From an uncultured Candidatus Binatia bacterium (GTDB lineage Bacteria; Desulfobacterota; Binatia; UBA9968; CAXXLF01): a stretch of DNA of 64,000 nucleotides. Shown one piece after another: positions 1 to 64,000 of the stretch (position 1 is its first letter; the number at the start of each line of letters is the position of its first letter). Location: assembly GCA_965218425.1 (NCBI GenBank), contig OZ244621.1:2304001-2368000 (forward strand), written 5' to 3'. The notes under the pieces are model-generated. The model was not told where the DNA came from. It saw only the letters and a program-made list of their open reading frames with translations, and did no database searches. The translations under genes were made by a program, and so were the position numbers.

Positions 1-522
1 GGGGAGGGGGGGGATAACTGTTCTAATCTCTCGGATTTCACTTTCACTAATAGCGGGTACTGGCCCTGGTTTCGCAATTGTTGCTAAATCAAGGTGCTCC
101 AGCAGCAACAAGACGAACTGCGGGTTGCCACGACGGACGATGCAGCCCATCAGATTGTTGTCTATACAGCATGGACGCTCGACCACTCGCCTCTTGTTGG
201 TCAATAGTGCCCCGCCAACTTTAGGGAACACGATTGTTCTAGACGGGAAAATGTTTGCGCCAAGTCTTGATGCGGTACTACGAGCAACGGAGTTATTCCA
301 ACTCCCCATCACTCTGTCGTTATTGGGAAGGTTCATATCGGAGACTTTGAAAAACGGCAGTTCCAGGTTCTGTTGGCCTTGTTCCAAAATTGGAAATCCA
401 GCTCCGCTACTGAAATGCCCTAACCGCTTCAAGGCTATCACTTCCCAATGCGACGGCACATCACCGAGCCACTCGACACCGGAGGGCTTGTAGGCGGGGT
501 GAGAGTGGATTCTGGCAGTCAT
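1..522 (-). CDS. hsdS: Type I restriction-modification specificity subunit, 5' part (runs off window edge; not in ORF track)
   Basis: Manual translation from ATG at 522: MTARIHSHPAYKPSGVEWLGDVPSHWEV...FPKVGGALLTNKRR...VIPPLP. 'YKPSGVEWLGDVP.HW' is the typical HsdS N-terminus. Start overlaps the subtilase stop (ATGA). Confidence 0.92.
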   Translation of the reverse strand, partial: MTARIHSHPAYKPSGVEWLGDVPSHWEVIALKRLGHFSSGAGFPILEQGQQNLELPFFKVSDMNLPNNDRVMGSWNNSVARSTASRLGANIFPSRTIVFPKVGGALLTNKRRVVERPCCIDNNLMGCIVRRGNPQFVLLLLEHLDLATIAKPGPVPAISESEIREIRTVIPPLP

Positions 523-3111
523 GTGAGACCTGCACTTTGCACCGGGACACGAACGGCCAGCCGGTCTCTCACTTCCTGGTAGATTGGAATGTTGATTCCT
601 TCGGCAACTTCCAGCGTCACGGCCAAGCCGAACCGTATCGGAGCAGGTATATCACTGGCATCGGCACGACAGTTGACTTTGATCGCAATGGTGTCCCCGT
701 CCTGGAAGGCCACCGCCCTAGCACCTTCAAGAACCTCGTGCTGAACCGTGCTTCTTTGGACCGCAAAGCCGTCGGCGCAAACGCGGTCGGGTGCTATATC
801 GTATTTGGGATTGAACCAAAGGTGAGCGATCCGATAGTTCTGACTGGTACTGCTAACCGGAGAGATCCATGCGAGCGTAATTGTCAAACGCCTGCGCTCG
901 TTCACAGCTGACAGGCTGGGTGGCAGTGGAAGGATGAACTCAGCTCCTTCGCCATCGCTGAGTTCGCCAAACCCCAACACCGTGACGCGTTGCTCCGTGC
1001 CAGCCATGACCTTCGCGAGATCGACCGAGCCGTATCCCAAGAACCGTCCGAGGTACTCCTTGAGGACTCGGCTATTTTGGGCGTTCTTCAGGGCGGACTC
1101 GTATCGGAATCTAGCATCTGCCCAGTCTGCGCTGTGCACAAGAAGTGCTTTGATCAAAACCACGTCGAAGTCCGTGGGCAGGGGCGTGTCTAGTTGCCGG
1201 CGGAGTTGCTCGATCAGTTCATAAAGAAAGTATGCACCGCGTGCAGCAAGAGCCGCGGCATCGCTTGTGCCTCTTGTGTGCATTTTTCGGTTCAACTGCC
1301 CCGCGTTACCGGGAGTAGCAACGCAGTGTCCAGGAGGGCTAGTAAACCCGTTGGCCTGCAGAGTGGCCTTGGTATGAGGTAGTTCCCATCTTCTCGCCCA
1401 GGAACTGCCTTCCGCCTGGCAGGAAAACATCGGGCTTAATAGCGCGCCGGTATCCTGGTCCATGAGCGCTGATCACGTTCGGTAAATCTGTCCCTACAAA
1501 AGGGTCGATCAGGCGGTTCAGCGAGGGGGATGACGCATCTGCATGTACTGCCCCAATTGTGAGGCCGTTCAGCGTCTCGGCAGGTGATAACAGCCGCCGG
1601 TTACGCGTGTCCATCGCAAGCGCCTTTACCACAGCTCGTTCCCGTTCTTCGGCTGTTAGGGTGCTTAGGTCAGACCTTGGAAGGTCCAACTCAATATCCT
1701 GGAGATGATTGCCTGCACTGACTATGAACAGGATGTTGTACTTCCATGAAAGCCAGTCCAGGAGTCGCGCCCAGGAACTCATCTCACGGATAAGAGGACG
1801 CGTTTGATCGCATATGGACAGATTGATAATGCGAACGCTGAGTGCTGCTGGTGGCTCACCGTTTTCGGTCTCGTATAATCTCCGCACCGACCTATGGATC
1901 AGGTCTATTGGCAGCACATTCGTGGGTATGGCTTCCTCGATGAATCGCCCGGTAGAGTCGCGTCGGGGTTGCATGACCGGTCTCGTGTACAGCGGTTTTC
2001 CTGTCGCATCGCCGTGTTCATTGAGGTCTCCATGACAGATAAGTGATGTCATTGCGGTGCCATGCACACGCTCGTGTGCCTGGTAGGCGTTCTCGTAACC
2101 ATCCGGATCGTCGATGATCAACCGTCCGTCGAGCAGTTGGTGTCCCGTCAGAGGCATGCCGTCGAACAAGGCCACGACGGGGTCTCCCTGGGGCAGCTCT
2201 GGCTTCGGCTCATCCTGAAGAGAATCCGTCTCCTCAGAATCTTCGGACATACGAATCGCGCACTGCCCGACCGGACGCAGGTGCATTATGTCTTCGCACT
2301 GAAGCAACCTAACCTCCTGGAAGGCATGGAGTCGGTCGATGATATCCTGGACTCGGGTTCGGTGTAGTCGTCCCAGAACGGCATGGTAAGCAATGTCAGG
2401 AATGACACATTGCTGGATCACTTCACCGTTCAAGGACGCGATAATTTCGCGAATATTGGATTCAGCCTGTTCTGGGCGTCTGTCATCCGCCCTGAACCAT
2501 AACTCGATTTCGAAAGGAACGTTTTCTTGTCCGTACTGTAGGCGATCCTGCCAATCCTCCATGAGGCCGGTCTCCCGAATCCGATCCTCTGCGTCCCACG
2601 GCCGTATGGTATGGAGGCATTCGAATGCGTGTTTCCATGGAGCCAAGCCCCTGGCAAACTTCGTGTTACGATTCTTCCGCCACTCTCGAAATAAGTTATA
2701 CAATTCCTGTAACGCCTGCAGGTCAGTCATTACAAGGAAGAGTTGGCCTTTCAGTTGCTTGTCCGGACTCTTCTCATCCTCGAAGCCGTAGTCGGGAGAA
2801 ATGTCGTCGAGTTCGTATTCAGCTAACCACTCCAACCCCGACACCTTTTCCACCGCTCGGATAAAGTTCTGTATTGAGCCAATGGTTTCAATCACCAGGA
2901 CCTGTTCAGGTTGAAGGCCAAGAGGATGATCCTGAAGGGCAAGGCGTTTTTTTTCCATGTTCTCTTGAAGGCGTTGGAACTGCGGCTCCAGCCGTTCTGC
3001 CTGTCGTGATGCGTCCGGGATACTAACTTTCCCTCCGCCTCCACCACGTTTAGCGCGTTCAGTGCGGGCCGGTTCAGAAAAGACAAGAAGCGGAAGGTTG
3101 GTCTCGGCCAT
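519..3111 (-). CDS. S8 subtilisin-like serine protease (IetS-like), split by one frameshift near 1375-1385
   Basis: ORF 1339-3111 has catalytic Asp (VVALFDG), His (HGTAM), oxyanion SAGN and IKPD. ORF 519-1463 continues in another frame with catalytic Ser (RGTSDAAA) and LGYG. One extra base in ACT-A-CCT-CAT separates the frames. Confidence 0.88.
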
Positions 3112-3113
3112 GA

Positions 3114-4109
3114 TTAACTGCTTGCCTCTCTACTACTGGACTCCTTGAGTGTGAACCGCTTCTTCCAATGGTACAGGTGCTGTTCAACCATATGCTTAAT
3201 GTTCCCACCCGGCTGTTCCAATACGATTTTTCGGAGGATGTCAGTCCCGAAGTCCTCGACTTCCGCGAAGCTCAAGCCCCGCATTCGCTGTCCGAGACTA
3301 CGCGGGGATAGCCCGAGCGGATGTCCGGTCCGCTTCTCGAACCGATTGAACCACTCCTCAATCTGACTTTGAGTGGGCTGCGGGAGCTCCAATCGAATCT
3401 GGAAGCGGCGCCATACGGCACGGTCGAGAAGTTCAGGATGGTTGCTGGCCGTCACGACCACTACGTAGCTGGGAAGGGCATCGATCTGGAGCAGCAGCGA
3501 ACTCACGACTCGCTTAATCTCTCCGGTTTCGTGCAGGTCACCGCGTTCCTTTCCCACCGAGTCGAACTCGTCGAAGAACAGCACACAGTGGCGAGATCTG
3601 GCGTGCTCGAAGACTTGGCTTATCCTTTGCGCAGTCTCGCCCAGGTAGCTGCCGATGACTGCTTCATAGCGGACTACCATGAATGGAACGCTCAAGGCGT
3701 CGGCAAGTGCCTCCGCCAGAGTGGTCTTGCCATTCCCTGGAGGCCCGGCAAGCAGTATGCGGTTGCGCGGTTCGAGGTTGTACGACCGAAGCAGATCGGC
3801 GCGGTGCTGTTCGGTCACCAGTTCGCGAATGGTTTCCTCAGCATCGGCGGATAGTATAAGATCCTGCAGGCGGCGTACCGGGACAACATCTGCCACGAGA
3901 GGACCTGCCACCGAATGGGACGACCGTGACGCTGGCTGCGCATAGCGACCGTTCTCGATCTGAAGCTGCGCAAGCAACCGATCGGCTAGAATGGTGTGGT
4001 TCTTCGCACGCTCGTCGGCAGCCAGTGCCTCGACGGTCTTCCGGACTTGGCTCTCGTCGCCTTGTCTACTGGCCTTTATCAGGCTCAGGATCAAGTCTGA
4101 TCGTGCCAT
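3114..4109 (-). CDS. AAA+ ATPase (IetA-like partner of the subtilase)
   Basis: Walker A GPPGNGKT, Walker B LFFDEFD, SRH 'ASNHPELLDRAVWRRF', 'GEIKRVVSSLL'; directly upstream of an S8 protease. Confidence 0.92.
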   Translation of the reverse strand: MARSDLILSLIKASRQGDESQVRKTVEALAADERAKNHTILADRLLAQLQIENGRYAQPASRSSHSVAGPLVADVVPVRRLQDLILSADAEETIRELVTEQHRADLLRSYNLEPRNRILLAGPPGNGKTTLAEALADALSVPFMVVRYEAVIGSYLGETAQRISQVFEHARSRHCVLFFDEFDSVGKERGDLHETGEIKRVVSSLLLQIDALPSYVVVVTASNHPELLDRAVWRRFQIRLELPQPTQSQIEEWFNRFEKRTGHPLGLSPRSLGQRMRGLSFAEVEDFGTDILRKIVLEQPGGNIKHMVEQHLYHWKKRFTLKESSSREASS

Positions 4110-4111
4110 GG

Positions 4112-6121
4112 TTATCTCCTGTTACTCTCGGCAGGACGGTTAGACGTTTCGGCTGCCATAATCTTCTGTAGCAACCCCTCGGTTTCCTTCTCCACTGCCA
4201 GAATATCCGCCCGGATCTCTTCCAGCGTGCGCAGCGGCTGCGGCTTGTAGAAGTAGCGGGTGAAGCTGATCTCGTAGCCGGTCTTGACGCTCGCCGGGTC
4301 GTACCAGGCGTCAGGGGCATAGGGCAGCACCTCGCGGCGAAGGAATGCTTCAATTCCGCCTTCCTCCAACAGCGGCGCCTGCTCGGTGTCCCGCAGGTCG
4401 GTGTCCGGCTCGTACTCGACGACAGCCGGCTTGCCTTTGACGGTCGCCTCGAACAGGCCGCGCAGGGGGTCGGGCTCGACGCCCTTCCTGTGGATCTTCT
4501 TGATGACGGGCGGCGCGCTCTCGTCCCTCTCGGCGGTCTCCTTGAGCGCCTTGATCTCCTTCGGCGCGTAGACGCGGTCGGGGTCTATCCCCGTGAGCCG
4601 GAGGGGCCGCTCGACCGTCACCTTCCGATACCCGAAGGCGGCGTTCGGGAAGATCTTCGACTGCTCGGTCTCCTCGAAGGCCAGGAACGTGTCGCAGATG
4701 CGCTGGATGTCCTCGTCGGACAGCTCGCAGTTCTTCTTGCCGAGGTTCTTCCGGAGCGGCTTGTACCAGGGCGCGGCGTCGATGAGCTGGACCTTGCCTT
4801 GGCGATGGGCGGGTTTCCGGTTGGTCAGCACCCAGATGTAGGTGGCGATGCCGGTGTTGTAGAACATGTTGAGCGGCAGCGCGACGATCGCCTCCAGCCA
4901 GTCGTTTTCGATGATTCAGCGGCGGATGTTGCTCTCCCCCTGACCGGCGTCTCCGGTAAAGAGCGACGAGCCGTTGTGGACCTCGGCGATGCGGCTTCCC
5001 AGAGGGGCGCCGTGCTTCATCTTCGAGAGCATGTTCGCCAGGAACAGCATCTGACCGTCGCTGGAGCGGGTGATGAGCGAGTACTCGGCATCGCCGCCGT
5101 GTTCGATCAGAAAGCGCCGGTCCTTGATACCCTCCTTGCCGCCCAGGCGCTCCAGGTCGCTCTTCCAGCTCTTGCCGTAGGGCGGGTTGGAGAGCATGAA
5201 GTCGAACTCGCGGGACGGAAAGGCGTCGTTGGAGAGCGTCGAGTGTTCCGGCCCCCCGATGATGTTGTCGGCGGCTTCCCCCTCGCCCTTGAGGAGGAGG
5301 TCAGCCTTGGCGATGGCGTAGGTCTCGGCGTTGATCTCCTGGCCGTAGAGATGGGTGGCCGCCTGCTTGCCGCGCTGCCCGGCAATCTGCGTCAACGCCT
5401 CCTCGGCCACCGTCAACATGCCTCCGGTGCCGCAGGCGCCGTCGTATACCAGGTAGGTCCCGGAGTCGATCCGGTCGGCGACAGGCAGGAGGACCAGCTT
5501 CGCCATGAGCTGCACGGCATCGCGGGGGGTCCAGTGCTCGCCGGCCTCCTCGTTGTTCTCCTCGTTGAAGCGGCGGACCAGCTCCTCGAAGACCGTGCCC
5601 ATCGCGTGGTTATCGAGGCCGGGGTGTTTGATCGACCCGTCGCCGTGGAGGACCGGGTGCGGACTCAGGTTCACGTCCGGCGAAAGGAACTTCTCGATCA
5701 GCGTGCCGAGGGCGTCGGCCTTGGACAGGCGGGGGATCTGGTTCCGAAACTCGAACTTCTCCAGGATGTCCTGCACGTTCGGCGAGAAGCCGTCGAGATA
5801 CGCCTCGAAGTCGGCCTTGAGCTGCTGTTGGCCGGCGCGGGCCTTGAGGTCGGGCAGCGTGAACTTCGATGTGTTGTGGAACGCCTGGCCGGCGGCCTGA
5901 CGCAGTGCCTGGTCCTGGTGGATGATCTTCGCCTGGTCGAGCGAGGCCTTCATCTCCAGCACGGCCGGCTTGCTCGGCTCCAGGAGGGAGTCGAGCCGCC
6001 GCAGCACGGTCATGGGCAAGATCACATCCCGATACTTGCCGCGGACGTAGAGGTCTCGCAGCACGTCATCCGCGATGCCCCAGATGAAGTTGGCGATCCA
6101 GCCGAGTTGAGATTGGTCCAC
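4112..6121 (-). pseudogene. hsdM: Type I RM N6-adenine methyltransferase subunit with one in-frame TGA at 4916-4918
   Basis: N-terminus 'IANFIWGIADDVLRD...KYRDVILP', motif I YDGACGTGGML, motif IV NPPY. ORFs 4916-6172 and 4112-4867 are in the same frame: ESNIRR*IIENDWLEAIVALP, where W is expected. GTG start at 6121 is inferred. Confidence 0.9.
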
Positions 6122-6511
6122 GGGAATCCTGGAAAGGCTCTGCCGGGATGTCCTTTTCGGCCGCCCCGGCACGTATTATTTAAGGTAACCGATCCACGGC
6201 CGCGATACAATGTATTGTATTGGGCCGCCACATCTTGCACTCTTCGGGTCTTCGCGTGCTCAATGAGATGAGCCAACCCCCCGGGTGCAATGTCTTCGCA
6301 ATAAGCTTCCCTGAAGGCTGTGGTCGGGACAATCGCTGACTTGTTCAGCGCCTCGATACCGTAGCAGCGTCCCCTCCGGTCACTACCGCTTTTTTGGTGT
6401 AGTTCGATCAATCGAAATGAACGAAACACGTTATCTACTGCACAAGACGTGACCCAGTGTTGCGCTCGGCGACGTCGTAGGCTCAGAATGAGGCGCCGCC
6501 CACCCCGATTT

Positions 6512-6536
6512 AACGGCCCTGAAAGGGCCGTTTTTC
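6512..6536 (+). terminator. Perfect hairpin with T-run (terminator-like or REP-like)
   Basis: AACGGCCCT-GAA-AGGGCCGTT followed by TTT. Confidence 0.4.
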
Positions 6537-6754
6537 GACCCCTAAATGCCCCGGAAAATCCGGCCGGTTTCCGGCCCATTTCCAATTATTTCCGTCCGCC
6601 TACGCTCAATCGGTCAATCCCCCGGCGTGCTCTTCTACGTTTCATGATGCGATAGTAGGCGCCAGGGCACTCGATCCGCAGTGGACGTGACATGCGTGGG
6701 ACTCACTACGGCCAAGTTATCGCTATTCGTCCACCGATTATCACCCGGTCTCAC

Positions 6755-7546
6755 TTACTTGACAGTATCGAACCCGGCCATGTCCTTCGCCCGCGAGGGC
6801 TCGATCCGTTCGACTCCGTCGTCATCGACGGTGAAAAAAGACCTCTCCTCGTACATGCAGCCGGACGGGCAGTCGCCCCAAGCCCTACGGAAGATGACAT
6901 GCCAGGTCCCGCGCGACTTCGTTGCTTCGATATCGGAACCATCTCCAAGCAGCACATCGGGCTCCGCGTAGCTGACGCACTCCATCGCCTGGTAAGCCCT
7001 CCTCGCTGCGTCGATGTTCAGCGGTTCGTCGAAGTACATGGCGACCACACCGGTGGAGAAGAACGGCCGCACGGCCCACAGACCTAGTTTTGCATTGAGG
7101 GCATCGAACTCCGCGCGTGCGGTGCGGAGCGGGACGGAACCGCGTTCATCGTCAAGGAGACCGGACACGGCTTCCAACAGCTTCGGCTCCAGACCGAGAA
7201 GAAGCGTCCCGAGCTTATGATCCTCCCGTGCGGAGATCTCCGCCATCGCCGGATACGCGTCTCGGATCCGCGCCAGAACCCGCCCGATCTCGCGGCCGAG
7301 CTCGCGTCGCCGACTTGCGTCCAACAACAAGTCATCGCTTTCTCTTCGCAGGATGCGATCGGCCAGAACGGCAGCTTCCGTGGAGGCCGACGGTTGCCAG
7401 GGGTCCGCGCGGGCGAAGATCCGGACTTCGGCCTCTGCCGATGCTTCCGGGGGCGATGCGCCGCAGCCTGCCAGGGCCAGGGCGCAGCACGCCGCAAACC
7501 CGAAGCAAATCCACTCGGTCGGCCCTTTCAGACGTGACAGATCCAT
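6755..7546 (-). CDS. Hypothetical lipoprotein with C-terminal WGDCPSGC motif
   Basis: Hydrophobic leader ending in lipobox LAGC; GC-rich codon pattern; start at 7546 is inferred. Confidence 0.7.
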   Translation of the reverse strand: MDLSRLKGPTEWICFGFAACCALALAGCGASPPEASAEAEVRIFARADPWQPSASTEAAVLADRILRRESDDLLLDASRRRELGREIGRVLARIRDAYPAMAEISAREDHKLGTLLLGLEPKLLEAVSGLLDDERGSVPLRTARAEFDALNAKLGLWAVRPFFSTGVVAMYFDEPLNIDAARRAYQAMECVSYAEPDVLLGDGSDIEATKSRGTWHVIFRRAWGDCPSGCMYEERSFFTVDDDGVERIEPSRAKDMAGFDTVK

Positions 7547-7679
7547 CTCGAACGAAACACTCCTTAGCCGGCTGCCGACAATAAAGTATTTTAATTTATA
7601 TAGCAACGGCATGTTCCCAGGACGCAAAGGCAAGTGGTCGGCTATTTCGATAATGCTGAGATGACACTAAATGACGAGC

Positions 7680-7870
7680 CGGATTCAAATTGAACTCACA
7701 GGCGTGAAGTATATTGAGCGGCTCGACCTGAAAATCGTCGAACAGAATCTGCCGATAGCTATCAACAATTAGATCGCCCCGCCTTGGTTCACGCGAAGGG
7801 AACGGAATGACCGGGCATATTTCGTCTGGCCGCAGTTTTTCGCGGATCAAGGACAAGCGTTCGGCCAGTC
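7680..7870 (-). pseudogene. Internal fragment of a protein-coding gene, possibly defence-associated
   Basis: Reads RLAERLSLIREKLRPDEICPVIPFPSREPRRGDLIVDSYRQILFDDFQVEPLNILHACEFN; protein-like, with no credible start or end. Confidence 0.45.
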
Positions 7871-8006
7871 TTGAACAGCTTTGTACCGCTATATTGTCTC
7901 CAGATAATAACGTTCCGTAACGGCTATATAAAGCTTTTAATCATGTGGAGGTATCCGGAGTGCAGGATTACCCGTCTTCAGTTGTCCGGCAAAATAACCG
8001 ACTGAA

Positions 8007-8147
8007 GCCTAACATTCGTTGCTACCTGTAGAGGTCAACACAGGTATTCGAACAGAAAACAAAATGAAATTGGCATTGAAGTCAGGTATGATTTTTCGTA
8101 TTTCGAACCTGCCACAAAATAGAAAGCCGCACGAAAATTGGTTAGCC
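8007..8147. repeat. attC-like imperfect palindrome (141 bp)
   Basis: GCCTAAC...GTTAGCC termini; inner pairs TTCGTTGC/GCACGAA and CAGGTATTCGAA/TTCGAACCTG. Confidence 0.35.
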
Positions 8148-8337
8148 CCGCCGATGGAATCGGTATGGGGCATAACCCGCCCGGTACTGAGGACCGAGGT
8201 GCACGTTCGGTTCCCGGCTCAACTCCGCCGCCCGCTCCAGGTCCCCCGCCTGGTGCGCTTCCTTCCGTCGATCCACGGGCTTTCGCCGGGCGCCGTCGCT
8301 GCCTTGCTCCGATCGACCGGCCCGCAGGGTCACAGAC

Positions 8338-9189
8338 CTACTCCACCGCTGCGATCCATTCCTTCTTCCAGGCCCCGACGCTCTTCCCTGTGACCCTCAA
8401 GATGCTTCCCCCGGTATCGCTGGCGGAATAGATCCGCATGATTTTCGAAACGCCTGTGTTCTTTAGGAGATAGCCGACGTAGGAGCCGGCAAAGATGTAG
8501 AACATCCGGCGCACGCGCCGATCATGAAATCCCGGAACGCCGTTTTTACCGATGAGATCCAAGGCTTCCAACGCCGTGTGTCGCCCCTCACGCAGCAGGT
8601 CTCGCGTCAATTCGTCAATCGGCGTGCCGAAATTCGGGAACGCCGGAAAGCCATCCAAGCGGTCGTTCAGATGCGCCGCCAGCCCCTCCTTCAGCCACAG
8701 TGCGTGCCAATCCCAACCGATAATATGAACCGTCTCGTGAAGAAAGGGCGTCCGCTGTTGCTTGGCGAAAGAGAGGAAGATGATGGGATGTAGGTATTTT
8801 CGGGGCTGGTAGCCGGTTATCGTGTGCGAAGGCTTGCGTCGGCTATGGACGAAATATTCGATCCTCTTCTGCTTATAGATATTGCTTGGAAACTTGACCC
8901 CCAAGAACGCTTCAACTTCGGCAATCCCCTTGTCGATCCGGCGATGCAGCTGTCGCGAAACGTCCTTGGAGAGGTAATCCGCTTCCACCCAGACAATGGA
9001 ACGTTCGGAGACAAGCTTTTGCCCGCTCTCTTTGATGGACTCGATCATGCGGATGTCGCGGCACTTCCCTGCGATTGGCCCGTGCAGGCATTCTGCGGCC
9101 TGTCCTCTCCCCGCCTGAGTGGCTATGAGAGCGCAGCCTATGACCAACGCCGAGCGCCGAATGGGCCATGTTTTCCATACGCCCCGCAT
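8338..9189 (-). CDS. Secreted gluzincin-type metallopeptidase (peptidase MA-like)
   Basis: Signal-like N-terminus; HETVH motif followed by WLKEGLA third zinc ligand. Confidence 0.75.
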   Translation of the reverse strand: MRGVWKTWPIRRSALVIGCALIATQAGRGQAAECLHGPIAGKCRDIRMIESIKESGQKLVSERSIVWVEADYLSKDVSRQLHRRIDKGIAEVEAFLGVKFPSNIYKQKRIEYFVHSRRKPSHTITGYQPRKYLHPIIFLSFAKQQRTPFLHETVHIIGWDWHALWLKEGLAAHLNDRLDGFPAFPNFGTPIDELTRDLLREGRHTALEALDLIGKNGVPGFHDRRVRRMFYIFAGSYVGYLLKNTGVSKIMRIYSASDTGGSILRVTGKSVGAWKKEWIAAVE

Positions 9190-9320
9190 GATCGTCCTTT
9201 TTTAAAATTAACCCGATTCCGCTCTTCCAGTCAACATAGCCCCTGGTAGTGGTTCAGTCTGAGCCGTCGGAAAAGAGTTTTCCCGTTGACCGTCATACTT
9301 GCTGGGGTAATATTCAATGC

Positions 9321-9545
9321 ATGCCAACCAAAGGACCGGGTAAGAAGCGAGACTTCACACAGATCGCCAAAGCCATCATCGACAAGGTGACCGGCAACAC
9401 CCCACCAGAGAAACCGGATACCAGAAACCCGCACTCTGTCGCGCTGAGCAGGCTATGCGCGAGCAAAAGAGGGTAAGCGCGGGCCAAAAGCCTTTCAGCG
9501 AAGCGACGAAGGGAAATAGCTCAAAATGCAGTACTGGTGGCGAGC
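9321..9545 (+). pseudogene. Small basic protein of a type often found beside IS transposases, with an in-frame stop
   Basis: MPTKGPGKKRDFTQIAKAIIDKVTG...NPHSVALSRLCASKRG*ARAKSLSAKRRREIAQNA resembles the 'NPAAVALGRLGGLKGGKARA..LS..RR.EIA' family as I recall it. Confidence 0.6.
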
Positions 9546-9735
9546 AGCAGGCAGAATATCATATTTGGAAAGGCGTTAAAGATTCCCCCTTGTCCCCGGA
9601 GAGGGATGCCGCTTGCTTACAGCCGGTAAGTGCTTGTTGACCCGACAATCAAAAAACCGCCGCTATCGAGGCCACGGAATCCGTTGGGTCAAATGTCGAT
9701 CAACGTCCGATCGCCCTCCGGCATAGCGGCATTGA

Positions 9736-9759
9736 GCGGCAACTGGAGTCAGTTGCCGC
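9736..9759. terminator. Perfect hairpin just downstream of the solute-binding protein gene
   Basis: GCGGCAACTG-GAGT-CAGTTGCCGC. Confidence 0.5.
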
Positions 9760-9780
9760 CGTCTGCCGTTATTCTTGACC

Positions 9781-11343
9781 CTATTTATCCAGCCAGAGGT
9801 AATTGAGCCCGCCGCCATGGTAGCGGAAGTGACCCCCACTATCCGTATTGAAGCCCTTGACGTAGTCCCGGAACATAAAAAAGCGGGGTGTAAAGCCGAT
9901 GGGTATATCCGGTATGTCTTCGGTCACTTTGGCGACAATTTTTTGAAAGAGTTCCTTCCGCTTCTCGGGATCGGACTCGACCTCGGCCTGTTTAATGAAT
10001 GAGTCCATCTCCTTGTCGCAGTAACCGGCTGAATTTGCGGCCCGTTTCTTCAGATCGTGTTCGCATATGAACTCAGGCCCATACGTAGGGTAAGGATCGG
10101 GATCGAATGAACCCCCGGAAAACCTCAAGGCGAAATCGCCTGAGCGTTGGCTTGCGACATAGGCACTGTAGTCCATGACCTGAAGGACGACCTTCAAGCC
10201 GATCTTTTTAAGCTGGGCCTGAAGCGTTGCCCCTTCGGTTTCCATGTCTTCGCCCTGCCGCCCCGTGATCGCGATCGGCTCTCCCTTATAGCCGGATTCC
10301 TTCAGGAGGGCTTTGGCCTTTTTGAGATCCAGCTTCGGCGTAGGTATCCCCTTGAAATGCCAGACATGCCCCTTGGGATATAGTTGGTTGGTAGTTTCTC
10401 CAAACCCAAAATAGGCTGCCTCTAGAATTTCCTTTTTGTTGATGGCATGGGCTACGGCCTGGCGCAGCTTCTTGTTGTTGAAGGGCGCGCCTGCGACGTT
10501 AAAGTTGAGGTGGCGATAACCGGCATGAGGGGCTTGCACATGGCGGATCCCTTTGATCTTGCCATTGAGGACCTGCTTCACCCACTCGTAGGGAGCCCGC
10601 TCGATGATGTCCACGTCTCCCGCGCGCAATGCCGTGAAGCGCACGGTGGAATTCCGGATGGGCCTGATTACGAGCTTGTCGATGAAGGCCTTGTGCCCCC
10701 AATAGCCGTCATAGCGTTCGAGGACGATTCGCTGCCTGGCCCGCCACTCAACGAACTTGAACGGCCCGGTCCCCGGGGGAAACGAGCTGGGCTTGGAAAT
10801 ACCCGCTTGCACGGATTCTTTGGGGATGACGGAAAAGGCGCGGATGTCCGAAAGCAGCGAAAGAAACGCCGGGCTGGCTTTTTTCAGGGAAATCTTCAGC
10901 GTATGTTTATCTACGGCTTCCGCCCGCTCAACCAGGGTGAGCCGGACAAAACCGTAGGCTCCATTCTTGGGATTCTTCGTGTAGTCGATGGCGAACTTCG
11001 CGTCTTCTGCCGTCACCTCCCGGCCGTTGTGGAATTTGACTCCTTTGCGCAGCCGGAACGTATATTGCCTGCCGTCCTTGGAGATCTCCCACGACTCGGC
11101 GAGGTTCGGGCGAATTTTTCCCTCTAGATCAATGGTCAAGAGCGACTCGAACATGAGGTCACGGAGGGATTTATCGGTGGATGAAGTTCTGACCAGAGGG
11201 TTCATCATGGTCAGATCCTTACGGGTTGAAAAGGTTAAAGTGCCGCCCCGCTTGGGTTGGCCTTGCGCGTTACCGGCCGGCGCCGCAAGGGCCAATAAGA
11301 AGGATGATAAAACTAGGCCTGCAATAATATTCCATTGCTTCAT
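9781..11343 (-). CDS. ABC transporter substrate-binding protein, family 5 (DppA/OppA-like), orphan
   Basis: Signal peptide, PKRGGTL, 'LAESWEIS.DG..YTFRLRKGVKFHNG', GTGPFKF. Confidence 0.92.
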   Translation of the reverse strand: MKQWNIIAGLVLSSFLLALAAPAGNAQGQPKRGGTLTFSTRKDLTMMNPLVRTSSTDKSLRDLMFESLLTIDLEGKIRPNLAESWEISKDGRQYTFRLRKGVKFHNGREVTAEDAKFAIDYTKNPKNGAYGFVRLTLVERAEAVDKHTLKISLKKASPAFLSLLSDIRAFSVIPKESVQAGISKPSSFPPGTGPFKFVEWRARQRIVLERYDGYWGHKAFIDKLVIRPIRNSTVRFTALRAGDVDIIERAPYEWVKQVLNGKIKGIRHVQAPHAGYRHLNFNVAGAPFNNKKLRQAVAHAINKKEILEAAYFGFGETTNQLYPKGHVWHFKGIPTPKLDLKKAKALLKESGYKGEPIAITGRQGEDMETEGATLQAQLKKIGLKVVLQVMDYSAYVASQRSGDFALRFSGGSFDPDPYPTYGPEFICEHDLKKRAANSAGYCDKEMDSFIKQAEVESDPEKRKELFQKIVAKVTEDIPDIPIGFTPRFFMFRDYVKGFNTDSGGHFRYHGGGLNYLWLDK

Positions 11344-11393
11344 GGTAAAGCCCTCCTTTTGAAGCGATTGATTACCATTAGGTCATGGCCATG

Positions 11394-11606
11394 TCAATAT
11401 CTCGCCCGCCGGCCGGTCTTGCCGTCGGGGAGATGGATCGCGGCGTCGAACCGGGCGGCGGCATCGGCGTGGTCGATTTCGTCGATCGGCCTCCTGCCGA
11501 AGGCGGGGAGGATGCGGGCCTTGAGATAGATGCGCGCGGTCTTGCGCCCGGAGGGTTTCCAATTGGGGTCGGGGCGGCGCAGATATTGCTCGGCGAACGC
11601 CTTGAA
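11394..11606 (-). pseudogene. Tyrosine integrase remnant (core-binding domain fused by deletion to a catalytic-domain scrap)
   Basis: Manual translation: FKAFAEQYLRRPDPNWKPSGRKTARIYLKARILPAFGRRPIDEIDHADAAARFDAA-IHLPDGKTGRR. Confidence 0.65.
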
Positions 11607-11688
11607 AGATTGAAACAGCCAAGGTCTTGTTGTACCGATCTTTCAGTTCCTGTAGCGTCGGCCTTAACGGGCCGGTGAGGATTGAAAT

Positions 11689-12427
11689 ATGATCAAGGCT
11701 GCATTCCTGACCTGTTTGACGGTCGTGCACGCGATCCTGTTGGCAAGCGCCGCCGGGGCCCGGTCGATGGAAGCGGCGCACGCCGCATTCGCCGAAGGCC
11801 GATTTGTCAAGGCCGCCGAGATCGGCCAAGCCCTCAAGACATCCGACGGATATGCGCTGGCGGCCAAGTCGCTGGCGATACACGGCTACTTAATCGCAAA
11901 AGAGGAAGAGAAGCAGGCTTTGTTCGACCGCGCCATGCTGTTGGCGGAAGAGGCGGTCCGGCTCGACGCGGCCAATCCGGAGGCCCATCTCCAGTCGGCC
12001 CATGCCATGGGCCGATACGCGCAGACAATCGGCATGTTGCAAGCAGTCAGTGGAGGATATGCGACGAAGGTGCGCGAGGCCGTCGGAGAGGCGCTACGGC
12101 TGGACCCGAAAATGGCGGCCGCTCATTTGGGCCTGGCCACGTGGCACGCGGAACTCGTCAACGGCGCGGGTTTAATGTCCGGTTTTCTTTATGGGGCTAC
12201 CGAAAAGCAAGCTCATGCACACTACGAGCGGACCCTTGAGCTTGCGCCCGATGAAAAGGTGGCGTTTGTCGAATACGCGTTCGGCCTTTTGCTGATGGGC
12301 GACCATAAACCGCGAGCAGGCGCGTGATTTGCTCATGAGCGCGATCAAGATGCCGTCCAAGGACGCTTTCGACCGTCTCATTCACCAAAAGGCGGTGGAG
12401 CGACTGGCGTCCCTCGACGGCAGGTAG
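11689..12427 (+). CDS. Exported TPR-like helical-repeat protein; frameshift in an A-run near 12308
   Basis: Signal peptide and TPR-like helices (EAVRLDAANPEAHL, EALRLDPKMAAAHLGLA). Continues in another frame as NREQARDLLMSAIKMPSKDAFDRLIHQKAVERLASLDGR*. Confidence 0.7.
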
Positions 12428-12507
12428 TCAAGTCGAAGAAGTTCGAAGTCTGAAGTTTGAAAATAGGGCAAAGGCTTTTCTTCTCCCTATAATCCGCACC
12501 GCGACGC

Positions 12508-12880
12508 TTACGGGATAACCTCAAAGCTCATTTGCCGGAGGTGATGGTCCAACGTCAATGCCCGGCAAATTCGCAATTCTCGCATGAGAACAAAGCCGCG
12601 GCAGTTGGTAAAGGGGAACTCCTTGTCCCGGTAGCGGAAGAAGGGCGACCGTGCCAATTCTCTTCGTGCTTCGTCAATGGACTCGATCCGCAGTCGCGCC
12701 GCGCCGTCGATTTGCGGCTACCAAGCTTCAGCGGCATCAAGACCAAGGCGGAACCGGATGGTGGTTAACGTCTCGTCGATCACATAGTCGGTGGTCGCTA
12801 GCGCGCCTCCCTCCGATAACCGTTGACCCCGAGCTTGCCGTATGGCCGAGTTCGCGGCATCGGTGCGGTCGGTGGCGGCA
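12508..12880 (-). pseudogene. vapC: PIN-domain (VapC) toxin pseudogene
   Basis: Manual translation: ...LATTDYVIDETLTTIRFRLGLDAAEAW*PQIDG...RYRDKEFPFTNCRGFVLMRELRICRALTLDHHLRQMSFEVIP*. Internal stop; N-terminus eroded. Confidence 0.75.
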
Positions 12881-13064
12881 ATCTACTTTTGAGGACCAAG
12901 GTCTGAATGCCAGACCTATTCATCGGATATTTCACGTCTCAAATAGTGACACAAGGAACCGATTCCCGGTCAACCGGACGTTCAGCTTCAGCCAAGTTTC
13001 GAAGCGGCGTTGCCAAGGAGACTTCTCGCCTCCTCGAAGGATGTAATGCGAAGAGGACCGAGCA

Positions 13065-13412
13065 CGCCGGCGTCTCGGCGGCCTCCGTTTGGCAGAAGAA
13101 AAACCGCCGGCTATCGAACTCCTCCGGGTCCGTCCAGTGCTCCAACAGTCGCTTGGTAATTCCCGTAACGCCCGGATACCCGGCTTCGCGCCATGCCCGC
13201 ACGCACGGCCGAATCCGGTTGACCAGAGGGATCTCGATGAAATGGCCCGGGTCATCGAATGATCGGGAGCCCTCCGAGGCAATGACGTATCCGGCCGGGC
13301 GACGACCTTCTGCAAGATCGAACAGATGCGTCGTCCGATCGTAACTCCAGTGCCGGGCCGGCTCCTCGTAGGGTGAGTTGACGATCAGCTGGTCAATAGT
13401 TGTTCGCGCCAT
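13065..13412 (-). pseudogene. N-terminal fragment of a type III restriction (Res) subunit
   Basis: IDQLIVNSPYEEPARHW...GRRPAGY...LVNRIR..VRAWREAGYPGVTGITKRLLEHW...FFFCQ.EAAET; resemblance ends before the helicase motifs. Confidence 0.8.
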
Positions 13413-13414
13413 TA

Positions 13415-13587
13415 TCAGCCCTGTGAAGGAATGTCAGGCTCAGGCGGCACGAGTGGTTCGAGCAGGGCGATCAACCTTGGCAGGTCTTCCCGCACCGTTT
13501 GCCACACAATATCAAGGTTTATGCTGAAATACGCATGCCGACGATTTCCTCCCACGGAATGGCTGACAACTGTCCGCGAGTGGTTTC
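13415..13587 (-). pseudogene. HepT-like (DUF86/HEPN) RNase toxin, C-terminal fragment
   Basis: ETTRGQLSAIPWEEIVGMR, then a frame change, then HAYFSINLDIVWQTVREDLPRLIALLE. Confidence 0.8.
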
Positions 13588-13908
13588 GATTATCTGTAGT
13601 GGGGTCGGGTAGAGGGCCTAAGGTCCAGGGGCACGTTCCGGCTGAGTAGATCCGTGACCGCATGACCGTGTCGTCCAAAGTGAGCCTTCGCGTCAGCCGC
13701 ACACGATCTTGCGGGCCTTCCAGCGTTTTCCGGTTCAGCAGCCGTTTCTGATACACCACCTGATTCTGTTCATCGATCAGTCCCACGACACTGTTGTTAG
13801 AGTGCAAGTCGATGACACCGTACAATTGCATAAGCTCCCTCCTTGAGTTGTAATGTTGGTTATCAAACCAACTTACCGCCTCTTGGTGGAGCCTTCTAAA
13901 TGATTATC
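13588..13908 (-). mobile_element. Internally deleted IS110-family element
   Basis: RBS GGAGG then MQLYGVIDLHSNNSVVGLIDEQNQVVYQKRL (IS110 DEDD N-terminus, 13831 to ~13740). Upstream hairpin GTTGGTT-TGAT-AACCAAC. GATTATC is directly repeated at 13588 and 13902. Confidence 0.65.
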
Positions 13909-14012
13909 AAATCTTTTGCTGACAAATTAGTGGTCCAGCTTGCAGCTGAAAACCGATGGCCCGTCATTTAGATTTGATGCCGGCGGTCAAGTAGATAAGG
14001 GGTTTTTCACCT

Positions 14013-14275
14013 TTAGTTAAGGATGTCTTTGAAAATATGCGGGGGAGCTACTCCGGAACCGGAGGTGAACCAGAGCATAGGTCCGAACTGTTGGATGGCC
14101 AGGTTCCCGCTGAAGTAGAGCCCCGGGATACTTGACTGGAAATGTTCGTCCAGGAGGGGGAATCCTCCGGATACCTTCAGGTGAATAAGAATAGTTTCAT
14201 AATCTAGAAAAAAGAGGTTGGATACCGCAGGCCGAAAACCCGTGCCTAGGATGATATGGTCCGCCTCCAGCGGCT
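14013..14275 (-). pseudogene. C-terminal fragment of an FAD/NAD(P)-dependent oxidoreductase
   Basis: Manual translation: LEADHIILGTGFRP...GFPLLDEHFQSSIPGLYFSGNLAIQQFGPMLWFTSG...ILN*. Confidence 0.7.
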
Positions 14276-14281
14276 GCGGAG

Positions 14282-15406
14282 TTAAGGCTCGCCGTAAAAA
14301 CGCACGGCGTTGTCGTACAGGAATTTTCCCTTCTGTGCCTTCGTGAGGTCGGTTCGGTTCACCAGCTCCGTCGCCGCGTTCTCCCTTGCCTCGCCGTGCG
14401 GAAAGTCTGAAGCGAAAAGCACGTGGTTTTCACCCATGAGCTCGATCTCACCGGGCAAGAGCGGGTCCTCGGCCTCCGGGGCCACGAACAACTTTCCCGA
14501 TTTGAGATAGTGTCCGATATCTCTCTGCGGCAGTGTCTTTATCGCCGCGTCTGTCCGGTAGGTTGGAAGATAGTGGCCAATACGCCCCGCCATGTAAAAT
14601 AGCCACTCGGCTCCAAATTCCAAGAAGGCTACCTTTAAGTCGGGATACTTGTCGAGCATGCCATGTCCCACCACCGCCACAAAAGCAAGTACCGCGGGGA
14701 GGGACATTCCGATGGCATGGGCATCGAGTCTGCTCTGGCAGAGGCGCTCGAAGGGAGGGAAGCTCATTCCCATGTGGACGCAGAGCGGAAGCCCGCTATG
14801 GGCCAATTCATCCCAGACAGGACCGAAGGTGGAATCAGACAACATGCACTCCCCCGCTGTTCCGTATACAACCGCGGCGCTTGCCCCCATTCCCAGCATC
14901 TCTTGGAGAGCCTCGCACCCTTGTCGGGAATCACGCAGAGGCAGGAGGCCGGCCCACTTGAGCCGCTTTGAGAAGTGGGTACACTGGCGTCCGACGTAGC
15001 GGTTATAGGCTCGAAACAGGACCGCTTCGAAGGTTGGGTCCGACGTAGCATTGGCATACAGCGTCGTGGGAAATACAAATTGAACATCAATTCCTGCCCT
15101 GTCCAGTTCACGAATTCGAGACTCCGGGTTCGACAGGTCAAGACTTTCTACGACCTGCGGTGATGCGCCGAACTCCTCAAGGACATCCGTTGGCTTATTG
15201 GCGCCTTGAGTAGCCGGCCCAAATGGGTGAGGCTGCATTCGACCATCCATCAGCCACCCTGTGTTCCATCTGCCCATACCGTCGTGGTCAGAGACTCTTA
15301 CGGCACGAGGACGCCGCGCCGCGTACTCGGGAGGCAGGTCTTCCCACATCTTGGGACTCAAAATTACATGCGCATCAGCATCGTAAATGCGATAGTCCTG
15401 AAACAT
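14282..15406 (-). CDS. Amidohydrolase family 2 protein
   Basis: DADAH metal motif, PLCVH, 'YPDLKVAFLE.G', FASDFPH, 'DNAVRFY'. Confidence 0.9.
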   Translation of the reverse strand: MFQDYRIYDADAHVILSPKMWEDLPPEYAARRPRAVRVSDHDGMGRWNTGWLMDGRMQPHPFGPATQGANKPTDVLEEFGASPQVVESLDLSNPESRIRELDRAGIDVQFVFPTTLYANATSDPTFEAVLFRAYNRYVGRQCTHFSKRLKWAGLLPLRDSRQGCEALQEMLGMGASAAVVYGTAGECMLSDSTFGPVWDELAHSGLPLCVHMGMSFPPFERLCQSRLDAHAIGMSLPAVLAFVAVVGHGMLDKYPDLKVAFLEFGAEWLFYMAGRIGHYLPTYRTDAAIKTLPQRDIGHYLKSGKLFVAPEAEDPLLPGEIELMGENHVLFASDFPHGEARENAATELVNRTDLTKAQKGKFLYDNAVRFYGEP

Positions 15407-15749
15407 ATTTACCGTCCCCCGTCAGCAAAATGATTTCCCAAACATTCTCTACATGAGTATGAACACTTGGCGCGCCCCATAAATGTTTCCGGTCAGTCCA
15501 CGCCCCGTCCCTTTAGCAGAAAAGAGTGTCCGACATCAAGCTACTAGGTCAATTCCCTATATACGCTTCCTTAGCATTGTGTTTTTGATATCGAAATTAT
15601 CGGTCTAACAGCCAAATTTGGTTGTGCTGCAATTTTCAGATTTAAAAACAGTCAATTGGCTTGGTCCAGCGCGGCGTGGAAGAAAGATTGTCAAGATATC
15701 CAGGCCCGACCCCTTGACCTTCCACTTCGATAGGCCATAAGGGTCTTTA

Positions 15750-16080
15750 TTGTCCGACCTTGTCGGTTGGCTCCAAAATAATCCACCTTCAATAAATGGG
15801 TGCCGATCTTTAAAAGAGCCCGAGAGGTTCTTTAATTCCTTAGGAGTCGCTGGACTCCCGCGCACCTTTAGTTTGCCCTCTTTTTTTGCCGCTCGATCCG
15901 GGGCTTGGGCAATTGGAGCTCTTGGTCGATCCCGTCCAGAATGGAAGGGTCAAGCTTGAATCGTTCCAGCAGCTCCGGCGTTGATTTCGGTATTTGCGCG
16001 GTAAACCCATTTTGCGGGAGTATTAGCAAGAGGGCCAGGAAGCATAAAGAGCCCGTAAGTTTCTTGGAGTTTTTTACCAT
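15750..16080 (-). pseudogene. ABC transporter substrate-binding protein, N-terminal remnant
   Basis: Signal peptide MVKNSKKLTGSLCFLALLL; after a frameshift reads AKKEGKLKVRGS...FKDRHPFIE; then truncated. Confidence 0.55.
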
Positions 16081-16391
16081 GGCCTTTCTCCTTTCGTGGA
16101 GCCCACGCATAATAGTTCCACTTGGATTCTGTCGAGGCGCGTCCTCCCAGCGAACCGTATCTCAGTATTTTATTGACAATTGACATGCATTCGAAGCTTT
16201 ACTAGAGGTTACCTGAGGCAGGAACTCTCCAAACATTAGCGAAACTTTCGGTAGGATATGAGGCCAGCGAGGGCGGGGAGCGGCAAGGACCAATAATTTC
16301 CAAAGGTTTATTAGCCGGCCGGGATTGTAGGATTCCCTGATCCGAATTCTGTTAAAGGTTTTTAACGGGAGGCTCTTGAAGAGTTAAGAAA

Positions 16392-18707
16392 GTGAAAATG
16401 AATAACACAAGTTCTGTAACAGGTCAGGCAAGATCGGCAGACATCGCGCGGGCCCTCAAGGTTTCCGAGCAACGCCTCGATGGCCCGTTAAAGGTGAGTG
16501 GACAGGCGCGTTTCACAGCTGACGTATGCCTCCCGGGGATGTTGTGGGCCAAGTTTCTATTGAGCCCTGTAGCCCACGCGCGCGTCGTTTCTGTTGACGT
16601 ATCAGCCGCCAAAGCGTTCCCGGATGTGCATGCTGTGCTGACGGGTGCTGATATTGGCCAAAGACGGTTCGGCCGCCAATATTATGATTGGCCAGTGCTG
16701 GCAACCGACCGAGTAAGGTTCATCGGTGATCGAGTGGCCGCAGTGGCGGCCACGAGCCCGGAGGTTGCTGAGGAAGCAGTGAATCTTATTAAATTCGAGT
16801 ATGAAGAGCTTCCTTCTGTCTTTGATCCAGAAGCTGCTCTGGGCGATAACACACCCATCCTGCATCCTGACCGGTCAGAGTACTATTACCGGTCAGGTCA
16901 GTTTCCGGCAGTGCCCCACCCGAACCTGCAAGGGCATCGGCTGATACAGAAAGGTGATTTGGACATTGAGGGGGCTTTTGCCCGGGCTGACCGCGTCTTC
17001 GAGGACATCTACACGGCTCCACGTCAGCATCAGGGCTTTATCGAACCGCATACAGCCGTAGTCTGGATTGAATCCGATGGAACGGTGCGCGTCGTGTCGA
17101 CCAATAAATCTCCGTTCCTGTTAAGGCATCAATTGTCAGTGGTCACTGGAGTTGTTCCCGAGCGGATCATGGTTGACAGCATGTATATCGGCGGTGACTT
17201 TGGTGGCAAGGGGCTCTCAATCGACGAGTTTGCCTGTTATTACCTAGCTCAGGCAACCAGCCTTCCCGTAAAATCGGTTATGTCATACACGGATGAACTA
17301 CAAGCCTCGAACCCATTGCACTCCGCCAAATTCTATTTGCGTACAGGAGTAACCAAAGATGGCCACATCATTGCGCACCAATCCCGCGTGTTCTTTAATG
17401 GCGGCGCCTATGCTGCGGGGAAACCAATTCCAGGCCTAACTCCTCCGTCTGGGTGGGGTGCCCTTGAGGTTTACAACGTGCCCAACGCCCGAATGGAGAC
17501 CTTCCTCTGCTACACCAACACGGTCCCGGCTGGGCAAAGGCGGGCTACCGGCGCTGTGTTCTCCGCGCTGGCAGGCGAGGGGCATGTGGATCATATTGCG
17601 CGAGAATTGCAGATGGACCCGCTGAACTTCCGGCTCGCGAATGCGATTCGTGACGGCGACACGGGCCTCGCAGGGGAAGGTATAAGGAACCCAAGGGTTC
17701 TCGCTGTACTGGAAGCGATTCGAGGCAAAACAAAGTGGGGTAGGAAAGCCAAGCGACCAAACCATGGACGTGGGATAGCGATACGTCGGAGCCATGTAGG
17801 CCAAGGCAAAACGGAGACTGCCTTTCACCTTCGCCCCGTAGGAAAAATTGAAACGGTCTACGGGACGCCGGATCAAGGTAGCGGTTCCCACACGGTGATC
17901 CAGCGAATCGCAGCCGCTGTGCTTTCAGTCAAACCCGAGCGAATTCTGGTAAAATATGAGACGACCGCAAAGGCACCTTACGATCCAGACGGCGCGGGTT
18001 CGAGCCGGGTGACCCATATTGCAGGGCAGAGCGCAATCTCGGGGGCGACAAAACTTAAGGAGAAGTTAGAGCATCTTGCCTCGGAGGTAATGGGCTGGCC
18101 TGCAGGCAAGGTCAGCCTCAAGCAGGACAGGTTTGTGGTCGGTCGTGGATCCTCGAATTGGGCGAGCTTTGAAGAGGTTACAGACCGCATTTTACTTCAA
18201 GGGCCAGTAGAGGTCCTCGGCTCGTATGATAGCAGCAGCCAACAACCGGAAGCTCGCGACTTTAATTTCTGCGCGTACATGATTGAGGTCCGAATAGATC
18301 CAGTCACTGGTCAAGTTCACCCCATCGAGGCGGTCATGGCTGTGGACGTTGGGACCATCATCAACCCAATTGCCCACCAGGGTCAACTGGAAGGCAACTT
18401 TGTCTTCGGGCTGAGTAGCGCATTGATGGAAGAGTTACTTGTCGAGGATGGGAAAGTTACCAATCTAAGTCTGGGCGAGTATAAACTTCCGACAACAATG
18501 GACATACCTCCGTTACAAACTGTCTTAGTGCCCACTGACATCGGACCCGGCCCCTTCGGGGCTAAATCAGTGGGTGAGATCGCAAACAGCGCAGTTGTTC
18601 CTGCTATTGCCAATGCTGTGTACGACGCGGTCGGGTGCCGTGTCATGACCTTACCCATCACTGCGGAAAGAGTGTTCAAAGCCCTCAGAAAATCAGACAA
18701 GGCGTGA
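16392..18707 (+). CDS. Xanthine dehydrogenase family molybdopterin-binding subunit (CoxL/CutL-like)
   Basis: KVSGQARFTAD, HQGFIEPH, IGGDFGGK, DQGSG, DVGTIINP, GPFGAKSVGE, PITAERV. Confidence 0.93.
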   Translation: MKMNNTSSVTGQARSADIARALKVSEQRLDGPLKVSGQARFTADVCLPGMLWAKFLLSPVAHARVVSVDVSAAKAFPDVHAVLTGADIGQRRFGRQYYDWPVLATDRVRFIGDRVAAVAATSPEVAEEAVNLIKFEYEELPSVFDPEAALGDNTPILHPDRSEYYYRSGQFPAVPHPNLQGHRLIQKGDLDIEGAFARADRVFEDIYTAPRQHQGFIEPHTAVVWIESDGTVRVVSTNKSPFLLRHQLSVVTGVVPERIMVDSMYIGGDFGGKGLSIDEFACYYLAQATSLPVKSVMSYTDELQASNPLHSAKFYLRTGVTKDGHIIAHQSRVFFNGGAYAAGKPIPGLTPPSGWGALEVYNVPNARMETFLCYTNTVPAGQRRATGAVFSALAGEGHVDHIARELQMDPLNFRLANAIRDGDTGLAGEGIRNPRVLAVLEAIRGKTKWGRKAKRPNHGRGIAIRRSHVGQGKTETAFHLRPVGKIETVYGTPDQGSGSHTVIQRIAAAVLSVKPERILVKYETTAKAPYDPDGAGSSRVTHIAGQSAISGATKLKEKLEHLASEVMGWPAGKVSLKQDRFVVGRGSSNWASFEEVTDRILLQGPVEVLGSYDSSSQQPEARDFNFCAYMIEVRIDPVTGQVHPIEAVMAVDVGTIINPIAHQGQLEGNFVFGLSSALMEELLVEDGKVTNLSLGEYKLPTTMDIPPLQTVLVPTDIGPGPFGAKSVGEIANSAVVPAIANAVYDAVGCRVMTLPITAERVFKALRKSDKA

Positions 18708-18745
18708 ATCGCCTGACCTAGGGAACCCCTGGCGGTTTCTTGTTC

Positions 18746-19536
18746 TTATCGTAATAAATAGGTGGCGGTAAACTCGGGTTTGCGACGCTCGGTGAAGGCA
18801 GCGGACCCTTCATCATAGGCTTTGCTCTGGCGCAGGTGTGCGTAGTACTCACGATGCACTTTGAACCCTTCTTCCCAGCCCTGGATATCGTACAACAGTT
18901 TGTAGATGTACTCTTTGGTATGAGCGGCGATGAGTCTTCCGTTCCGATTGATGGTTGTGCATAGTTTCATGCAGTCATCAACCAGCTTGTCGGGTTCACA
19001 GATCTTTTGCACCAACCCGAGTCGAAAGGCCGTCTCGGCGTCAACCATTTGGCCGGTGAAGGCAAACCAGAAGGCCCGGCCCGAGGTGAGGGTTGTCAAG
19101 TATGAAGGCCAAGCAGCCAGATGAGACCAACGGACCTCAGAGCAACCGAATTTCGCCTGTGGGACACAGTATCGAACGTCGCAGTTCAGGGCGAGACTGA
19201 AGCCGCCACCGACGGCAAAGCCGTTGATCGCGGCGATAACCGGCTTGTTCATCTCCAGGTCGCGCAGGTTCGAGTAATTCCGATTTCCAAAGCGTGGTTT
19301 TGAAACTCACCTCTTGCCGCGGCCAGGTTTTCTTTCAAGTCCCCACCCGCGCAAAAGGAATCCCCGGAGCCGGTTAAAATAATGGTCCAGACATCGTCGT
19401 CGTCCTTGGCCCTTTGCCACGCCTCGTCCAAAGCCCGGTGAAGGTCACTGCTGATGGAATTCTTTTTCTCTGGACGATTGAGCTGAATGATTGCCGTATG
19501 TGGCTCTCGTTTTTCGTAGATTAGAAGGTCTGCCAT
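18746..19536 (-). CDS. Enoyl-CoA hydratase/isomerase family protein; single frameshift in an A-run near 19300
   Basis: LNRPEKKN and FCAGGDLKE in 19249-19536; KPVIAAINGFAVGGG in 18746-19252. Adding one A in CAAAACC joins the two frames. Confidence 0.85.
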
Positions 19537-19613
19537 GGCCGCTCCCTTTTTCTGATACAGAAGACCATCGGATTAAATGGATGCCTAATCTCAGGATCCA
19601 ATGGTTCGATCGT

Positions 19614-20015
19614 CTATTCATGAATGTCGATGAACACGCAATCGAGGTCAGACAGGTGGGACTTCCCGTAGCGACAGGTTGCTAATAGCGCGAGTCTTGC
19701 CTCCCTATCCGGACCCAGCCCTACCGGCTTTGCGGCGCTGGACGGGTCGGACTTCTCTAGATTTTCTAAATCCTTTCTTACGGTATCGATGCTTTCGACT
19801 TTGAAACCTACATGGTCCAAACTGGGTTTCTCGATCCCTGTCCCTTTGAAATTCGTGATGTCCCAAGAATTAATTACTAGAGTTACCCTCCCATCGGTCA
19901 GGTAATAATTAGAATCCTCCAGTGCTTTGTCCTCCTCTTCGAGTTCAAATATCTCCCGATAAAACCGTGCAATTTCTGGCGGATCTAGGACACGCAATAC
20001 GAAGTGGTCTATAGG
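19614..20015 (-). pseudogene. VOC/glyoxalase family protein, C-terminal domain only
   Basis: IDHFVLRV...ARFYREIF, LTDGRVTL, LDHVGFKVES; 5' end is cut at a palindrome at 20023-20043. Confidence 0.7.
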
Positions 20016-20321
20016 CGTGAATAAGGGGTCAAGTTGACCCCTTTGCCTCCAACGAAAACACCGTTGAAACTCCGATTTTTCAAGCCGGAAATCTCCTGAG
20101 GATTTCCAGGGCATTCGCAATGAATTCTGTCCGCTAACAAAAGCCGTTATGTCAGGCGGGCGAGCCCCGGGTAAGTACCGGGTGAGAAACCGTGCGCAAT
20201 GCGCGTCGGAGACGGTACGGATAGCCTCAGGAACCGTGGCGGTTCCGGCTGTCCCGGCGAGCGGACGCGCATCTTCCCGCCTGAGACCTCGATCCCGCCG
20301 AGGGGTGGATGCCGGTCAAGG

Positions 20322-21224
20322 TCAGCGGCGTCGAATGCGCGGATCCAGGGCGTCGCGCAGGCCGTCGCCCATGTAGTTCACGCTCAATACGGTCAGCGAG
20401 ATTGCAAGACCCGGCCAGATCGCGCGGGCCGGAGTGATGTTGAGGAAAGGCACACCGTCGTAAAGCAACCGACCCCAGGTCGGGAAATCGGACGGGAATC
20501 CGAGACCGAGAAAACTCAGTGCGCTTTCCGTAATGATCGCTTGCGCGATGCCGAGCGTGGCCGCAACCATGATCGGGCTCAACGCATTGGGGAAGACATG
20601 CCGCAGGATGACCCGGTGCGGCCGCGCGCCGAGGCCGCGGGCGGCGAGGACAAACTCCCGCTGTTTGATCCCGAGCACCTCTCCGCGAACGATACGCGCG
20701 GTCTGCATCCAGCTTGTGATGCCGATGACGACTACGATCAGGATGAATATTCCGACCTCCGATCCCAGGGTGGATCGCAGCGGGTCCCGGAATAACATGA
20801 TGCTGACGAGCAGCAACGGCAGAACCGGCAACGCCAGGAAGAGATCGGTCAGCCGCATCAGCAAACCGTCGAGTCTCCGTAAGAAGCCTGCCATGACGCC
20901 GATGAAGGCTCCGAGGGTCAATGACAGAACCATTGCGGTGACTCCCACGGCAAGCGAAATCCGCCCGCCTGCCAGCACCCGGGCGAACATGTCGCGGCCG
21001 AGATTGTCCGTGCCCATCGGGTGAGCGAACGACATGCCCTGGTTCTTGGCCTTGTAGTCGAGAAATTGCGGGTCGATGCCGTGGACGGCGGATCCGAACA
21101 GGACCGCCGACGCGATCAGCGAAAATGCCGCGGCGCCGACCAGCGCACCCTTATGTTTCAGGAACTGATGCCAGACATATTGCGTTGGCGAGCGGTATCG
21201 CTCGGAATGAACCGGTTCAGTCAT
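20322..21224 (-). CDS. Peptide/nickel ABC transporter permease (OppC/DppC-like)
   Basis: HPMGTDNLGRD, EFVLAARGLGA (EAA loop), ESALSFLGLG, GDGLRDALDP. Confidence 0.93.
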   Translation of the reverse strand: MTEPVHSERYRSPTQYVWHQFLKHKGALVGAAAFSLIASAVLFGSAVHGIDPQFLDYKAKNQGMSFAHPMGTDNLGRDMFARVLAGGRISLAVGVTAMVLSLTLGAFIGVMAGFLRRLDGLLMRLTDLFLALPVLPLLLVSIMLFRDPLRSTLGSEVGIFILIVVVIGITSWMQTARIVRGEVLGIKQREFVLAARGLGARPHRVILRHVFPNALSPIMVAATLGIAQAIITESALSFLGLGFPSDFPTWGRLLYDGVPFLNITPARAIWPGLAISLTVLSVNYMGDGLRDALDPRIRRR

Positions 21225-22236
21225 ATCGAATCTGCGGGTCCAATACCCCGTACAGGAGGTCCGCCACCAGATTGAACATCACGATCAGGACCGCGAAGAT
21301 AAACGTCACGGTTTGCACGGTGGGGATGTCGGCGCCTTCGATTGCGCCGATCAGCAACTGACCGACACCGTTAATGCGGAATATCTGTTCGGTGATGATG
21401 GCCCCCGCGAAGGTCGACGGGAGTCCGAGTGCGATCACCGTGACGACCGGTATCATGCTGTTGCGTAGCACGTGGACCAGGATGACGACCGGTTCCGCGA
21501 GCCCCTTGGCACGCGCGGTGCGCACGTATTCCTGTTTGAGGTTGTCGAGGACCGCGGAGCGGGTGAAGCGACTGAGCTGCGCCGCGTTGAACAGCCCGAG
21601 CACCATGACCGGCATGATCATCTGCTTGACCTGGTAGACGAAGCCGTCGAGGTCGGTCACCTTGTGGGTGGTGTCGTAGATCGACGGCAGCCAGCCGAGA
21701 ATGGCGCTGAAGATCACGATGAGCACCGTTCCCGTGAAGAAGGTCGGAATCGAGAAGCCTACCATGGTGACGAAAGTGCCGACCTGGTCGAAGACCGAGT
21801 ACTGCCGGTAGGCGGAGAAGACACCGACCGGCACCGCGATCAGGATGGCGACAAGGTAGGAGATGCCCACGACGGTCAGGGTCTGCGGCAGCCGAGTTGC
21901 GATCAGGTCCACCACCGGCGAGCGGGTCGACCATGAGCGCACGCGCAGGCGCTCGCCGGAATTACCGATCTCGATTCCCCACAGCTGCTCGAGCATATTA
22001 AGCGGCTCATTGATCATGAACTGCTCAAGCCACCTGAAATAGCGGATGTGGAACGGCTGTCCGAGCCCGAGACTCTCCCTGATCATTTTCCGGGTCTCCG
22101 GAGGGATCGTCAGCGGAAGTTGAGCGGTGGGGTCATTCGGTGCCAGGTCGAGCAGTGCGAAAATGACGAAGCTGATCGCCAGCAGCGTTGGGATCGAGAA
22201 AAGCAGGCGTCTGGCCGCGTACCTTAACATGGACAT
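21217..22236 (-). CDS. Peptide/nickel ABC transporter permease (OppB/DppB-like)
   Basis: YAARRLL, EYVRTARAKGL, HVLRNSMIP, DLLYGVLDPQIR. Confidence 0.93.
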   Translation of the reverse strand: MSMLRYAARRLLFSIPTLLAISFVIFALLDLAPNDPTAQLPLTIPPETRKMIRESLGLGQPFHIRYFRWLEQFMINEPLNMLEQLWGIEIGNSGERLRVRSWSTRSPVVDLIATRLPQTLTVVGISYLVAILIAVPVGVFSAYRQYSVFDQVGTFVTMVGFSIPTFFTGTVLIVIFSAILGWLPSIYDTTHKVTDLDGFVYQVKQMIMPVMVLGLFNAAQLSRFTRSAVLDNLKQEYVRTARAKGLAEPVVILVHVLRNSMIPVVTVIALGLPSTFAGAIITEQIFRINGVGQLLIGAIEGADIPTVQTVTFIFAVLIVMFNLVADLLYGVLDPQIRYD

Positions 22237-22315
22237 GGCTCGTGCGCTTGACGGATCACGGGAAGCGTGCGGGCTGGGGGTGCCGCGGGCCTTCCAAAAT
22301 CAGCTCCACGTCACG

Positions 22316-24022
22316 CTACTTCCGGCGGCGCCACTCCTGAATGTTCCATGGTGTTGCGTCCCAGGCGTTATGCCGGACGCCGTCGAGGGACAGCGCCTTT
22401 GCGGCGACATCGCCGCGGTGGATCAGGGGGATCAACGCACCGTAGTCCACCAGCATGTCGTTCATCGACCTGGCAATGGCCGCGCGTTTCTCGATCCCCG
22501 CCGTTTTGGCAAACAACTCCGCCAGCTTGTCGTATTTCGGGTTGCAATAGCGTGGCACATTGCGGCCGATCCATTGCTTTTCGGGACCCGGGATCTCATC
22601 GCAGATCCAGTTCTGCGTGTAGGCCTGTGGATCGGTCCCGTCGAAGTTGTCGGTGTACATCTCGATGTCCGCGTAGAACTTCTGGTAGGTGTCCGGGCTC
22701 GACGGATCGCTGCCGAAAAACACCGACGCGTTGATGTTCTTCAACTCGGTCTCGACGCCGATCTCACGCCACATCTGCTTGATCAGGGCCTGGGTGCCCT
22801 GACGGACGGAATTGGTCGAGGTCTGGTAGAGGATCGAAAGCCGGGTCCCATCCTTTGCGCGAATGCCGTCCGGGCCACGGGTCCAGCCGGCGGCGTCGAG
22901 CAGCCTGTTGGCGCCCGCGATGTCCTGGGTCTTGCACCAGTCGTTGGCGGTCGAGGCATAGACCGCCGGGGCCGGGAGAATGTTGCAGGTCACCCGACCT
23001 GCGGGACCGTAACCGGCGTCGACCAGGATCTCCCGGTCGATGGCCATCGACAGCGCACGCCGCACCGCCGGATCCGAGAGGAAGGGGTGCGGGTTCCCGC
23101 CGCCCTGGTAGGTTGCTCTTTTGTCGCCCAGCGCCGGATCGGGATTGCTGAGCTGCACCACCAGGCGCTCGACCATGGTACCGAAGGCCGATATCACCTC
23201 GCCCCTGCCGGTATCAGCCATGGCAGCGAGGATCTCGGGCTCGACCTGGAGATTCCAGGCATAGTCGAACTCGCCGGTCTGAAGTACGGCGCGGGCCGCC
23301 GAAACCGCATCGCCGCCGCCCTTCAGCAGAACCGAGGAGAAGGCCGGCAGGTCGGGATCGCGGTATCTGCCGTTCAGTTCGTACCGGACGACGTCGTTGG
23401 GCCGGAATTCCTTCACCTTGAAAGGGCCGGTACCGATGGGACCGAAGTTCTGCCTGGTGCACTCCGGCGCCTTTGCACCCATGCAGTTCTCGAATTGCCG
23501 CTTCTGTATGACCGGCGAGACCGAACCGACGAACGGAGCGTAGGGGAACGGCATCGGAACACCGAAAGATATCCGTACCGCGTGGTCGGCGACAGCCTCG
23601 ACGGACTCGACGTCCTGAAACCGGCTGGCCGCGTTGCAGCCGCCTTCGGGATCCATGCAGTAGGCTGCCGTGAACGCGACGTCCGCCGCGGTAAACGGTG
23701 TGCCGTCCGACCACACCACGTCATTCCTGAGCTTCCAGGTGATCGACATAAGATCCGTCGAGACTCCGCCATTCTCGACGGTTGGAATCTCCGCAGCCAG
23801 CGCGGGAACCATGATGCCGTTCTCGTCGTAGCGCGCCAGTGGCTCGAGGATGATCGAAGCCGCGTGGATATCCTTGGTTCCCCCCGACAGGAACGGGTTC
23901 AGGATCGACGGCGCCTGCCAGTAGAGTATCTTCAACCGGCCGTCGGTCCCTTGCTCGGCGACGGCCGCGGAAGCGAGCGTCGCGACGGCGAACGCTGTCA
24001 GGATGAACGATCGTGGTTTCAC
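22316..24022 (-). CDS. Peptide ABC transporter substrate-binding protein (OppA-like)
   Basis: Signal peptide from inferred GTG at 24022; WQAPSILNP, WSDGTPFTAADV, IGTGPF. Confidence 0.9.
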   Translation of the reverse strand: MKPRSFILTAFAVATLASAAVAEQGTDGRLKILYWQAPSILNPFLSGGTKDIHAASIILEPLARYDENGIMVPALAAEIPTVENGGVSTDLMSITWKLRNDVVWSDGTPFTAADVAFTAAYCMDPEGGCNAASRFQDVESVEAVADHAVRISFGVPMPFPYAPFVGSVSPVIQKRQFENCMGAKAPECTRQNFGPIGTGPFKVKEFRPNDVVRYELNGRYRDPDLPAFSSVLLKGGGDAVSAARAVLQTGEFDYAWNLQVEPEILAAMADTGRGEVISAFGTMVERLVVQLSNPDPALGDKRATYQGGGNPHPFLSDPAVRRALSMAIDREILVDAGYGPAGRVTCNILPAPAVYASTANDWCKTQDIAGANRLLDAAGWTRGPDGIRAKDGTRLSILYQTSTNSVRQGTQALIKQMWREIGVETELKNINASVFFGSDPSSPDTYQKFYADIEMYTDNFDGTDPQAYTQNWICDEIPGPEKQWIGRNVPRYCNPKYDKLAELFAKTAGIEKRAAIARSMNDMLVDYGALIPLIHRGDVAAKALSLDGVRHNAWDATPWNIQEWRRRK

Positions 24023-24706
24023 ATCAAAGGCACCAGGGCAAAGGTCACCTATTAGAAGGCGGTAGTCAAGAGGCAAGACTGATCCGCTGAGAAATAATTC
24101 CCTTTGGTTCACCCGCCGGCATTGTGATCGCCGGTAACGCGCGCCTGTTTTCGTTGGTTCGGTGTCGGACATGGTCCGCACCACTCACCCATCAGGATCA
24201 AGTCTTGGCCTATATACTTGATGTCACAATTACATAGGCGATACGGGTTCTAGTGCTGAACGATCGATTTCCCTGTTCGGTCTGAACAGCCCCGGACCAG
24301 GCCCATTACCCGCGACTTTGCAAGCGCTTTCAGGGCGACGTGTCCAGCATAAGGCGCAAGCGAGTTTCGTCATCCCCGTGCATAGCGCATTTTGCTTCTT
24401 TCAACAGGAATTGGCAGCCTATATTGTTCGAGGTACCCAGGTCCCTTTCCGCTGCCCGAACTCGCCGTCGAACGGCCTGTCGCTGCGCTGTGACATTCAC
24501 AACCCGTTCGACGCCGGCTACGCGACGATAACACTGGCACCTGAAAGCGGGATCATGCTATCATCCTCACCATGAGGATTATCGCGCTGGCGGCCCTAGA
24601 GGGTCTTTCTCGATGCCGGCCGCCTAGCATCAGGGGAATGATGCGCCCATGTGATGATCGTTTCGATCGCTGTTGAGAACTGTCCGGCAATGGAGGAGAG
24701 GTGATC

Positions 24707-25675
24707 ATGAAATGGTTGATTGGAATGGCCGCGGGTATGGTCCTTGCCGCCGGCGCGGCGCATGCCGGCGAGACATGGAATATGCCCACGGCTTACGCGG
24801 ACTCGAACTACCATACCCGCAACGCCAAGCTGTTCGCCGAAGCGGTGGGGCTCTGCACCGGGAGCGAGTTGAAGATCGTCGTGCACGGAGACGGCTCGCT
24901 GATCAAGGGCGACCAGATCAAGCGCGCCGTACAGACCGGCCAAGCTCCCATCGGCGAACGGCTCCTGAGCGCACATCAGGACGAGAACGCGCTGTTCGGG
25001 TTCGACTCGGTGCCGTTTCTGGCCTCGTCCTTCGAGGCGTCGGAGAAACTCTGGCGCGCGGCGAAGCGGAAACTGACCGCGATCCTCGCCGACCAGAACC
25101 TGGTGTTGCTCTATTCGGTGCCCTGGCCGCCGCAGGGGATGTACTTCAAGAAGGAGATCACCGCCGTGGCGGACATGGCCGGGATCAAATTCCGCGCCTA
25201 TAGCGCCGCTACCGCTCGGCTCGCGGAACTCGCAAAGATGTTGCCCGTGCAAGTCGAGGCCGCCGAGCTCATGCATGTACTGGCGACCGGGGTGGCCGAG
25301 GCCTTCATCTCCTCGGCCGCGACCGGTTATTACCGCAAGGTCTGGAAACATGTCGGCTATTTCTACGACACTCGGGCTTGGCTGCCGCGCAACTACGTGT
25401 TCGCCAATAAGGAAGCGTTCGAGACCCTGAGCTCGCAGGCACGTAACTGCCTGCGCTCCTCCGCCTTGTTGGCGGAAGCCGCGGGCACGACGCGCGCCCG
25501 CGAGCTGATGGGATGGCATCTGAAGCAGCTTGCCGCCAACGGTATGAGCGTACGGGCGCCTGGCAAGCAGCTCGCCGCCGATCTCGCCGAGATTGGCGCG
25601 ACGATGTCGGCCGAGTGGGCCGCCGCCGCAGGAAGCGACGGCGCGGCGATCATCAAGGCCTATAAGATGCAATAA
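24707..25675 (+). CDS. dctP: TRAP transporter substrate-binding protein (DctP family), orphan
   Basis: Signal peptide, IKRAVQTGQ..IGE.LLS, DSVPFLA, VPWPPQG, KFRAY. Confidence 0.88.
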   Translation: MKWLIGMAAGMVLAAGAAHAGETWNMPTAYADSNYHTRNAKLFAEAVGLCTGSELKIVVHGDGSLIKGDQIKRAVQTGQAPIGERLLSAHQDENALFGFDSVPFLASSFEASEKLWRAAKRKLTAILADQNLVLLYSVPWPPQGMYFKKEITAVADMAGIKFRAYSAATARLAELAKMLPVQVEAAELMHVLATGVAEAFISSAATGYYRKVWKHVGYFYDTRAWLPRNYVFANKEAFETLSSQARNCLRSSALLAEAAGTTRARELMGWHLKQLAANGMSVRAPGKQLAADLAEIGATMSAEWAAAAGSDGAAIIKAYKMQ

Positions 25676-26103
25676 AGGGAGGAGCGCAAGCCTCAGCCTC
25701 CCCCTTGTGAAGGCGGCCATGACGCCGACGTTATGCCGCCTTCCGCCGCCCCCCTCGGATGACACGGGAGTGAGGGAGTTGGAATGAGGCAAGAAACGTG
25801 GCGATCTATATCGGAGGACTGCAAAGGGCTATGATACAGTTCCGTCAGTGGAATCATCTTATGGGGTAGAAAGTAAGATGGCGGGATCTGGAAAGCCACG
25901 GAAACGGATTGAAGAGATCGAGAGACATATTCTCAGCCGGCAAGCGTAGGCTTGACCCCTTGCCTTCTAACACCCGACCATGCGGGTTTCAATGTCATGG
26001 AAGCAAGGCATTCACTTGCGCCCGGCGCCGGTGTTCGTTACCGTAGTCGGGTGGAGCGGGATTCAGACTTCGCCGTCCTTCGCGCGGCAATTCGGATGTC
26101 ACA

Positions 26104-26964
26104 GTGGGATTCGTAACCGACGTTGTTCTACCGATTGCGCTTGCCTTCATCATGTTCGCGCTCGGCCTCGGTCTTACCTTCGGCGACTTTGCCCGGGTCG
26201 CGACGCGTCCGCGCGATTTCGTTGTGGGCCTCCTGTCCCAGGTCCTGCTACTGCCCGTGGTGGCCTTCCTGCTTGTCAGCGTGTGGCCGCTGCCGCCGGA
26301 GTTGGCGCTTGGCGTCATGATCATAGCGGCGGCCCCGGGGGGTGTGACTTCCAACATCCTGACCGCGTTTGCGCGGGGTGACGTGGCATTGTCGATATCA
26401 CTGACCGCGGTGATGAGCCTGCTCTGCGTCGTCACCGTTCCGTTCGTCGTTACGTTCTCCTACAGTCATCTCGTAGGCGGCGATACCGCAGCCGACGTGT
26501 CCGTTGCCCGCACGGCGGTCAGCGTGTTCGTCATTGTCACTCTACCCGTTCTGATTGGCCTATTGGTGCGTCGGCTGGCCGGAGGCTTTGCCGTCCGGTT
26601 CGGGCCGACGGCGCGAAAGATTTCGGCCGTGCTTTTCGTGCTGGTCCTGGCGAGCGCGATCTACCAGGAGCGCAACAACATCGTCAACTACTTCGCTCAG
26701 GCTGGCCTGGTCACGCTGGTGCTCAACCTGGCCATGATGGTGCTGGCCTATCTTTTGGCACAGCTCTTCGCTTCCGGCCTGCGCCAGCGTATCGCCATCA
26801 CCATCGAATGCGGCCTTCAGAACGGCACCTTGGCCATCGCCGTGGCCACCTTGCTGTTCGGCAGCGGCCTCGCCACAATTCCCGCGGCAACTTACAGCCT
26901 GATCATGTTCGCGACCGCGCTCATCTTCATCACGATCCTGCGCTGCCGCGTTCCGGAGCGGTAG
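26104..26964 (+). CDS. Bile acid:sodium symporter (BASS) family transporter
   Basis: IMFALGLGLT, APGGVTSN, GDVALSISLT, IECGLQNGTLA. Confidence 0.9.
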   Translation: MGFVTDVVLPIALAFIMFALGLGLTFGDFARVATRPRDFVVGLLSQVLLLPVVAFLLVSVWPLPPELALGVMIIAAAPGGVTSNILTAFARGDVALSISLTAVMSLLCVVTVPFVVTFSYSHLVGGDTAADVSVARTAVSVFVIVTLPVLIGLLVRRLAGGFAVRFGPTARKISAVLFVLVLASAIYQERNNIVNYFAQAGLVTLVLNLAMMVLAYLLAQLFASGLRQRIAITIECGLQNGTLAIAVATLLFGSGLATIPAATYSLIMFATALIFITILRCRVPER

Positions 26965-27096
26965 TGGAGCCGGCTGGTCCGTTATCGGTTGGGACTATCC
27001 GATCTCGTCTTCGGCGCGGCGAAGCAGTAAAGATCAAGCCGTTTGTGTCAAAGGGATAAACGCAGCCGCAGATAATAACAACCAAGGAGGTTCGAA

Positions 27097-27387
27097 ATGC
27101 TGTCACAGATTCGCATTTACACGATCAACAAGGGCCAGATGGAGGCCTTCCTCAAGCACTTCAAAGAGGAAATTATTGTGGTGCACGAGAAAATCGGCCT
27201 TCCTATTATCGGCACTTGGGTGAACCGTCCGCAGAACGAGTTTATCTGGGTCAGGACCTACAGAGACGAGGCGGACCGTGAGGCGAAGGGCAAAGCGTTC
27301 CAGGCGGAGATAAAAGCGGCCGGGATCAAGCTGGGAGGGAACGTCGCGAAGATGGAAGTACGCGATGTCGAAACGGCGTTCGCCTAG
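27097..27387 (+). CDS. NIPSNAP family protein
   Basis: QIRIYTI..GQM..F, EFIWVR; strong RBS AAGGAGG. Confidence 0.8.
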   Translation: MLSQIRIYTINKGQMEAFLKHFKEEIIVVHEKIGLPIIGTWVNRPQNEFIWVRTYRDEADREAKGKAFQAEIKAAGIKLGGNVAKMEVRDVETAFA

Positions 27388-27851
27388 CCGGCAACGCGCT
27401 CCTGAACCACGGTTGGCGGGGTGGTCCCGGATATCTGCCTGAAGAGGGGGCAAGTTGAATCGACCCGGGTTTCGAAGGGGATTACGCGCGCTGCCAGGTC
27501 GGACCGGCCGATTTCGCGGCTTGGCAAAAAGTATGGACTGGGCCAGCCGCGTAAAGAGTCAGAGGGGTCGGGCCTTGCACTCTATGAAAGGGGACGTTGC
27601 GACTTTTATGACCTTCTGCGCGTGGTTGGACACGCAGCGGGACATTGTGTCGCTAATCTTGTCGTGGGCAGGCGCGTCGAGGCGCTTGTGTTGTTTCAGC
27701 TCAGTCCGGCGATATGCTATTCTTGATCACGCTCGTTCTTGGAGACCGACTCTGTCCCCTGGGCCTGAAGGTCAACCCTATCCGGAAGCTTCCTTGACCC
27801 TGTCAGCCTAACAGACAAAATACCGTCATGTCTCCTATGAAAGGATTGCAG

Positions 27852-28505
27852 ATGAGATCCATTATTCGTTTCCTCGGAGTTTTGCTCATGGGGTGCCTGG
27901 TCGCCACTAACGCGCATGCGATGCAGGATGATGTGGATCAAGCCTTGACGATTTTCAAACGCTTTCAGAGCATTCCCGAGAACGCCATTCCACCAGCGGT
28001 GATGCGGGACGCGAAGGGCCTGGCGATACTTACCGTCACAAAAGCCGGTTTCATCTTTAGTGGTCGAGGAGGGACGGGCATAGTCGTCGCGCGAACCGGT
28101 AAAGGTTGGAGCGGTCCTTCAGGGATCGGTTCGGGAGGGGTAGGCGTGGGATTTCAGGCTGGGGCCAACACCACTGAATTCGTGATCGTTCTCAACACGG
28201 ACAAGGCCGTTGACGCGTTCGCAAAAAGGGGTAACGTTACCCTCGGGGGCGCCCTCAGTGTTGCGGTCGGACCCGTTGGACGCTCCGCCGAAGCCGACGT
28301 GGCCATCCAGGCGGCCATGTACACTTACAGTCGCTCCCAGGGAGTCTTCGCCGGCGTATCTTTGGAGGGTACCGTCATTGGCGTGCGGACCAAGGCCAAC
28401 GCGAAATACTACGGCAAGCCCGTCAAAGCGAAAGATATTCTCGCAGGCAAGGTGAAACCTCCAGCCGGTGCGCAGAACCTGTTGAAAGAGTTATCGAAAT
28501 ACTGA
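27852..28505 (+). CDS. SYLF/Ysc84 lipid-binding domain protein
   Basis: Signal peptide, KAGFIFSGRGGTG, GWSGPS, YTYSRSQGVFAGVSLEG. Confidence 0.9.
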   Translation: MRSIIRFLGVLLMGCLVATNAHAMQDDVDQALTIFKRFQSIPENAIPPAVMRDAKGLAILTVTKAGFIFSGRGGTGIVVARTGKGWSGPSGIGSGGVGVGFQAGANTTEFVIVLNTDKAVDAFAKRGNVTLGGALSVAVGPVGRSAEADVAIQAAMYTYSRSQGVFAGVSLEGTVIGVRTKANAKYYGKPVKAKDILAGKVKPPAGAQNLLKELSKY

Positions 28506-28635
28506 AGGTGGTCGATGTTTTTGCCTTCACGCCAGGACTGACTAGGTTCTGGGGTCAGACCTGGATATATGGATAATCTTGCAGACCGTGGTTTCGAACG
28601 GTGCGATCAACGCCCTGTCATTTTCGTAATCGTGG

Positions 28636-29142
28636 TTATGCGTGTTCGGACACGTATTGGCGCATGGTGTCGAGGGTCTTTTCGCCGATACCTTTAATGT
28701 CCTGAAGCTTGTCTTGGTCCAGGGCTTTTTTGAGATCCTTGAGGCTTCGGATCTTATATTTTTTACTAAGGACCCGGATCGTCTTTGCGCCGAGGCCGGG
28801 TATAGCCGTTAACTCCAGGACGGTTTTCGGGACCCGGTGTACCCATTGCTCCATCTTGGCGCAGGTGCCCGTCTTGAGGAACTCTCCGATGATCCCGGCA
28901 ATGGTAGCGCCCACGCCGGGAATCTTGTTAAGGCGTCCCTCCTGATGTAATTGAATTACCGATTCGGGAAAGCGCGAGATGGTATAGGCTACCCGTCCGT
29001 ACTGTTTCGCGTGGGATTCGTCGTATCCGCAAATAATCAGATAGTCTCCCATACCTTTGATCTGGTCGGCAATCTTATCATTGCCGCGCCAGCGCTTCCT
29101 GCCTTTCGCATCGGTATAGGATTGATCTCCGTTGGTTGTCAT
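28636..29142 (-). CDS. Stand-alone helix-hairpin-helix protein resembling the DNA polymerase X N-terminal domains
   Basis: Three HhH motifs: IPGVGATIA, IPGLGAKT, IKGIGEKT; 'IGEFLKTG'; no palm or PHP domain. Confidence 0.78.
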   Translation of the reverse strand: MTTNGDQSYTDAKGRKRWRGNDKIADQIKGMGDYLIICGYDESHAKQYGRVAYTISRFPESVIQLHQEGRLNKIPGVGATIAGIIGEFLKTGTCAKMEQWVHRVPKTVLELTAIPGLGAKTIRVLSKKYKIRSLKDLKKALDQDKLQDIKGIGEKTLDTMRQYVSEHA

Positions 29143-29327
29143 AGGGGAAAGACCGCGAAGAGTTTTAACGCAGATTTACGCGGATACTTGAATAGCAAAG
29201 AGCAGAGCACTCAGAGAAGTGAGCAATAAGCAGTGTTCTCCCGTGGCTCAGTACTCTTTTCTCAGTACTAAATGGCGTCTTTGCGCGAGGTATCTTTTTT
29301 CCGAGTCCGGAATCCAAACCCCCAGTT

Positions 29328-30020
29328 TTAAAGCATACCGTGATCGCTGAAACTGAAATACCGATCGTGACCGATCACCACATGGTCCAGGACCCGGATG
29401 CCCATCACTTCTCCTACTTCTTTTAACCTTCTGGTAATCTCTATATCCTCCTGGCTGGGGGTAGGGTCGCCGCTGGGGTGATTGTGGACAAAGAGCACTG
29501 CTGCGGCGGATTCCCGGATGATGGGATTGTAGACCTCACGGGGATGCACCAAAGAGGCAGTGAGGGATCCCTCGGAGATTTTGACCTCACGAATTTTCCG
29601 GTTTTTATTGTTTAGGAGGACCGCGTAAAAGATCTCACGATTCACTTTGTGGAACTTGTCCTGGAAGTGCCGGAAGACGTTTTCCGGGGATTTTAATGGT
29701 TCTCCCGCCTTCCATGTTTCACGTCCCATTCTACGGCCTATTTCCAGGCAGGCCTTGATCTGGGCCAACTTGGCTGAGCCTAAACCTTTGATAACCCTCA
29801 GTTCCTTTGGGGAAGCCTCGTCGAGGCCTTTTAGCCCATTAAACCGTTTTAGTAGGGCCCGGGCATGATCCAGGGCGGTTTCTTTTGTACTTGCGTTTCC
29901 GGTTCTCAGGATGATGGCGAGGAGCTCGGCCTCGGTGAGGGATTGAGGGCCGTTGTGGAGGAGTTTTTCCCTGGGCCGGTCCTCTTCCGGCCACTCTTTA
30001 ATGGTTTGGTATCGAGCCAT
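29328..30020 (-). CDS. radC: RadC family JAB-domain protein
   Basis: RPREKLL..G, VHPREV, HNHPSGDPTPSQED, LDHVVIG. Confidence 0.95.
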   Translation of the reverse strand: MARYQTIKEWPEEDRPREKLLHNGPQSLTEAELLAIILRTGNASTKETALDHARALLKRFNGLKGLDEASPKELRVIKGLGSAKLAQIKACLEIGRRMGRETWKAGEPLKSPENVFRHFQDKFHKVNREIFYAVLLNNKNRKIREVKISEGSLTASLVHPREVYNPIIRESAAAVLFVHNHPSGDPTPSQEDIEITRRLKEVGEVMGIRVLDHVVIGHDRYFSFSDHGML

Positions 30021-30049
30021 AATAATGCCTATTCCAATAACAAACTTTT

Positions 30050-30130
30050 TCGCGCCAAGACACCAAGCTCGCAAAGATAAGAATCTAGCTCTTGTTTCCG
30101 AACCTGGCGTTCTTTGCGCCTTTGCGCGAG
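30050..30130. repeat. REP-like intergenic inverted pair; related copies at ~29274, ~31685, 40581-40608 and 48331-48358
   Basis: CTTGGCGTCCTTTGCGTCTTTGCGCGAG is identical at 40581 and 48331; variant at 30103 with a degenerate inverted partner at 30050. Confidence 0.75.
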
Positions 30131-30167
30131 TTGTCTTTATCCGAATCCCTTTAACTGATGCCCAATA

Positions 30168-30647
30168 TTACTTTTTACGGCTAAAGGTTCCGCTTTTGCC
30201 GCCACTTTTTTGAGTTAGCTGGATCTCGCCGATGGTCATCTCACGATCGGCGGCTTTGCACATGTCATAGATGGTAAGTGCGGAAACTGACACGGCGGTC
30301 ATGGCCTCCATCTCGACGCCGGTCTGGCCTGTCACTTTTATGGTAGCTTCAATTTCCACCCTGGAAGGGTTCTTCTCAGGAGTGAGAGTGATTTCAACTG
30401 ATGTAATGTTGAGGGGGTGGCACATGGGGACGAGGTCGGACGTCCTTTTAGCTCCCATGATTCCGGCCACCCGGGCCACGGAAAAAACGTCTCCCTTTGC
30501 CACTCTTTTTTCTATAATCATGGCGAGGGTTTCGGCACGCATGAGTATTTTTCCCCGCGCCGCCGCCACTCGGCAGGTTATGTCCTTTTCCGTCACGTCC
30601 ACCATCCGCGCGCGGCCTTGGGCGTCCAAATGGGAGAGTTTGGCCAT
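30168..30647 (-). CDS. moaC: Cyclic pyranopterin monophosphate synthase
   Basis: LSHLD..G.ARMVDV, LVPMCHPL, TGVEMEAMTAVS, KSGGKSG. Confidence 0.96.
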   Translation of the reverse strand: MAKLSHLDAQGRARMVDVTEKDITCRVAAARGKILMRAETLAMIIEKRVAKGDVFSVARVAGIMGAKRTSDLVPMCHPLNITSVEITLTPEKNPSRVEIEATIKVTGQTGVEMEAMTAVSVSALTIYDMCKAADREMTIGEIQLTQKSGGKSGTFSRKK

Positions 30648-30718
30648 GGTTGCCTCCTTAGACCCGATGGGATCTGCAGTTTCTTCCTGCCAAAGGGTTT
30701 TTATGGTACAAGAATCAC

Positions 30719-31660
30719 ATGGAGAAAAAAAGCCACTACCGCGTAATCATTCTGGGATCCGGTCCGGCGGGCCTTACCGCCGCCCTCTATGCGGCCAGGG
30801 CAGAGCTGGAGCCCCTGGTGATAGAAGGGAGCCAGCCGGGGGGCCAACTAACCATTACCACCGACGTGGAGAACTATCCAGGATTTCCCAAGGGTATCCT
30901 TGGTCCCGAACTGATGGATGAATTCAAAAGACAGGCGGAGCGATTTGGTACCCGGACTTTATTTGGCGATGTGACAGAGGTCAGCCTCCAGAAAAGGCCT
31001 TTTCAGCTCGAAGTAGGTAAAAATACCCTCACGTGCGATACTCTTATTATTTCAACGGGTGCCTCGGCAAAGCTTTTGGGGCTGGAATCGGAAAAGAAAC
31101 TGATGGGATACGGCGTCTCGGCCTGCGCCACCTGCGACGGTTTTTTCTTTAAAGAAAAGGAAGTGGTCTGCGTCGGGGGAGGAGACACGGCCATGGAGGA
31201 GGCCACCTTTCTCACCAAGTTCGCTTCAAAAGTCCATGTGGTCCATCGCCGGAACAAGCTCCGGGCATCGAAAATCATGCAGGATCGCGCCATGAAAAAC
31301 CCCAAGATCAATTTCATCTGGGACAGTGTAGTGGAAGAGATTAACGGTGATTCCCAAAATGGTGGCGTCACCGGTGTGAGGCTAAAGAACGTAAAAACGG
31401 GAAAGACCGAGGAGTTTAAGTGTGACGGTGTGTTTCTGGCCATCGGGCACGAACCCAACAGCAAGCCCTTCGCGGGACAGTTGGAAATGGATGAGCAGGG
31501 ATATATCCTCACCCATGACGGTACCAAGACCAGCATTCCTGGCGTCTTTGCCTGTGGCGATATACAGGACCATGTCTATCGTCAGGCTGTCACCGCTGCC
31601 GGCTCCGGTTGCATGGCGGCCATCGATGCGGAACGGTTCTTGGAAAGCCAGGAATCCTGA
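30719..31660 (+). CDS. trxB: Thioredoxin-disulfide reductase
   Basis: [45 protein letters not shown]. Confidence 0.97.
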
Positions 31661-31973
31661 TCACGTCAACAAAGATTAAAAATTCTCGCGCCAGGACGCC
31701 AAGCTCGCAAAGAAGAGATGTTTTCTCGCTGAGGGACTTAGCGCCCTTTGCACAAGCCATCCCATTCCGGATCCCTTAATCCAGAATTCAGCAGAGAATT
31801 TAAATATCATTGACTCCTCTTTAAAAAGAGCAATGTTTTTGTTTGTCGTCGGCTCCCGACAAACAAAAGGTTAATTCTCTGCGCCCTCTGCGGTGAGATG
31901 TCCGAATCTTTATCTGCGAGAGTCTGCGTTTAATCGTATTTGACGCTTTGCGCCATGCGCTTTGCCTTTTTGG

Positions 31974-32831
31974 TTACCAATAGTTGTTTGCCATCTGGTA
32001 GACCGCGTGGACCACACCCTCACAGACTTTTGCCATGAACCCCAAGTCCAGGGTATCGATGGTGTCGGTGCGGCCATGATAGTTCGGATTACGAAAAAAC
32101 GAAGTGTCGGTCACCAAGAGCGCAGGATAGTCGAGGTCCCAAAAAGGGGAATGGTCGCTCAAGCGTACCGCGGGAATCAGGGATCCGTTGCCCGGGACCG
32201 CCAGGGTTTCAACGGGCAACCCGGGTACTTTTCGTGTCAGGCGGGAAAACTTTTTCAGCAGCGAGTTTGAGTTCCAATTGCCGACCACAGCAATGAAGTT
32301 CCCTTGTTCAGGGTAAAACCAACTGAGCCCAATGGGGTACTTCTGGCTGCCTGGGCGGTTGTCGGTGTAGCCAACCATTTCGAGAGATATCATGGCATTG
32401 ACTTTAGCTCCGGCAGCCCTGAGTTTTTTCGCGAAATGAGTGCTACCGATCATGTTGAGCTCTTCAAGGTTGAAGGCGCAAAATAGCACCGGAGACCGCA
32501 GTCTCGTTTGTGCCAGAGTGCGGGCGGCCTCAAGCAACACGGCGACGCCGCTCGCGTTGTCGTCTGCTCCCGGGGTCCCCATCACGGAATCGAAGTGGGC
32601 GCCAACGATGATCAGGGGTGAGCGTGGGTTTGATCCACCCCGGCCAATGATGTTGCGGAATTTTCTCCTTCTGTAGTTAAAGGTGTCGTTCTCAACGGTA
32701 AGCCCGTAGCTCCGGAATTCCTTCTCGATGTAGCTTTCGACTGCAGCGAGATGCCCCGGGCTGCTGAAGGGACTTCTCTCTGATACGATGCGTTGGAGTT
32801 TTTTTTCGATCTCTTTAGGGTCGATTCTCAA
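31974..32831 (-). CDS. M28 family metallopeptidase
   Basis: [31 protein letters not shown]...D. Confidence 0.9.
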
Positions 32832-33598
32832 GAAGTACTATCCCGCATTCTCACGGGAACCCCCCGATCTTTGAGATAGGATTTGCACTCCTGGATGGTG
32901 TATTCCTGATAATGGAAGATGGATGCGGCCAGGGCGGCACTGGCATTGCCCGTTGCGAGTCCCTGGTGGATATGTTTGGGTGTCCCCACGCCGCCGGATG
33001 CGATAACAGGAATGACGACTCGGTCTGAGATGGCTCGGGTGAGCTTTAGATCATAGCCGTTCTTGGTACCATCCCGATCCATGCTGGTCAGGAGTATTTC
33101 ACCGGCACCGAAGGTTGCCATTTGATCCGCCCAGGTGCAGGCATCGAGTCCGGTGGGCTTTCTTCCCCCATGGGTAAAGACTTCCCAATGGTCACCCACA
33201 CTCTTGGCGTCAATGGCGACAACGATACATTGGCTGCCAAAGGTTTCTGCCGCTTCCCGAACGAACTCTGGCCTGGTCACCGCCCCGGTGTTGATGGAAA
33301 CTTTGTCGGCACCGGCCTTGAGGAGCTTTCTGATGTCGTCCAGTTGATTGATCCCGCCTCCGACCGTGAGGGGCATAAAGACCTGATCAGCGGTCCGCGC
33401 CACGATGTCCAAGATGATTTGTCTCTTCTCGTGGGAAGCGGTGATATCCAAAAAGCAGAGCTCGTCGGCTCCCTCCTGATCGTAGAGCCTGGCAACCTCC
33501 ACCGGGTCTCCCGCGTCCTTGAGTCCGACAAAATTGACCCCCTTGACAACCCGTCCCGCGTCAACGTCAAGGCATGGGATGATTCGTTTGGTCAGCAT
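32828..33598 (-). CDS. hisF: Imidazole glycerol phosphate synthase cyclase subunit
   Basis: [42 protein letters not shown]. Confidence 0.97.
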
Positions 33599-33864
33599 AA
33601 AAACTATTTTTGCTCTCGCGTTCCGCGATTATTCCTTATTTCCTAACTTTAAGACCTAGACAGAAATATAATCAAAAGGCGGCAGAATAGGAAGCGCCCT
33701 AATATTCACTCTCCCGGTGCGGATTTTTGACCGAGAAAGGGGGCTTTTCGTGTCAGTACGGGTGCTTTCGTGGATTAAGGAGAGAGTTTGTGGATGATTG
33801 ACATTAGCTTTCTTGCGGTGATAGGGTTCGGGCCGTCAGTCGTCAGACAAGAGGAGACAGTACG

Positions 33865-34896
33865 ATGAAAAGAACAATACTTGTTTTTTTCAGTTTGTCT
33901 CTAGCCGTCGTTTCTGTGATAGCGTCCTCGACAATAGCTTCAAGCGAGGACTTTTACAAAGGTAAGACCCTAAGGTTTCTCGTGCCATTTCCGCCTAGCG
34001 GCGGTTGGGATGCCTATAGAAGAGTCGCCGCTAAACACATTACCAAATACATTCCCGGAAAACCTTCCATCATTGTTCAGAACATGCCTGGGGCCAGCGG
34101 CATGGTAGGGGTGAATTTTCTCTACAATAGGGTAAAGCCAGACGGGCTCACCATAGGAATGTTTCAGACCACCAATGCCTTTTTGCAGCTTGCGGGAGAC
34201 TCGGCCGTAAAGTTCGACGTAGGGAAAGCAAACTGGCTCGGCGTTTTTTCCACCCGCGTCAGTACCTGTGTGGTGCGCACGGATTCTCCCTTCAAGACAA
34301 TCCAGGATATAATTGATTCCAAGGAACCCTTGCATAGTGACGCAGTGTCACGGAGTGGCGGAACAACCATGGAACCCATGTTGATGAACAAGATCCTGAA
34401 AACGAACATCGAAGTGGTTTCGGGGTATCCGGGGACCTCTGCTATTCGTATGGCCTTGAGACGAGGAGCAGTGCAGGGGATTTGTGGGTGGGGCTGGGCT
34501 TCGGTCAAGTCCACTGGCAAGGAACTTTTGGAAAAGGGGACCATCCGGGTTCTGATACAGGCTGCTAACCAACGTGAGCCTGACATTCCGAAGGATGTGT
34601 CTCTGATCACCGACTTGGCTCCCAGTGATATGCGCCCCCTTTTAAACGTCGATCTTATCCCCCGGACCGTGGGATGGAACATGATGCTGCAGCCAGGCGT
34701 GCCTCAGGATCGGGTGAATATACTTCAAGATGCTTTTGACACGACTATGAAGGACCCGAAGTTTCTAGAGCACGCCGAAAAGGTCAGGCTGCCCATAAGG
34801 CCCTTAAGGGGAGAGCGGATTGCCCAAATGTTTGATCAACTCTTCAAGGAAGCGACTCCAGACGTAATCACCGAGCTTAAAAAAATAATGCACTAA
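33865..34896 (+). CDS. Bug/TctC family tripartite tricarboxylate transporter substrate-binding protein
   Basis: FYKGKT, VPFPPSGGWD, IPGKPSIIVQNMPGASG, KPDGLTI. Confidence 0.88.
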   Translation: MKRTILVFFSLSLAVVSVIASSTIASSEDFYKGKTLRFLVPFPPSGGWDAYRRVAAKHITKYIPGKPSIIVQNMPGASGMVGVNFLYNRVKPDGLTIGMFQTTNAFLQLAGDSAVKFDVGKANWLGVFSTRVSTCVVRTDSPFKTIQDIIDSKEPLHSDAVSRSGGTTMEPMLMNKILKTNIEVVSGYPGTSAIRMALRRGAVQGICGWGWASVKSTGKELLEKGTIRVLIQAANQREPDIPKDVSLITDLAPSDMRPLLNVDLIPRTVGWNMMLQPGVPQDRVNILQDAFDTTMKDPKFLEHAEKVRLPIRPLRGERIAQMFDQLFKEATPDVITELKKIMH

Positions 34897-34932
34897 TCAC
34901 CCCATCCATTTTACTACGAGGATTAGACAACT

Positions 34933-35892
34933 ATGGTGAAGAATTCACACGTCAAGATGGTTTTGCCACCTGCCCCCTGGACGAAGGCCCTCGAGGAAGG
35001 CTCCGTGAAAGTGCCCGGGCTATCGTGGGAAGCCATGACCGAAATCTCTGGCGCCCCTGAACGTTTTGTGGCGACCCATGCAGAGGATATAGACGTAGGG
35101 GAGAATGGTCTGCGGCGATACATCATTGACCTGCTAAAGGGTGCTCCCCGCCTGGCGATTCCAGCTTTCTTTGGCCGTGAACACATGCAGCGTAACCTCC
35201 TTGTGAGTGCAGATTCGGGTTTCACCCACCCGCGAGACCTGGCGGGTAAAAAAATCGGCTCGCGCCTGACCGTTTCCTCCGGTACAGGCGCCGCAGTGCT
35301 CATGATGCTGGAACAGGGGTACAATCTACCCCTCGGCGATATGATTTTCTGCATGGGGGATCCGGACAATCTCAAAAACAACCGAATGGGTCTTCAGGTC
35401 AAACAGGGACCCGCCACCGACAAGGAGGGTTTCCAGCTTCTGATCAAAGGGGAGCTGGACGCGCTCATTCTCACCAGTGGTCCGCGCTATTTTTCCATGT
35501 TCGGTCACGACCGGCTCGACGAGGCGGTGGCCGCCCATCCCGGGGTACGGGTACTGATTAACGACCCATCCATGATTGCGGAGACCTATCGTAGGTCAGG
35601 GCTATACCCCATATCGGACCTAGTGGTTCTGGGCCAAAAGGCCGTTGCCACCGACCCCGAAGTGCCGGCGAAGGTACTTACGGCCCTTTCCGAAGCGAAT
35701 AAACGGTCGTCCAACTATCGCAATGAAGCGGAAGAAAAATTGGCCCGGGACGAGATAGCGCTCCTTGGTACCGACCCCCATGAATACAAGCTCGGGACGG
35801 AGCAACGAAAAAATATCGCGGCCTATACGGACTTCTTCTATCGGATGGGCGCTATTGAAAAGTACGTGGAACCGGAGGATCTCTTTATATAA
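34933..35892 (+). CDS. Periplasmic-binding-fold protein similar to the 4,5-dihydroxyphthalate decarboxylase family
   Basis: 'ALEEGSVKVPGL', 'AIPAF..R', 'PRDLAGKKIG', 'GELDALI', 'YRRSGLYPI'; no signal peptide. Confidence 0.6.
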   Translation: MVKNSHVKMVLPPAPWTKALEEGSVKVPGLSWEAMTEISGAPERFVATHAEDIDVGENGLRRYIIDLLKGAPRLAIPAFFGREHMQRNLLVSADSGFTHPRDLAGKKIGSRLTVSSGTGAAVLMMLEQGYNLPLGDMIFCMGDPDNLKNNRMGLQVKQGPATDKEGFQLLIKGELDALILTSGPRYFSMFGHDRLDEAVAAHPGVRVLINDPSMIAETYRRSGLYPISDLVVLGQKAVATDPEVPAKVLTALSEANKRSSNYRNEAEEKLARDEIALLGTDPHEYKLGTEQRKNIAAYTDFFYRMGAIEKYVEPEDLFI

Positions 35893-35910
35893 CGCTGCCG
35901 GTGGAAATCT

Positions 35911-36400
35911 TTATGGTTGGTAACCGTACTCTATCAACCGTTTGAGCATTCGTTCCTGAATCTCCACGGGCCAGGCCGCATCAAAAGAGGATTTCGCCGG
36001 GATCTGCTCCTTGCTCCAATGCTTTGGCCAGGTACAGTCGAAAAGGGCCCTGGCACCCCGAGCGTTTTTCTCTCTTCCGAGCTCAAAAACGGGATCAAGG
36101 ATCCTCTCACCGTGGGTGAGAACTTGTGAATATTGCGTTCAGGGTGACAGCGAGTGCTGAAGGCCCAAAGGACCTCTCCCATGTTGGTCACATCAATGTC
36201 TTCGTCAAAAATAAATAGGTGATAGGGCAGGGGGCGTACGGCCTGGGAGCTCCAGACGGCCGATGCCGTGGGGTCCGTGCATAATAGGGGTAAAGCATTT
36301 TCGTAGAAACAAACAGGAGATTGGTGGCGCCTTCAGGAGGCGAATAGAGTCCGGTGACGGGGAAACCCCGATCCCTGAGATCTTCTAGTAGAGCGCCCAT
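35911..36400 (-). pseudogene. UbiD family decarboxylase, C-terminal remnant with frameshifts
   Basis: DEDIDVTNMGEVLWAFSTRCHP, LIPFL, ALFDCTWP spread over several frames; N-terminal part absent. Confidence 0.78.
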
Positions 36401-36532
36401 TGTTTACGTATAAATGGTTGACTTATCAAGCATTTATCAGCAATATCAACATAATCAGTCGATCAGCGTTGAAACGATGATCAAGGGACGAGAATGAGCC
36501 GCGAAATGTGATGGTAAGGGAAGAGAGGCGCT

Positions 36533-37618
36533 TCAGTCTCGAATATCTTGGGTAAACCAATTCGTTGGGACTTCCAGGCCAAGGCCAAGTTCCCTTGCCC
36601 TGCGGACCACGTACTCGGCCACGGATGCGAACTGGAGACCCTGAGTGCCGTCATTAACGAAAAAGGTTTTTTGTCCGTTGTCAGTCCGTCCTTGTATCCT
36701 TCCAGACATTATTTCGGTCAAGGTGGGATAGCTCTTTTCGAAGAGATCCACAGCGGGTTGGCGAATTCTTCCCATCTCCGACTCGCTTCCGGCTACGTAG
36801 GCGGCATAGCCGGCGATGCGCTGCATCCCTTCATCGAGGCTTAGGATCGTCCCGCGCCCGAGTTTGATTACCAGGTGACAGTGATCAACGATTTCCGGAG
36901 ACCACTCGTTTGGTCTGACGCAGGTGAGGTGGACTCCGGGCGCGATCCAGCCTGGCTCCCGCACCACCACCTCAATGGAATCGGTGCAGGTGGCTACGAT
37001 GTCCGACCCCTTTACGACCTTTTGTATGTCCTGTTCGGGGACCACGTCCAACTTGAGTTGAGCGCTCATTTCCCTCGCAAAAGTTTCGCGGTGCTCCCTG
37101 GTCGGGCTGTAAACCTTGACCCTGCTCAAATCTCGTACTTCGTGAAAAGCTTCGAGATAGCTGCGTGCCATGCCGCCGGACCCAAGCATGCCCACCACGG
37201 ATGCGTCGGCTCTTGCCAGGTACCTGGCGCCCAATCCGGCACAGGCCCCCACCCTCATGTGCTGTATGATACCGTCGTTGACCATGGCCAGCGGCTCCGC
37301 GTTACGGGTGGAAAAAACCAGGATCAATCCACAATAGGTCCCCGGTTCGATGCAGTACTTCTCAACTGTCTTTCCATCCGGCCAATGAAGCATGTCGGAC
37401 TTCATGCGAATGGCAAAAGTCTCATGGGTACGGGAGACTCCCTCCATGGTACCCCAGCGAAACATTAACTCCGGGTCATCGTTTGGAGCGAAGATATCGA
37501 TCCTCGGTCTGTAACGCGCTCGATCCTGGCTGAGATCCTTGTAGCCGACCTCCAGGGCTTCCAGACATCCCTTCATGTTGAGGATCTTTTCCACAGTCTG
37601 GTTATTTATGATTAGCAT
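36533..37618 (-). CDS. Ornithine cyclodeaminase / mu-crystallin family protein
   Basis: MRVGAC.GLGARYLAR.DA, GSGGMAR, VKVYSPT, DIVATCT, GLQFASVA. Confidence 0.88.
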   Translation of the reverse strand: MLIINNQTVEKILNMKGCLEALEVGYKDLSQDRARYRPRIDIFAPNDDPELMFRWGTMEGVSRTHETFAIRMKSDMLHWPDGKTVEKYCIEPGTYCGLILVFSTRNAEPLAMVNDGIIQHMRVGACAGLGARYLARADASVVGMLGSGGMARSYLEAFHEVRDLSRVKVYSPTREHRETFAREMSAQLKLDVVPEQDIQKVVKGSDIVATCTDSIEVVVREPGWIAPGVHLTCVRPNEWSPEIVDHCHLVIKLGRGTILSLDEGMQRIAGYAAYVAGSESEMGRIRQPAVDLFEKSYPTLTEIMSGRIQGRTDNGQKTFFVNDGTQGLQFASVAEYVVRRARELGLGLEVPTNWFTQDIRD

Positions 37619-38006
37619 GGCTCATCCCTATCATATTTCGAAAGCCCAGCCAAAGTTTGAAGAACTATTAACCGTAGATATTCGCAGACTGGGAAACGGC
37701 AAGATGCATAGTGCAAAACGCAGGAAGTGGATTGCTGAATCGGGATGAAGATGTCTCGCGCAAAGCGAAACCAGTGGGCAGTTCGCAGTGAGCGGTATGC
37801 GGTAGTCAAGGTTGAATTCAAGAAAGGCAAGGTGGAGGGACTGATTTCTTGCTGCTTGCTGCCTCCCGCTCGCTGTTCTCGCTTTGCGAACTTACCCCCC
37901 TATTGAACCGGTTCCTTTTGTCGTATAGTCTTTCATCCAAAACGAATGCCCCTAGCCGGCATTGGACTCCAAAAAATTTATTGAACTCAGCAACACCAAC
38001 CATCCG

Positions 38007-39341
38007 ATGCTGAAGCGAATCGTTGACGTAAAAAACGGCGAATCCCGTGCCCTGTGGTGGTCTTTTGCATACTTCTTTTTTTTGTTGTGCAGCTACTACA
38101 TTTTACGCCCGGTGCGAGATGAAATGGGCATCCAGGGCGGAGTGAGAAGTCTCAAGTGGGTGTTCACGGGTACCTTTGTGGCCATGCTATTCGCCGTTCC
38201 GATCTTTGGTGCAGTGGCCGCACGGTTCCCCCGGCAAAAACTCCTGCCGATTGTTTATTATTTTTTCATTATCGACATCCTGATTTTCTATGTCTTGTTG
38301 GAAAGCGGCATCGCAACCCCTTATGTGGCGCGGGCCTTCTTTATCTGGGTCAGCGTCTTCAACCTCTTTGTGATCTCTGTCTTCTGGAGTTTTATGGCAG
38401 ACTTGTTCACCAACGAACAGGCACGGCGACTTTTTGGCTTTATTGCTGCCGGTGGGAGCGCGGGGGCCATCATAGGTCCATCGGTGACGGCGGTGCTCGC
38501 CAGGCCCCTTGGAACGTTTAACCTGTTATTGATTTCTGCCGTGATTCTGGGTTTGGCGGTTGTATGTATCCGGCAATTGGGAAACTGGGCCGCACAGTCC
38601 GAAGGCATTGTCACTTCGAATGAAAATGAGATTTCGGAAGAAGTAACGGCGACGGACGCCCAATATGCGAAGGCGCCTGTTGGAGGGGGTGTCTTCACCG
38701 GGATAAAGGCGGTTTTCCAGTCACCCTATCTACTGGGAATCGGCCTTTATATCTGGCTATACACGACGCTGTCTACCTTTTTGTATTTTGAGCAGGCCCA
38801 TATCGTGAAGGAGGCTTTTGCCGACTCAGAAAGCAGAACTGCACTATTCGCTTACATGGACCTTGCGGTGAATTCCCTCACGGTGGTTGGACAGGTGCTC
38901 GTCACGGCGAAAATCGTTGGCCGTTTTGGTCTGCCAATTACCCTGGCACTTTTACCTGGCCTGGCGGTATTGGGCTTTTTCGTGTTGGGATTATTCCCTT
39001 CTCTCGCCGTGCTCATCGGTTTTCAAATCGTGCGCAGGGCCGGTAACTATGGCATCGCATGGCCGGCCCGGGAGATGCTCTACACGGTGATAAGCCGTGA
39101 GGAGAAGTACAAGGCAAAAAATTTCATCGACACGGTGCTTTACCGTGGGGGCGACGCGGTGAGCGGATGGGTTTTTGCAGCTCTGCAAGGCGCAGGACTC
39201 GGGCTCTCGGCGATCTCTTTTGTGGCCGCTCCCATTGCCGCTGTTTGGTTGGTCACGGGCTGGGGATTGGGAAAGAAACAGGAGACCCTACGAACACCAC
39301 CAACCAACGAAGCAATACCGGAACACGTTTTACAGACCTGA
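38007..39341 (+). CDS. MFS transporter, NTP/NDP-exchange (TLC/Npt)-like family
   Basis: YYILRPVRD, FWSFMADLF..EQARRLFG.I, PAREML, EEKYKAKNFIDT..YRGGD. Confidence 0.85.
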   Translation: MLKRIVDVKNGESRALWWSFAYFFFLLCSYYILRPVRDEMGIQGGVRSLKWVFTGTFVAMLFAVPIFGAVAARFPRQKLLPIVYYFFIIDILIFYVLLESGIATPYVARAFFIWVSVFNLFVISVFWSFMADLFTNEQARRLFGFIAAGGSAGAIIGPSVTAVLARPLGTFNLLLISAVILGLAVVCIRQLGNWAAQSEGIVTSNENEISEEVTATDAQYAKAPVGGGVFTGIKAVFQSPYLLGIGLYIWLYTTLSTFLYFEQAHIVKEAFADSESRTALFAYMDLAVNSLTVVGQVLVTAKIVGRFGLPITLALLPGLAVLGFFVLGLFPSLAVLIGFQIVRRAGNYGIAWPAREMLYTVISREEKYKAKNFIDTVLYRGGDAVSGWVFAALQGAGLGLSAISFVAAPIAAVWLVTGWGLGKKQETLRTPPTNEAIPEHVLQT

Positions 39342-39375
39342 ATGTAGTTATAGTATTTGGCATGGAGGAGAGATT

Positions 39376-40341
39376 ATGGTTGAACATGATGAGTTTCATA
39401 TTTCTTGGACGAGCGATCTTTCGCGGCGCAACGTTCTCAAGTTGCTGCTAGGATTCGGTGCGAGCCTCACCATGGGGCGGTTGCCGGATCTTTTTGCCGC
39501 CCAGTCCATACTGAAGCGACCCATCCCACGCACGGGCGAGCTGATAACGGCGGTTGGGCTCGGCACCTCTGGAAGATTCAACGTGGGTCCTGACGCTAGC
39601 GACAGGGCGCCGGTGAAAGAGGTCCTCCGCCTCTTCGTCGAGATGGGAGGTGCACTGGTGGATACCTCGCCCAGCTACAGGAGGTCCGAGGGTGTGCTGG
39701 GAGATCTATCGGCAGAGCTGGGAATTCGAAAATCCCTGTTTCTCGCCACCAAGGTCAGTACCTGGGAAGACCGTGAAGAGGGAATAGAACAGATGGAAGG
39801 ATCCCTGAAAGCGCTGCATACCGATCGAGTTGACCTCATGCAGGTGCACAACCTGAAAAACTGGAAGACTCACCTTAAGACGCTACGGGAATGGAAAGAT
39901 GCGGGCAGTATCCGCTACCTGGGTGTGACCACTTCCCAGGTGGTGGACTTCGAAGAGATGGAAAGCATCATTCGCAGTGAAAAACCGGACTTCGTTCAGC
40001 TCAACTACAATATCGAAACTCGGGACGCCGAAAAACGACTGCTACCCCTGGCCGCGGATAGCGGGACGGCCGTTCTAGTAAACCGGCCGTTCCAGCGGGC
40101 ACGTTTGTTCAGGAAGGTAAGAGCGCTTGGCGCCCGGCCACCTTCCTGGGCGGCCGAGTTCGATTGCGAAACCTGGGGCCAGTTCATGTTGAAGTTCATA
40201 CTCTCCCATCCAGCGGTGACCTGCACCATACCAGCCACCCGAAAACCTAAACACCTGGTGGACAATATGGGCGCGGGAATGGGGCGTCTCCCCGATAAAA
40301 AGATGCGCCGCCGCATGGTGGAGCTGGCGGGTAACCTTTAG
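39376..40341 (+). CDS. Aldo/keto reductase with twin-arginine signal
   Basis: SRRNVLK, GLGT, DTSPSY, LATK, DLMQVHNL, IPAT.KPKHL.DN. Confidence 0.9.
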   Translation: MVEHDEFHISWTSDLSRRNVLKLLLGFGASLTMGRLPDLFAAQSILKRPIPRTGELITAVGLGTSGRFNVGPDASDRAPVKEVLRLFVEMGGALVDTSPSYRRSEGVLGDLSAELGIRKSLFLATKVSTWEDREEGIEQMEGSLKALHTDRVDLMQVHNLKNWKTHLKTLREWKDAGSIRYLGVTTSQVVDFEEMESIIRSEKPDFVQLNYNIETRDAEKRLLPLAADSGTAVLVNRPFQRARLFRKVRALGARPPSWAAEFDCETWGQFMLKFILSHPAVTCTIPATRKPKHLVDNMGAGMGRLPDKKMRRRMVELAGNL

Positions 40342-40729
40342 GAGAGATTTAACCGCAGACCAGCGCAGACTATCGCAGATAGTTGACAGCAAAGGGCAGA
40401 GCGCAAAGCGTCCCGGCTCAGTGATTAGTGTTCAGGGTTCAATCATCAGATTAGGTGTAAGGGGTTGGGTATAGGGTTTAGGCTTCACCTCCGCCTACCC
40501 CCTTTACCCTTTCTTAATCCCCACTCAGTACTCAGCACTTCTACTCAGTGGTGATATCGATATGCGCCCAGCTCATTTCCCTTGGCGTCCTTTGCGTCTT
40601 TGCGCGAGTCGTCCTCTATCCGATGCTTTAAACGCGATTCCAATGGATACCTCCAAATATGTTTGGTTATTTTTTTGGGTTAACCATTTCGACTGCGCCG
40701 CGCCTAGGTGGCTGTAGGCTCGAAAGGTG

Positions 40730-41480
40730 AAATCGGTGGCAAACTCTCCCTGCGGAGAAAAAACGGAATCTTCGACGCCGCTATGAAAGGCACCGTCAAT
40801 TATCTCCGGAAAAACGACGTGAGCTACGCGAAAGGCGAGAGAAGCGCCGGGGATATTCCCGGGGGCGGAAGAGGGATTCGCGTACGAAACGACAACAGAA
40901 AAAGCGGCAGCGCCGAAGGCAGAGAGAGTACCGGTGAGACCCATGGACAATGAGGACCAGAGAATCCGTCATTTTCTGAATCGAACCACCTTTGGCGCCA
41001 CCGGTGTTGAAGTTCAAGAGGTCAATGGGGAAAGTTGCCCGCCTGGTTAAATCCGGTGTGGGTGTGGAGATTGCATTCACCTCAGTGAGGAAGTAGTGGT
41101 CGAATAGCCGGAAACCTGCAGAAGTTAACCGAGGGGATTGTGGCTTTTTACCGAGACCCGGGAGATCGGATGGAAGACGTTATTCTTCTAACGTTATCAA
41201 AGTTTGGATGAGCGGTTAAGGAAAATGGAAATCATGGCACTGACCACGGTCACGCCAACATAATTTTTGTCCTGGGTGGAAAAGTTCAGGGTGGAAAAGT
41301 CTACGGTCGATGGCCCGGACTCGAGCCAGAGCTTCTGTACGAAGGAAGGGATCCGGAGCTTACCACGGATTACCGTCATGTTTGCGATGATGTGCTCCAC
41401 CACCATCTGGGTGTGCGGAACTTCAGCCGCATTTTTCCTGGGCCTGCGACCCTCCACCAACCTATTCCAGTGGAAGATTT
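40730..41480 (+). pseudogene. Collapsed DUF3106 - DUF1800 - DUF1501 operon remnant
   Basis: RWQTLPAEKKRNLRRRYERHRQLSPEKRRELRER (DUF3106-like); MDNEDQRIRHFLNRTTFG (DUF1800 start); SKFG*AVKENGNHGTDHGH...GGKVYGRWPGL...YEGRD..TTDYR (DUF1501 end). Confidence 0.72.
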
Positions 41481-41800
41481 GAGTGGATGGGACCAGCCCG
41501 TGGAAATTCTGTTCACTGATTCCTTGATCTTGCAGCGGCAATTGCCTCTTGCAAAGTGAAGGCCCCTACATAGAGGGCACGCCCTACGATCACACCCTCT
41601 ACTCCATCCCCCTCAATATTCTTGAGGCAGCGGATGTCGTCTAATTGGCCGACTCCCCGCGGCGAGATGACCCATGTCCCAATAAGCCCGGATTAGGGGG
41701 ATTTAGGTGTCGTTCCATTTGCGCCCACAGTATACCCCTTGACAAATTTATTTTATTTGATTACATGAACTTATAATATTTGTATTACTGAATAACATCT

Positions 41801-41867
41801 GACTGCTTCCCGGCCTTGGGTCAAGCCGCTTCGGTCGCCATGGGCATCAAGCCCCGACGAAGCAGTC
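41801..41867 (+). promoter_or_regulatory. Candidate structured 5' leader of the usp gene
   Basis: GACTGCTTC/GAAGCAGTC closing stem enclosing two hairpins; lies after an AT-rich region with TTGACA (41739) and TATAAT (41772). Confidence 0.4.
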
Positions 41868-41909
41868 CCCACATCCGAGACGCAGTTTGAGTAAGATGGG
41901 AGATTCTCC

Positions 41910-42452
41910 GTGGACGACGTTCAAAAGATCCTTGTGCCTGTTGATTTTTCGAGTGAATCAGCCGATTCACTCAAGGCCGCAAGCTCGTTGGCGAGGAAGA
42001 TGGGGGCGGAAATTACGGTTTTGCACGTACTGGACAGGGGAGGGCGGGAATTAAGAAACGCCGCAAGGGAATACCTTTCTTCCGATCGGGAGTTCTCTGT
42101 CCCTTATCTCGGCCCTCCATTGTTTTCTCAGGATCGTTGGCGGCGGGAGAAGTCTTCGGATTTGGACGAATTTATTCGGACGACCTTGGGAGAGCATAGC
42201 GAAGTGACGATTCGCAGTAGGATTGAGATTGGAAACCCCGTGAACACCATCCTGCGGGTTGCTGGAGAAGAACGAATGGATCTCATGGTGGTTGCGAAAA
42301 AATGGACCTCCTTAATTTTTCACGTCACCAGCCGGAGCATTCTGCTGAAGTTTGCATTGAAATCGTGTTGCCCTGTGCTTCTCGTCGGTTCAGCGTCAAA
42401 CAATGATGCAAAGTGTTCCCTGTTTAGAAGTTTCCTCCTAAGGTATGGTTAG
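41910..42452 (+). CDS. Universal stress protein family
   Basis: KILVPVDFS..S, ITVLHV, GNP..TIL..A, DLMVV, CPVLLV. Confidence 0.88.
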   Translation: MDDVQKILVPVDFSSESADSLKAASSLARKMGAEITVLHVLDRGGRELRNAAREYLSSDREFSVPYLGPPLFSQDRWRREKSSDLDEFIRTTLGEHSEVTIRSRIEIGNPVNTILRVAGEERMDLMVVAKKWTSLIFHVTSRSILLKFALKSCCPVLLVGSASNNDAKCSLFRSFLLRYG

Positions 42453-42527
42453 AAGCGGCTACCTTTAACAGTTATTCTGGCGAATTGCGTGTTACTGCGC
42501 GTGGTGAATCTTTGCCAATCTCGAGCG

Positions 42528-43250
42528 TTAGTTGGTGAGGTCGAAGGCTTCTTGCAGCGTGAAAGCGCCGGCGTAAAGGGCCCGGCCGATGATGACCCCC
42601 TCCACCCCGTCTCCTTCGATATCCTTGAGACTTCGAATGTCATCCAGAGACGCTACACCCCCCGATGCAATGACAGGGATTTTTATCGCACCAGCAAGAC
42701 GTCGTGTCTCCTTGATGCCGACTCCAGATTGGGTGCCGTCGCGGGTGATTTCGGTGTAAATGATCCGTGCGGCGCCGTCCTCCTCGCACCGCATCGCCAG
42801 TTCCACTGCATCCATGGAGGTATTCTCGAGCCAACCTTTGAGTGCCACTCTGCCCTGTCTCGCATCGATCCCCACGATGACCTTACCCGGCCACTTCTTG
42901 CAGACAGATCGAAGCAGGTCACGGTTTTCATAGGCTGCGGTACCCACAACCACCCGGTGGACACCGGTGGTTAAGGCTTCTTCCATGGCCTTCATGGATC
43001 TCAGCCCTCCACCGAGCTCCACCGAAACATTGAGCGCCGTACAGATGGCGGCCACCTCTTTCTTGTGTACGGGACGGCCTTGCACTGCACCGTTCAAGTC
43101 CACCACATGGAGAAGAGTTGCCCCTTGCTGGGCCCAGTGCCTTGCCGCTTCGAGGGGACTTTCGTAATAAACGGTTTCTTTTTCCATGTCCCCCTGGTAC
43201 AGGCGCACACACCGACCGTCCTTGAGGTCAATAGCGGGAATGATCAGCAT
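42528..43250 (-). CDS. hisA: ProFAR isomerase
   Basis: IIPAIDLKDGRCVRLYQG, LHVVDLNGA, GGGLRS, IASGGV, GRALY. Confidence 0.97.
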   Translation of the reverse strand: MLIIPAIDLKDGRCVRLYQGDMEKETVYYESPLEAARHWAQQGATLLHVVDLNGAVQGRPVHKKEVAAICTALNVSVELGGGLRSMKAMEEALTTGVHRVVVGTAAYENRDLLRSVCKKWPGKVIVGIDARQGRVALKGWLENTSMDAVELAMRCEEDGAARIIYTEITRDGTQSGVGIKETRRLAGAIKIPVIASGGVASLDDIRSLKDIEGDGVEGVIIGRALYAGAFTLQEAFDLTN

Positions 43251-43253
43251 GGG

Positions 43254-43871
43254 CTAGTCCTTTTCTGCGAAACGAGCAAAATTTGAAAGAATACGGAGCC
43301 CCACGGACTGGCTCTTTTCCGGGTGAAATTGGCAGGCGAAGAGATGGTCCGTGGCGATACTGGAGGCGAAGCTCGACCCGTAGGGTGTGGTGGTGGCGAT
43401 GATGGATGATTCATCGGGCACGACGTAGTAGGAGTGAACGAAATAGACAAAGTCGCCGTTTGGGATCCCATCCAGAAAGGGCGACTCCTTCTGTTTTTCG
43501 ATGGAGTTCCATCCCATGTGAGGAACCTTTTGTTGTTCACTGGAGCGAAAACCCACCACCTTGCCGGGAAACAGGTCCAGGCCTTTTTGGCGTCCAAATT
43601 CTTCGCTCTCACTGAAAAGAAGTTGAAATCCGAGACAGATTCCCAGGAACGGTTTTTTCTGTCGCACATATTCCTGGACTGCTTCCACCAACTCAAATCG
43701 CCTTAGGTTCTCCATACAGGCATTGAAAGCGCCCACTCCGGGCAGGACCACTCCCCGGGCGGACGCGATCCGTTGAAGGTCACGGGTTACTTCCGCTTGG
43801 AATCCCACATGCTCGAAACCCTTTTGGACGCTACGGAGGTTTCCCATGCCATAATCAATGATGGCAATCAT
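43254..43871 (-). CDS. hisH: Imidazole glycerol phosphate synthase glutaminase subunit
   Basis: [34 protein letters not shown]. Confidence 0.97.
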
Positions 43872-44455
43872 AAGCTTCCTTTGGTGGATGGGACTCCTTT
43901 GATGCGTGGATCCAACCGAGTGGCTCCTTCCATGGCGCGGGCAAAGGCCTTGAAGCTTGCCTCAATGATGTGGTGCGGATTTTCCCCCTGGAGCATGTGA
44001 ATGTGAAGGTTCATTCCAAGCTGATTGGCGAAGGCTTGAAAGAATTCATGGGGTAGATCGGTATCGAAATTGCCCACCCGCCCCGGCCGGATTTTGACGT
44101 TGTAGGCCAGGTAAGGCCTTCCGCTGAGATCCACCACAACCCGGGCAAGGGCTTCGTCCAAGGGAACACTCGATTCTCCGAAGCGACGGATTCCTTGTTT
44201 GTCCCCCAAGGCTTCCTTGAAGGCCTGGCCTAGGGCTAACCCCACGTCTTCCACTGTGTGGTGAAGGTCCACCTCAAGGTCCCCTTGGGCCTTTAGCCGT
44301 ATGTCGAACAGACCGTGACGGGCAAAAATTTCAAGCATATGATTGAGAAATGGGATCCCGGTTTCCACCTGTGAGTTGCCGTTGCCGTCCAAATCGAGTT
44401 GCACTGAGATTTGCGTCTCTTTTGTATTTCGTTCTACCTTACCTGCTCGTGCCAT
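43868..44455 (-). CDS. hisB: Imidazoleglycerol-phosphate dehydratase
   Basis: [35 protein letters not shown]. Confidence 0.97.
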
Positions 44456-44477
44456 AACGGCTCTCCTTCTTTACAGA

Positions 44478-44652
44478 CCGCTGAAAAAAGCCCATCTGCC
44501 GCCGGCCTGCGCTAAGCAGGCGTCTAGGATAGTCGCGCTCGATTGCCGCGGAAATCATTTCCGCTCTCGTCGGAGTCGCTCTAACGTGCTGCCTGAGTAC
44601 GCCTGCGCTCGTCAACTCCTCGCGCGCCTCGCACCTGAGACCTTTTTGACCG
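44478..44652. repeat. REP/MITE-like intergenic element between hisD and hisB
   Basis: Imperfect terminal inverted repeats CCGCTGAAAAAAG / CTTTTTGACCGG with internal hairpins (GCCTGC..GCAGGC, GCGGAAAT..ATTTCCGC). Confidence 0.5.
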
Positions 44653-44677
44653 GCTTGGGAACAGAAATTCGATATCC

Positions 44678-45964
44678 TCACTTAACCCGCAGTGCAACCG
44701 CTCGGGCATGCTCATCCAATCCCTCGAGTCGTGCCAGTCTGACGATCCAAGGTGCCAATGATGTAAGGCCCCTCCTGTTTGATTGTATAAAGCTTGTCCG
44801 CTTGACGAAATCATAGGTGCCAAGGGGTGAGAAAAATCGTGCACGTCCTCCCGTGGGGAGCACGTGGTTTGGCCCTGCCACGTAGTCTCCTAGTGGGGGA
44901 GTCGTGTAGGGGCCGACGAATAGAGCTCCAGCGTTACGGATGGAACCGGCCCACCGCCTTGCGTTTTTCGCAATCACCTCCACATGCTCTGGGGCAATGG
45001 CGTTGACGAGGTCCACCCCTTCGGTGGGACCTCTTGTAATTATGATTGCACCGAATCGCTCCAGGGCTTTAATGGTGATTGCCTTCCGCTTTGTTTCCTT
45101 CAGTTGTTTTTCCAGTGCCGCCTTTACCTTTAGACCCATGGCGCGGGAGGGGGTAACGCACAGGGCCGCGGCCATTTCATCATGCTCAGCCTGGGAAAGC
45201 ATGTCTGCGGCTACATAGCCTGGGTCTGCGCTGGAGTCCACCAGGAGGAGAACCTCGCTGGGACCGGCAATGGAGTCGATACCCACCTGTCCGAAGACCA
45301 GGCGTTTGGCCGTTGCCACGTAGATATTTCCCGGCCCGACAATCTTATCTACTCTTGGGATCGTCTCGGTGCCGTAGGCCATGGCCGCGACGGCCTGGGC
45401 TCCCCCAACGCGAAAGACTCGGTCCACCTTGGCGACCCGAGCTGCAGCCAGAATGGGAACTTCACTGATCCCTAAGGGAGAGGTCATGACCACTTCTTTG
45501 ACTCCCGCCACCTTTGCGGGAATGACGTTCATGAGCACCGATGACGGATAACAGGCCTTTCCACCGGGGACATAGACGCCGGCGCGCTCCAGTGGGTTCA
45601 GGTTTTGCCCTAGGACGATACCCAGGGGGTCTCGATAACGCCAACTCTTTTCCAATTGGTGGCGGTGATAGCGTTCAATCCGGCGTGCCGCAAAGCGCAA
45701 TGCCCGGAGGTCGTCTCTGGAAATACGTTTAACGGCTTCGTCCATCTCTCGTGGCTTAACCTCGATTTGGTTGCGCTTCAGGCTCAAACCATCAAAGAGA
45801 CGTGCATAGCGAGTCAGGGCAAGGTCGCCGTTTCGACGTACCGTCCGAATAATACTTTTTACCGGGCCTTCGAACTTTTCCTCCTTTTCGTCTCTTCTCC
45901 GGATAATGCCTTCGAGGGCTCTTTTAAACTCTGAGCTTTTGGTTTCAATAAATGCAATGTTCAC
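44678..45964 (-). CDS. hisD: Histidinol dehydrogenase
   Basis: [42 protein letters not shown]. Confidence 0.97.
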
Positions 45965-47217
45965 CGTTTCAACCTTTGAATGTCTGCGCCGAGCCAGGAG
46001 AATTTCCGTTCAATATTTTCATAGCCTCGGTCTAAATGATAGACCCTGGAAACTTCCGTTGATCCCTCGGCTTTGAGAGCCGCCAGGACTAAGGAGGCGC
46101 TGGCCCGTAGATCAGTTGCCATGACCGGCGCCCCCGAGAGACTCTCCACGCCTTTGATGATAGCGCGGCTCCCTTCAAGTCGAATGTTTGCGCCCATTCG
46201 ATTCAATTCCTGCACGTGCATAAAGCGATTTTCAAAAACGTTCTCGGTGATCACACTGACCCCGTCCGCCACGCTCGTCAATACCATCATCTGTGCCTGC
46301 AGGTCTGTGGGAAAACCTGGATAGGGCAGGGTGGTGATGTCCACACTCCTTGGCCTACTGCACCCTTTGACCCGCACCCCGTCTTCCTCAATATAGATGG
46401 CGGCTCCCGCCTCTCTAAGCTTCACGAGAAAGGCTTCCAGGTGATTGGACGGTGCCCCTTGTACCCTGACGTCGCCGCCGGTCAGCGCAGCGGCCACCAT
46501 GAAGGTCCCTGCTTCAATGCGGTCCGGCATTAACCTGTGGGAGACGGCACCGAGGCGGTCCACCCCCTCGATGGTTAAGGTATTAGTTCCTGCACCGCTG
46601 ATCCGTGCCCCCATTTGGTTTAGAACCGTGGCCAGCTCAGCGATCTCAGGCTCCTCCGCAGCGTTCTCGATCACAGTTTTTCCCTGTGCCAGAGTCGCTG
46701 CCATCATTAGGTTCTCTGTGGCACCCACAGAAGGGAGGTCCAGATAAATGGTGGCCCCATGGAGCCGTGTGGCTTTGGCCTCCACATAGCCGTGAACCAG
46801 GTCAATCTGGGCTCCCATCTGCGCCAGACCTTTGAGATGAAGGTTGACCGGTCGAGGGCCGATGGCGCATCCCCCCGGTGTGGAAACATGAGCGATACCA
46901 AATCTTCCCAGGAGGGGTCCAAGGACCAGGATGGACGCCCTCATGGTTTTTACCAGGTCATAATCGGCTTTTGAGCTTGTGATGGCCTCTGCCTGGAGGG
47001 TCAATTGGCCGAGGCCGGCGCTTTCGATCTTTACTCCGAGCCCGGTGAGCAGCTTCGAGGTGGTATAAATATCCCTGAGGTCAGGGATCCCTTGATAAAA
47101 ACAAGGTTCCGCGGTGAGTAGCGAAGATATCAGGATCGGCAGGGCCGCGTTTTTTGATCCGCTGACCGCCACATCGCCCTCGAGCCTCCGGCCCCCCCGA
47201 ACCAGGATGATGTCCAC
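45961..47217 (-). CDS. murA: UDP-N-acetylglucosamine 1-carboxyvinyltransferase
   Basis: [22 protein letters not shown] (catalytic Cys), [18 protein letters not shown]. Confidence 0.97.
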
Positions 47218-47241
47218 TTGGTATTACCCTTTCTATGAAGT

Positions 47242-48183
47242 TTACCGAGAAGAATGTTTCCTTAGCGCAGAGATTACTCGTTCCTTGCCAGCCGGCTCCC
47301 CATGAAGAGAAATTTCCGAGTATTCACTCGCGGTTTCAACCAGTGAGCGAAGCGCTTTTCCCATTGTGAATCCCATCTCCAGTGCCAGAAAACCCGGGCT
47401 TTTGAGATAGAGGTAAGCCTGTGGAATGATCCGCCGGTAGAAGTCCAGTCCCTGTGGGCCGGCGTCCAATGCGAGCCTGGGTTCCCATTGGACTTCCTGC
47501 GGCAGGTTGTCCATTTCCCTCTGACTTACGTAGGGGGGATTGGATACGATCCCGTGGAAAAACTCCCTCTTTTTCTCTAAAGGTTCAAACAGGTCTCCAT
47601 GGATAAAGTGGATTCGCTCCCGCACTCCGTGCTGCCCAGCGTTGGACTGTGCGATTGCGAGGGCCTCTGGGGAAATGTCGGTTGCCCAGATCTCCACGTC
47701 GCTTCTCTCCTTGGCCAAACTCACTGAGATGCTTCCGCACCCCGTGCCGAGATCGAGGATGCGAAAATTCGGCTTTGATCCGGAAGGTTCAATATCCCCT
47801 TCGATTCTTGCCAGCTGGCTCAGGGTTTCCTCCACAAGGAGCTCCGTCTCAGGCCGTGGCACCAGCACGGCAGGGGTTAAGGTAAACTCGAGAGACCAAA
47901 ACTCCCGGTGCCCTAGGATGTATGCCATGGGCTCCCACCGGGCGCGTCGCTGGAGGAGTGAGCCATAGGAGGCGTAATGGGCAGAGTCTAGGGTTCTTTC
48001 GTAGTTGACGTAGAGCTGCTCCCTTTCCAATTCCAACGCCTTGCCAAGGAGCAGTTCCGCGTCCAGGCGCGCACTCTCCATTCCCAGTCGGGAAAGAAAC
48101 CTTGTTCCATCCGCCAAGGCCTGCGCTGTGGTCACGTTTCCAGAGTGAGACTTCCCACCAATTTGAAAATCTAAAACGTTCAT
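47242..48183 (-). CDS. prmC: Release factor glutamine methyltransferase
   Basis: EPMAYILG.REFW, LVPRPETELL, DLGTGCG, SNPPY. Confidence 0.95.
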   Translation of the reverse strand: MNVLDFQIGGKSHSGNVTTAQALADGTRFLSRLGMESARLDAELLLGKALELEREQLYVNYERTLDSAHYASYGSLLQRRARWEPMAYILGHREFWSLEFTLTPAVLVPRPETELLVEETLSQLARIEGDIEPSGSKPNFRILDLGTGCGSISVSLAKERSDVEIWATDISPEALAIAQSNAGQHGVRERIHFIHGDLFEPLEKKREFFHGIVSNPPYVSQREMDNLPQEVQWEPRLALDAGPQGLDFYRRIIPQAYLYLKSPGFLALEMGFTMGKALRSLVETASEYSEISLHGEPAGKERVISALRKHSSR

Positions 48184-48254
48184 GGCTATTAGAGGTGATC
48201 CAATCCTCGACGAAACTACTTCAAGAAACTTTATTCATGCCTAGATGCCTGCAA

Positions 48255-48330
48255 GTTAAATTCCTAAATCCGAAGCACGAAGTCTTAAACAATTTTGTTT
48301 CGAATTTCGGATTTCGAGTTTCGAATTTTA
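48255..48330. repeat. AT-rich 7-nt periodic inverted repeat; related copy at ~57670-57870
   Basis: AAATCCGAAGCACGAA...TTTCGAATTTCGGATTTCGAGTTTCGAATTT; the copy near 57845 carries TTCGTGCTTCGGATTT, the reverse complement of the first part. Confidence 0.6.
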
Positions 48331-48397
48331 CTTGGCGTCCTTTGCGTCTTTGCGCGAGGCATTTTTTCCATAAATCCAAATATCGTTTTTTGGTGTT

Positions 48398-49462
48398 TTA
48401 GCCGGTGGCCTGTAGCGCTTCGGCCTGGTAATGAGTGACGAGGGCATCCACCAAAGCCTTGAGATTGCCGTCCATGACCTGTTCCAACTTGTATAGCGTA
48501 AAGTTAATCCGATGATCGGTGACCCTTCCCTGGGGAAAGTTGTAGGTTCGAATTCGCTCGCTGCGATCTCCGCTTCCTACCATGAGTTTTCTTGTTGCGG
48601 CAATTTCTGAGCGTTGCTCCTCTTGTTTTCGTTCCAATAGACGTGCCCGTAGGATCTTAAGACCCTTGGATTTGTTTTTATGCTGGGACTTCTCGTCTTG
48701 ACAGGTAACCACGAGACCCGTGGGCAGATGAGTGATCCTGACCGCGGAGTCTGTGGTGTTGACGCTCTGTCCACCGGGACCCGAAGAGCGGTACACATCC
48801 ACTCGGAGTTCCTTGGGATCGATCCCCACTTCCACTTCGTCCGCCTCGGGAAGAACTGCCACTGTCACGGCAGAGGTATGGATGCGCCCTGAGGCCTCTG
48901 TAACCGGCACCCGCTGGACCCGGTGGACTCCCCCCTCGAACTTTAGCTGGCTATAAACTCCTTGCCCTTCGATGAGAGCGATGATCTCCTTAAATCCACC
49001 GAGACCCGTAGGGTTCGAGTTCATGATTTCGACTTTCCATCCACGGGATTCGGCATAGCGGGTGTACATACGAAAGAGCGATGCCGCAAAGAGCGAGGCC
49101 TCCTCACCCCCGCTCCCAGCCCGGATCTCGAGAAGGACGCTCTTGCTATCATTGGGGTCCTTGGGAAGCAAAAGGAGCTTGAGCCGGTTCTCCAGGTTTT
49201 GTTTCTCTTCTTGAAGGGCCACCAACTCTTCCTTGGCCAGATCCCTGAGGGCCTCGTCCTTTTCATTGAGCAGTTCCCGATTGTCCTCGATCTCTTTTTC
49301 TACTTTTCTCCATTGGCGATAACAGGTTACCACCTCTTCCAAATCGGAACGCTCCTTGGCCACCTTGGAGTATTCTCGTTGGTTGCTCAAGAGTTGGGGG
49401 TCGGCCAAGAGACGGTCCAACTCTCCGTATCGTTTTTCCACTTCAGCCAGTTTGTCCAGCAT
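48398..49462 (-). CDS. prfA: Peptide chain release factor 1
   Basis: GGQ motif ([10 protein letters not shown]), PVT anticodon-mimic motif, [10 protein letters not shown]. Confidence 0.97.
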
Positions 49463-49500
49463 GGGTTAACCGTTTACCATTGGTTTGGTTGTTGAGAACG

Positions 49501-49537
49501 AAAAAGGGCAAAGGGAAACCGCCTGCCCTTTGCCCTT
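49501..49537 (-). terminator. Rho-independent terminator after rpmE
   Basis: Minus strand AAGGGCAAAGGG-loop-CCCTTTGCCCTT followed by TTT. Confidence 0.7.
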
Positions 49538-49592
49538 CCTGTGGATTGACCAATTTAGCTGATTACATTCAGGTCCGAGCCCTCAGTTGGGT

Positions 49593-49796
49593 TTAGTTTT
49601 TCAGCCCGTATTTCTTTTTGAACTTCTCAACTCGACCGGCGGCGTCCATGAGCTTTTGCTTCCCTGTAAAGAAAGGGTGGCAGTTTGAGCAGATTTCCAC
49701 GTGGATATTTTCAACTGTCGAATGGGTTTCTATCACGTTTCCACAGGCACAGCTTATGGTCACGGGTTTGTATTCGGGATGGATGCCTTCTTTCAT
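49593..49796 (-). CDS. rpmE: 50S ribosomal protein L31 (zinc-binding type)
   Basis: [29 protein letters not shown]. Confidence 0.96.
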
Positions 49797-50477
49797 AATA
49801 ACCCCCAAACTGCCTTTATAGCATGGACCTCCTAACCCTTCAAACTACCCTGGAATCGAGTAGTTGGAATACCTGGCTCAAGGGATCACGGTCTATGGTA
49901 GGGGCGCTCCGTCAGGTGATGATCGAAATGCGAGGGTAGTTGGGGGAGTTAGCGAGGCCGTGGCAGCGTGGTTTGGGGCTCCTTTGCCGGACCCGGGCCT
50001 TGCTTTGGATACTAAGCGCTACTGCCGGTCCCCCGCGTGCGTTTGGTTTTCAGGGACTCGATCCATTGATTTGATTCACGCGCCGCGATCTCGCGGCCAC
50101 GGAGTCCAAGGGCGAGGACTGCCAGGAGCTTGGGCAGATACTGCTCGATCAGGAGAGCAAGCTCATTGAATTGGCCCATATTCATGTGGTTATCTCCTTA
50201 TTATCAAGGCGGTGGTTGTCCTTGGTTATCAATGTTCATGTAAATGAACTTGCATTTCAGGTCTTGATGTCCAGAAAATTATTCAGCAAGCATTAGGCCC
50301 TCCAGGGCATGGTCAGAGGGGTGGCTCATCGAAACCTTCTCGTCACACCTATACTCCAAAACCTCCCAATGGCATTGTGCTTCTTGCCAATTGGCTTGAT
50401 TGCCTCTATTATCCAATCGCAACCAGGGGGTTGTCATTGGAGCCTCTGATTGCCTTTCAACTCTGAACTAATAGCCT

Positions 50478-52307
50478 ATGACCCTTCCGCCGCTGCCCGA
50501 TCCCCACGCCATTGCCGTAATGTTTTTGGTATTGCTGGCGTTGACTTTGTTCACACGCGAGCACATCCCTATGGAGTCCTCGAGTCTGTGCGTCCTCGCG
50601 GTATTGACCGTTGGTTTCGAGCTGTTCCCCTACCAGACCCCTAGCGGGACTCTGCATGCGGTGGAGTTCTTCACTGGTTTTGGCCATGAAGCGCTGATTG
50701 CTGTATGTGCGCTTATGATTGCCGGCCAAGGACTGGTGCGCACCGGTGCCCTCGAGCCGGTGGGACGAGCGTTGACGCGCCTGTGGAAATTCAGCCCCGC
50801 GTTGTCGTTGTTGCTCACCCTTGTAGTGGGTGCCGCTCTGAGCGCGTTCGTTAACAATACGCCGGTGGTCGTATTGCTGTTGCCCATTGTGGTGAGCGTT
50901 TCAGTACGCATTGGAACGCCGGCGTCAGGGAGCTTGATGCCCATGGGGCTGGCCACCCTCGTGGGCGGTATGGCCACAACCATCGGTACCTCCACCAACC
51001 TGCTGGTGGTCAGCGTAGCGGCAGACATGGGTATACGTCGTTTCGAGATGTTCGATTTCTTTTTGCCGGTGGCCATCGCGGGTAGTGTGGGCATCGTATA
51101 CCTGTGGTTGATAGCGCCCCGATTACTCCCAAAGCGTGACGCACAATTGCAAGACGGTTCGCCGCATATCTTCACGGCTCAGCTGGTTGTTCAAGAAGGG
51201 AGTTTCGCAGCGGGAAAGATGCTGTCCGAGGTGAGGGAGAAGACCGGCGGCGCACTGCAAGTCGTCCACATCCAACGCCAACCAAAGACTCTCATCATGG
51301 CTCTCCCGGACGCGACCCTGGAGGCGGGCGACCGGTTGCTCGTCAAAGATACGCCGGAGCGTCTCAAGGAATTTGAACAGACCCTTGGGGCCGCGCTGTA
51401 TTCCGGTGACGTGCCGGTGGACGAGGAGCATCCTTTGACGGCGAAAGATCAGCAACTCGCCGAAGTCGTGGTCATTCAGGGTTCACCCCTGGAAGGGCTG
51501 ACCCTTAACACCGCCCGACTTATCGACCGCTATCAGCTGGTAACACTTGCACTGCAGCGGCCTGGAAGGGCCATTGAGGCCATGCGCACCGATCTCAGGG
51601 ACGTGACGTTACGTACGGGCGATATACTGCTGGTTCAAGGTCCGCGTGATAGCATCGCCGAGCTCAAACGGGTCAATGAGTTTCTGGTGCTGGACGCCAC
51701 CACCGACCTCCCGCATACGGTCAAGGCCTCCCTCGCGTTGAGCATCATGGCGGCCATTGTTCTCCTTGCCGCTCTGGGAATCTTACCCATTGCCATCAGT
51801 GCCTCGGTGGGAGTGCTGGTGATGATTTCGACCGGTTGCCTCAATTGGCGTGATGCCACGCGTGCGTTGAGCGCACCGGTGATTATGATCGTGGTTGCCA
51901 GCTTGGCGTTGGGGGTGGCGCTGCTACGCACGGGTGGCGCCGAATATTTGGCCCAGGTGTTTGTGGCTCTGGTAGCTGATATACCTCCCGCTGGAGTGTT
52001 GAGCGGCTTGATCTTGTTAATGGCCGTTCTGACCAATATCGTCTCGAACAACGCCGCGGCAGTGATTGGCACACCTATTGCCATCAGTATGGCAAAGGAG
52101 CTCAATCTTCCCGCTGAAGCCTTCGTGTTGGCCGTGCTCTTTGGCGCCAATATGAGCTACGCGACCCCCATAGCGTACAAGACCAATCTGCTGGTCATGA
52201 GTGCCGGCGGCTACACCTTCACGGATTTCCTACGGGTGGGTGCGCCTCTCACCCTTATCATGTGGGCGGTCTTCTCTTGGTTACTCCCGTTCCTCTACGG
52301 CGTTTGA
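50478..52307 (+). CDS. SLC13 family permease with two TrkA-C (RCK_C) domains
   Basis: SAFVNNT, TTIGTSTNL, central soluble repeats (GS..AGKML, GSPLEG.TL, GDILL), SNNAAA, TPIAYKTNL. Confidence 0.9.
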   Translation: MTLPPLPDPHAIAVMFLVLLALTLFTREHIPMESSSLCVLAVLTVGFELFPYQTPSGTLHAVEFFTGFGHEALIAVCALMIAGQGLVRTGALEPVGRALTRLWKFSPALSLLLTLVVGAALSAFVNNTPVVVLLLPIVVSVSVRIGTPASGSLMPMGLATLVGGMATTIGTSTNLLVVSVAADMGIRRFEMFDFFLPVAIAGSVGIVYLWLIAPRLLPKRDAQLQDGSPHIFTAQLVVQEGSFAAGKMLSEVREKTGGALQVVHIQRQPKTLIMALPDATLEAGDRLLVKDTPERLKEFEQTLGAALYSGDVPVDEEHPLTAKDQQLAEVVVIQGSPLEGLTLNTARLIDRYQLVTLALQRPGRAIEAMRTDLRDVTLRTGDILLVQGPRDSIAELKRVNEFLVLDATTDLPHTVKASLALSIMAAIVLLAALGILPIAISASVGVLVMISTGCLNWRDATRALSAPVIMIVVASLALGVALLRTGGAEYLAQVFVALVADIPPAGVLSGLILLMAVLTNIVSNNAAAVIGTPIAISMAKELNLPAEAFVLAVLFGANMSYATPIAYKTNLLVMSAGGYTFTDFLRVGAPLTLIMWAVFSWLLPFLYGV

Positions 52308-52315
52308 TTTTTATA

Positions 52316-54846
52316 ATGGAATCACGGCGAACTCGAGCGGGAACCTTAGGAACTTTTAGGGGGGGTTCACTCCCAGCATCCTGACGATCCTTGGCATCAT
52401 ACTTTTTTTGCGCCTTGGCTATGTGGTTGGGAGTGTCGGACTTCGCGATGCTTTGGCAATTATTGCCCTGGCCAACTTGATATCCCTGCTCACCACCTTC
52501 TCGGTTTCTGCCGTGGCCACAAATCTCCGGGTTAAGGCGGGCGGTGACTACTACGTGATTTCCCGGACCCTCGGTCTGGGATTCGGTGGAGCCATCGGAC
52601 TTGTGTTGTTCCTTGCCCAGTCTATCTCGGTGGGTTTTTATGCCCTGGGCTTCGCGGAGGCTACTGCGAGGCTGTTTCCACAAACGGACGGGTACATGAC
52701 ACAGGGGATAGCGGGGTTGGCGGTGGTCTTCTTGTTTGTGCACGCATGGCTGGGTGCCGATTGGGCCACACGGTTCCAGTACGTCGTTATGGCCCCGATG
52801 ATCGCTGCCCTTACCGCTTTTACCTTTGGAGGGCTGGAACAATGGGACGCGAGTCTTGTGGAAGGTAACTGGTCGCCTCCCGATCATGCCATTCCATTTT
52901 GGGTCGCCTTTGCCGTCTTTTTCCCGGCGGTGACGGGTTTCACCCAAGGTGTTAGCATGTCCGGCGATCTTGCATCCCCTGGCCGAAGCATCCCCCTCGG
53001 TACATTTACTGCAGTGGGTCTTTCTGTGCTTGTCTATTTCGGCGCCGCGTTCCTATTCGCCGCCACCTTACCCAACCAGGTGCTGGTCCGCGACTACGAG
53101 GCCATGAAGGTCGTCTCAAGCTACGCTCCCCTCATCGACGCCGGCGTCATCGCGGCCACGCTCTCCTCGGCGCTGGCGTCCTTGCTGGGGGCTCCGCGAA
53201 TACTGCAAGCCATGGCCGCCGACCGTATTTTCCCGGCCCTGGTTTCATTCGCCCAAGGTAGCGGACCTGTGCACAATCCTCGGCGCGCCGTTTTGCTGAC
53301 CGGCTGCGTTGCTTTGTTGGTCATTGCCATGGGGAACCTAAACCTTGTGGCCGCGGTTGTCTCCATGCTCTTCCTGGTTTCCTACGGTCTTCTCAATTAC
53401 GCCACCTACTACGAGGCGCGCGCCGCGAGTCCTTCCTTTCGGCCCAGTTTTCGGTTGTACCACCATAAGCTCAGCCTGGCTGGCGGGTTGGTCTGCCTTG
53501 TGGCTATGCTTGCTATAGATCTCACTGCGAGTGCCGTTGCCCTTGCCATCGTCTTTGCCATTTACCAGTACCTGAAATTTCGTGCGGCGCCCGCACGTTG
53601 GGCAGATAGCCGTCGGTCCTATCACCTGCAACAGGTTCGCGAGCACCTCCTCGCTGCCGCTGAGGAGCCCGAGCACCCGCGGGACTGGCGGCCCGAATTC
53701 CTGGTCTTCTCAGACGATGCTCGGCGACGCGACCTTCTGCGTTTCACCCAGTGGGTTGAGGGTGGGGCGGGACTGACCACAGTTGTGCAGATTATCGAAG
53801 AACGGGGAACCGGGGTGCGCGAGAAGCGACAGGAAACTCTGACGACGCTCACCAAAGATATCCGCAGCTATAATTCCATGGCATTTCCCCTGGTGGTGTC
53901 CGCAGCGGACATTGACGATGCCGTGGGGGCTGTGGTCCAGGCGGCAGGCTTGGGGCCGATTCGGATCAATACCGTAGTTTCCAACTGGATGGGTGGTTCT
54001 CTGGATTTTATGAGCCGGACAGGGGAGAGTAGCCTGGGCGAGAACCTGCGCACGGCCTTCCGGCTTGGTTGCAACCTCTTGGTTGTAGACGCCCACGAGG
54101 TGGAGTGGACCGCACTGCAAAAGGTGCCACCTGCCGAACGCCTCATTCATGTATGGTGGTCGGACAATCGGTCGTCGGAGCTCATTCTGGTCCTTGCCTA
54201 CCTCATGACTCGAAGCGAGGAATGGGGGGACGCGAAGATCCGTGTCCTCGCGGCACGCCGTGAGGGAGAGTCCGGCGATGCGCGTCTTGAGGAGGTCCGC
54301 CGCATGCTGGAAGAGGTACGCATCGAAGCTGAACCTGTCCTGGTGGGTGAGGCCAACAATGAAGTGCTCAAGGAGCAATCCCGCGATGCATCGGTGGTTT
54401 TTCTCCCTTTTCGGATCTATGGCGGGCGCTTTTATCACCCCTTTGGCGGTGAGGTTACCGGTGTCCTGCCGGATTTGCCCATTGTCGTGCTCTCACTAGC
54501 GGCACAGGATGTCGATCTGAGCGCCGGGCCGGAGGAAGGAGCCCAGGGAGAAGTCGCTTCTGCCCTCGACCGCGTTGAAGACGCGGAAAAGGAATTGGAA
54601 AAGCTCGAGGCCGAAGCCGCGAGCGCGGCAAAGGCGGCAGGGGATATAAATGCGGAACTCGCCACCCTATTGAGTAAAGGGGCCAAGGAAGATGCAATTT
54701 CCCAGAAACGTATCCAGGCGGAAAATGCTCGACAGGCTTCCCGAGACGCCATGCATCGAGTGGAACGTGCCGCTTCGGCCAAGGAAACGGCAGCTAAGGA
54801 AGCCGCAGAGAAGGGAACTGACGTTATGGCTGATGACAAAGACTAG
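52316..54846 (+). CDS. Amino acid permease / cation-chloride cotransporter (SLC12)-like protein; frameshift in a G7 run near 52360
   Basis: LGTF..G / FTPSILTILGIILFLR, GGDYYVISRTLG, FFPAVTG, MSGDL, APRILQA, DWRP, plus a C-terminal regulatory domain. Confidence 0.85.
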
Positions 54847-54879
54847 GGACAAGAGAATGACAAAGATCCTCTCCGCTGC

Positions 54880-55701
54880 TCATACCCCGTCACCGAGGTG
54901 TTCATCGCTTACGACCAAGTCAGCCTCCACCTTCGTGACACCGGGGACTCCTTTGACGAGATCGATGATTGCTTCCTCAGAGGTCCATTTAAACAGGACA
55001 CCTGATAGCTTGACTTCGCCCTTATTTGCACGCACCTCGATTCCCAGGTTGCGAAAATCCGGTGTCATGACAATGGTGCCTTGTACCCTGGCGGCGAGAG
55101 TTAAATCCTGAAAATCCTGTTCAGAGCTCTCTGTGGACTGAAACTCCTCGAGTTGGGCAACCTCAACGATTATGTTTTTTGCCGCCTTCAAACTAATCCG
55201 CTCCAGATTAAGAATGAGGTCGTATCGACTGGAATCGTGCAAGTCGGTGTCAAACAACGCCCTGATCCGCCGGCTTCGAGCCTGATCGACTTCTTCAATA
55301 TATTTCCGTGCGGCCACCTCGGTTAGTCCCTGACGCGACCGGATCTGTTCAATGCGGAATTCCATCGACGCTGTGAGCATTATCTTAAGTACATGGCGGA
55401 TTCCGGGCAGAAGTTCATGGCCCATGTGGCCATGGTAGACGATGTTTCCTCCTTGCGACATTTCGCACATGGCTGCTTGTAGGGCGATTCGATAGGGCTG
55501 GAGGTTCTCCAGCCACCGTTCCCACCAGTTGGGTTCGCGTTCGAGGATCTGATTTAGTTTCGCCTCGGGAATCGTAAAGCGCTGGCTCGCTTCCCTAAGC
55601 ACCTCTCGGCTGACACAGCGGTAGCGGAGGGTTTGCGCCACCTGTTGCGCCAATGCTTCACCACTGCCAGAGGCACCTTGGTAAATAGTAATGATAGGCA
55701 T
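54880..55701 (-). CDS. Cytidylate kinase-like family protein with C-terminal BON domain
   Basis: IITI...SGSG..LA..VA..L, YDLILN; C-terminal 'IEVRANKGEVKLSG...VPGVTKV'. Confidence 0.82.
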   Translation of the reverse strand: MPIITIYQGASGSGEALAQQVAQTLRYRCVSREVLREASQRFTIPEAKLNQILEREPNWWERWLENLQPYRIALQAAMCEMSQGGNIVYHGHMGHELLPGIRHVLKIMLTASMEFRIEQIRSRQGLTEVAARKYIEEVDQARSRRIRALFDTDLHDSSRYDLILNLERISLKAAKNIIVEVAQLEEFQSTESSEQDFQDLTLAARVQGTIVMTPDFRNLGIEVRANKGEVKLSGVLFKWTSEEAIIDLVKGVPGVTKVEADLVVSDEHLGDGV

Positions 55702-56000
55702 TTGATTCTACCTCCTGCTTGTTTGAGGTCTAACTTCTGCATCACTTTTTACGAGCAATCATTGTGCAATAGAGTCGTAAGGGAGTCAGACCGCTTCCCA
55801 CGCGACACTATACCAAGTGTTGTTAATGTGCAAAACCCTGTTGCGCGGTTGCCTCGCCCCCCTCGCTCGCCTATCATTATAACAAAGACAATCGCATGAT
55901 GGCCTACTGTCAATTATGAAATAGCCCAATTTCCTAATCCTGGCCTCTTTTGCGTCTGGTCGATCCAATTTGAGTCTAATCCAAAAATAATGGAGATACT

Positions 56001-57416
56001 GTGCGCAGGACAAAAATTGTTTGTACCATAGGCCCCGCCACCGAAACCCCGGCAAAGCTTCGCGCCATCATCAAGGCAGGAGCGGATGTTCTGAGGCTCA
56101 ACTATTCTCATGAGACTCCAGAAGAACACAACACCAGGGCCGAGACGATTCGAGGTGTCGCAGCAGAGTTGGGAAAACCGGTGGCCATACTTCAGGACTT
56201 GCCCGGACCGAAAATCCGGCTGGGCAAATTTCGCGACGGGAGTATCGAACTCAGCAATGGAGATTTATTTACCCTGACCACTGAGCGGTTTGAGGGTGAC
56301 CAGGGACGGGCTTCGGTAAATTATTCCAAACTTGCAACCGAGGTGCGCGCAGGACAGACCGTCCTTCTCGCCGACGGCAATGTAGAACTGAAAATCGAAT
56401 CGGTCAGCAAATCAGAAATCCATTGCCGTGTCATTTCAGGCGGTGTCCTGTCAAACCATAAGGGTGTCAATGTCCCGCGGGGTGCCTTTAGCATCGGGGC
56501 GTTTACCCCGCAGGATCGAAAGTTGCTTTTGGCAGGTCTCGAAACCGGAGTGGATATGTCTGCCCTCTCTTTCGTGCGATCTTCGGCTGACATCGCGTCC
56601 GCCCGGCGATTTTTAAAGACCCATAAAGCAGATATTCCCCTCATGGCCAAAATCGAAAAGCCAGAGGCGGTGGATGCCATTGACGATGTCATAGAAGCCG
56701 TGGATGCAGCGATGGTTGCCCGCGGTGACCTGGGGGTTGAGATACCTGCGGCGGAAGTCCCTCTTGTCCAGAAAGACGTCATCGCCAAGTCTATCACCGC
56801 TGCAAAACCGGTGGTGACTGCGACTCAGATGCTTCGATCCATGGTGGAAAGCCCGCGGCCCACTCGCGCAGAGGCCGCCGATGTGGCCAATGCGGTACTC
56901 GATGGCACCGACGCTGTGATGCTCTCTGAAGAAACAGCGGTGGGGTCGTACCCCGTTGAAGCGGTGAGGACAATTGCCCGAATTGCTGAGAAGGCTGAAA
57001 CCCGCTTGTTCGTTCAACCTCCGTTGACAACCCTACCCGAACCAGGTCCGGGCAACTATTCGGAGGCCATCGGCCATGCGGCCTGTTTGCTGGCGTACAG
57101 TGCCGGTGCACAGGCCATCATTTGCTGCACAAGAACGGGAAGGACCGCACAGTTGGTTGCGAAACACCGCTCCCGGACTCCGATCATCGCCGTGAGCCCT
57201 AGGCGGGAAACCGTTCGTCGTCTGATGTTGACCTGGGGAGTGTTTCCTCTTCTTTCGGACGACTTTCAATCCACAAACGGTATGGTTTCCATGTCGCTGA
57301 ATTTGGCACGTGAATCGGGCATGGCCTCCAAGGGTAACAGGGTGGTTGTTGTGGGAGGTGCCGTTTCGACTCAGCCCGGACAAACGGACTTTCTACGCGT
57401 TTCGGTGGTGCCGTGA
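56001..57416 (+). CDS. pyk: Pyruvate kinase
   Basis: RRTKIVCTIGPA, DLPGPKIR, AKIEK, MVARGDLGVE, TATQML.SM, DAVMLS.ETA.G.YP. Confidence 0.97.
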   Translation: MRRTKIVCTIGPATETPAKLRAIIKAGADVLRLNYSHETPEEHNTRAETIRGVAAELGKPVAILQDLPGPKIRLGKFRDGSIELSNGDLFTLTTERFEGDQGRASVNYSKLATEVRAGQTVLLADGNVELKIESVSKSEIHCRVISGGVLSNHKGVNVPRGAFSIGAFTPQDRKLLLAGLETGVDMSALSFVRSSADIASARRFLKTHKADIPLMAKIEKPEAVDAIDDVIEAVDAAMVARGDLGVEIPAAEVPLVQKDVIAKSITAAKPVVTATQMLRSMVESPRPTRAEAADVANAVLDGTDAVMLSEETAVGSYPVEAVRTIARIAEKAETRLFVQPPLTTLPEPGPGNYSEAIGHAACLLAYSAGAQAIICCTRTGRTAQLVAKHRSRTPIIAVSPRRETVRRLMLTWGVFPLLSDDFQSTNGMVSMSLNLARESGMASKGNRVVVVGGAVSTQPGQTDFLRVSVVP

Positions 57417-58026
57417 ACCGAAGCAGAATTACTTACCGATCGTGACGGGTAGCCCAAATCCGCTGGCATCTGTGCCGATGGCTTGAACAAATGGGGCATT
57501 AACACCAAAGCTTGCGATCCCCATCCGTTATTGGGGCGGACAGTTCAGTCATTCAGACGGTTTCTGGGAATTCCTTTTTGTGCTTTTCATCAGGATTTCC
57601 CTGGCCGGCTCCCCGCAAGAACGAATACATAAGCCAACAGAGGGAGATGTCTAGAACACCTCGTAAGTAAAATTACAAACTCTAAATCCGAAACTCCAAA
57701 CCGTTTGTTGGAATCACTAACATGCAAAACAAAAGTATCAACAGGTTTGTCTTGGACGCTGGGAATTTCGTATTTGCAAGATATGCCTGAGCGTTTATTA
57801 AACGTGTTGATCATTAATAATTTGAGGTTTTGGAATTGTTTAGGATTTCGTGCTTCGGATTTTGGATTTTAATTCGGAGCCACCTCAGCTTCACACTGAG
57901 CGAATAGGATAGGGATGCTGGTACAGGCAAGCGGGGTTATGAGCAAAAACCATCATTTCTTGTTAGAGTTGAAATCTACAGGAATCGCGTGACAGCGAAA
58001 ACGAATACTCAAGGAGAATAGAGACT

Positions 58027-58974
58027 ATGCCAAATATTTTGCTGGAAAAAGTTTTGAAATTATTTGCAGATGTAGGTCTGGATATTGCTGATTCGGCGCT
58101 GCGTATCATTCTGGTTATTGTTGCAGGTTACATCATCTCAAAGGTGGTAAGGGTGGCGGTTAGACGCCTGGAAGCCGTTTTGATTCGCTTGGGAGAGAGC
58201 AGCGACGATGTTCCGGGCGCTACCAGCAAGCGGGTCACCACTCTAATGAACGTCCTTCGGACTATTGCTGTGGTAATCATCTGGAGTGTAGTGGTGGTGC
58301 TTACTCTGGAACAGATTGGCTTTGCCGTGGGGCCCATCCTGGCCGCTGCTGGGGTGGTGGGCCTTGCTGTCGGCTTTGGTGCGCAGAATCTGGTTCGTGA
58401 CGTCATCAGTGGCTTCTTCATTATTCTTGAAAATCAGATTCGGGTCGGTGACGTGGCTATTATCAACGGCACGGGAGGGTTGGTTGAAGAGGTTACCTTT
58501 AGGACCGTTGTGCTGCGTGATCTATCGGCGGTTGTGCATGTGATTGAGAATGGGTCCATTAACGAGATTGCCAATCTAACAAAAGGATGGTCCGCCTACG
58601 TCATCGACGTCGGGGTGGCCTACAAGGAGGACACGGACAGGGTTACTGAAATGATGCGGCAGGTGGCCGATGAGATGAAGGCCGACCCTGACTATGGCCC
58701 ATCGATGCTCGACACAATCGAAATTTTTGGCGTGAACGAGTTTGCCGACTCGGCCGTGGTGATCAAAGCCAGGCTCAAGACGCAACCCATCAAACAGTGG
58801 GGAGTGGGACGCGAATATAGACGTAGACTCAAAAAGGCGTTTGATGCAAATGGCATTGAGATTCCTTTCCCTCACTTGTCCGTATACATGGGGGAGGCGA
58901 GTCGTCCGTTTGATGTTTTGATGAGGGAGGCGGCGGGTACGCCCAACGGATCGTCAACTGCGGCAGTTGTTTGA
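58027..58974 (+). CDS. Small-conductance mechanosensitive channel (MscS family, YbiO-like)
   Basis: GVVGLAVGFGAQNLVRD.ISGFF, Q.RVGD, GIEIPFP. Confidence 0.92.
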   Translation: MPNILLEKVLKLFADVGLDIADSALRIILVIVAGYIISKVVRVAVRRLEAVLIRLGESSDDVPGATSKRVTTLMNVLRTIAVVIIWSVVVVLTLEQIGFAVGPILAAAGVVGLAVGFGAQNLVRDVISGFFIILENQIRVGDVAIINGTGGLVEEVTFRTVVLRDLSAVVHVIENGSINEIANLTKGWSAYVIDVGVAYKEDTDRVTEMMRQVADEMKADPDYGPSMLDTIEIFGVNEFADSAVVIKARLKTQPIKQWGVGREYRRRLKKAFDANGIEIPFPHLSVYMGEASRPFDVLMREAAGTPNGSSTAAVV

Positions 58975-59079
58975 GATAAAAAATAAGCCGACGACGCAGA
59001 TGCTTCGGCAGTCGCTCAAAGGCCCCATCAGGCTGGTGCGACGCTTTTTTAGAAGACTGGGGCTATTGACGGCTTGAAC

Positions 59080-60110
59080 TTACTTGTGGTTGGTCCGGGA
59101 CTTTTTGTCGAGGGGTAGACGTGAGAGGATCGTTTTGGCGGTACTGGCCTTGCTGCTTTCGACGGCCACCAGGGGTTGGAGCCGCGATCCATCCTTCCCG
59201 GGGGCTTGCAGGATATCCTGTACGATCTTGCAGGCCATCTCTTCTCGTTGTTTTCGCGGGGTTTTGACCCTGCCGCCGGCAATCATGCCATTGCGCCGGC
59301 CGACCCTTTTGGGAGCAATGAATCCAGGAGACGACCTGCCTATGCGTTGGTGTCCCTGGTGCGCATGGACACATAGATAAATTCCTCGTGGGGTGCAATG
59401 CAGATGGACCACACGGCACTTTCCAATCGCATGAGGTAATCGGCCATCTCAGCCACAGCATCGGGGCAGAGAACGGATTCCAGCACGGCAACGGTGGTGT
59501 CGCCGTAGAGCAAGGCACTGTTTAAGGCCAGAGCGATCTAATCGAAGTAGTTATTATGGCTGAGCTGCGGTGTCTGAATGTCCCCGGGGAGACGCTTGTT
59601 TGCGTAAGGGTATAGAAACCGGCTTGCAACAATATCAGGGGGCATGGTTTCTCAACACAAGTGCTGCGTTTCCGATGATATTCCGTAGAAAAGGAAGGTA
59701 TTCAGTGACGATGGTGGACGTGGCCCCATGGCTCTCCCGGACGTCAACATAGGTCACGTCTCCGTTCCTGCCCCAATCCGGGTGGTGATCAATGACAACG
59801 GTGGGAGTGATTTCAGCCGGGAGGGCATTGTTTCCCCGCTGGGGTTGAGTATCCATCAAAATAACTGATCCCTGGAATTTAGGGAGGAGCTCACTGATCG
59901 GTACCAGCGGGATTTCTAAGGCTGACACCAGGGAGCGGTTTTCAGATCGACCGATGATGCCGCTTAATCCGATTAGGGGTGTTTTTTTCGAGTTTCTGGT
60001 GAATGAGATGCCGAAGCGCCGCAGCGCAGGCAAGAGAATCGGGATCGGGGTTGTCGTGGGGGAGAATTAGGATACCAATGGCTGATAGAAACTCCGGCAC
60101 CCCCGTGCCG
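59080..60110 (-). pseudogene. DHH/DHHA1 phosphoesterase pseudogene (multiple stops, frameshifts, deletion)
   Basis: HDNPDPDS, MDTQP, VIDHH, GATSTIVTEYL, then LFYGISSETQHLC*, ...YFD*..., SMRT..NA*AG, GSAG. Confidence 0.82.
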
Positions 60111-60199
60111 CATCTAGCGATGTTTGTCCCTTCTCCGTGAGCATCCTTAGTCCTGACCAAAGTCCCAATCGTGTTCCCGCAAGCGTCGACGGCAAACCT

Positions 60200-60646
60200 T
60201 CACTGTAAAACCTGTCCTTTGATAATCTTGTCTGTGGTGTCTGAAAGCAAGGGCTTTTCCAGCCTTTCCGGTTGCCCGTGATTTTGTTTTCTCACCCGTC
60301 CAATGGCAGGGTCTGCCATAAACGCCCTGTAACCGGTTCGAGCCAAGGTCAACATGTCGCCTTCCGCTACCAGGAGGTCGATTTCCGTAAGTTTCTTTCT
60401 GAAAGTTGCCAGGATGACGCCTTCAGCTGTTTGCACGGTCAAAAGCAGCCTATCACCTTTTCGCTGTTTTGACGTCACTGCTCCCTCGATACCCTCCAAA
60501 TCACCCCGGATCGCCGCAGGGAGATAGGGTTCAAGGAGGCGCGGACCCAGGACCGTACCCGTGATGCCAACAACCAGGCCTAGAAGGAAGGTTATGGCGA
60601 ACCCTCCCACCCGTTGGTGTGTCCCCATAGCTGCATTTTTCATCAC
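60200..60646 (-). CDS. Hypothetical membrane-anchored protein
   Basis: Single N-terminal TM segment; overlaps the upstream ORF stop (ATGA). Confidence 0.65.
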   Translation of the reverse strand: MMKNAAMGTHQRVGGFAITFLLGLVVGITGTVLGPRLLEPYLPAAIRGDLEGIEGAVTSKQRKGDRLLLTVQTAEGVILATFRKKLTEIDLLVAEGDMLTLARTGYRAFMADPAIGRVRKQNHGQPERLEKPLLSDTTDKIIKGQVLQ

Positions 60647-60903
60647 TCGGGCTTGGGGGAAGGATTGGTATCGGGCTCCTTGTCAGGCTCCGCACTCGAT
60701 GGTGGTGGGGCAGTTTTGTTTTTCCCCCTGACTGCTTGTCCGAACCGGTCGAGCATATCGGCGGTTCGATCCCTCAGGGGTTCGGACCTAGAATTGAGGG
60801 TTTCAACTTTCTGACGGAGTTCCCTTATGCCGCCGGTCCGTTGAAATGCAATCACGGCCATCACCAATGCGACCAGTGCTATTAGTAGCGTCAACGCCTC
60901 CAT
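60643..60903 (-). CDS. Small hypothetical membrane protein
   Basis: N-terminal TM segment, coiled-coil-like stretch, Pro-rich tail; RBS GGAGG. Confidence 0.6.
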   Translation of the reverse strand: MEALTLLIALVALVMAVIAFQRTGGIRELRQKVETLNSRSEPLRDRTADMLDRFGQAVRGKNKTAPPPSSAEPDKEPDTNPSPKPE

Positions 60904-61259
60904 TTTTTGCTGCCCTCCAAATTCTAGACCAGTCGTCCAGCGGGGTTCATTCAGATCAAAAGTTGATCGGGGTTTATGGTCCGTCTAACTTAAAAGATTA
61001 TCTGAAAATGAGTCGTCAAGTCAACCTAGATTGTGTATGGAAAATAATGAAGGAACGGGAAAATTGCTCCTATGACCAACCAAGGACTGTGGAGAACCCC
61101 CTCTATGTTGGCGTAAAACAAGACTGAGATGAGATTTTCATTGCTCGCGTTGTCTTTCCGATTCTGACCCGACGGAAAGTGACAGCTCGGTGCAATTTGA
61201 CCCATCTCGGCGCTTGGGTTGGGCGTCAAGCTGGCTAAGGGGGGCCCACCCTGCCTTTC

Positions 61260-61744
61260 CATGGAAGAAGTTTCTCACTCAGGATGCGAGAAAGGCTTCG
61301 GTCCAGTTTCCGCGCTCCAACTGGCTCGGGAAGACTGTCTCCATCACCCTCGCCATTGCCCTTTGGTGTGTCTTTATCCCTGGATCCAAGATTCTTGAGG
61401 TGACCTACCAGATCCCGGTTGAAGTGGAGCATCTGCCGGCGAACTTGAAATTGGAGTCGGTGAAGCCGCCGAACATCAGCGTTGCCTTTGGGGCACTGAA
61501 TCGGGCGTTTTGCCTTTTCGAGCCCAAGAAGCTGGAAGCTTCCATAGATGCATCCCTGGCTGCCCTCGGAAGGAGAACCTTGCGGGTCTCAGAAGAGAAC
61601 CTCGCCTATCCCAAGAACCTGACGGTCAAAGGATTGAGTCCCACGGAGATTAAGATTTCGGTGAAGAAAAGGGATTCAAAAGCAGTCACGAGGGGAACGG
61701 AGCAAGCAAACCCCAAAAGAAAACTAAGTAAGGAAGGGTCATAG
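61260..61744 (+). pseudogene. YbbR/CdaR-like domain, probably a 3' remnant
   Basis: NWLGKTVSITLAIALW TM followed by 'IPVEVEHLPANL.L..V.P..ISV...' and 'SPTEIKISV'; no clear start or RBS. Confidence 0.6.
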
Positions 61745-62719
61745 ACGTAGTGCAAATTGAGCGGCACCAATGAGCGGTGCCTTGAGGTTCATGGCCACGT
61801 GGACCTCTGAGTTTCTCATCAGTTCAGAAAACCGGCCTTTATCAATAAATCCACTCACGAAACTGCCGTTCTGAAGGGTGGCAAGAATTTTCGGCGCGAT
61901 TCCTCCAGTAACAAAAGCACCTCCCACTGCAAGAAACTTTAGCACGAGATTTCCTGTCTCGGCCCCATAAATCGAGGAAAACAAATTGAGCGCCTCGGTG
62001 CACAAGGGAGCCTTACCGGCAAGCCCCACCTCTGAAATAACAGCCGGTGGGTCGTCGGATTCCTCTAATTGTTCGGCGAGCCATGGGGGTTCGATGCCCC
62101 GTCCACCATCCCGCAAGAACTGGTAGATGTTGTAAAGGCCATCACCCGAAAGCAATCTCTCATAACTCACATGACCTGCGAACTTTGGCAGGAGGCACCG
62201 GAGCAGATCCATCTCCTGGTCTGTACGCGGGGCAAAGTCTGCGTGCCCTCCCTCGGAGCCAATGGCATGGTGGGTTTTTCCGTCCCAGTAGAGGCAGGCC
62301 TCTCCTAGACCGGTGCCCGCGGCAATAACCGCGATATTGCCTTTTCTTTTGAGCCCCCTCTGTAGTACGGCAAGTTCCGTGGGAGGAAGGTGGCTCATGG
62401 CGTGAGCCGCCGCTTCTAGGTCGTTTATTAGCTTGACCCGAGGAACCTGCAGTTCGGCTGCGAGACTCGACTCGTCCAGTTCCCATGGAAGGTTAGTAGT
62501 CTTGGAGCGACCCTCCACAACGGGTCCGGCAACGCCAAAACAGGCACTGCGGAGCACCGGGCGGCTTTCTTTGCCAAAAAACCGTTGGAGGATCTCTTCG
62601 AGAGCACCGAACTCCTCGCTGGAGAAGGTCGCCTCACGGACTGAACGCAGGCGGCTTCCCTCTTGTTCGAACAAGCCAACGAGAGTTTTCGTCCCCCCTA
62701 CGTCACCCGCAAGAATCAT
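61739..62719 (-). CDS. glk: Glucokinase
   Basis: ILAGDVGGTKT, GVAGPV, TNLPW, LINDLEA, GTGLG, SEGGH, GGIAPKI. Confidence 0.96.
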   Translation of the reverse strand: MILAGDVGGTKTLVGLFEQEGSRLRSVREATFSSEEFGALEEILQRFFGKESRPVLRSACFGVAGPVVEGRSKTTNLPWELDESSLAAELQVPRVKLINDLEAAAHAMSHLPPTELAVLQRGLKRKGNIAVIAAGTGLGEACLYWDGKTHHAIGSEGGHADFAPRTDQEMDLLRCLLPKFAGHVSYERLLSGDGLYNIYQFLRDGGRGIEPPWLAEQLEESDDPPAVISEVGLAGKAPLCTEALNLFSSIYGAETGNLVLKFLAVGGAFVTGGIAPKILATLQNGSFVSGFIDKGRFSELMRNSEVHVAMNLKAPLIGAAQFALRL

Positions 62720-62747
62720 TCTGCTCTCTTCCAGTGGACCCTTTGGT

Positions 62748-63671
62748 TTACTGGATCTTGCCAGCGTAGATGTCCATGACGGTTCTCAGTAACTTTAGCG
62801 CGTCGGACCGTGGCCGTTGGAAGGAATTTCTTCCGATGATGGACCCAAAGCCACCCCCATCCCGGATGGCCCGGACTTCTCCTAGAACGGCGCTGTCTTC
62901 GCCTTTGGGTCCTCCGGAAAAGATCAATATACGGCGTCCGTTAAAGGCGCTCTGTACCACATGACGGATTCGGTCTGCCAGGGTTTCGATGGGCACTTTA
63001 TTCTTGAGATAGATGTCCTGTGCAGCTTTTTGCTCGATATGGGTGGTTGGGGGTTTGACCTTGATGATGTGGGCTCCCATTTGAGCTGCAATTTGTGCCG
63101 CGTAAGCGGTCACGTCGATGGCGGTTTCGCCCTCTTTGCTTAGACCGGATCCCCTGGGATAAGACCATACAATCATTGCCAGACCTGCAGCCTTGGCCTC
63201 GGCTGCGATTTCACGAAGCGTACGGTACATCTCCAGGCGTTGCGAGGACCCGGGGTAGATGGTGTAACCGACACCCACGCAACCAAGCCTCTGGGCGTCC
63301 CTGACGCTGCCGGTGACGGCCTGATCGGGGTCCTTTTCCTCCATTAACGAGTCACGATTGTTGAGCTTTAGGATTAACGGTATCTCGCCGGCGAACTCTG
63401 CTGCTCCTCCCATCAGAAATCCAAGGGGAGCCGCGTAAGCGTTGCAGCCGGCGTCTATGGCCATCTCGAAGTGATAGTGAGGATCATAGGATGGCTCGTT
63501 GGGTGCGAAGCTCCTCCCCGGTCCATGCTCGAACCCCTGGTCCACGGGAAGTATCACCATTTTTCCAGTGCCACCCAAGGTCCCGTGGTTGAGCATCCGT
63601 GCGAGGTTGGTGAGCACGCCGGCGTTCTCTCCAGCATACCCGCCAAGAATTTCTCTTACTCGTGGTGTCAT
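62748..63671 (-). CDS. fbaB: Class I fructose-bisphosphate aldolase
   Basis: ILPVDQGFEHGP, YTIYPGS, WSYPRG, AHIIKVK (Schiff-base Lys), FSGG, GSIIGRN.FQR. Confidence 0.93.
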   Translation of the reverse strand: MTPRVREILGGYAGENAGVLTNLARMLNHGTLGGTGKMVILPVDQGFEHGPGRSFAPNEPSYDPHYHFEMAIDAGCNAYAAPLGFLMGGAAEFAGEIPLILKLNNRDSLMEEKDPDQAVTGSVRDAQRLGCVGVGYTIYPGSSQRLEMYRTLREIAAEAKAAGLAMIVWSYPRGSGLSKEGETAIDVTAYAAQIAAQMGAHIIKVKPPTTHIEQKAAQDIYLKNKVPIETLADRIRHVVQSAFNGRRILIFSGGPKGEDSAVLGEVRAIRDGGGFGSIIGRNSFQRPRSDALKLLRTVMDIYAGKIQ

Positions 63672-63743
63672 TCTCTACTCCTTCCCCGCCTGAGGCGGGC
63701 GCTTCTTGAGTCTTTAATTGCAATCTAAGTGCAATTTCTAATT

Positions 63744-64000
63744 TTATGAAAGGGTTTGTCCACTGCTGTCAAGTCCGCCCGTGGCCGCCTCATCCATCAT
63801 CCAGATTACGTTTCCTCCAGTCGGTTGAATAAGCTGGGCTGGGAGCCCTTCGAGATCCTTTGGTCCATTCAGTACCGCATGAAGGGCTTGAGCCTTATCA
63901 GCCCCCGCCACCAGGAAAAGGATCGTTTTCGCCCTATTGAGAATGGACGCCGTCATGGTAATTCGACTCGTGTTGAGCTTTGGGACGTGGTTTCGTGATA
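63744..64000 (-). CDS. pgl: 6-phosphogluconolactonase, C-terminal part (runs off window edge)
   Basis: RITMT..ILNRAKTILFLVAGADKA, LPAQLIQP, WMMDEAA. Confidence 0.88.
   Translation of the reverse strand, partial: SRNHVPKLNTSRITMTASILNRAKTILFLVAGADKAQALHAVLNGPKDLEGLPAQLIQPTGGNVIWMMDEAATGGLDSSGQTLS

Follow-up and report, generated by a model that had tools for sequence, protein, structure and literature searches.

A broken IetAS gene pair between hsdM and hsdS of a type I restriction-modification operon in a Candidatus Binatia bacterium: a probable passenger of methylation-based defence systems

We analysed a stretch of 64,000 nucleotides (hereafter the window) of contig OZ244621.1 from an uncultured Candidatus Binatia bacterium. 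At its left end lie four co-oriented genes in the order hsdM-ietA-ietS-hsdS (Table 1), as the initial annotation had described, and the tight junctions that it reported were found again: gaps of 2 nt separate hsdM from ietA and ietA from ietS, and ietS overlaps hsdS by an ATGA. Left of the window follow an IS3-family element, darT/darG stubs, a partial second hsdS, a DUF433 gene and hsdR, which encodes 998 aa, is intact and lies ~4 kb beyond the IS3-family insertion in hsdS (locus L001). The gene content of a type I restriction-modification (RM) system, that is hsdM, hsdS and hsdR, is present in one operon. A promoter and terminator scan gave hits at chance level only. The hsdM-ietA-ietS-hsdS arrangement is not a product of chance, and it recurs in distant taxa.

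Table 1. Coordinates of the operon features in the window
Feature	Position	Strand	Basis and remarks
hsdM, type I methyltransferase	6121-4112	minus	PADLOC MTase_I PDLC03029; in-frame TGA inside
hsdM 3' tail, travels with ietAS	4376-4112	minus	blastn, GC3, L024 duplication
ietA, intact 331-aa AAA+ ATPase	4109-3114	minus	PADLOC IetA; predicted antitoxin
ietS, whole	3111-519	minus	two frames; PADLOC IetS
ietS 5' part	3111-1379	minus	prodomain region, Asp317 and His350; 590-aa frame
ietS 3' part, shifted frame	1378-519	minus	catalytic Ser and C-terminal beta-sandwich
hsdS 5' part, type I specificity subunit	522-1, continuing past the window edge	minus	PADLOC

The PADLOC run proposed with the initial annotation named both central genes, and the AAA-ATPase/subtilase pair is indeed IetA/IetS. 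IetA matched the PADLOC IetA model (E 2e-146) and the Pfam AAA family, and its Walker A (GPPGNGKT) and Walker B (LFFDE) motifs are intact, as had been claimed; both were invariant in 67 aligned rows, including the DE of Walker B. By sequence, its PDB matches are p97/Cdc48/VAT, and a structure model with fold search of a homolog (L012) assigned it to the p97/Cdc48/PAN type with an N-terminal three-helix segment. For IetS, the 5' part matched PADLOC PDLC04233 (E 6e-222, profile positions 1-570/855) and the 3' part the PADLOC IetS profile (E 1e-93, positions 569-851/855), while the older IetS models PDLC02197-02202 reached E 1e-19 or weaker. Judged by these profiles, the window IetS belongs to a divergent IetS subfamily of ~860 aa, with PDLC04233 as the best model; our literature search found no experimental test of any member of it. 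No PDB chain matching the IetS profile by sequence was found. The predicted fold of the homolog P0002 aligned with KP-43 (Z 25.4, rmsd 3.4, 381 residues) and with pro-Tk-SP (Z 22.1, rmsd 6.7, 458 residues), which identifies a subtilase fold. IetS is predicted to be a cytoplasmic pro-subtilase composed of two ferredoxin-like N-terminal domains, a catalytic domain and a C-terminal beta-sandwich. A search of the ESM Atlas returned Pfam Y4kK_N for IetS (score 0.88), which we regard as a lead only. At one related locus, L068, IetA and IetS occur as a natural fusion.

The initial annotation had credited the protease with a full D/H/S triad, and this did not hold. The codons of Asp317 (2163-2161) and His350 (2064-2062) lie in the 590-aa frame, and that of the catalytic Ser (1265-1263) lies in another: a one-base frameshift near 1378 separates the two frames upstream of the Ser, so that no single ORF holds the triad. 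The window therefore carries a pseudogenised member of IetAS. An intact 857-aa ietS allele (P0122) is 95-97% identical to that of the window. The frameshifted allele was also present in contigs of sequencing runs X7 and X8, the former of which may stem from the source sample itself, and a sequencing error was rejected as its source on this ground; contigs of runs X9 and X12 have one base fewer at 1378 (depth 2). In hsdM, an in-frame TGA occupies 4918-4916. A 401-aa product with the same end as the interrupted hsdM and 400/401 residues identical (P0139) is encoded on a separate 493-kb contig, so a sequencing error is probably to be rejected here too; all compared contigs show an intact codon at 4916, although none of the long contigs listed for this organism spans the site. 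Finally, hsdS is split by the IS3-family element about 470 bases past the window edge. Thus only ietA and hsdR have intact reading frames in the operon, and with the hsdM stop and the IS3-split hsdS the intact frames of a functional type I RM system were not found here.

The observation that hsdM is richer in GC than the pair was borne out (GC 0.64 against 0.54-0.58; GC3 0.90 against 0.58-0.66). However, the compositional outliers of the genome are hsdM and hsdR (GC3 0.90 and 0.91; 0.89 is reached by 0.2% of 947 long ORFs), whereas ietA and ietS fit the genome median GC3 of 0.63, with an equally low value in hsdS. We therefore rejected the idea that ietAS is a foreign low-GC insert. GC3 was higher in hsdM than in ietS in 20/20 loci, with hsdS roughly as low as ietS, and within hsdM it drops to 0.5 over the final 20 codons.

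To place the pair among its relatives, we took the best 80+80 of about 890 matches, a sample biased to close relatives, and counted contexts in the 68 non-redundant ones with at least 3 kb of flank on each side; an all-against-all BLAST was run on 1382 non-overlapping ORFs. Within this sample, the 26/68 relatives within or next to type I RM loci comprised 15 between hsdM and hsdS (9/68 in the strict hsdM-ietA-ietS-hsdS order), 5 between hsdS and hsdR, and 6 at the edge, and the pair also occurred with BREX-3 (6), Hma/DUF499 (5), IIG-like (4) and type III systems (3). In the same best 80+80 of about 890, 44/68 relatives thus lay inside or beside some methylation-based system, a core gene of such a system was no more than 300 nt away in 34/68, and no methylation system was near the other 24/68. 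The initial annotation had stated that relatives lying mostly away from RM genes would count against its reading; this was true of type I RM but not of methylation-based systems as a whole. Among relatives on plasmids (33-40% identity), 0/6 inspected had hsd, mod or BREX neighbours. Viewed from the methyltransferase, ietA was present at 0/25 other loci of the window's hsdM family, over flanks that reached at most 1.5 kb; hsdS followed hsdM directly in 10/25, and at L189, of the same family, ietA stands 1.85 kb onward, behind SoFic. The slot between hsdM and hsdS is occupied by DUF262 in Meiothermus, and other cargo there also shows tight junctions. Decay was polar: ietS was broken with ietA intact in 16/131 whole loci, and the reverse was seen in 0/131 after inspection (p 0.008). 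L073, with the ietA 5' end missing and ietS split, fell outside the filter, and counting it would bring p to 0.02-0.03. A flag for a broken ietA at L094 was rejected as an alignment overrun.

The descent of the pair was then compared with that of its hosts. A single clade of copies placed between hsdM and hsdS, which the initial annotation had suggested looking for, was rejected by an AU test (p 1.2e-5; 13 such rows against 14 others). After L024, the nearest IetS to that of the window among the matches listed came from type III RM loci, and one IetS group at 90% identity or more unites five BREX-3 loci with the type I locus L141. In Mantel tests (n=21), IetA correlated with IetS at 0.76, HsdM with IetS at 0.28 (p 0.05) and HsdM with IetA at 0.13; in the 10 loci with an abutting full hsdM, the HsdM-IetA correlation was weak (r 0.20-0.40, p 0.03-0.04), at 0.40 for the hsdM tail and 0.20 for the body on n=10 only. 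Context nevertheless carries phylogenetic signal (36 changes, against at least 50 in 300 shuffles), as does the hsdM-hsdS slot alone (15 changes, against at least 18). Moreover, the hsdM-ietA junction is kept to 2-3 nt in many loci, and therefore long co-residence is real. A PrrC-type guard would be expected to reside almost only in a single type I RM family and to share its descent, and this pattern was not found.

The ends of the methyltransferase genes point to a route of exchange. By blastn, the hsdM tail together with ietAS was 96.6% identical, against 92.7% for the hsdM body. At L024 the hsdM 3' tail is duplicated as a 218-bp direct repeat (88%); copy 1 ends a full hsdM, and copy 2 leads into ietA behind SoFic. 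Cargo bracketed by methyltransferase-end duplications was found at L024, L014, L116, L138 and L151. Recombination at duplicated 3' ends of methyltransferase genes is the likely means by which ietAS cassettes are gained and lost; this would account for the tight junctions and would offer a simple possible route for stacking cargo in these slots.

We consider it probable (about 65%) that ietAS is a self-contained toxin-antitoxin/abortive-infection cassette, carried as cargo in the type I RM operon and likely moved by methyltransferase-end recombination. Because its relatives reside in several methylation-defence operons or alone, the pair is likely a self-contained passenger and not a dedicated guard. 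Type I RM, BREX and Hma systems frequently contain embedded genes, of which 96.7% are co-oriented (10.1101/2024.01.29.577857). In Bacillus cereus, an ietAS cloned alone is rendered toxic by the phage protein YosG (10.1101/2022.08.27.505566). By analogy with such tested relatives, IetA, a p97/PAN-type unfoldase, would hold IetS silent by threading or by holding the prodomain. A phage protein, or a disturbance of IetA caused by the phage, may free the protease, which would then kill or stall the cell with no dependence on Hsd proteins; the host operon would provide a promoter, a ribosome-binding site and co-transfer. We infer in this way the polarity of ietA as antitoxin and ietS as toxin, the trigger and the independence from Hsd. 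The strong link to methylation systems and the phylogenetic signal of context were counted against the cassette reading.

Other explanations were weighed against this one. The subfamily might be a general guard of methylation defences, its AAA+ protein sensing shared sabotage such as a DNA mimic or SAM depletion, with no need to bind a particular host system. This is unlikely, although the 44 relatives with methylation systems often sit right behind the methyltransferase gene. Phages T7 and T3 encode Ocr and a SAM lyase. An ietAS variant with a helicase blocks T7 (PMC13069673), and ietAS is reported to act in synergy with Zorya II against T3 and, in E. coli, to show non-random co-localisation with type III RM (10.1101/2022.08.21.504612). 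On the other hand, the 24 relatives and all 6 plasmid copies without such systems do not fit a general guard, many unrelated systems occupy the same slots, as a neutral insertion sink would give, and the sole published trigger, YosG, is of unknown function according to its report (10.1101/2022.08.27.505566). If a general guard were nevertheless true, a pro-subtilase unleashed by shared saboteurs would be a protease-based equivalent of PARIS and PrrC, repeatedly recruited behind the methyltransferase of type I, III, IIG, BREX-3 and Hma/DUF499 systems. A pure addiction role, in which ietAS stabilises the RM locus or a mobile island by post-segregational killing and plays no anti-phage part here, is distinctly improbable. 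Both IetAS on pTiC58 and SgiAT on SGI1 act as toxin-antitoxin systems with a stabilising role (PMC5006074), and the loss of the toxin ahead of the antitoxin agrees with this role; yet other ietAS are abortive-infection systems (PMC13069673; 10.1101/2022.08.27.505566), and the two roles are compatible with each other.

The initial annotation had favoured a guard that fires on Hsd inhibition, or else a proteolytic regulator of Hsd subunits, and neither gained support. For a PrrC-like guard whose IetA and IetS bind HsdM, HsdS and HsdR and are set off by inhibition of this complex, one can cite the recurring strict order, the conserved junctions, the weak HsdM correlation and the joint breakage of ietS, hsdM and hsdS here. 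We hold it to be very unlikely, as that order is limited to 9 of the 68 relatives, copies in the slot form no single clade, IetA tracks IetS, near-identical IetS proteins are found in BREX and in a different type I family, and the closest relatives among the matches listed are in type III RM loci. PrrC, in contrast, is described as residing almost exclusively in type I RM (10.1101/2024.01.29.577857). The presence within the operon of an unfoldase-type AAA+ protein and a partner protease also recalls ATP-dependent regulation of Hsd subunits, and restriction alleviation has a precedent in ClpXP, which acts on EcoKI HsdR. Such regulation is scarcely credible here: most operons of the window's hsdM family lack ietAS, the same subfamily is found at other slots, in other systems or without hsd genes, and we know of no subtilase that acts as a chambered protease fed by an unfoldase.

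The window locus holds a damaged copy of an already described system, at a kind of site that is likewise already described. As in IetAS of pTiC58, E. coli and B. cereus, and in SgiAT of SGI1, the AAA ATPase gene lies directly upstream of the S8 protease gene, the PADLOC IetA and IetS models match both, and the toxin decays first; unlike them, the window copy belongs to the divergent, roughly 860-aa IetS subfamily and is frameshifted. Its placement resembles that of the defence systems which Payne et al. (10.1101/2024.01.29.577857) described inside type I RM, BREX, DISARM and Hma: co-oriented cargo between core genes, in host systems that also carry the relatives studied here. The main text of that study does not name ietAS, which its figures or supplements may list, and our literature search found no description of IetAS inside type I RM. 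PrrC in EcoprrI is likewise a toxic effector within a type I RM operon; however, it is silenced by the Hsd complex (10.1101/2024.01.29.577857), whereas ietAS brings a putative antitoxin of its own and is found in many other host systems. In ietHAS (Liu-DS4; PMC13069673), IetAS adjoins an SNF2/DrmD-like helicase, as it does at L057, L058 and L049 but not in the window, where no helicase abuts the pair. There the helicase partner was tested by mutation, and a neighbour can thus turn into a required regulator of IetAS, whose mechanism is stated as unknown in the same source.

Altogether, a single IetAS subfamily shifts between five or more kinds of methylation-based defence. Payne et al. (10.1101/2024.01.29.577857) left open whether embedding is functional or merely uses a safe landing site, and the near-identical IetAS of BREX-3 and type I RM are matched constructs with which this question can be asked.

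The first 6.1 kb of the window carry four genes, all on the minus strand. Coordinates, PADLOC, and Pfam confirmed the order hsdM-ATPase-protease-hsdS proposed in the initial annotation, with 2 nt between hsdM and ietA, 2 nt between ietA and ietS, and an ATGA overlap between ietS and hsdS. As that annotation had noticed, hsdM is richer in GC than the pair: GC3 is 0.90 in hsdM and 0.91 in hsdR, 0.58-0.66 in ietA and ietS, and 0.56 in hsdS. The pair is not the inserted odd part, lying near the genome-wide median of 0.63, with values of at least 0.89 reached by 0.2% of the 947 long ORFs. The compositional oddity is therefore hsdM/hsdR. The GC3 of hsdM also exceeded that of ietS in 20 of 20 related loci.

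Features of the window locus, its leftward extension (L001), and two further loci
Feature	Position	Strand	Evidence or state
hsdM	6121-4112	-	PADLOC MTase_I; Pfam concordant
In-frame TGA in hsdM	4918-4916
ietA, 331-aa ATPase	4109-3114	-	PADLOC IetA, E 2e-146; Pfam concordant
ietS, protease	3111-519	-	PADLOC IetS, E 6e-222 and 1e-93, adjoining stretches of a single 855-position model
hsdS start	from 522	-	PADLOC Specificity_I; Pfam concordant
157-aa ORF	12939-13412	-	By eye like a type III restriction subunit N-terminus, then out-of-family sequence; possible remnant
Between hsdS and hsdR	L001:9520-11320		darT stub (44 aa), darG stub (65 aa), PDC-S18-like C-terminal stub, partial second hsdS, DUF433 gene with 68-aa neighbour
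hsdR	L001:6505-9501		Intact, 998 aa
IS3-family element	L001:11760-13030		Interrupts hsdS
Second type I RM operon of the genome	L200:800-9040 (G000:C1:1686800-1695040)		Intact; Septu-like PtuA/PtuB between hsdS and hsdR
IetA-IetS fusion, Zavarzinella formosa	L068:8987-12688		One 1233-aa ORF, proline-rich linker

The in-frame stop in hsdM is probably real, because a 401-aa protein from a separate 493-kb contig (P0139) ends at the same place, with 400/401 residues identical; the run contigs covering 4916 carry the intact codon, but those listed include no long contig of this organism across that position. In ietS, the reading frame shifts near 1378, before the catalytic Ser, so the D/H/S triad first ascribed to the protease does not lie in a single reading frame. 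Contigs from sequencing runs X7 (1-2545) and X8 (966-3423) showed zero differences from the window, and those from X9 and X12 (depth 2) had one base fewer near 1378. An intact 857-aa IetS allele (P0122) is 95-97% identical to the window copy. In the latter, Leu stands where Gln131 is otherwise invariant, and Asp replaces the nearly invariant Asn that follows the catalytic Ser; both changes would fit relaxed selection. To the left of the window, the element interrupting hsdS is one of 22 near-identical copies in the genome (>99.5% identical, 21 in other places), a recent expansion. The remnants between hsdS and hsdR are scars of earlier cargo.

Two scans with an IetS alignment gave 477 and 409 confirmed relatives, of which the best-scoring 79 and 80 loci, respectively, were used. 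The N-terminal part of IetS was sufficiently complete in 138 of the 159 loci; clustering at 90% identity reduced them to 110, of which 68 had flanks of 3 kb or more on each side. To label neighbours, PADLOC was run on 237 representative ORFs and BLAST searches were made against them; contexts were assigned by hand. In these 68 relatives, drawn from the best loci, ietAS lay in type I systems between or after hsdM (15, with the strict order in 9), between hsdS and hsdR (5), or at the edge (6, of which one is divergent and another fragmentary), and otherwise with BREX type 3 (6), Hma/DUF499 (5), IIG/PglX-like (4), type III (3), or no such system (24).

The hsdM-ATPase-S8-hsdS order thus recurs, but not as one clade: forcing the 13 rows with ietAS between hsdM and hsdS together cost 375 log-likelihood units (AU p 1.2e-5; 27 rows, picked after the first tree was seen). 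Among these best loci, contexts interleave on the IetS tree, where the window's closest neighbour is the type I row L024, followed by two type III loci, and five BREX-3 loci share a single-linkage 90% group with a type I locus (L141). Context nevertheless carries phylogenetic signal: it changes 36 times on the tree, and 300 shuffles never gave fewer than 50 changes; for the hsdM-hsdS context alone, 15 changes compare with a minimum of 18. Across 21 loci, distances correlated at 0.76 for IetA and IetS, 0.28 for HsdM and IetS (p 0.05), and 0.13 for HsdM and IetA, the last being 0.20-0.40 (p 0.03-0.04) in 10 directly abutting loci. Because of the tree, the shuffles, and these correlations, the pair is one unit with long residence and repeated change of host system.

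In L024, the hsdM body matches the window at 92.7%, and the last ~260 bp of hsdM plus ietAS form one block at 96.6%. A SoFic gene precedes this block, and the hsdM tail is present twice (218 bp, 88%). Cargo is likewise flanked by methyltransferase 3'-end duplications in two type I loci (L014, L116) and two BREX-3 loci (L138, L151); direct repeats in the five loci are 79-91% identical, and the hsdS 5' end is repeated as well in L014 and L116. The cargo would then move with the tail of the upstream gene and inherit its junction, so that the 2-nt gaps, although real, need not mean functional coupling.

The ietS gene was broken in 16/131 loci with both genes whole. The single ietA flag among them was rejected as alignment overrun. 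From length alone, 28% of breaks would fall in ietA, and 0/15 did with a duplicate merged (p 0.008), or p 0.02-0.03 counting L073, where both genes are damaged; assembly errors may contribute. This bias fits the protease being the toxin and the ATPase the antitoxin, as in the window. An intact IetS homolog (P0002, 81% identical) gave a confidently predicted fold (pLDDT 88.8, pTM 0.91) in which two putative alpha/beta domains (~69-171 and ~197-280) precede the subtilase core and a beta-sandwich forms the C-terminal part. The best matches of the model were pro-Tk-SP (Foldseek E 2e-17) and KP-43 (Z 25.4, rmsd 3.4, 381 aligned), its second N-terminal domain aligning to subtilase propeptides; no signal peptide was evident on IetS by eye. 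IetA matches p97/Cdc48/VAT in sequence, and the modelled L012 homolog matches p97, PAN, and FtsH ATPase domains. The Walker motifs noted at the outset hold up, being invariant in the alignment together with paired arginines, and the aromatic pore-loop residue is nearly invariant. IetA is thus predicted to be an AAA+ protein of the unfoldase type, preceded at its N-terminus by a segment of three helices. The Zavarzinella fusion is a natural single-chain construct usable in structure work.

We favour, at a probability of about 0.65, a self-contained embedded cassette. Bacillus cereus ietAS, cloned alone, is reported to act by abortive infection, with SPbeta YosG as its trigger (10.1101/2022.08.27.505566). 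Of 83 plasmid records, six relatives (33-40% identity) were inspected, and in all six the annotation shows no hsd, mod, or BREX gene within 6 kb; one has a lone restriction endonuclease 3.5 kb off on the opposite strand. A general guard of methylation systems is unlikely. In its favour, 44/68 relatives from the best loci sit with such systems, ietAS being no more than 300 nt from a core gene in 34/68 and flanked by core genes on both sides in 27/68, and E. coli ietAS is described as co-localising with type III RM (10.1101/2022.08.21.504612); against it stand the 24 relatives with no such system and the six plasmid copies. That the pair serves addiction only is quite doubtful: pTiC58, SGI1, and Mycoplasma have such pairs described as TA systems (PMC5006074; 10.1101/2021.01.21.427616; PMC3339403), but the B. 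cereus pair is phage-triggered.

The PrrC-like, Hsd-specific guard proposed initially has on its side the strict-order loci and the HsdM correlations, and we hold it to be very improbable. Among 25 other loci of the window's hsdM family (some cut by contig ends), ietA was found in the flank up to 1.5 kb in none; the next gene was hsdS in 10 and SoFic in 3, with ietA further on in one SoFic locus. In Meiothermus, DUF262 fills the slot after hsdM, also overlapping the stop codon of hsdM, and darTG follows hsdS. IetA was present in 6/41 related genomes, own genome counted. A protease regulating Hsd subunits, the other initial proposal, draws on the pairing of an unfoldase-type ATPase with a protease inside the operon and is highly improbable.

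The IetAS mechanism is stated as unknown, and a variant requires a helicase (PMC13069673). In L057, L058, and L049, same-subfamily IetAS lies <200 nt from an SNF2/DrmD-like helicase, a layout resembling the tested ietHAS. Genes embedded in type I RM, BREX, and Hma systems are described as frequent and 96.7% co-oriented, and PrrC as almost confined to type I RM (10.1101/2024.01.29.577857). The term 'iet' is absent from the main text of that preprint and from the available text of the BREX survey PMC12839542, and nothing in the published text covered, including that main text, describes ietAS lying between hsdM and hsdS. Altogether, the window locus shows a genuine arrangement that recurs elsewhere, built from known parts at a site of a known kind; this copy is pseudogenised.
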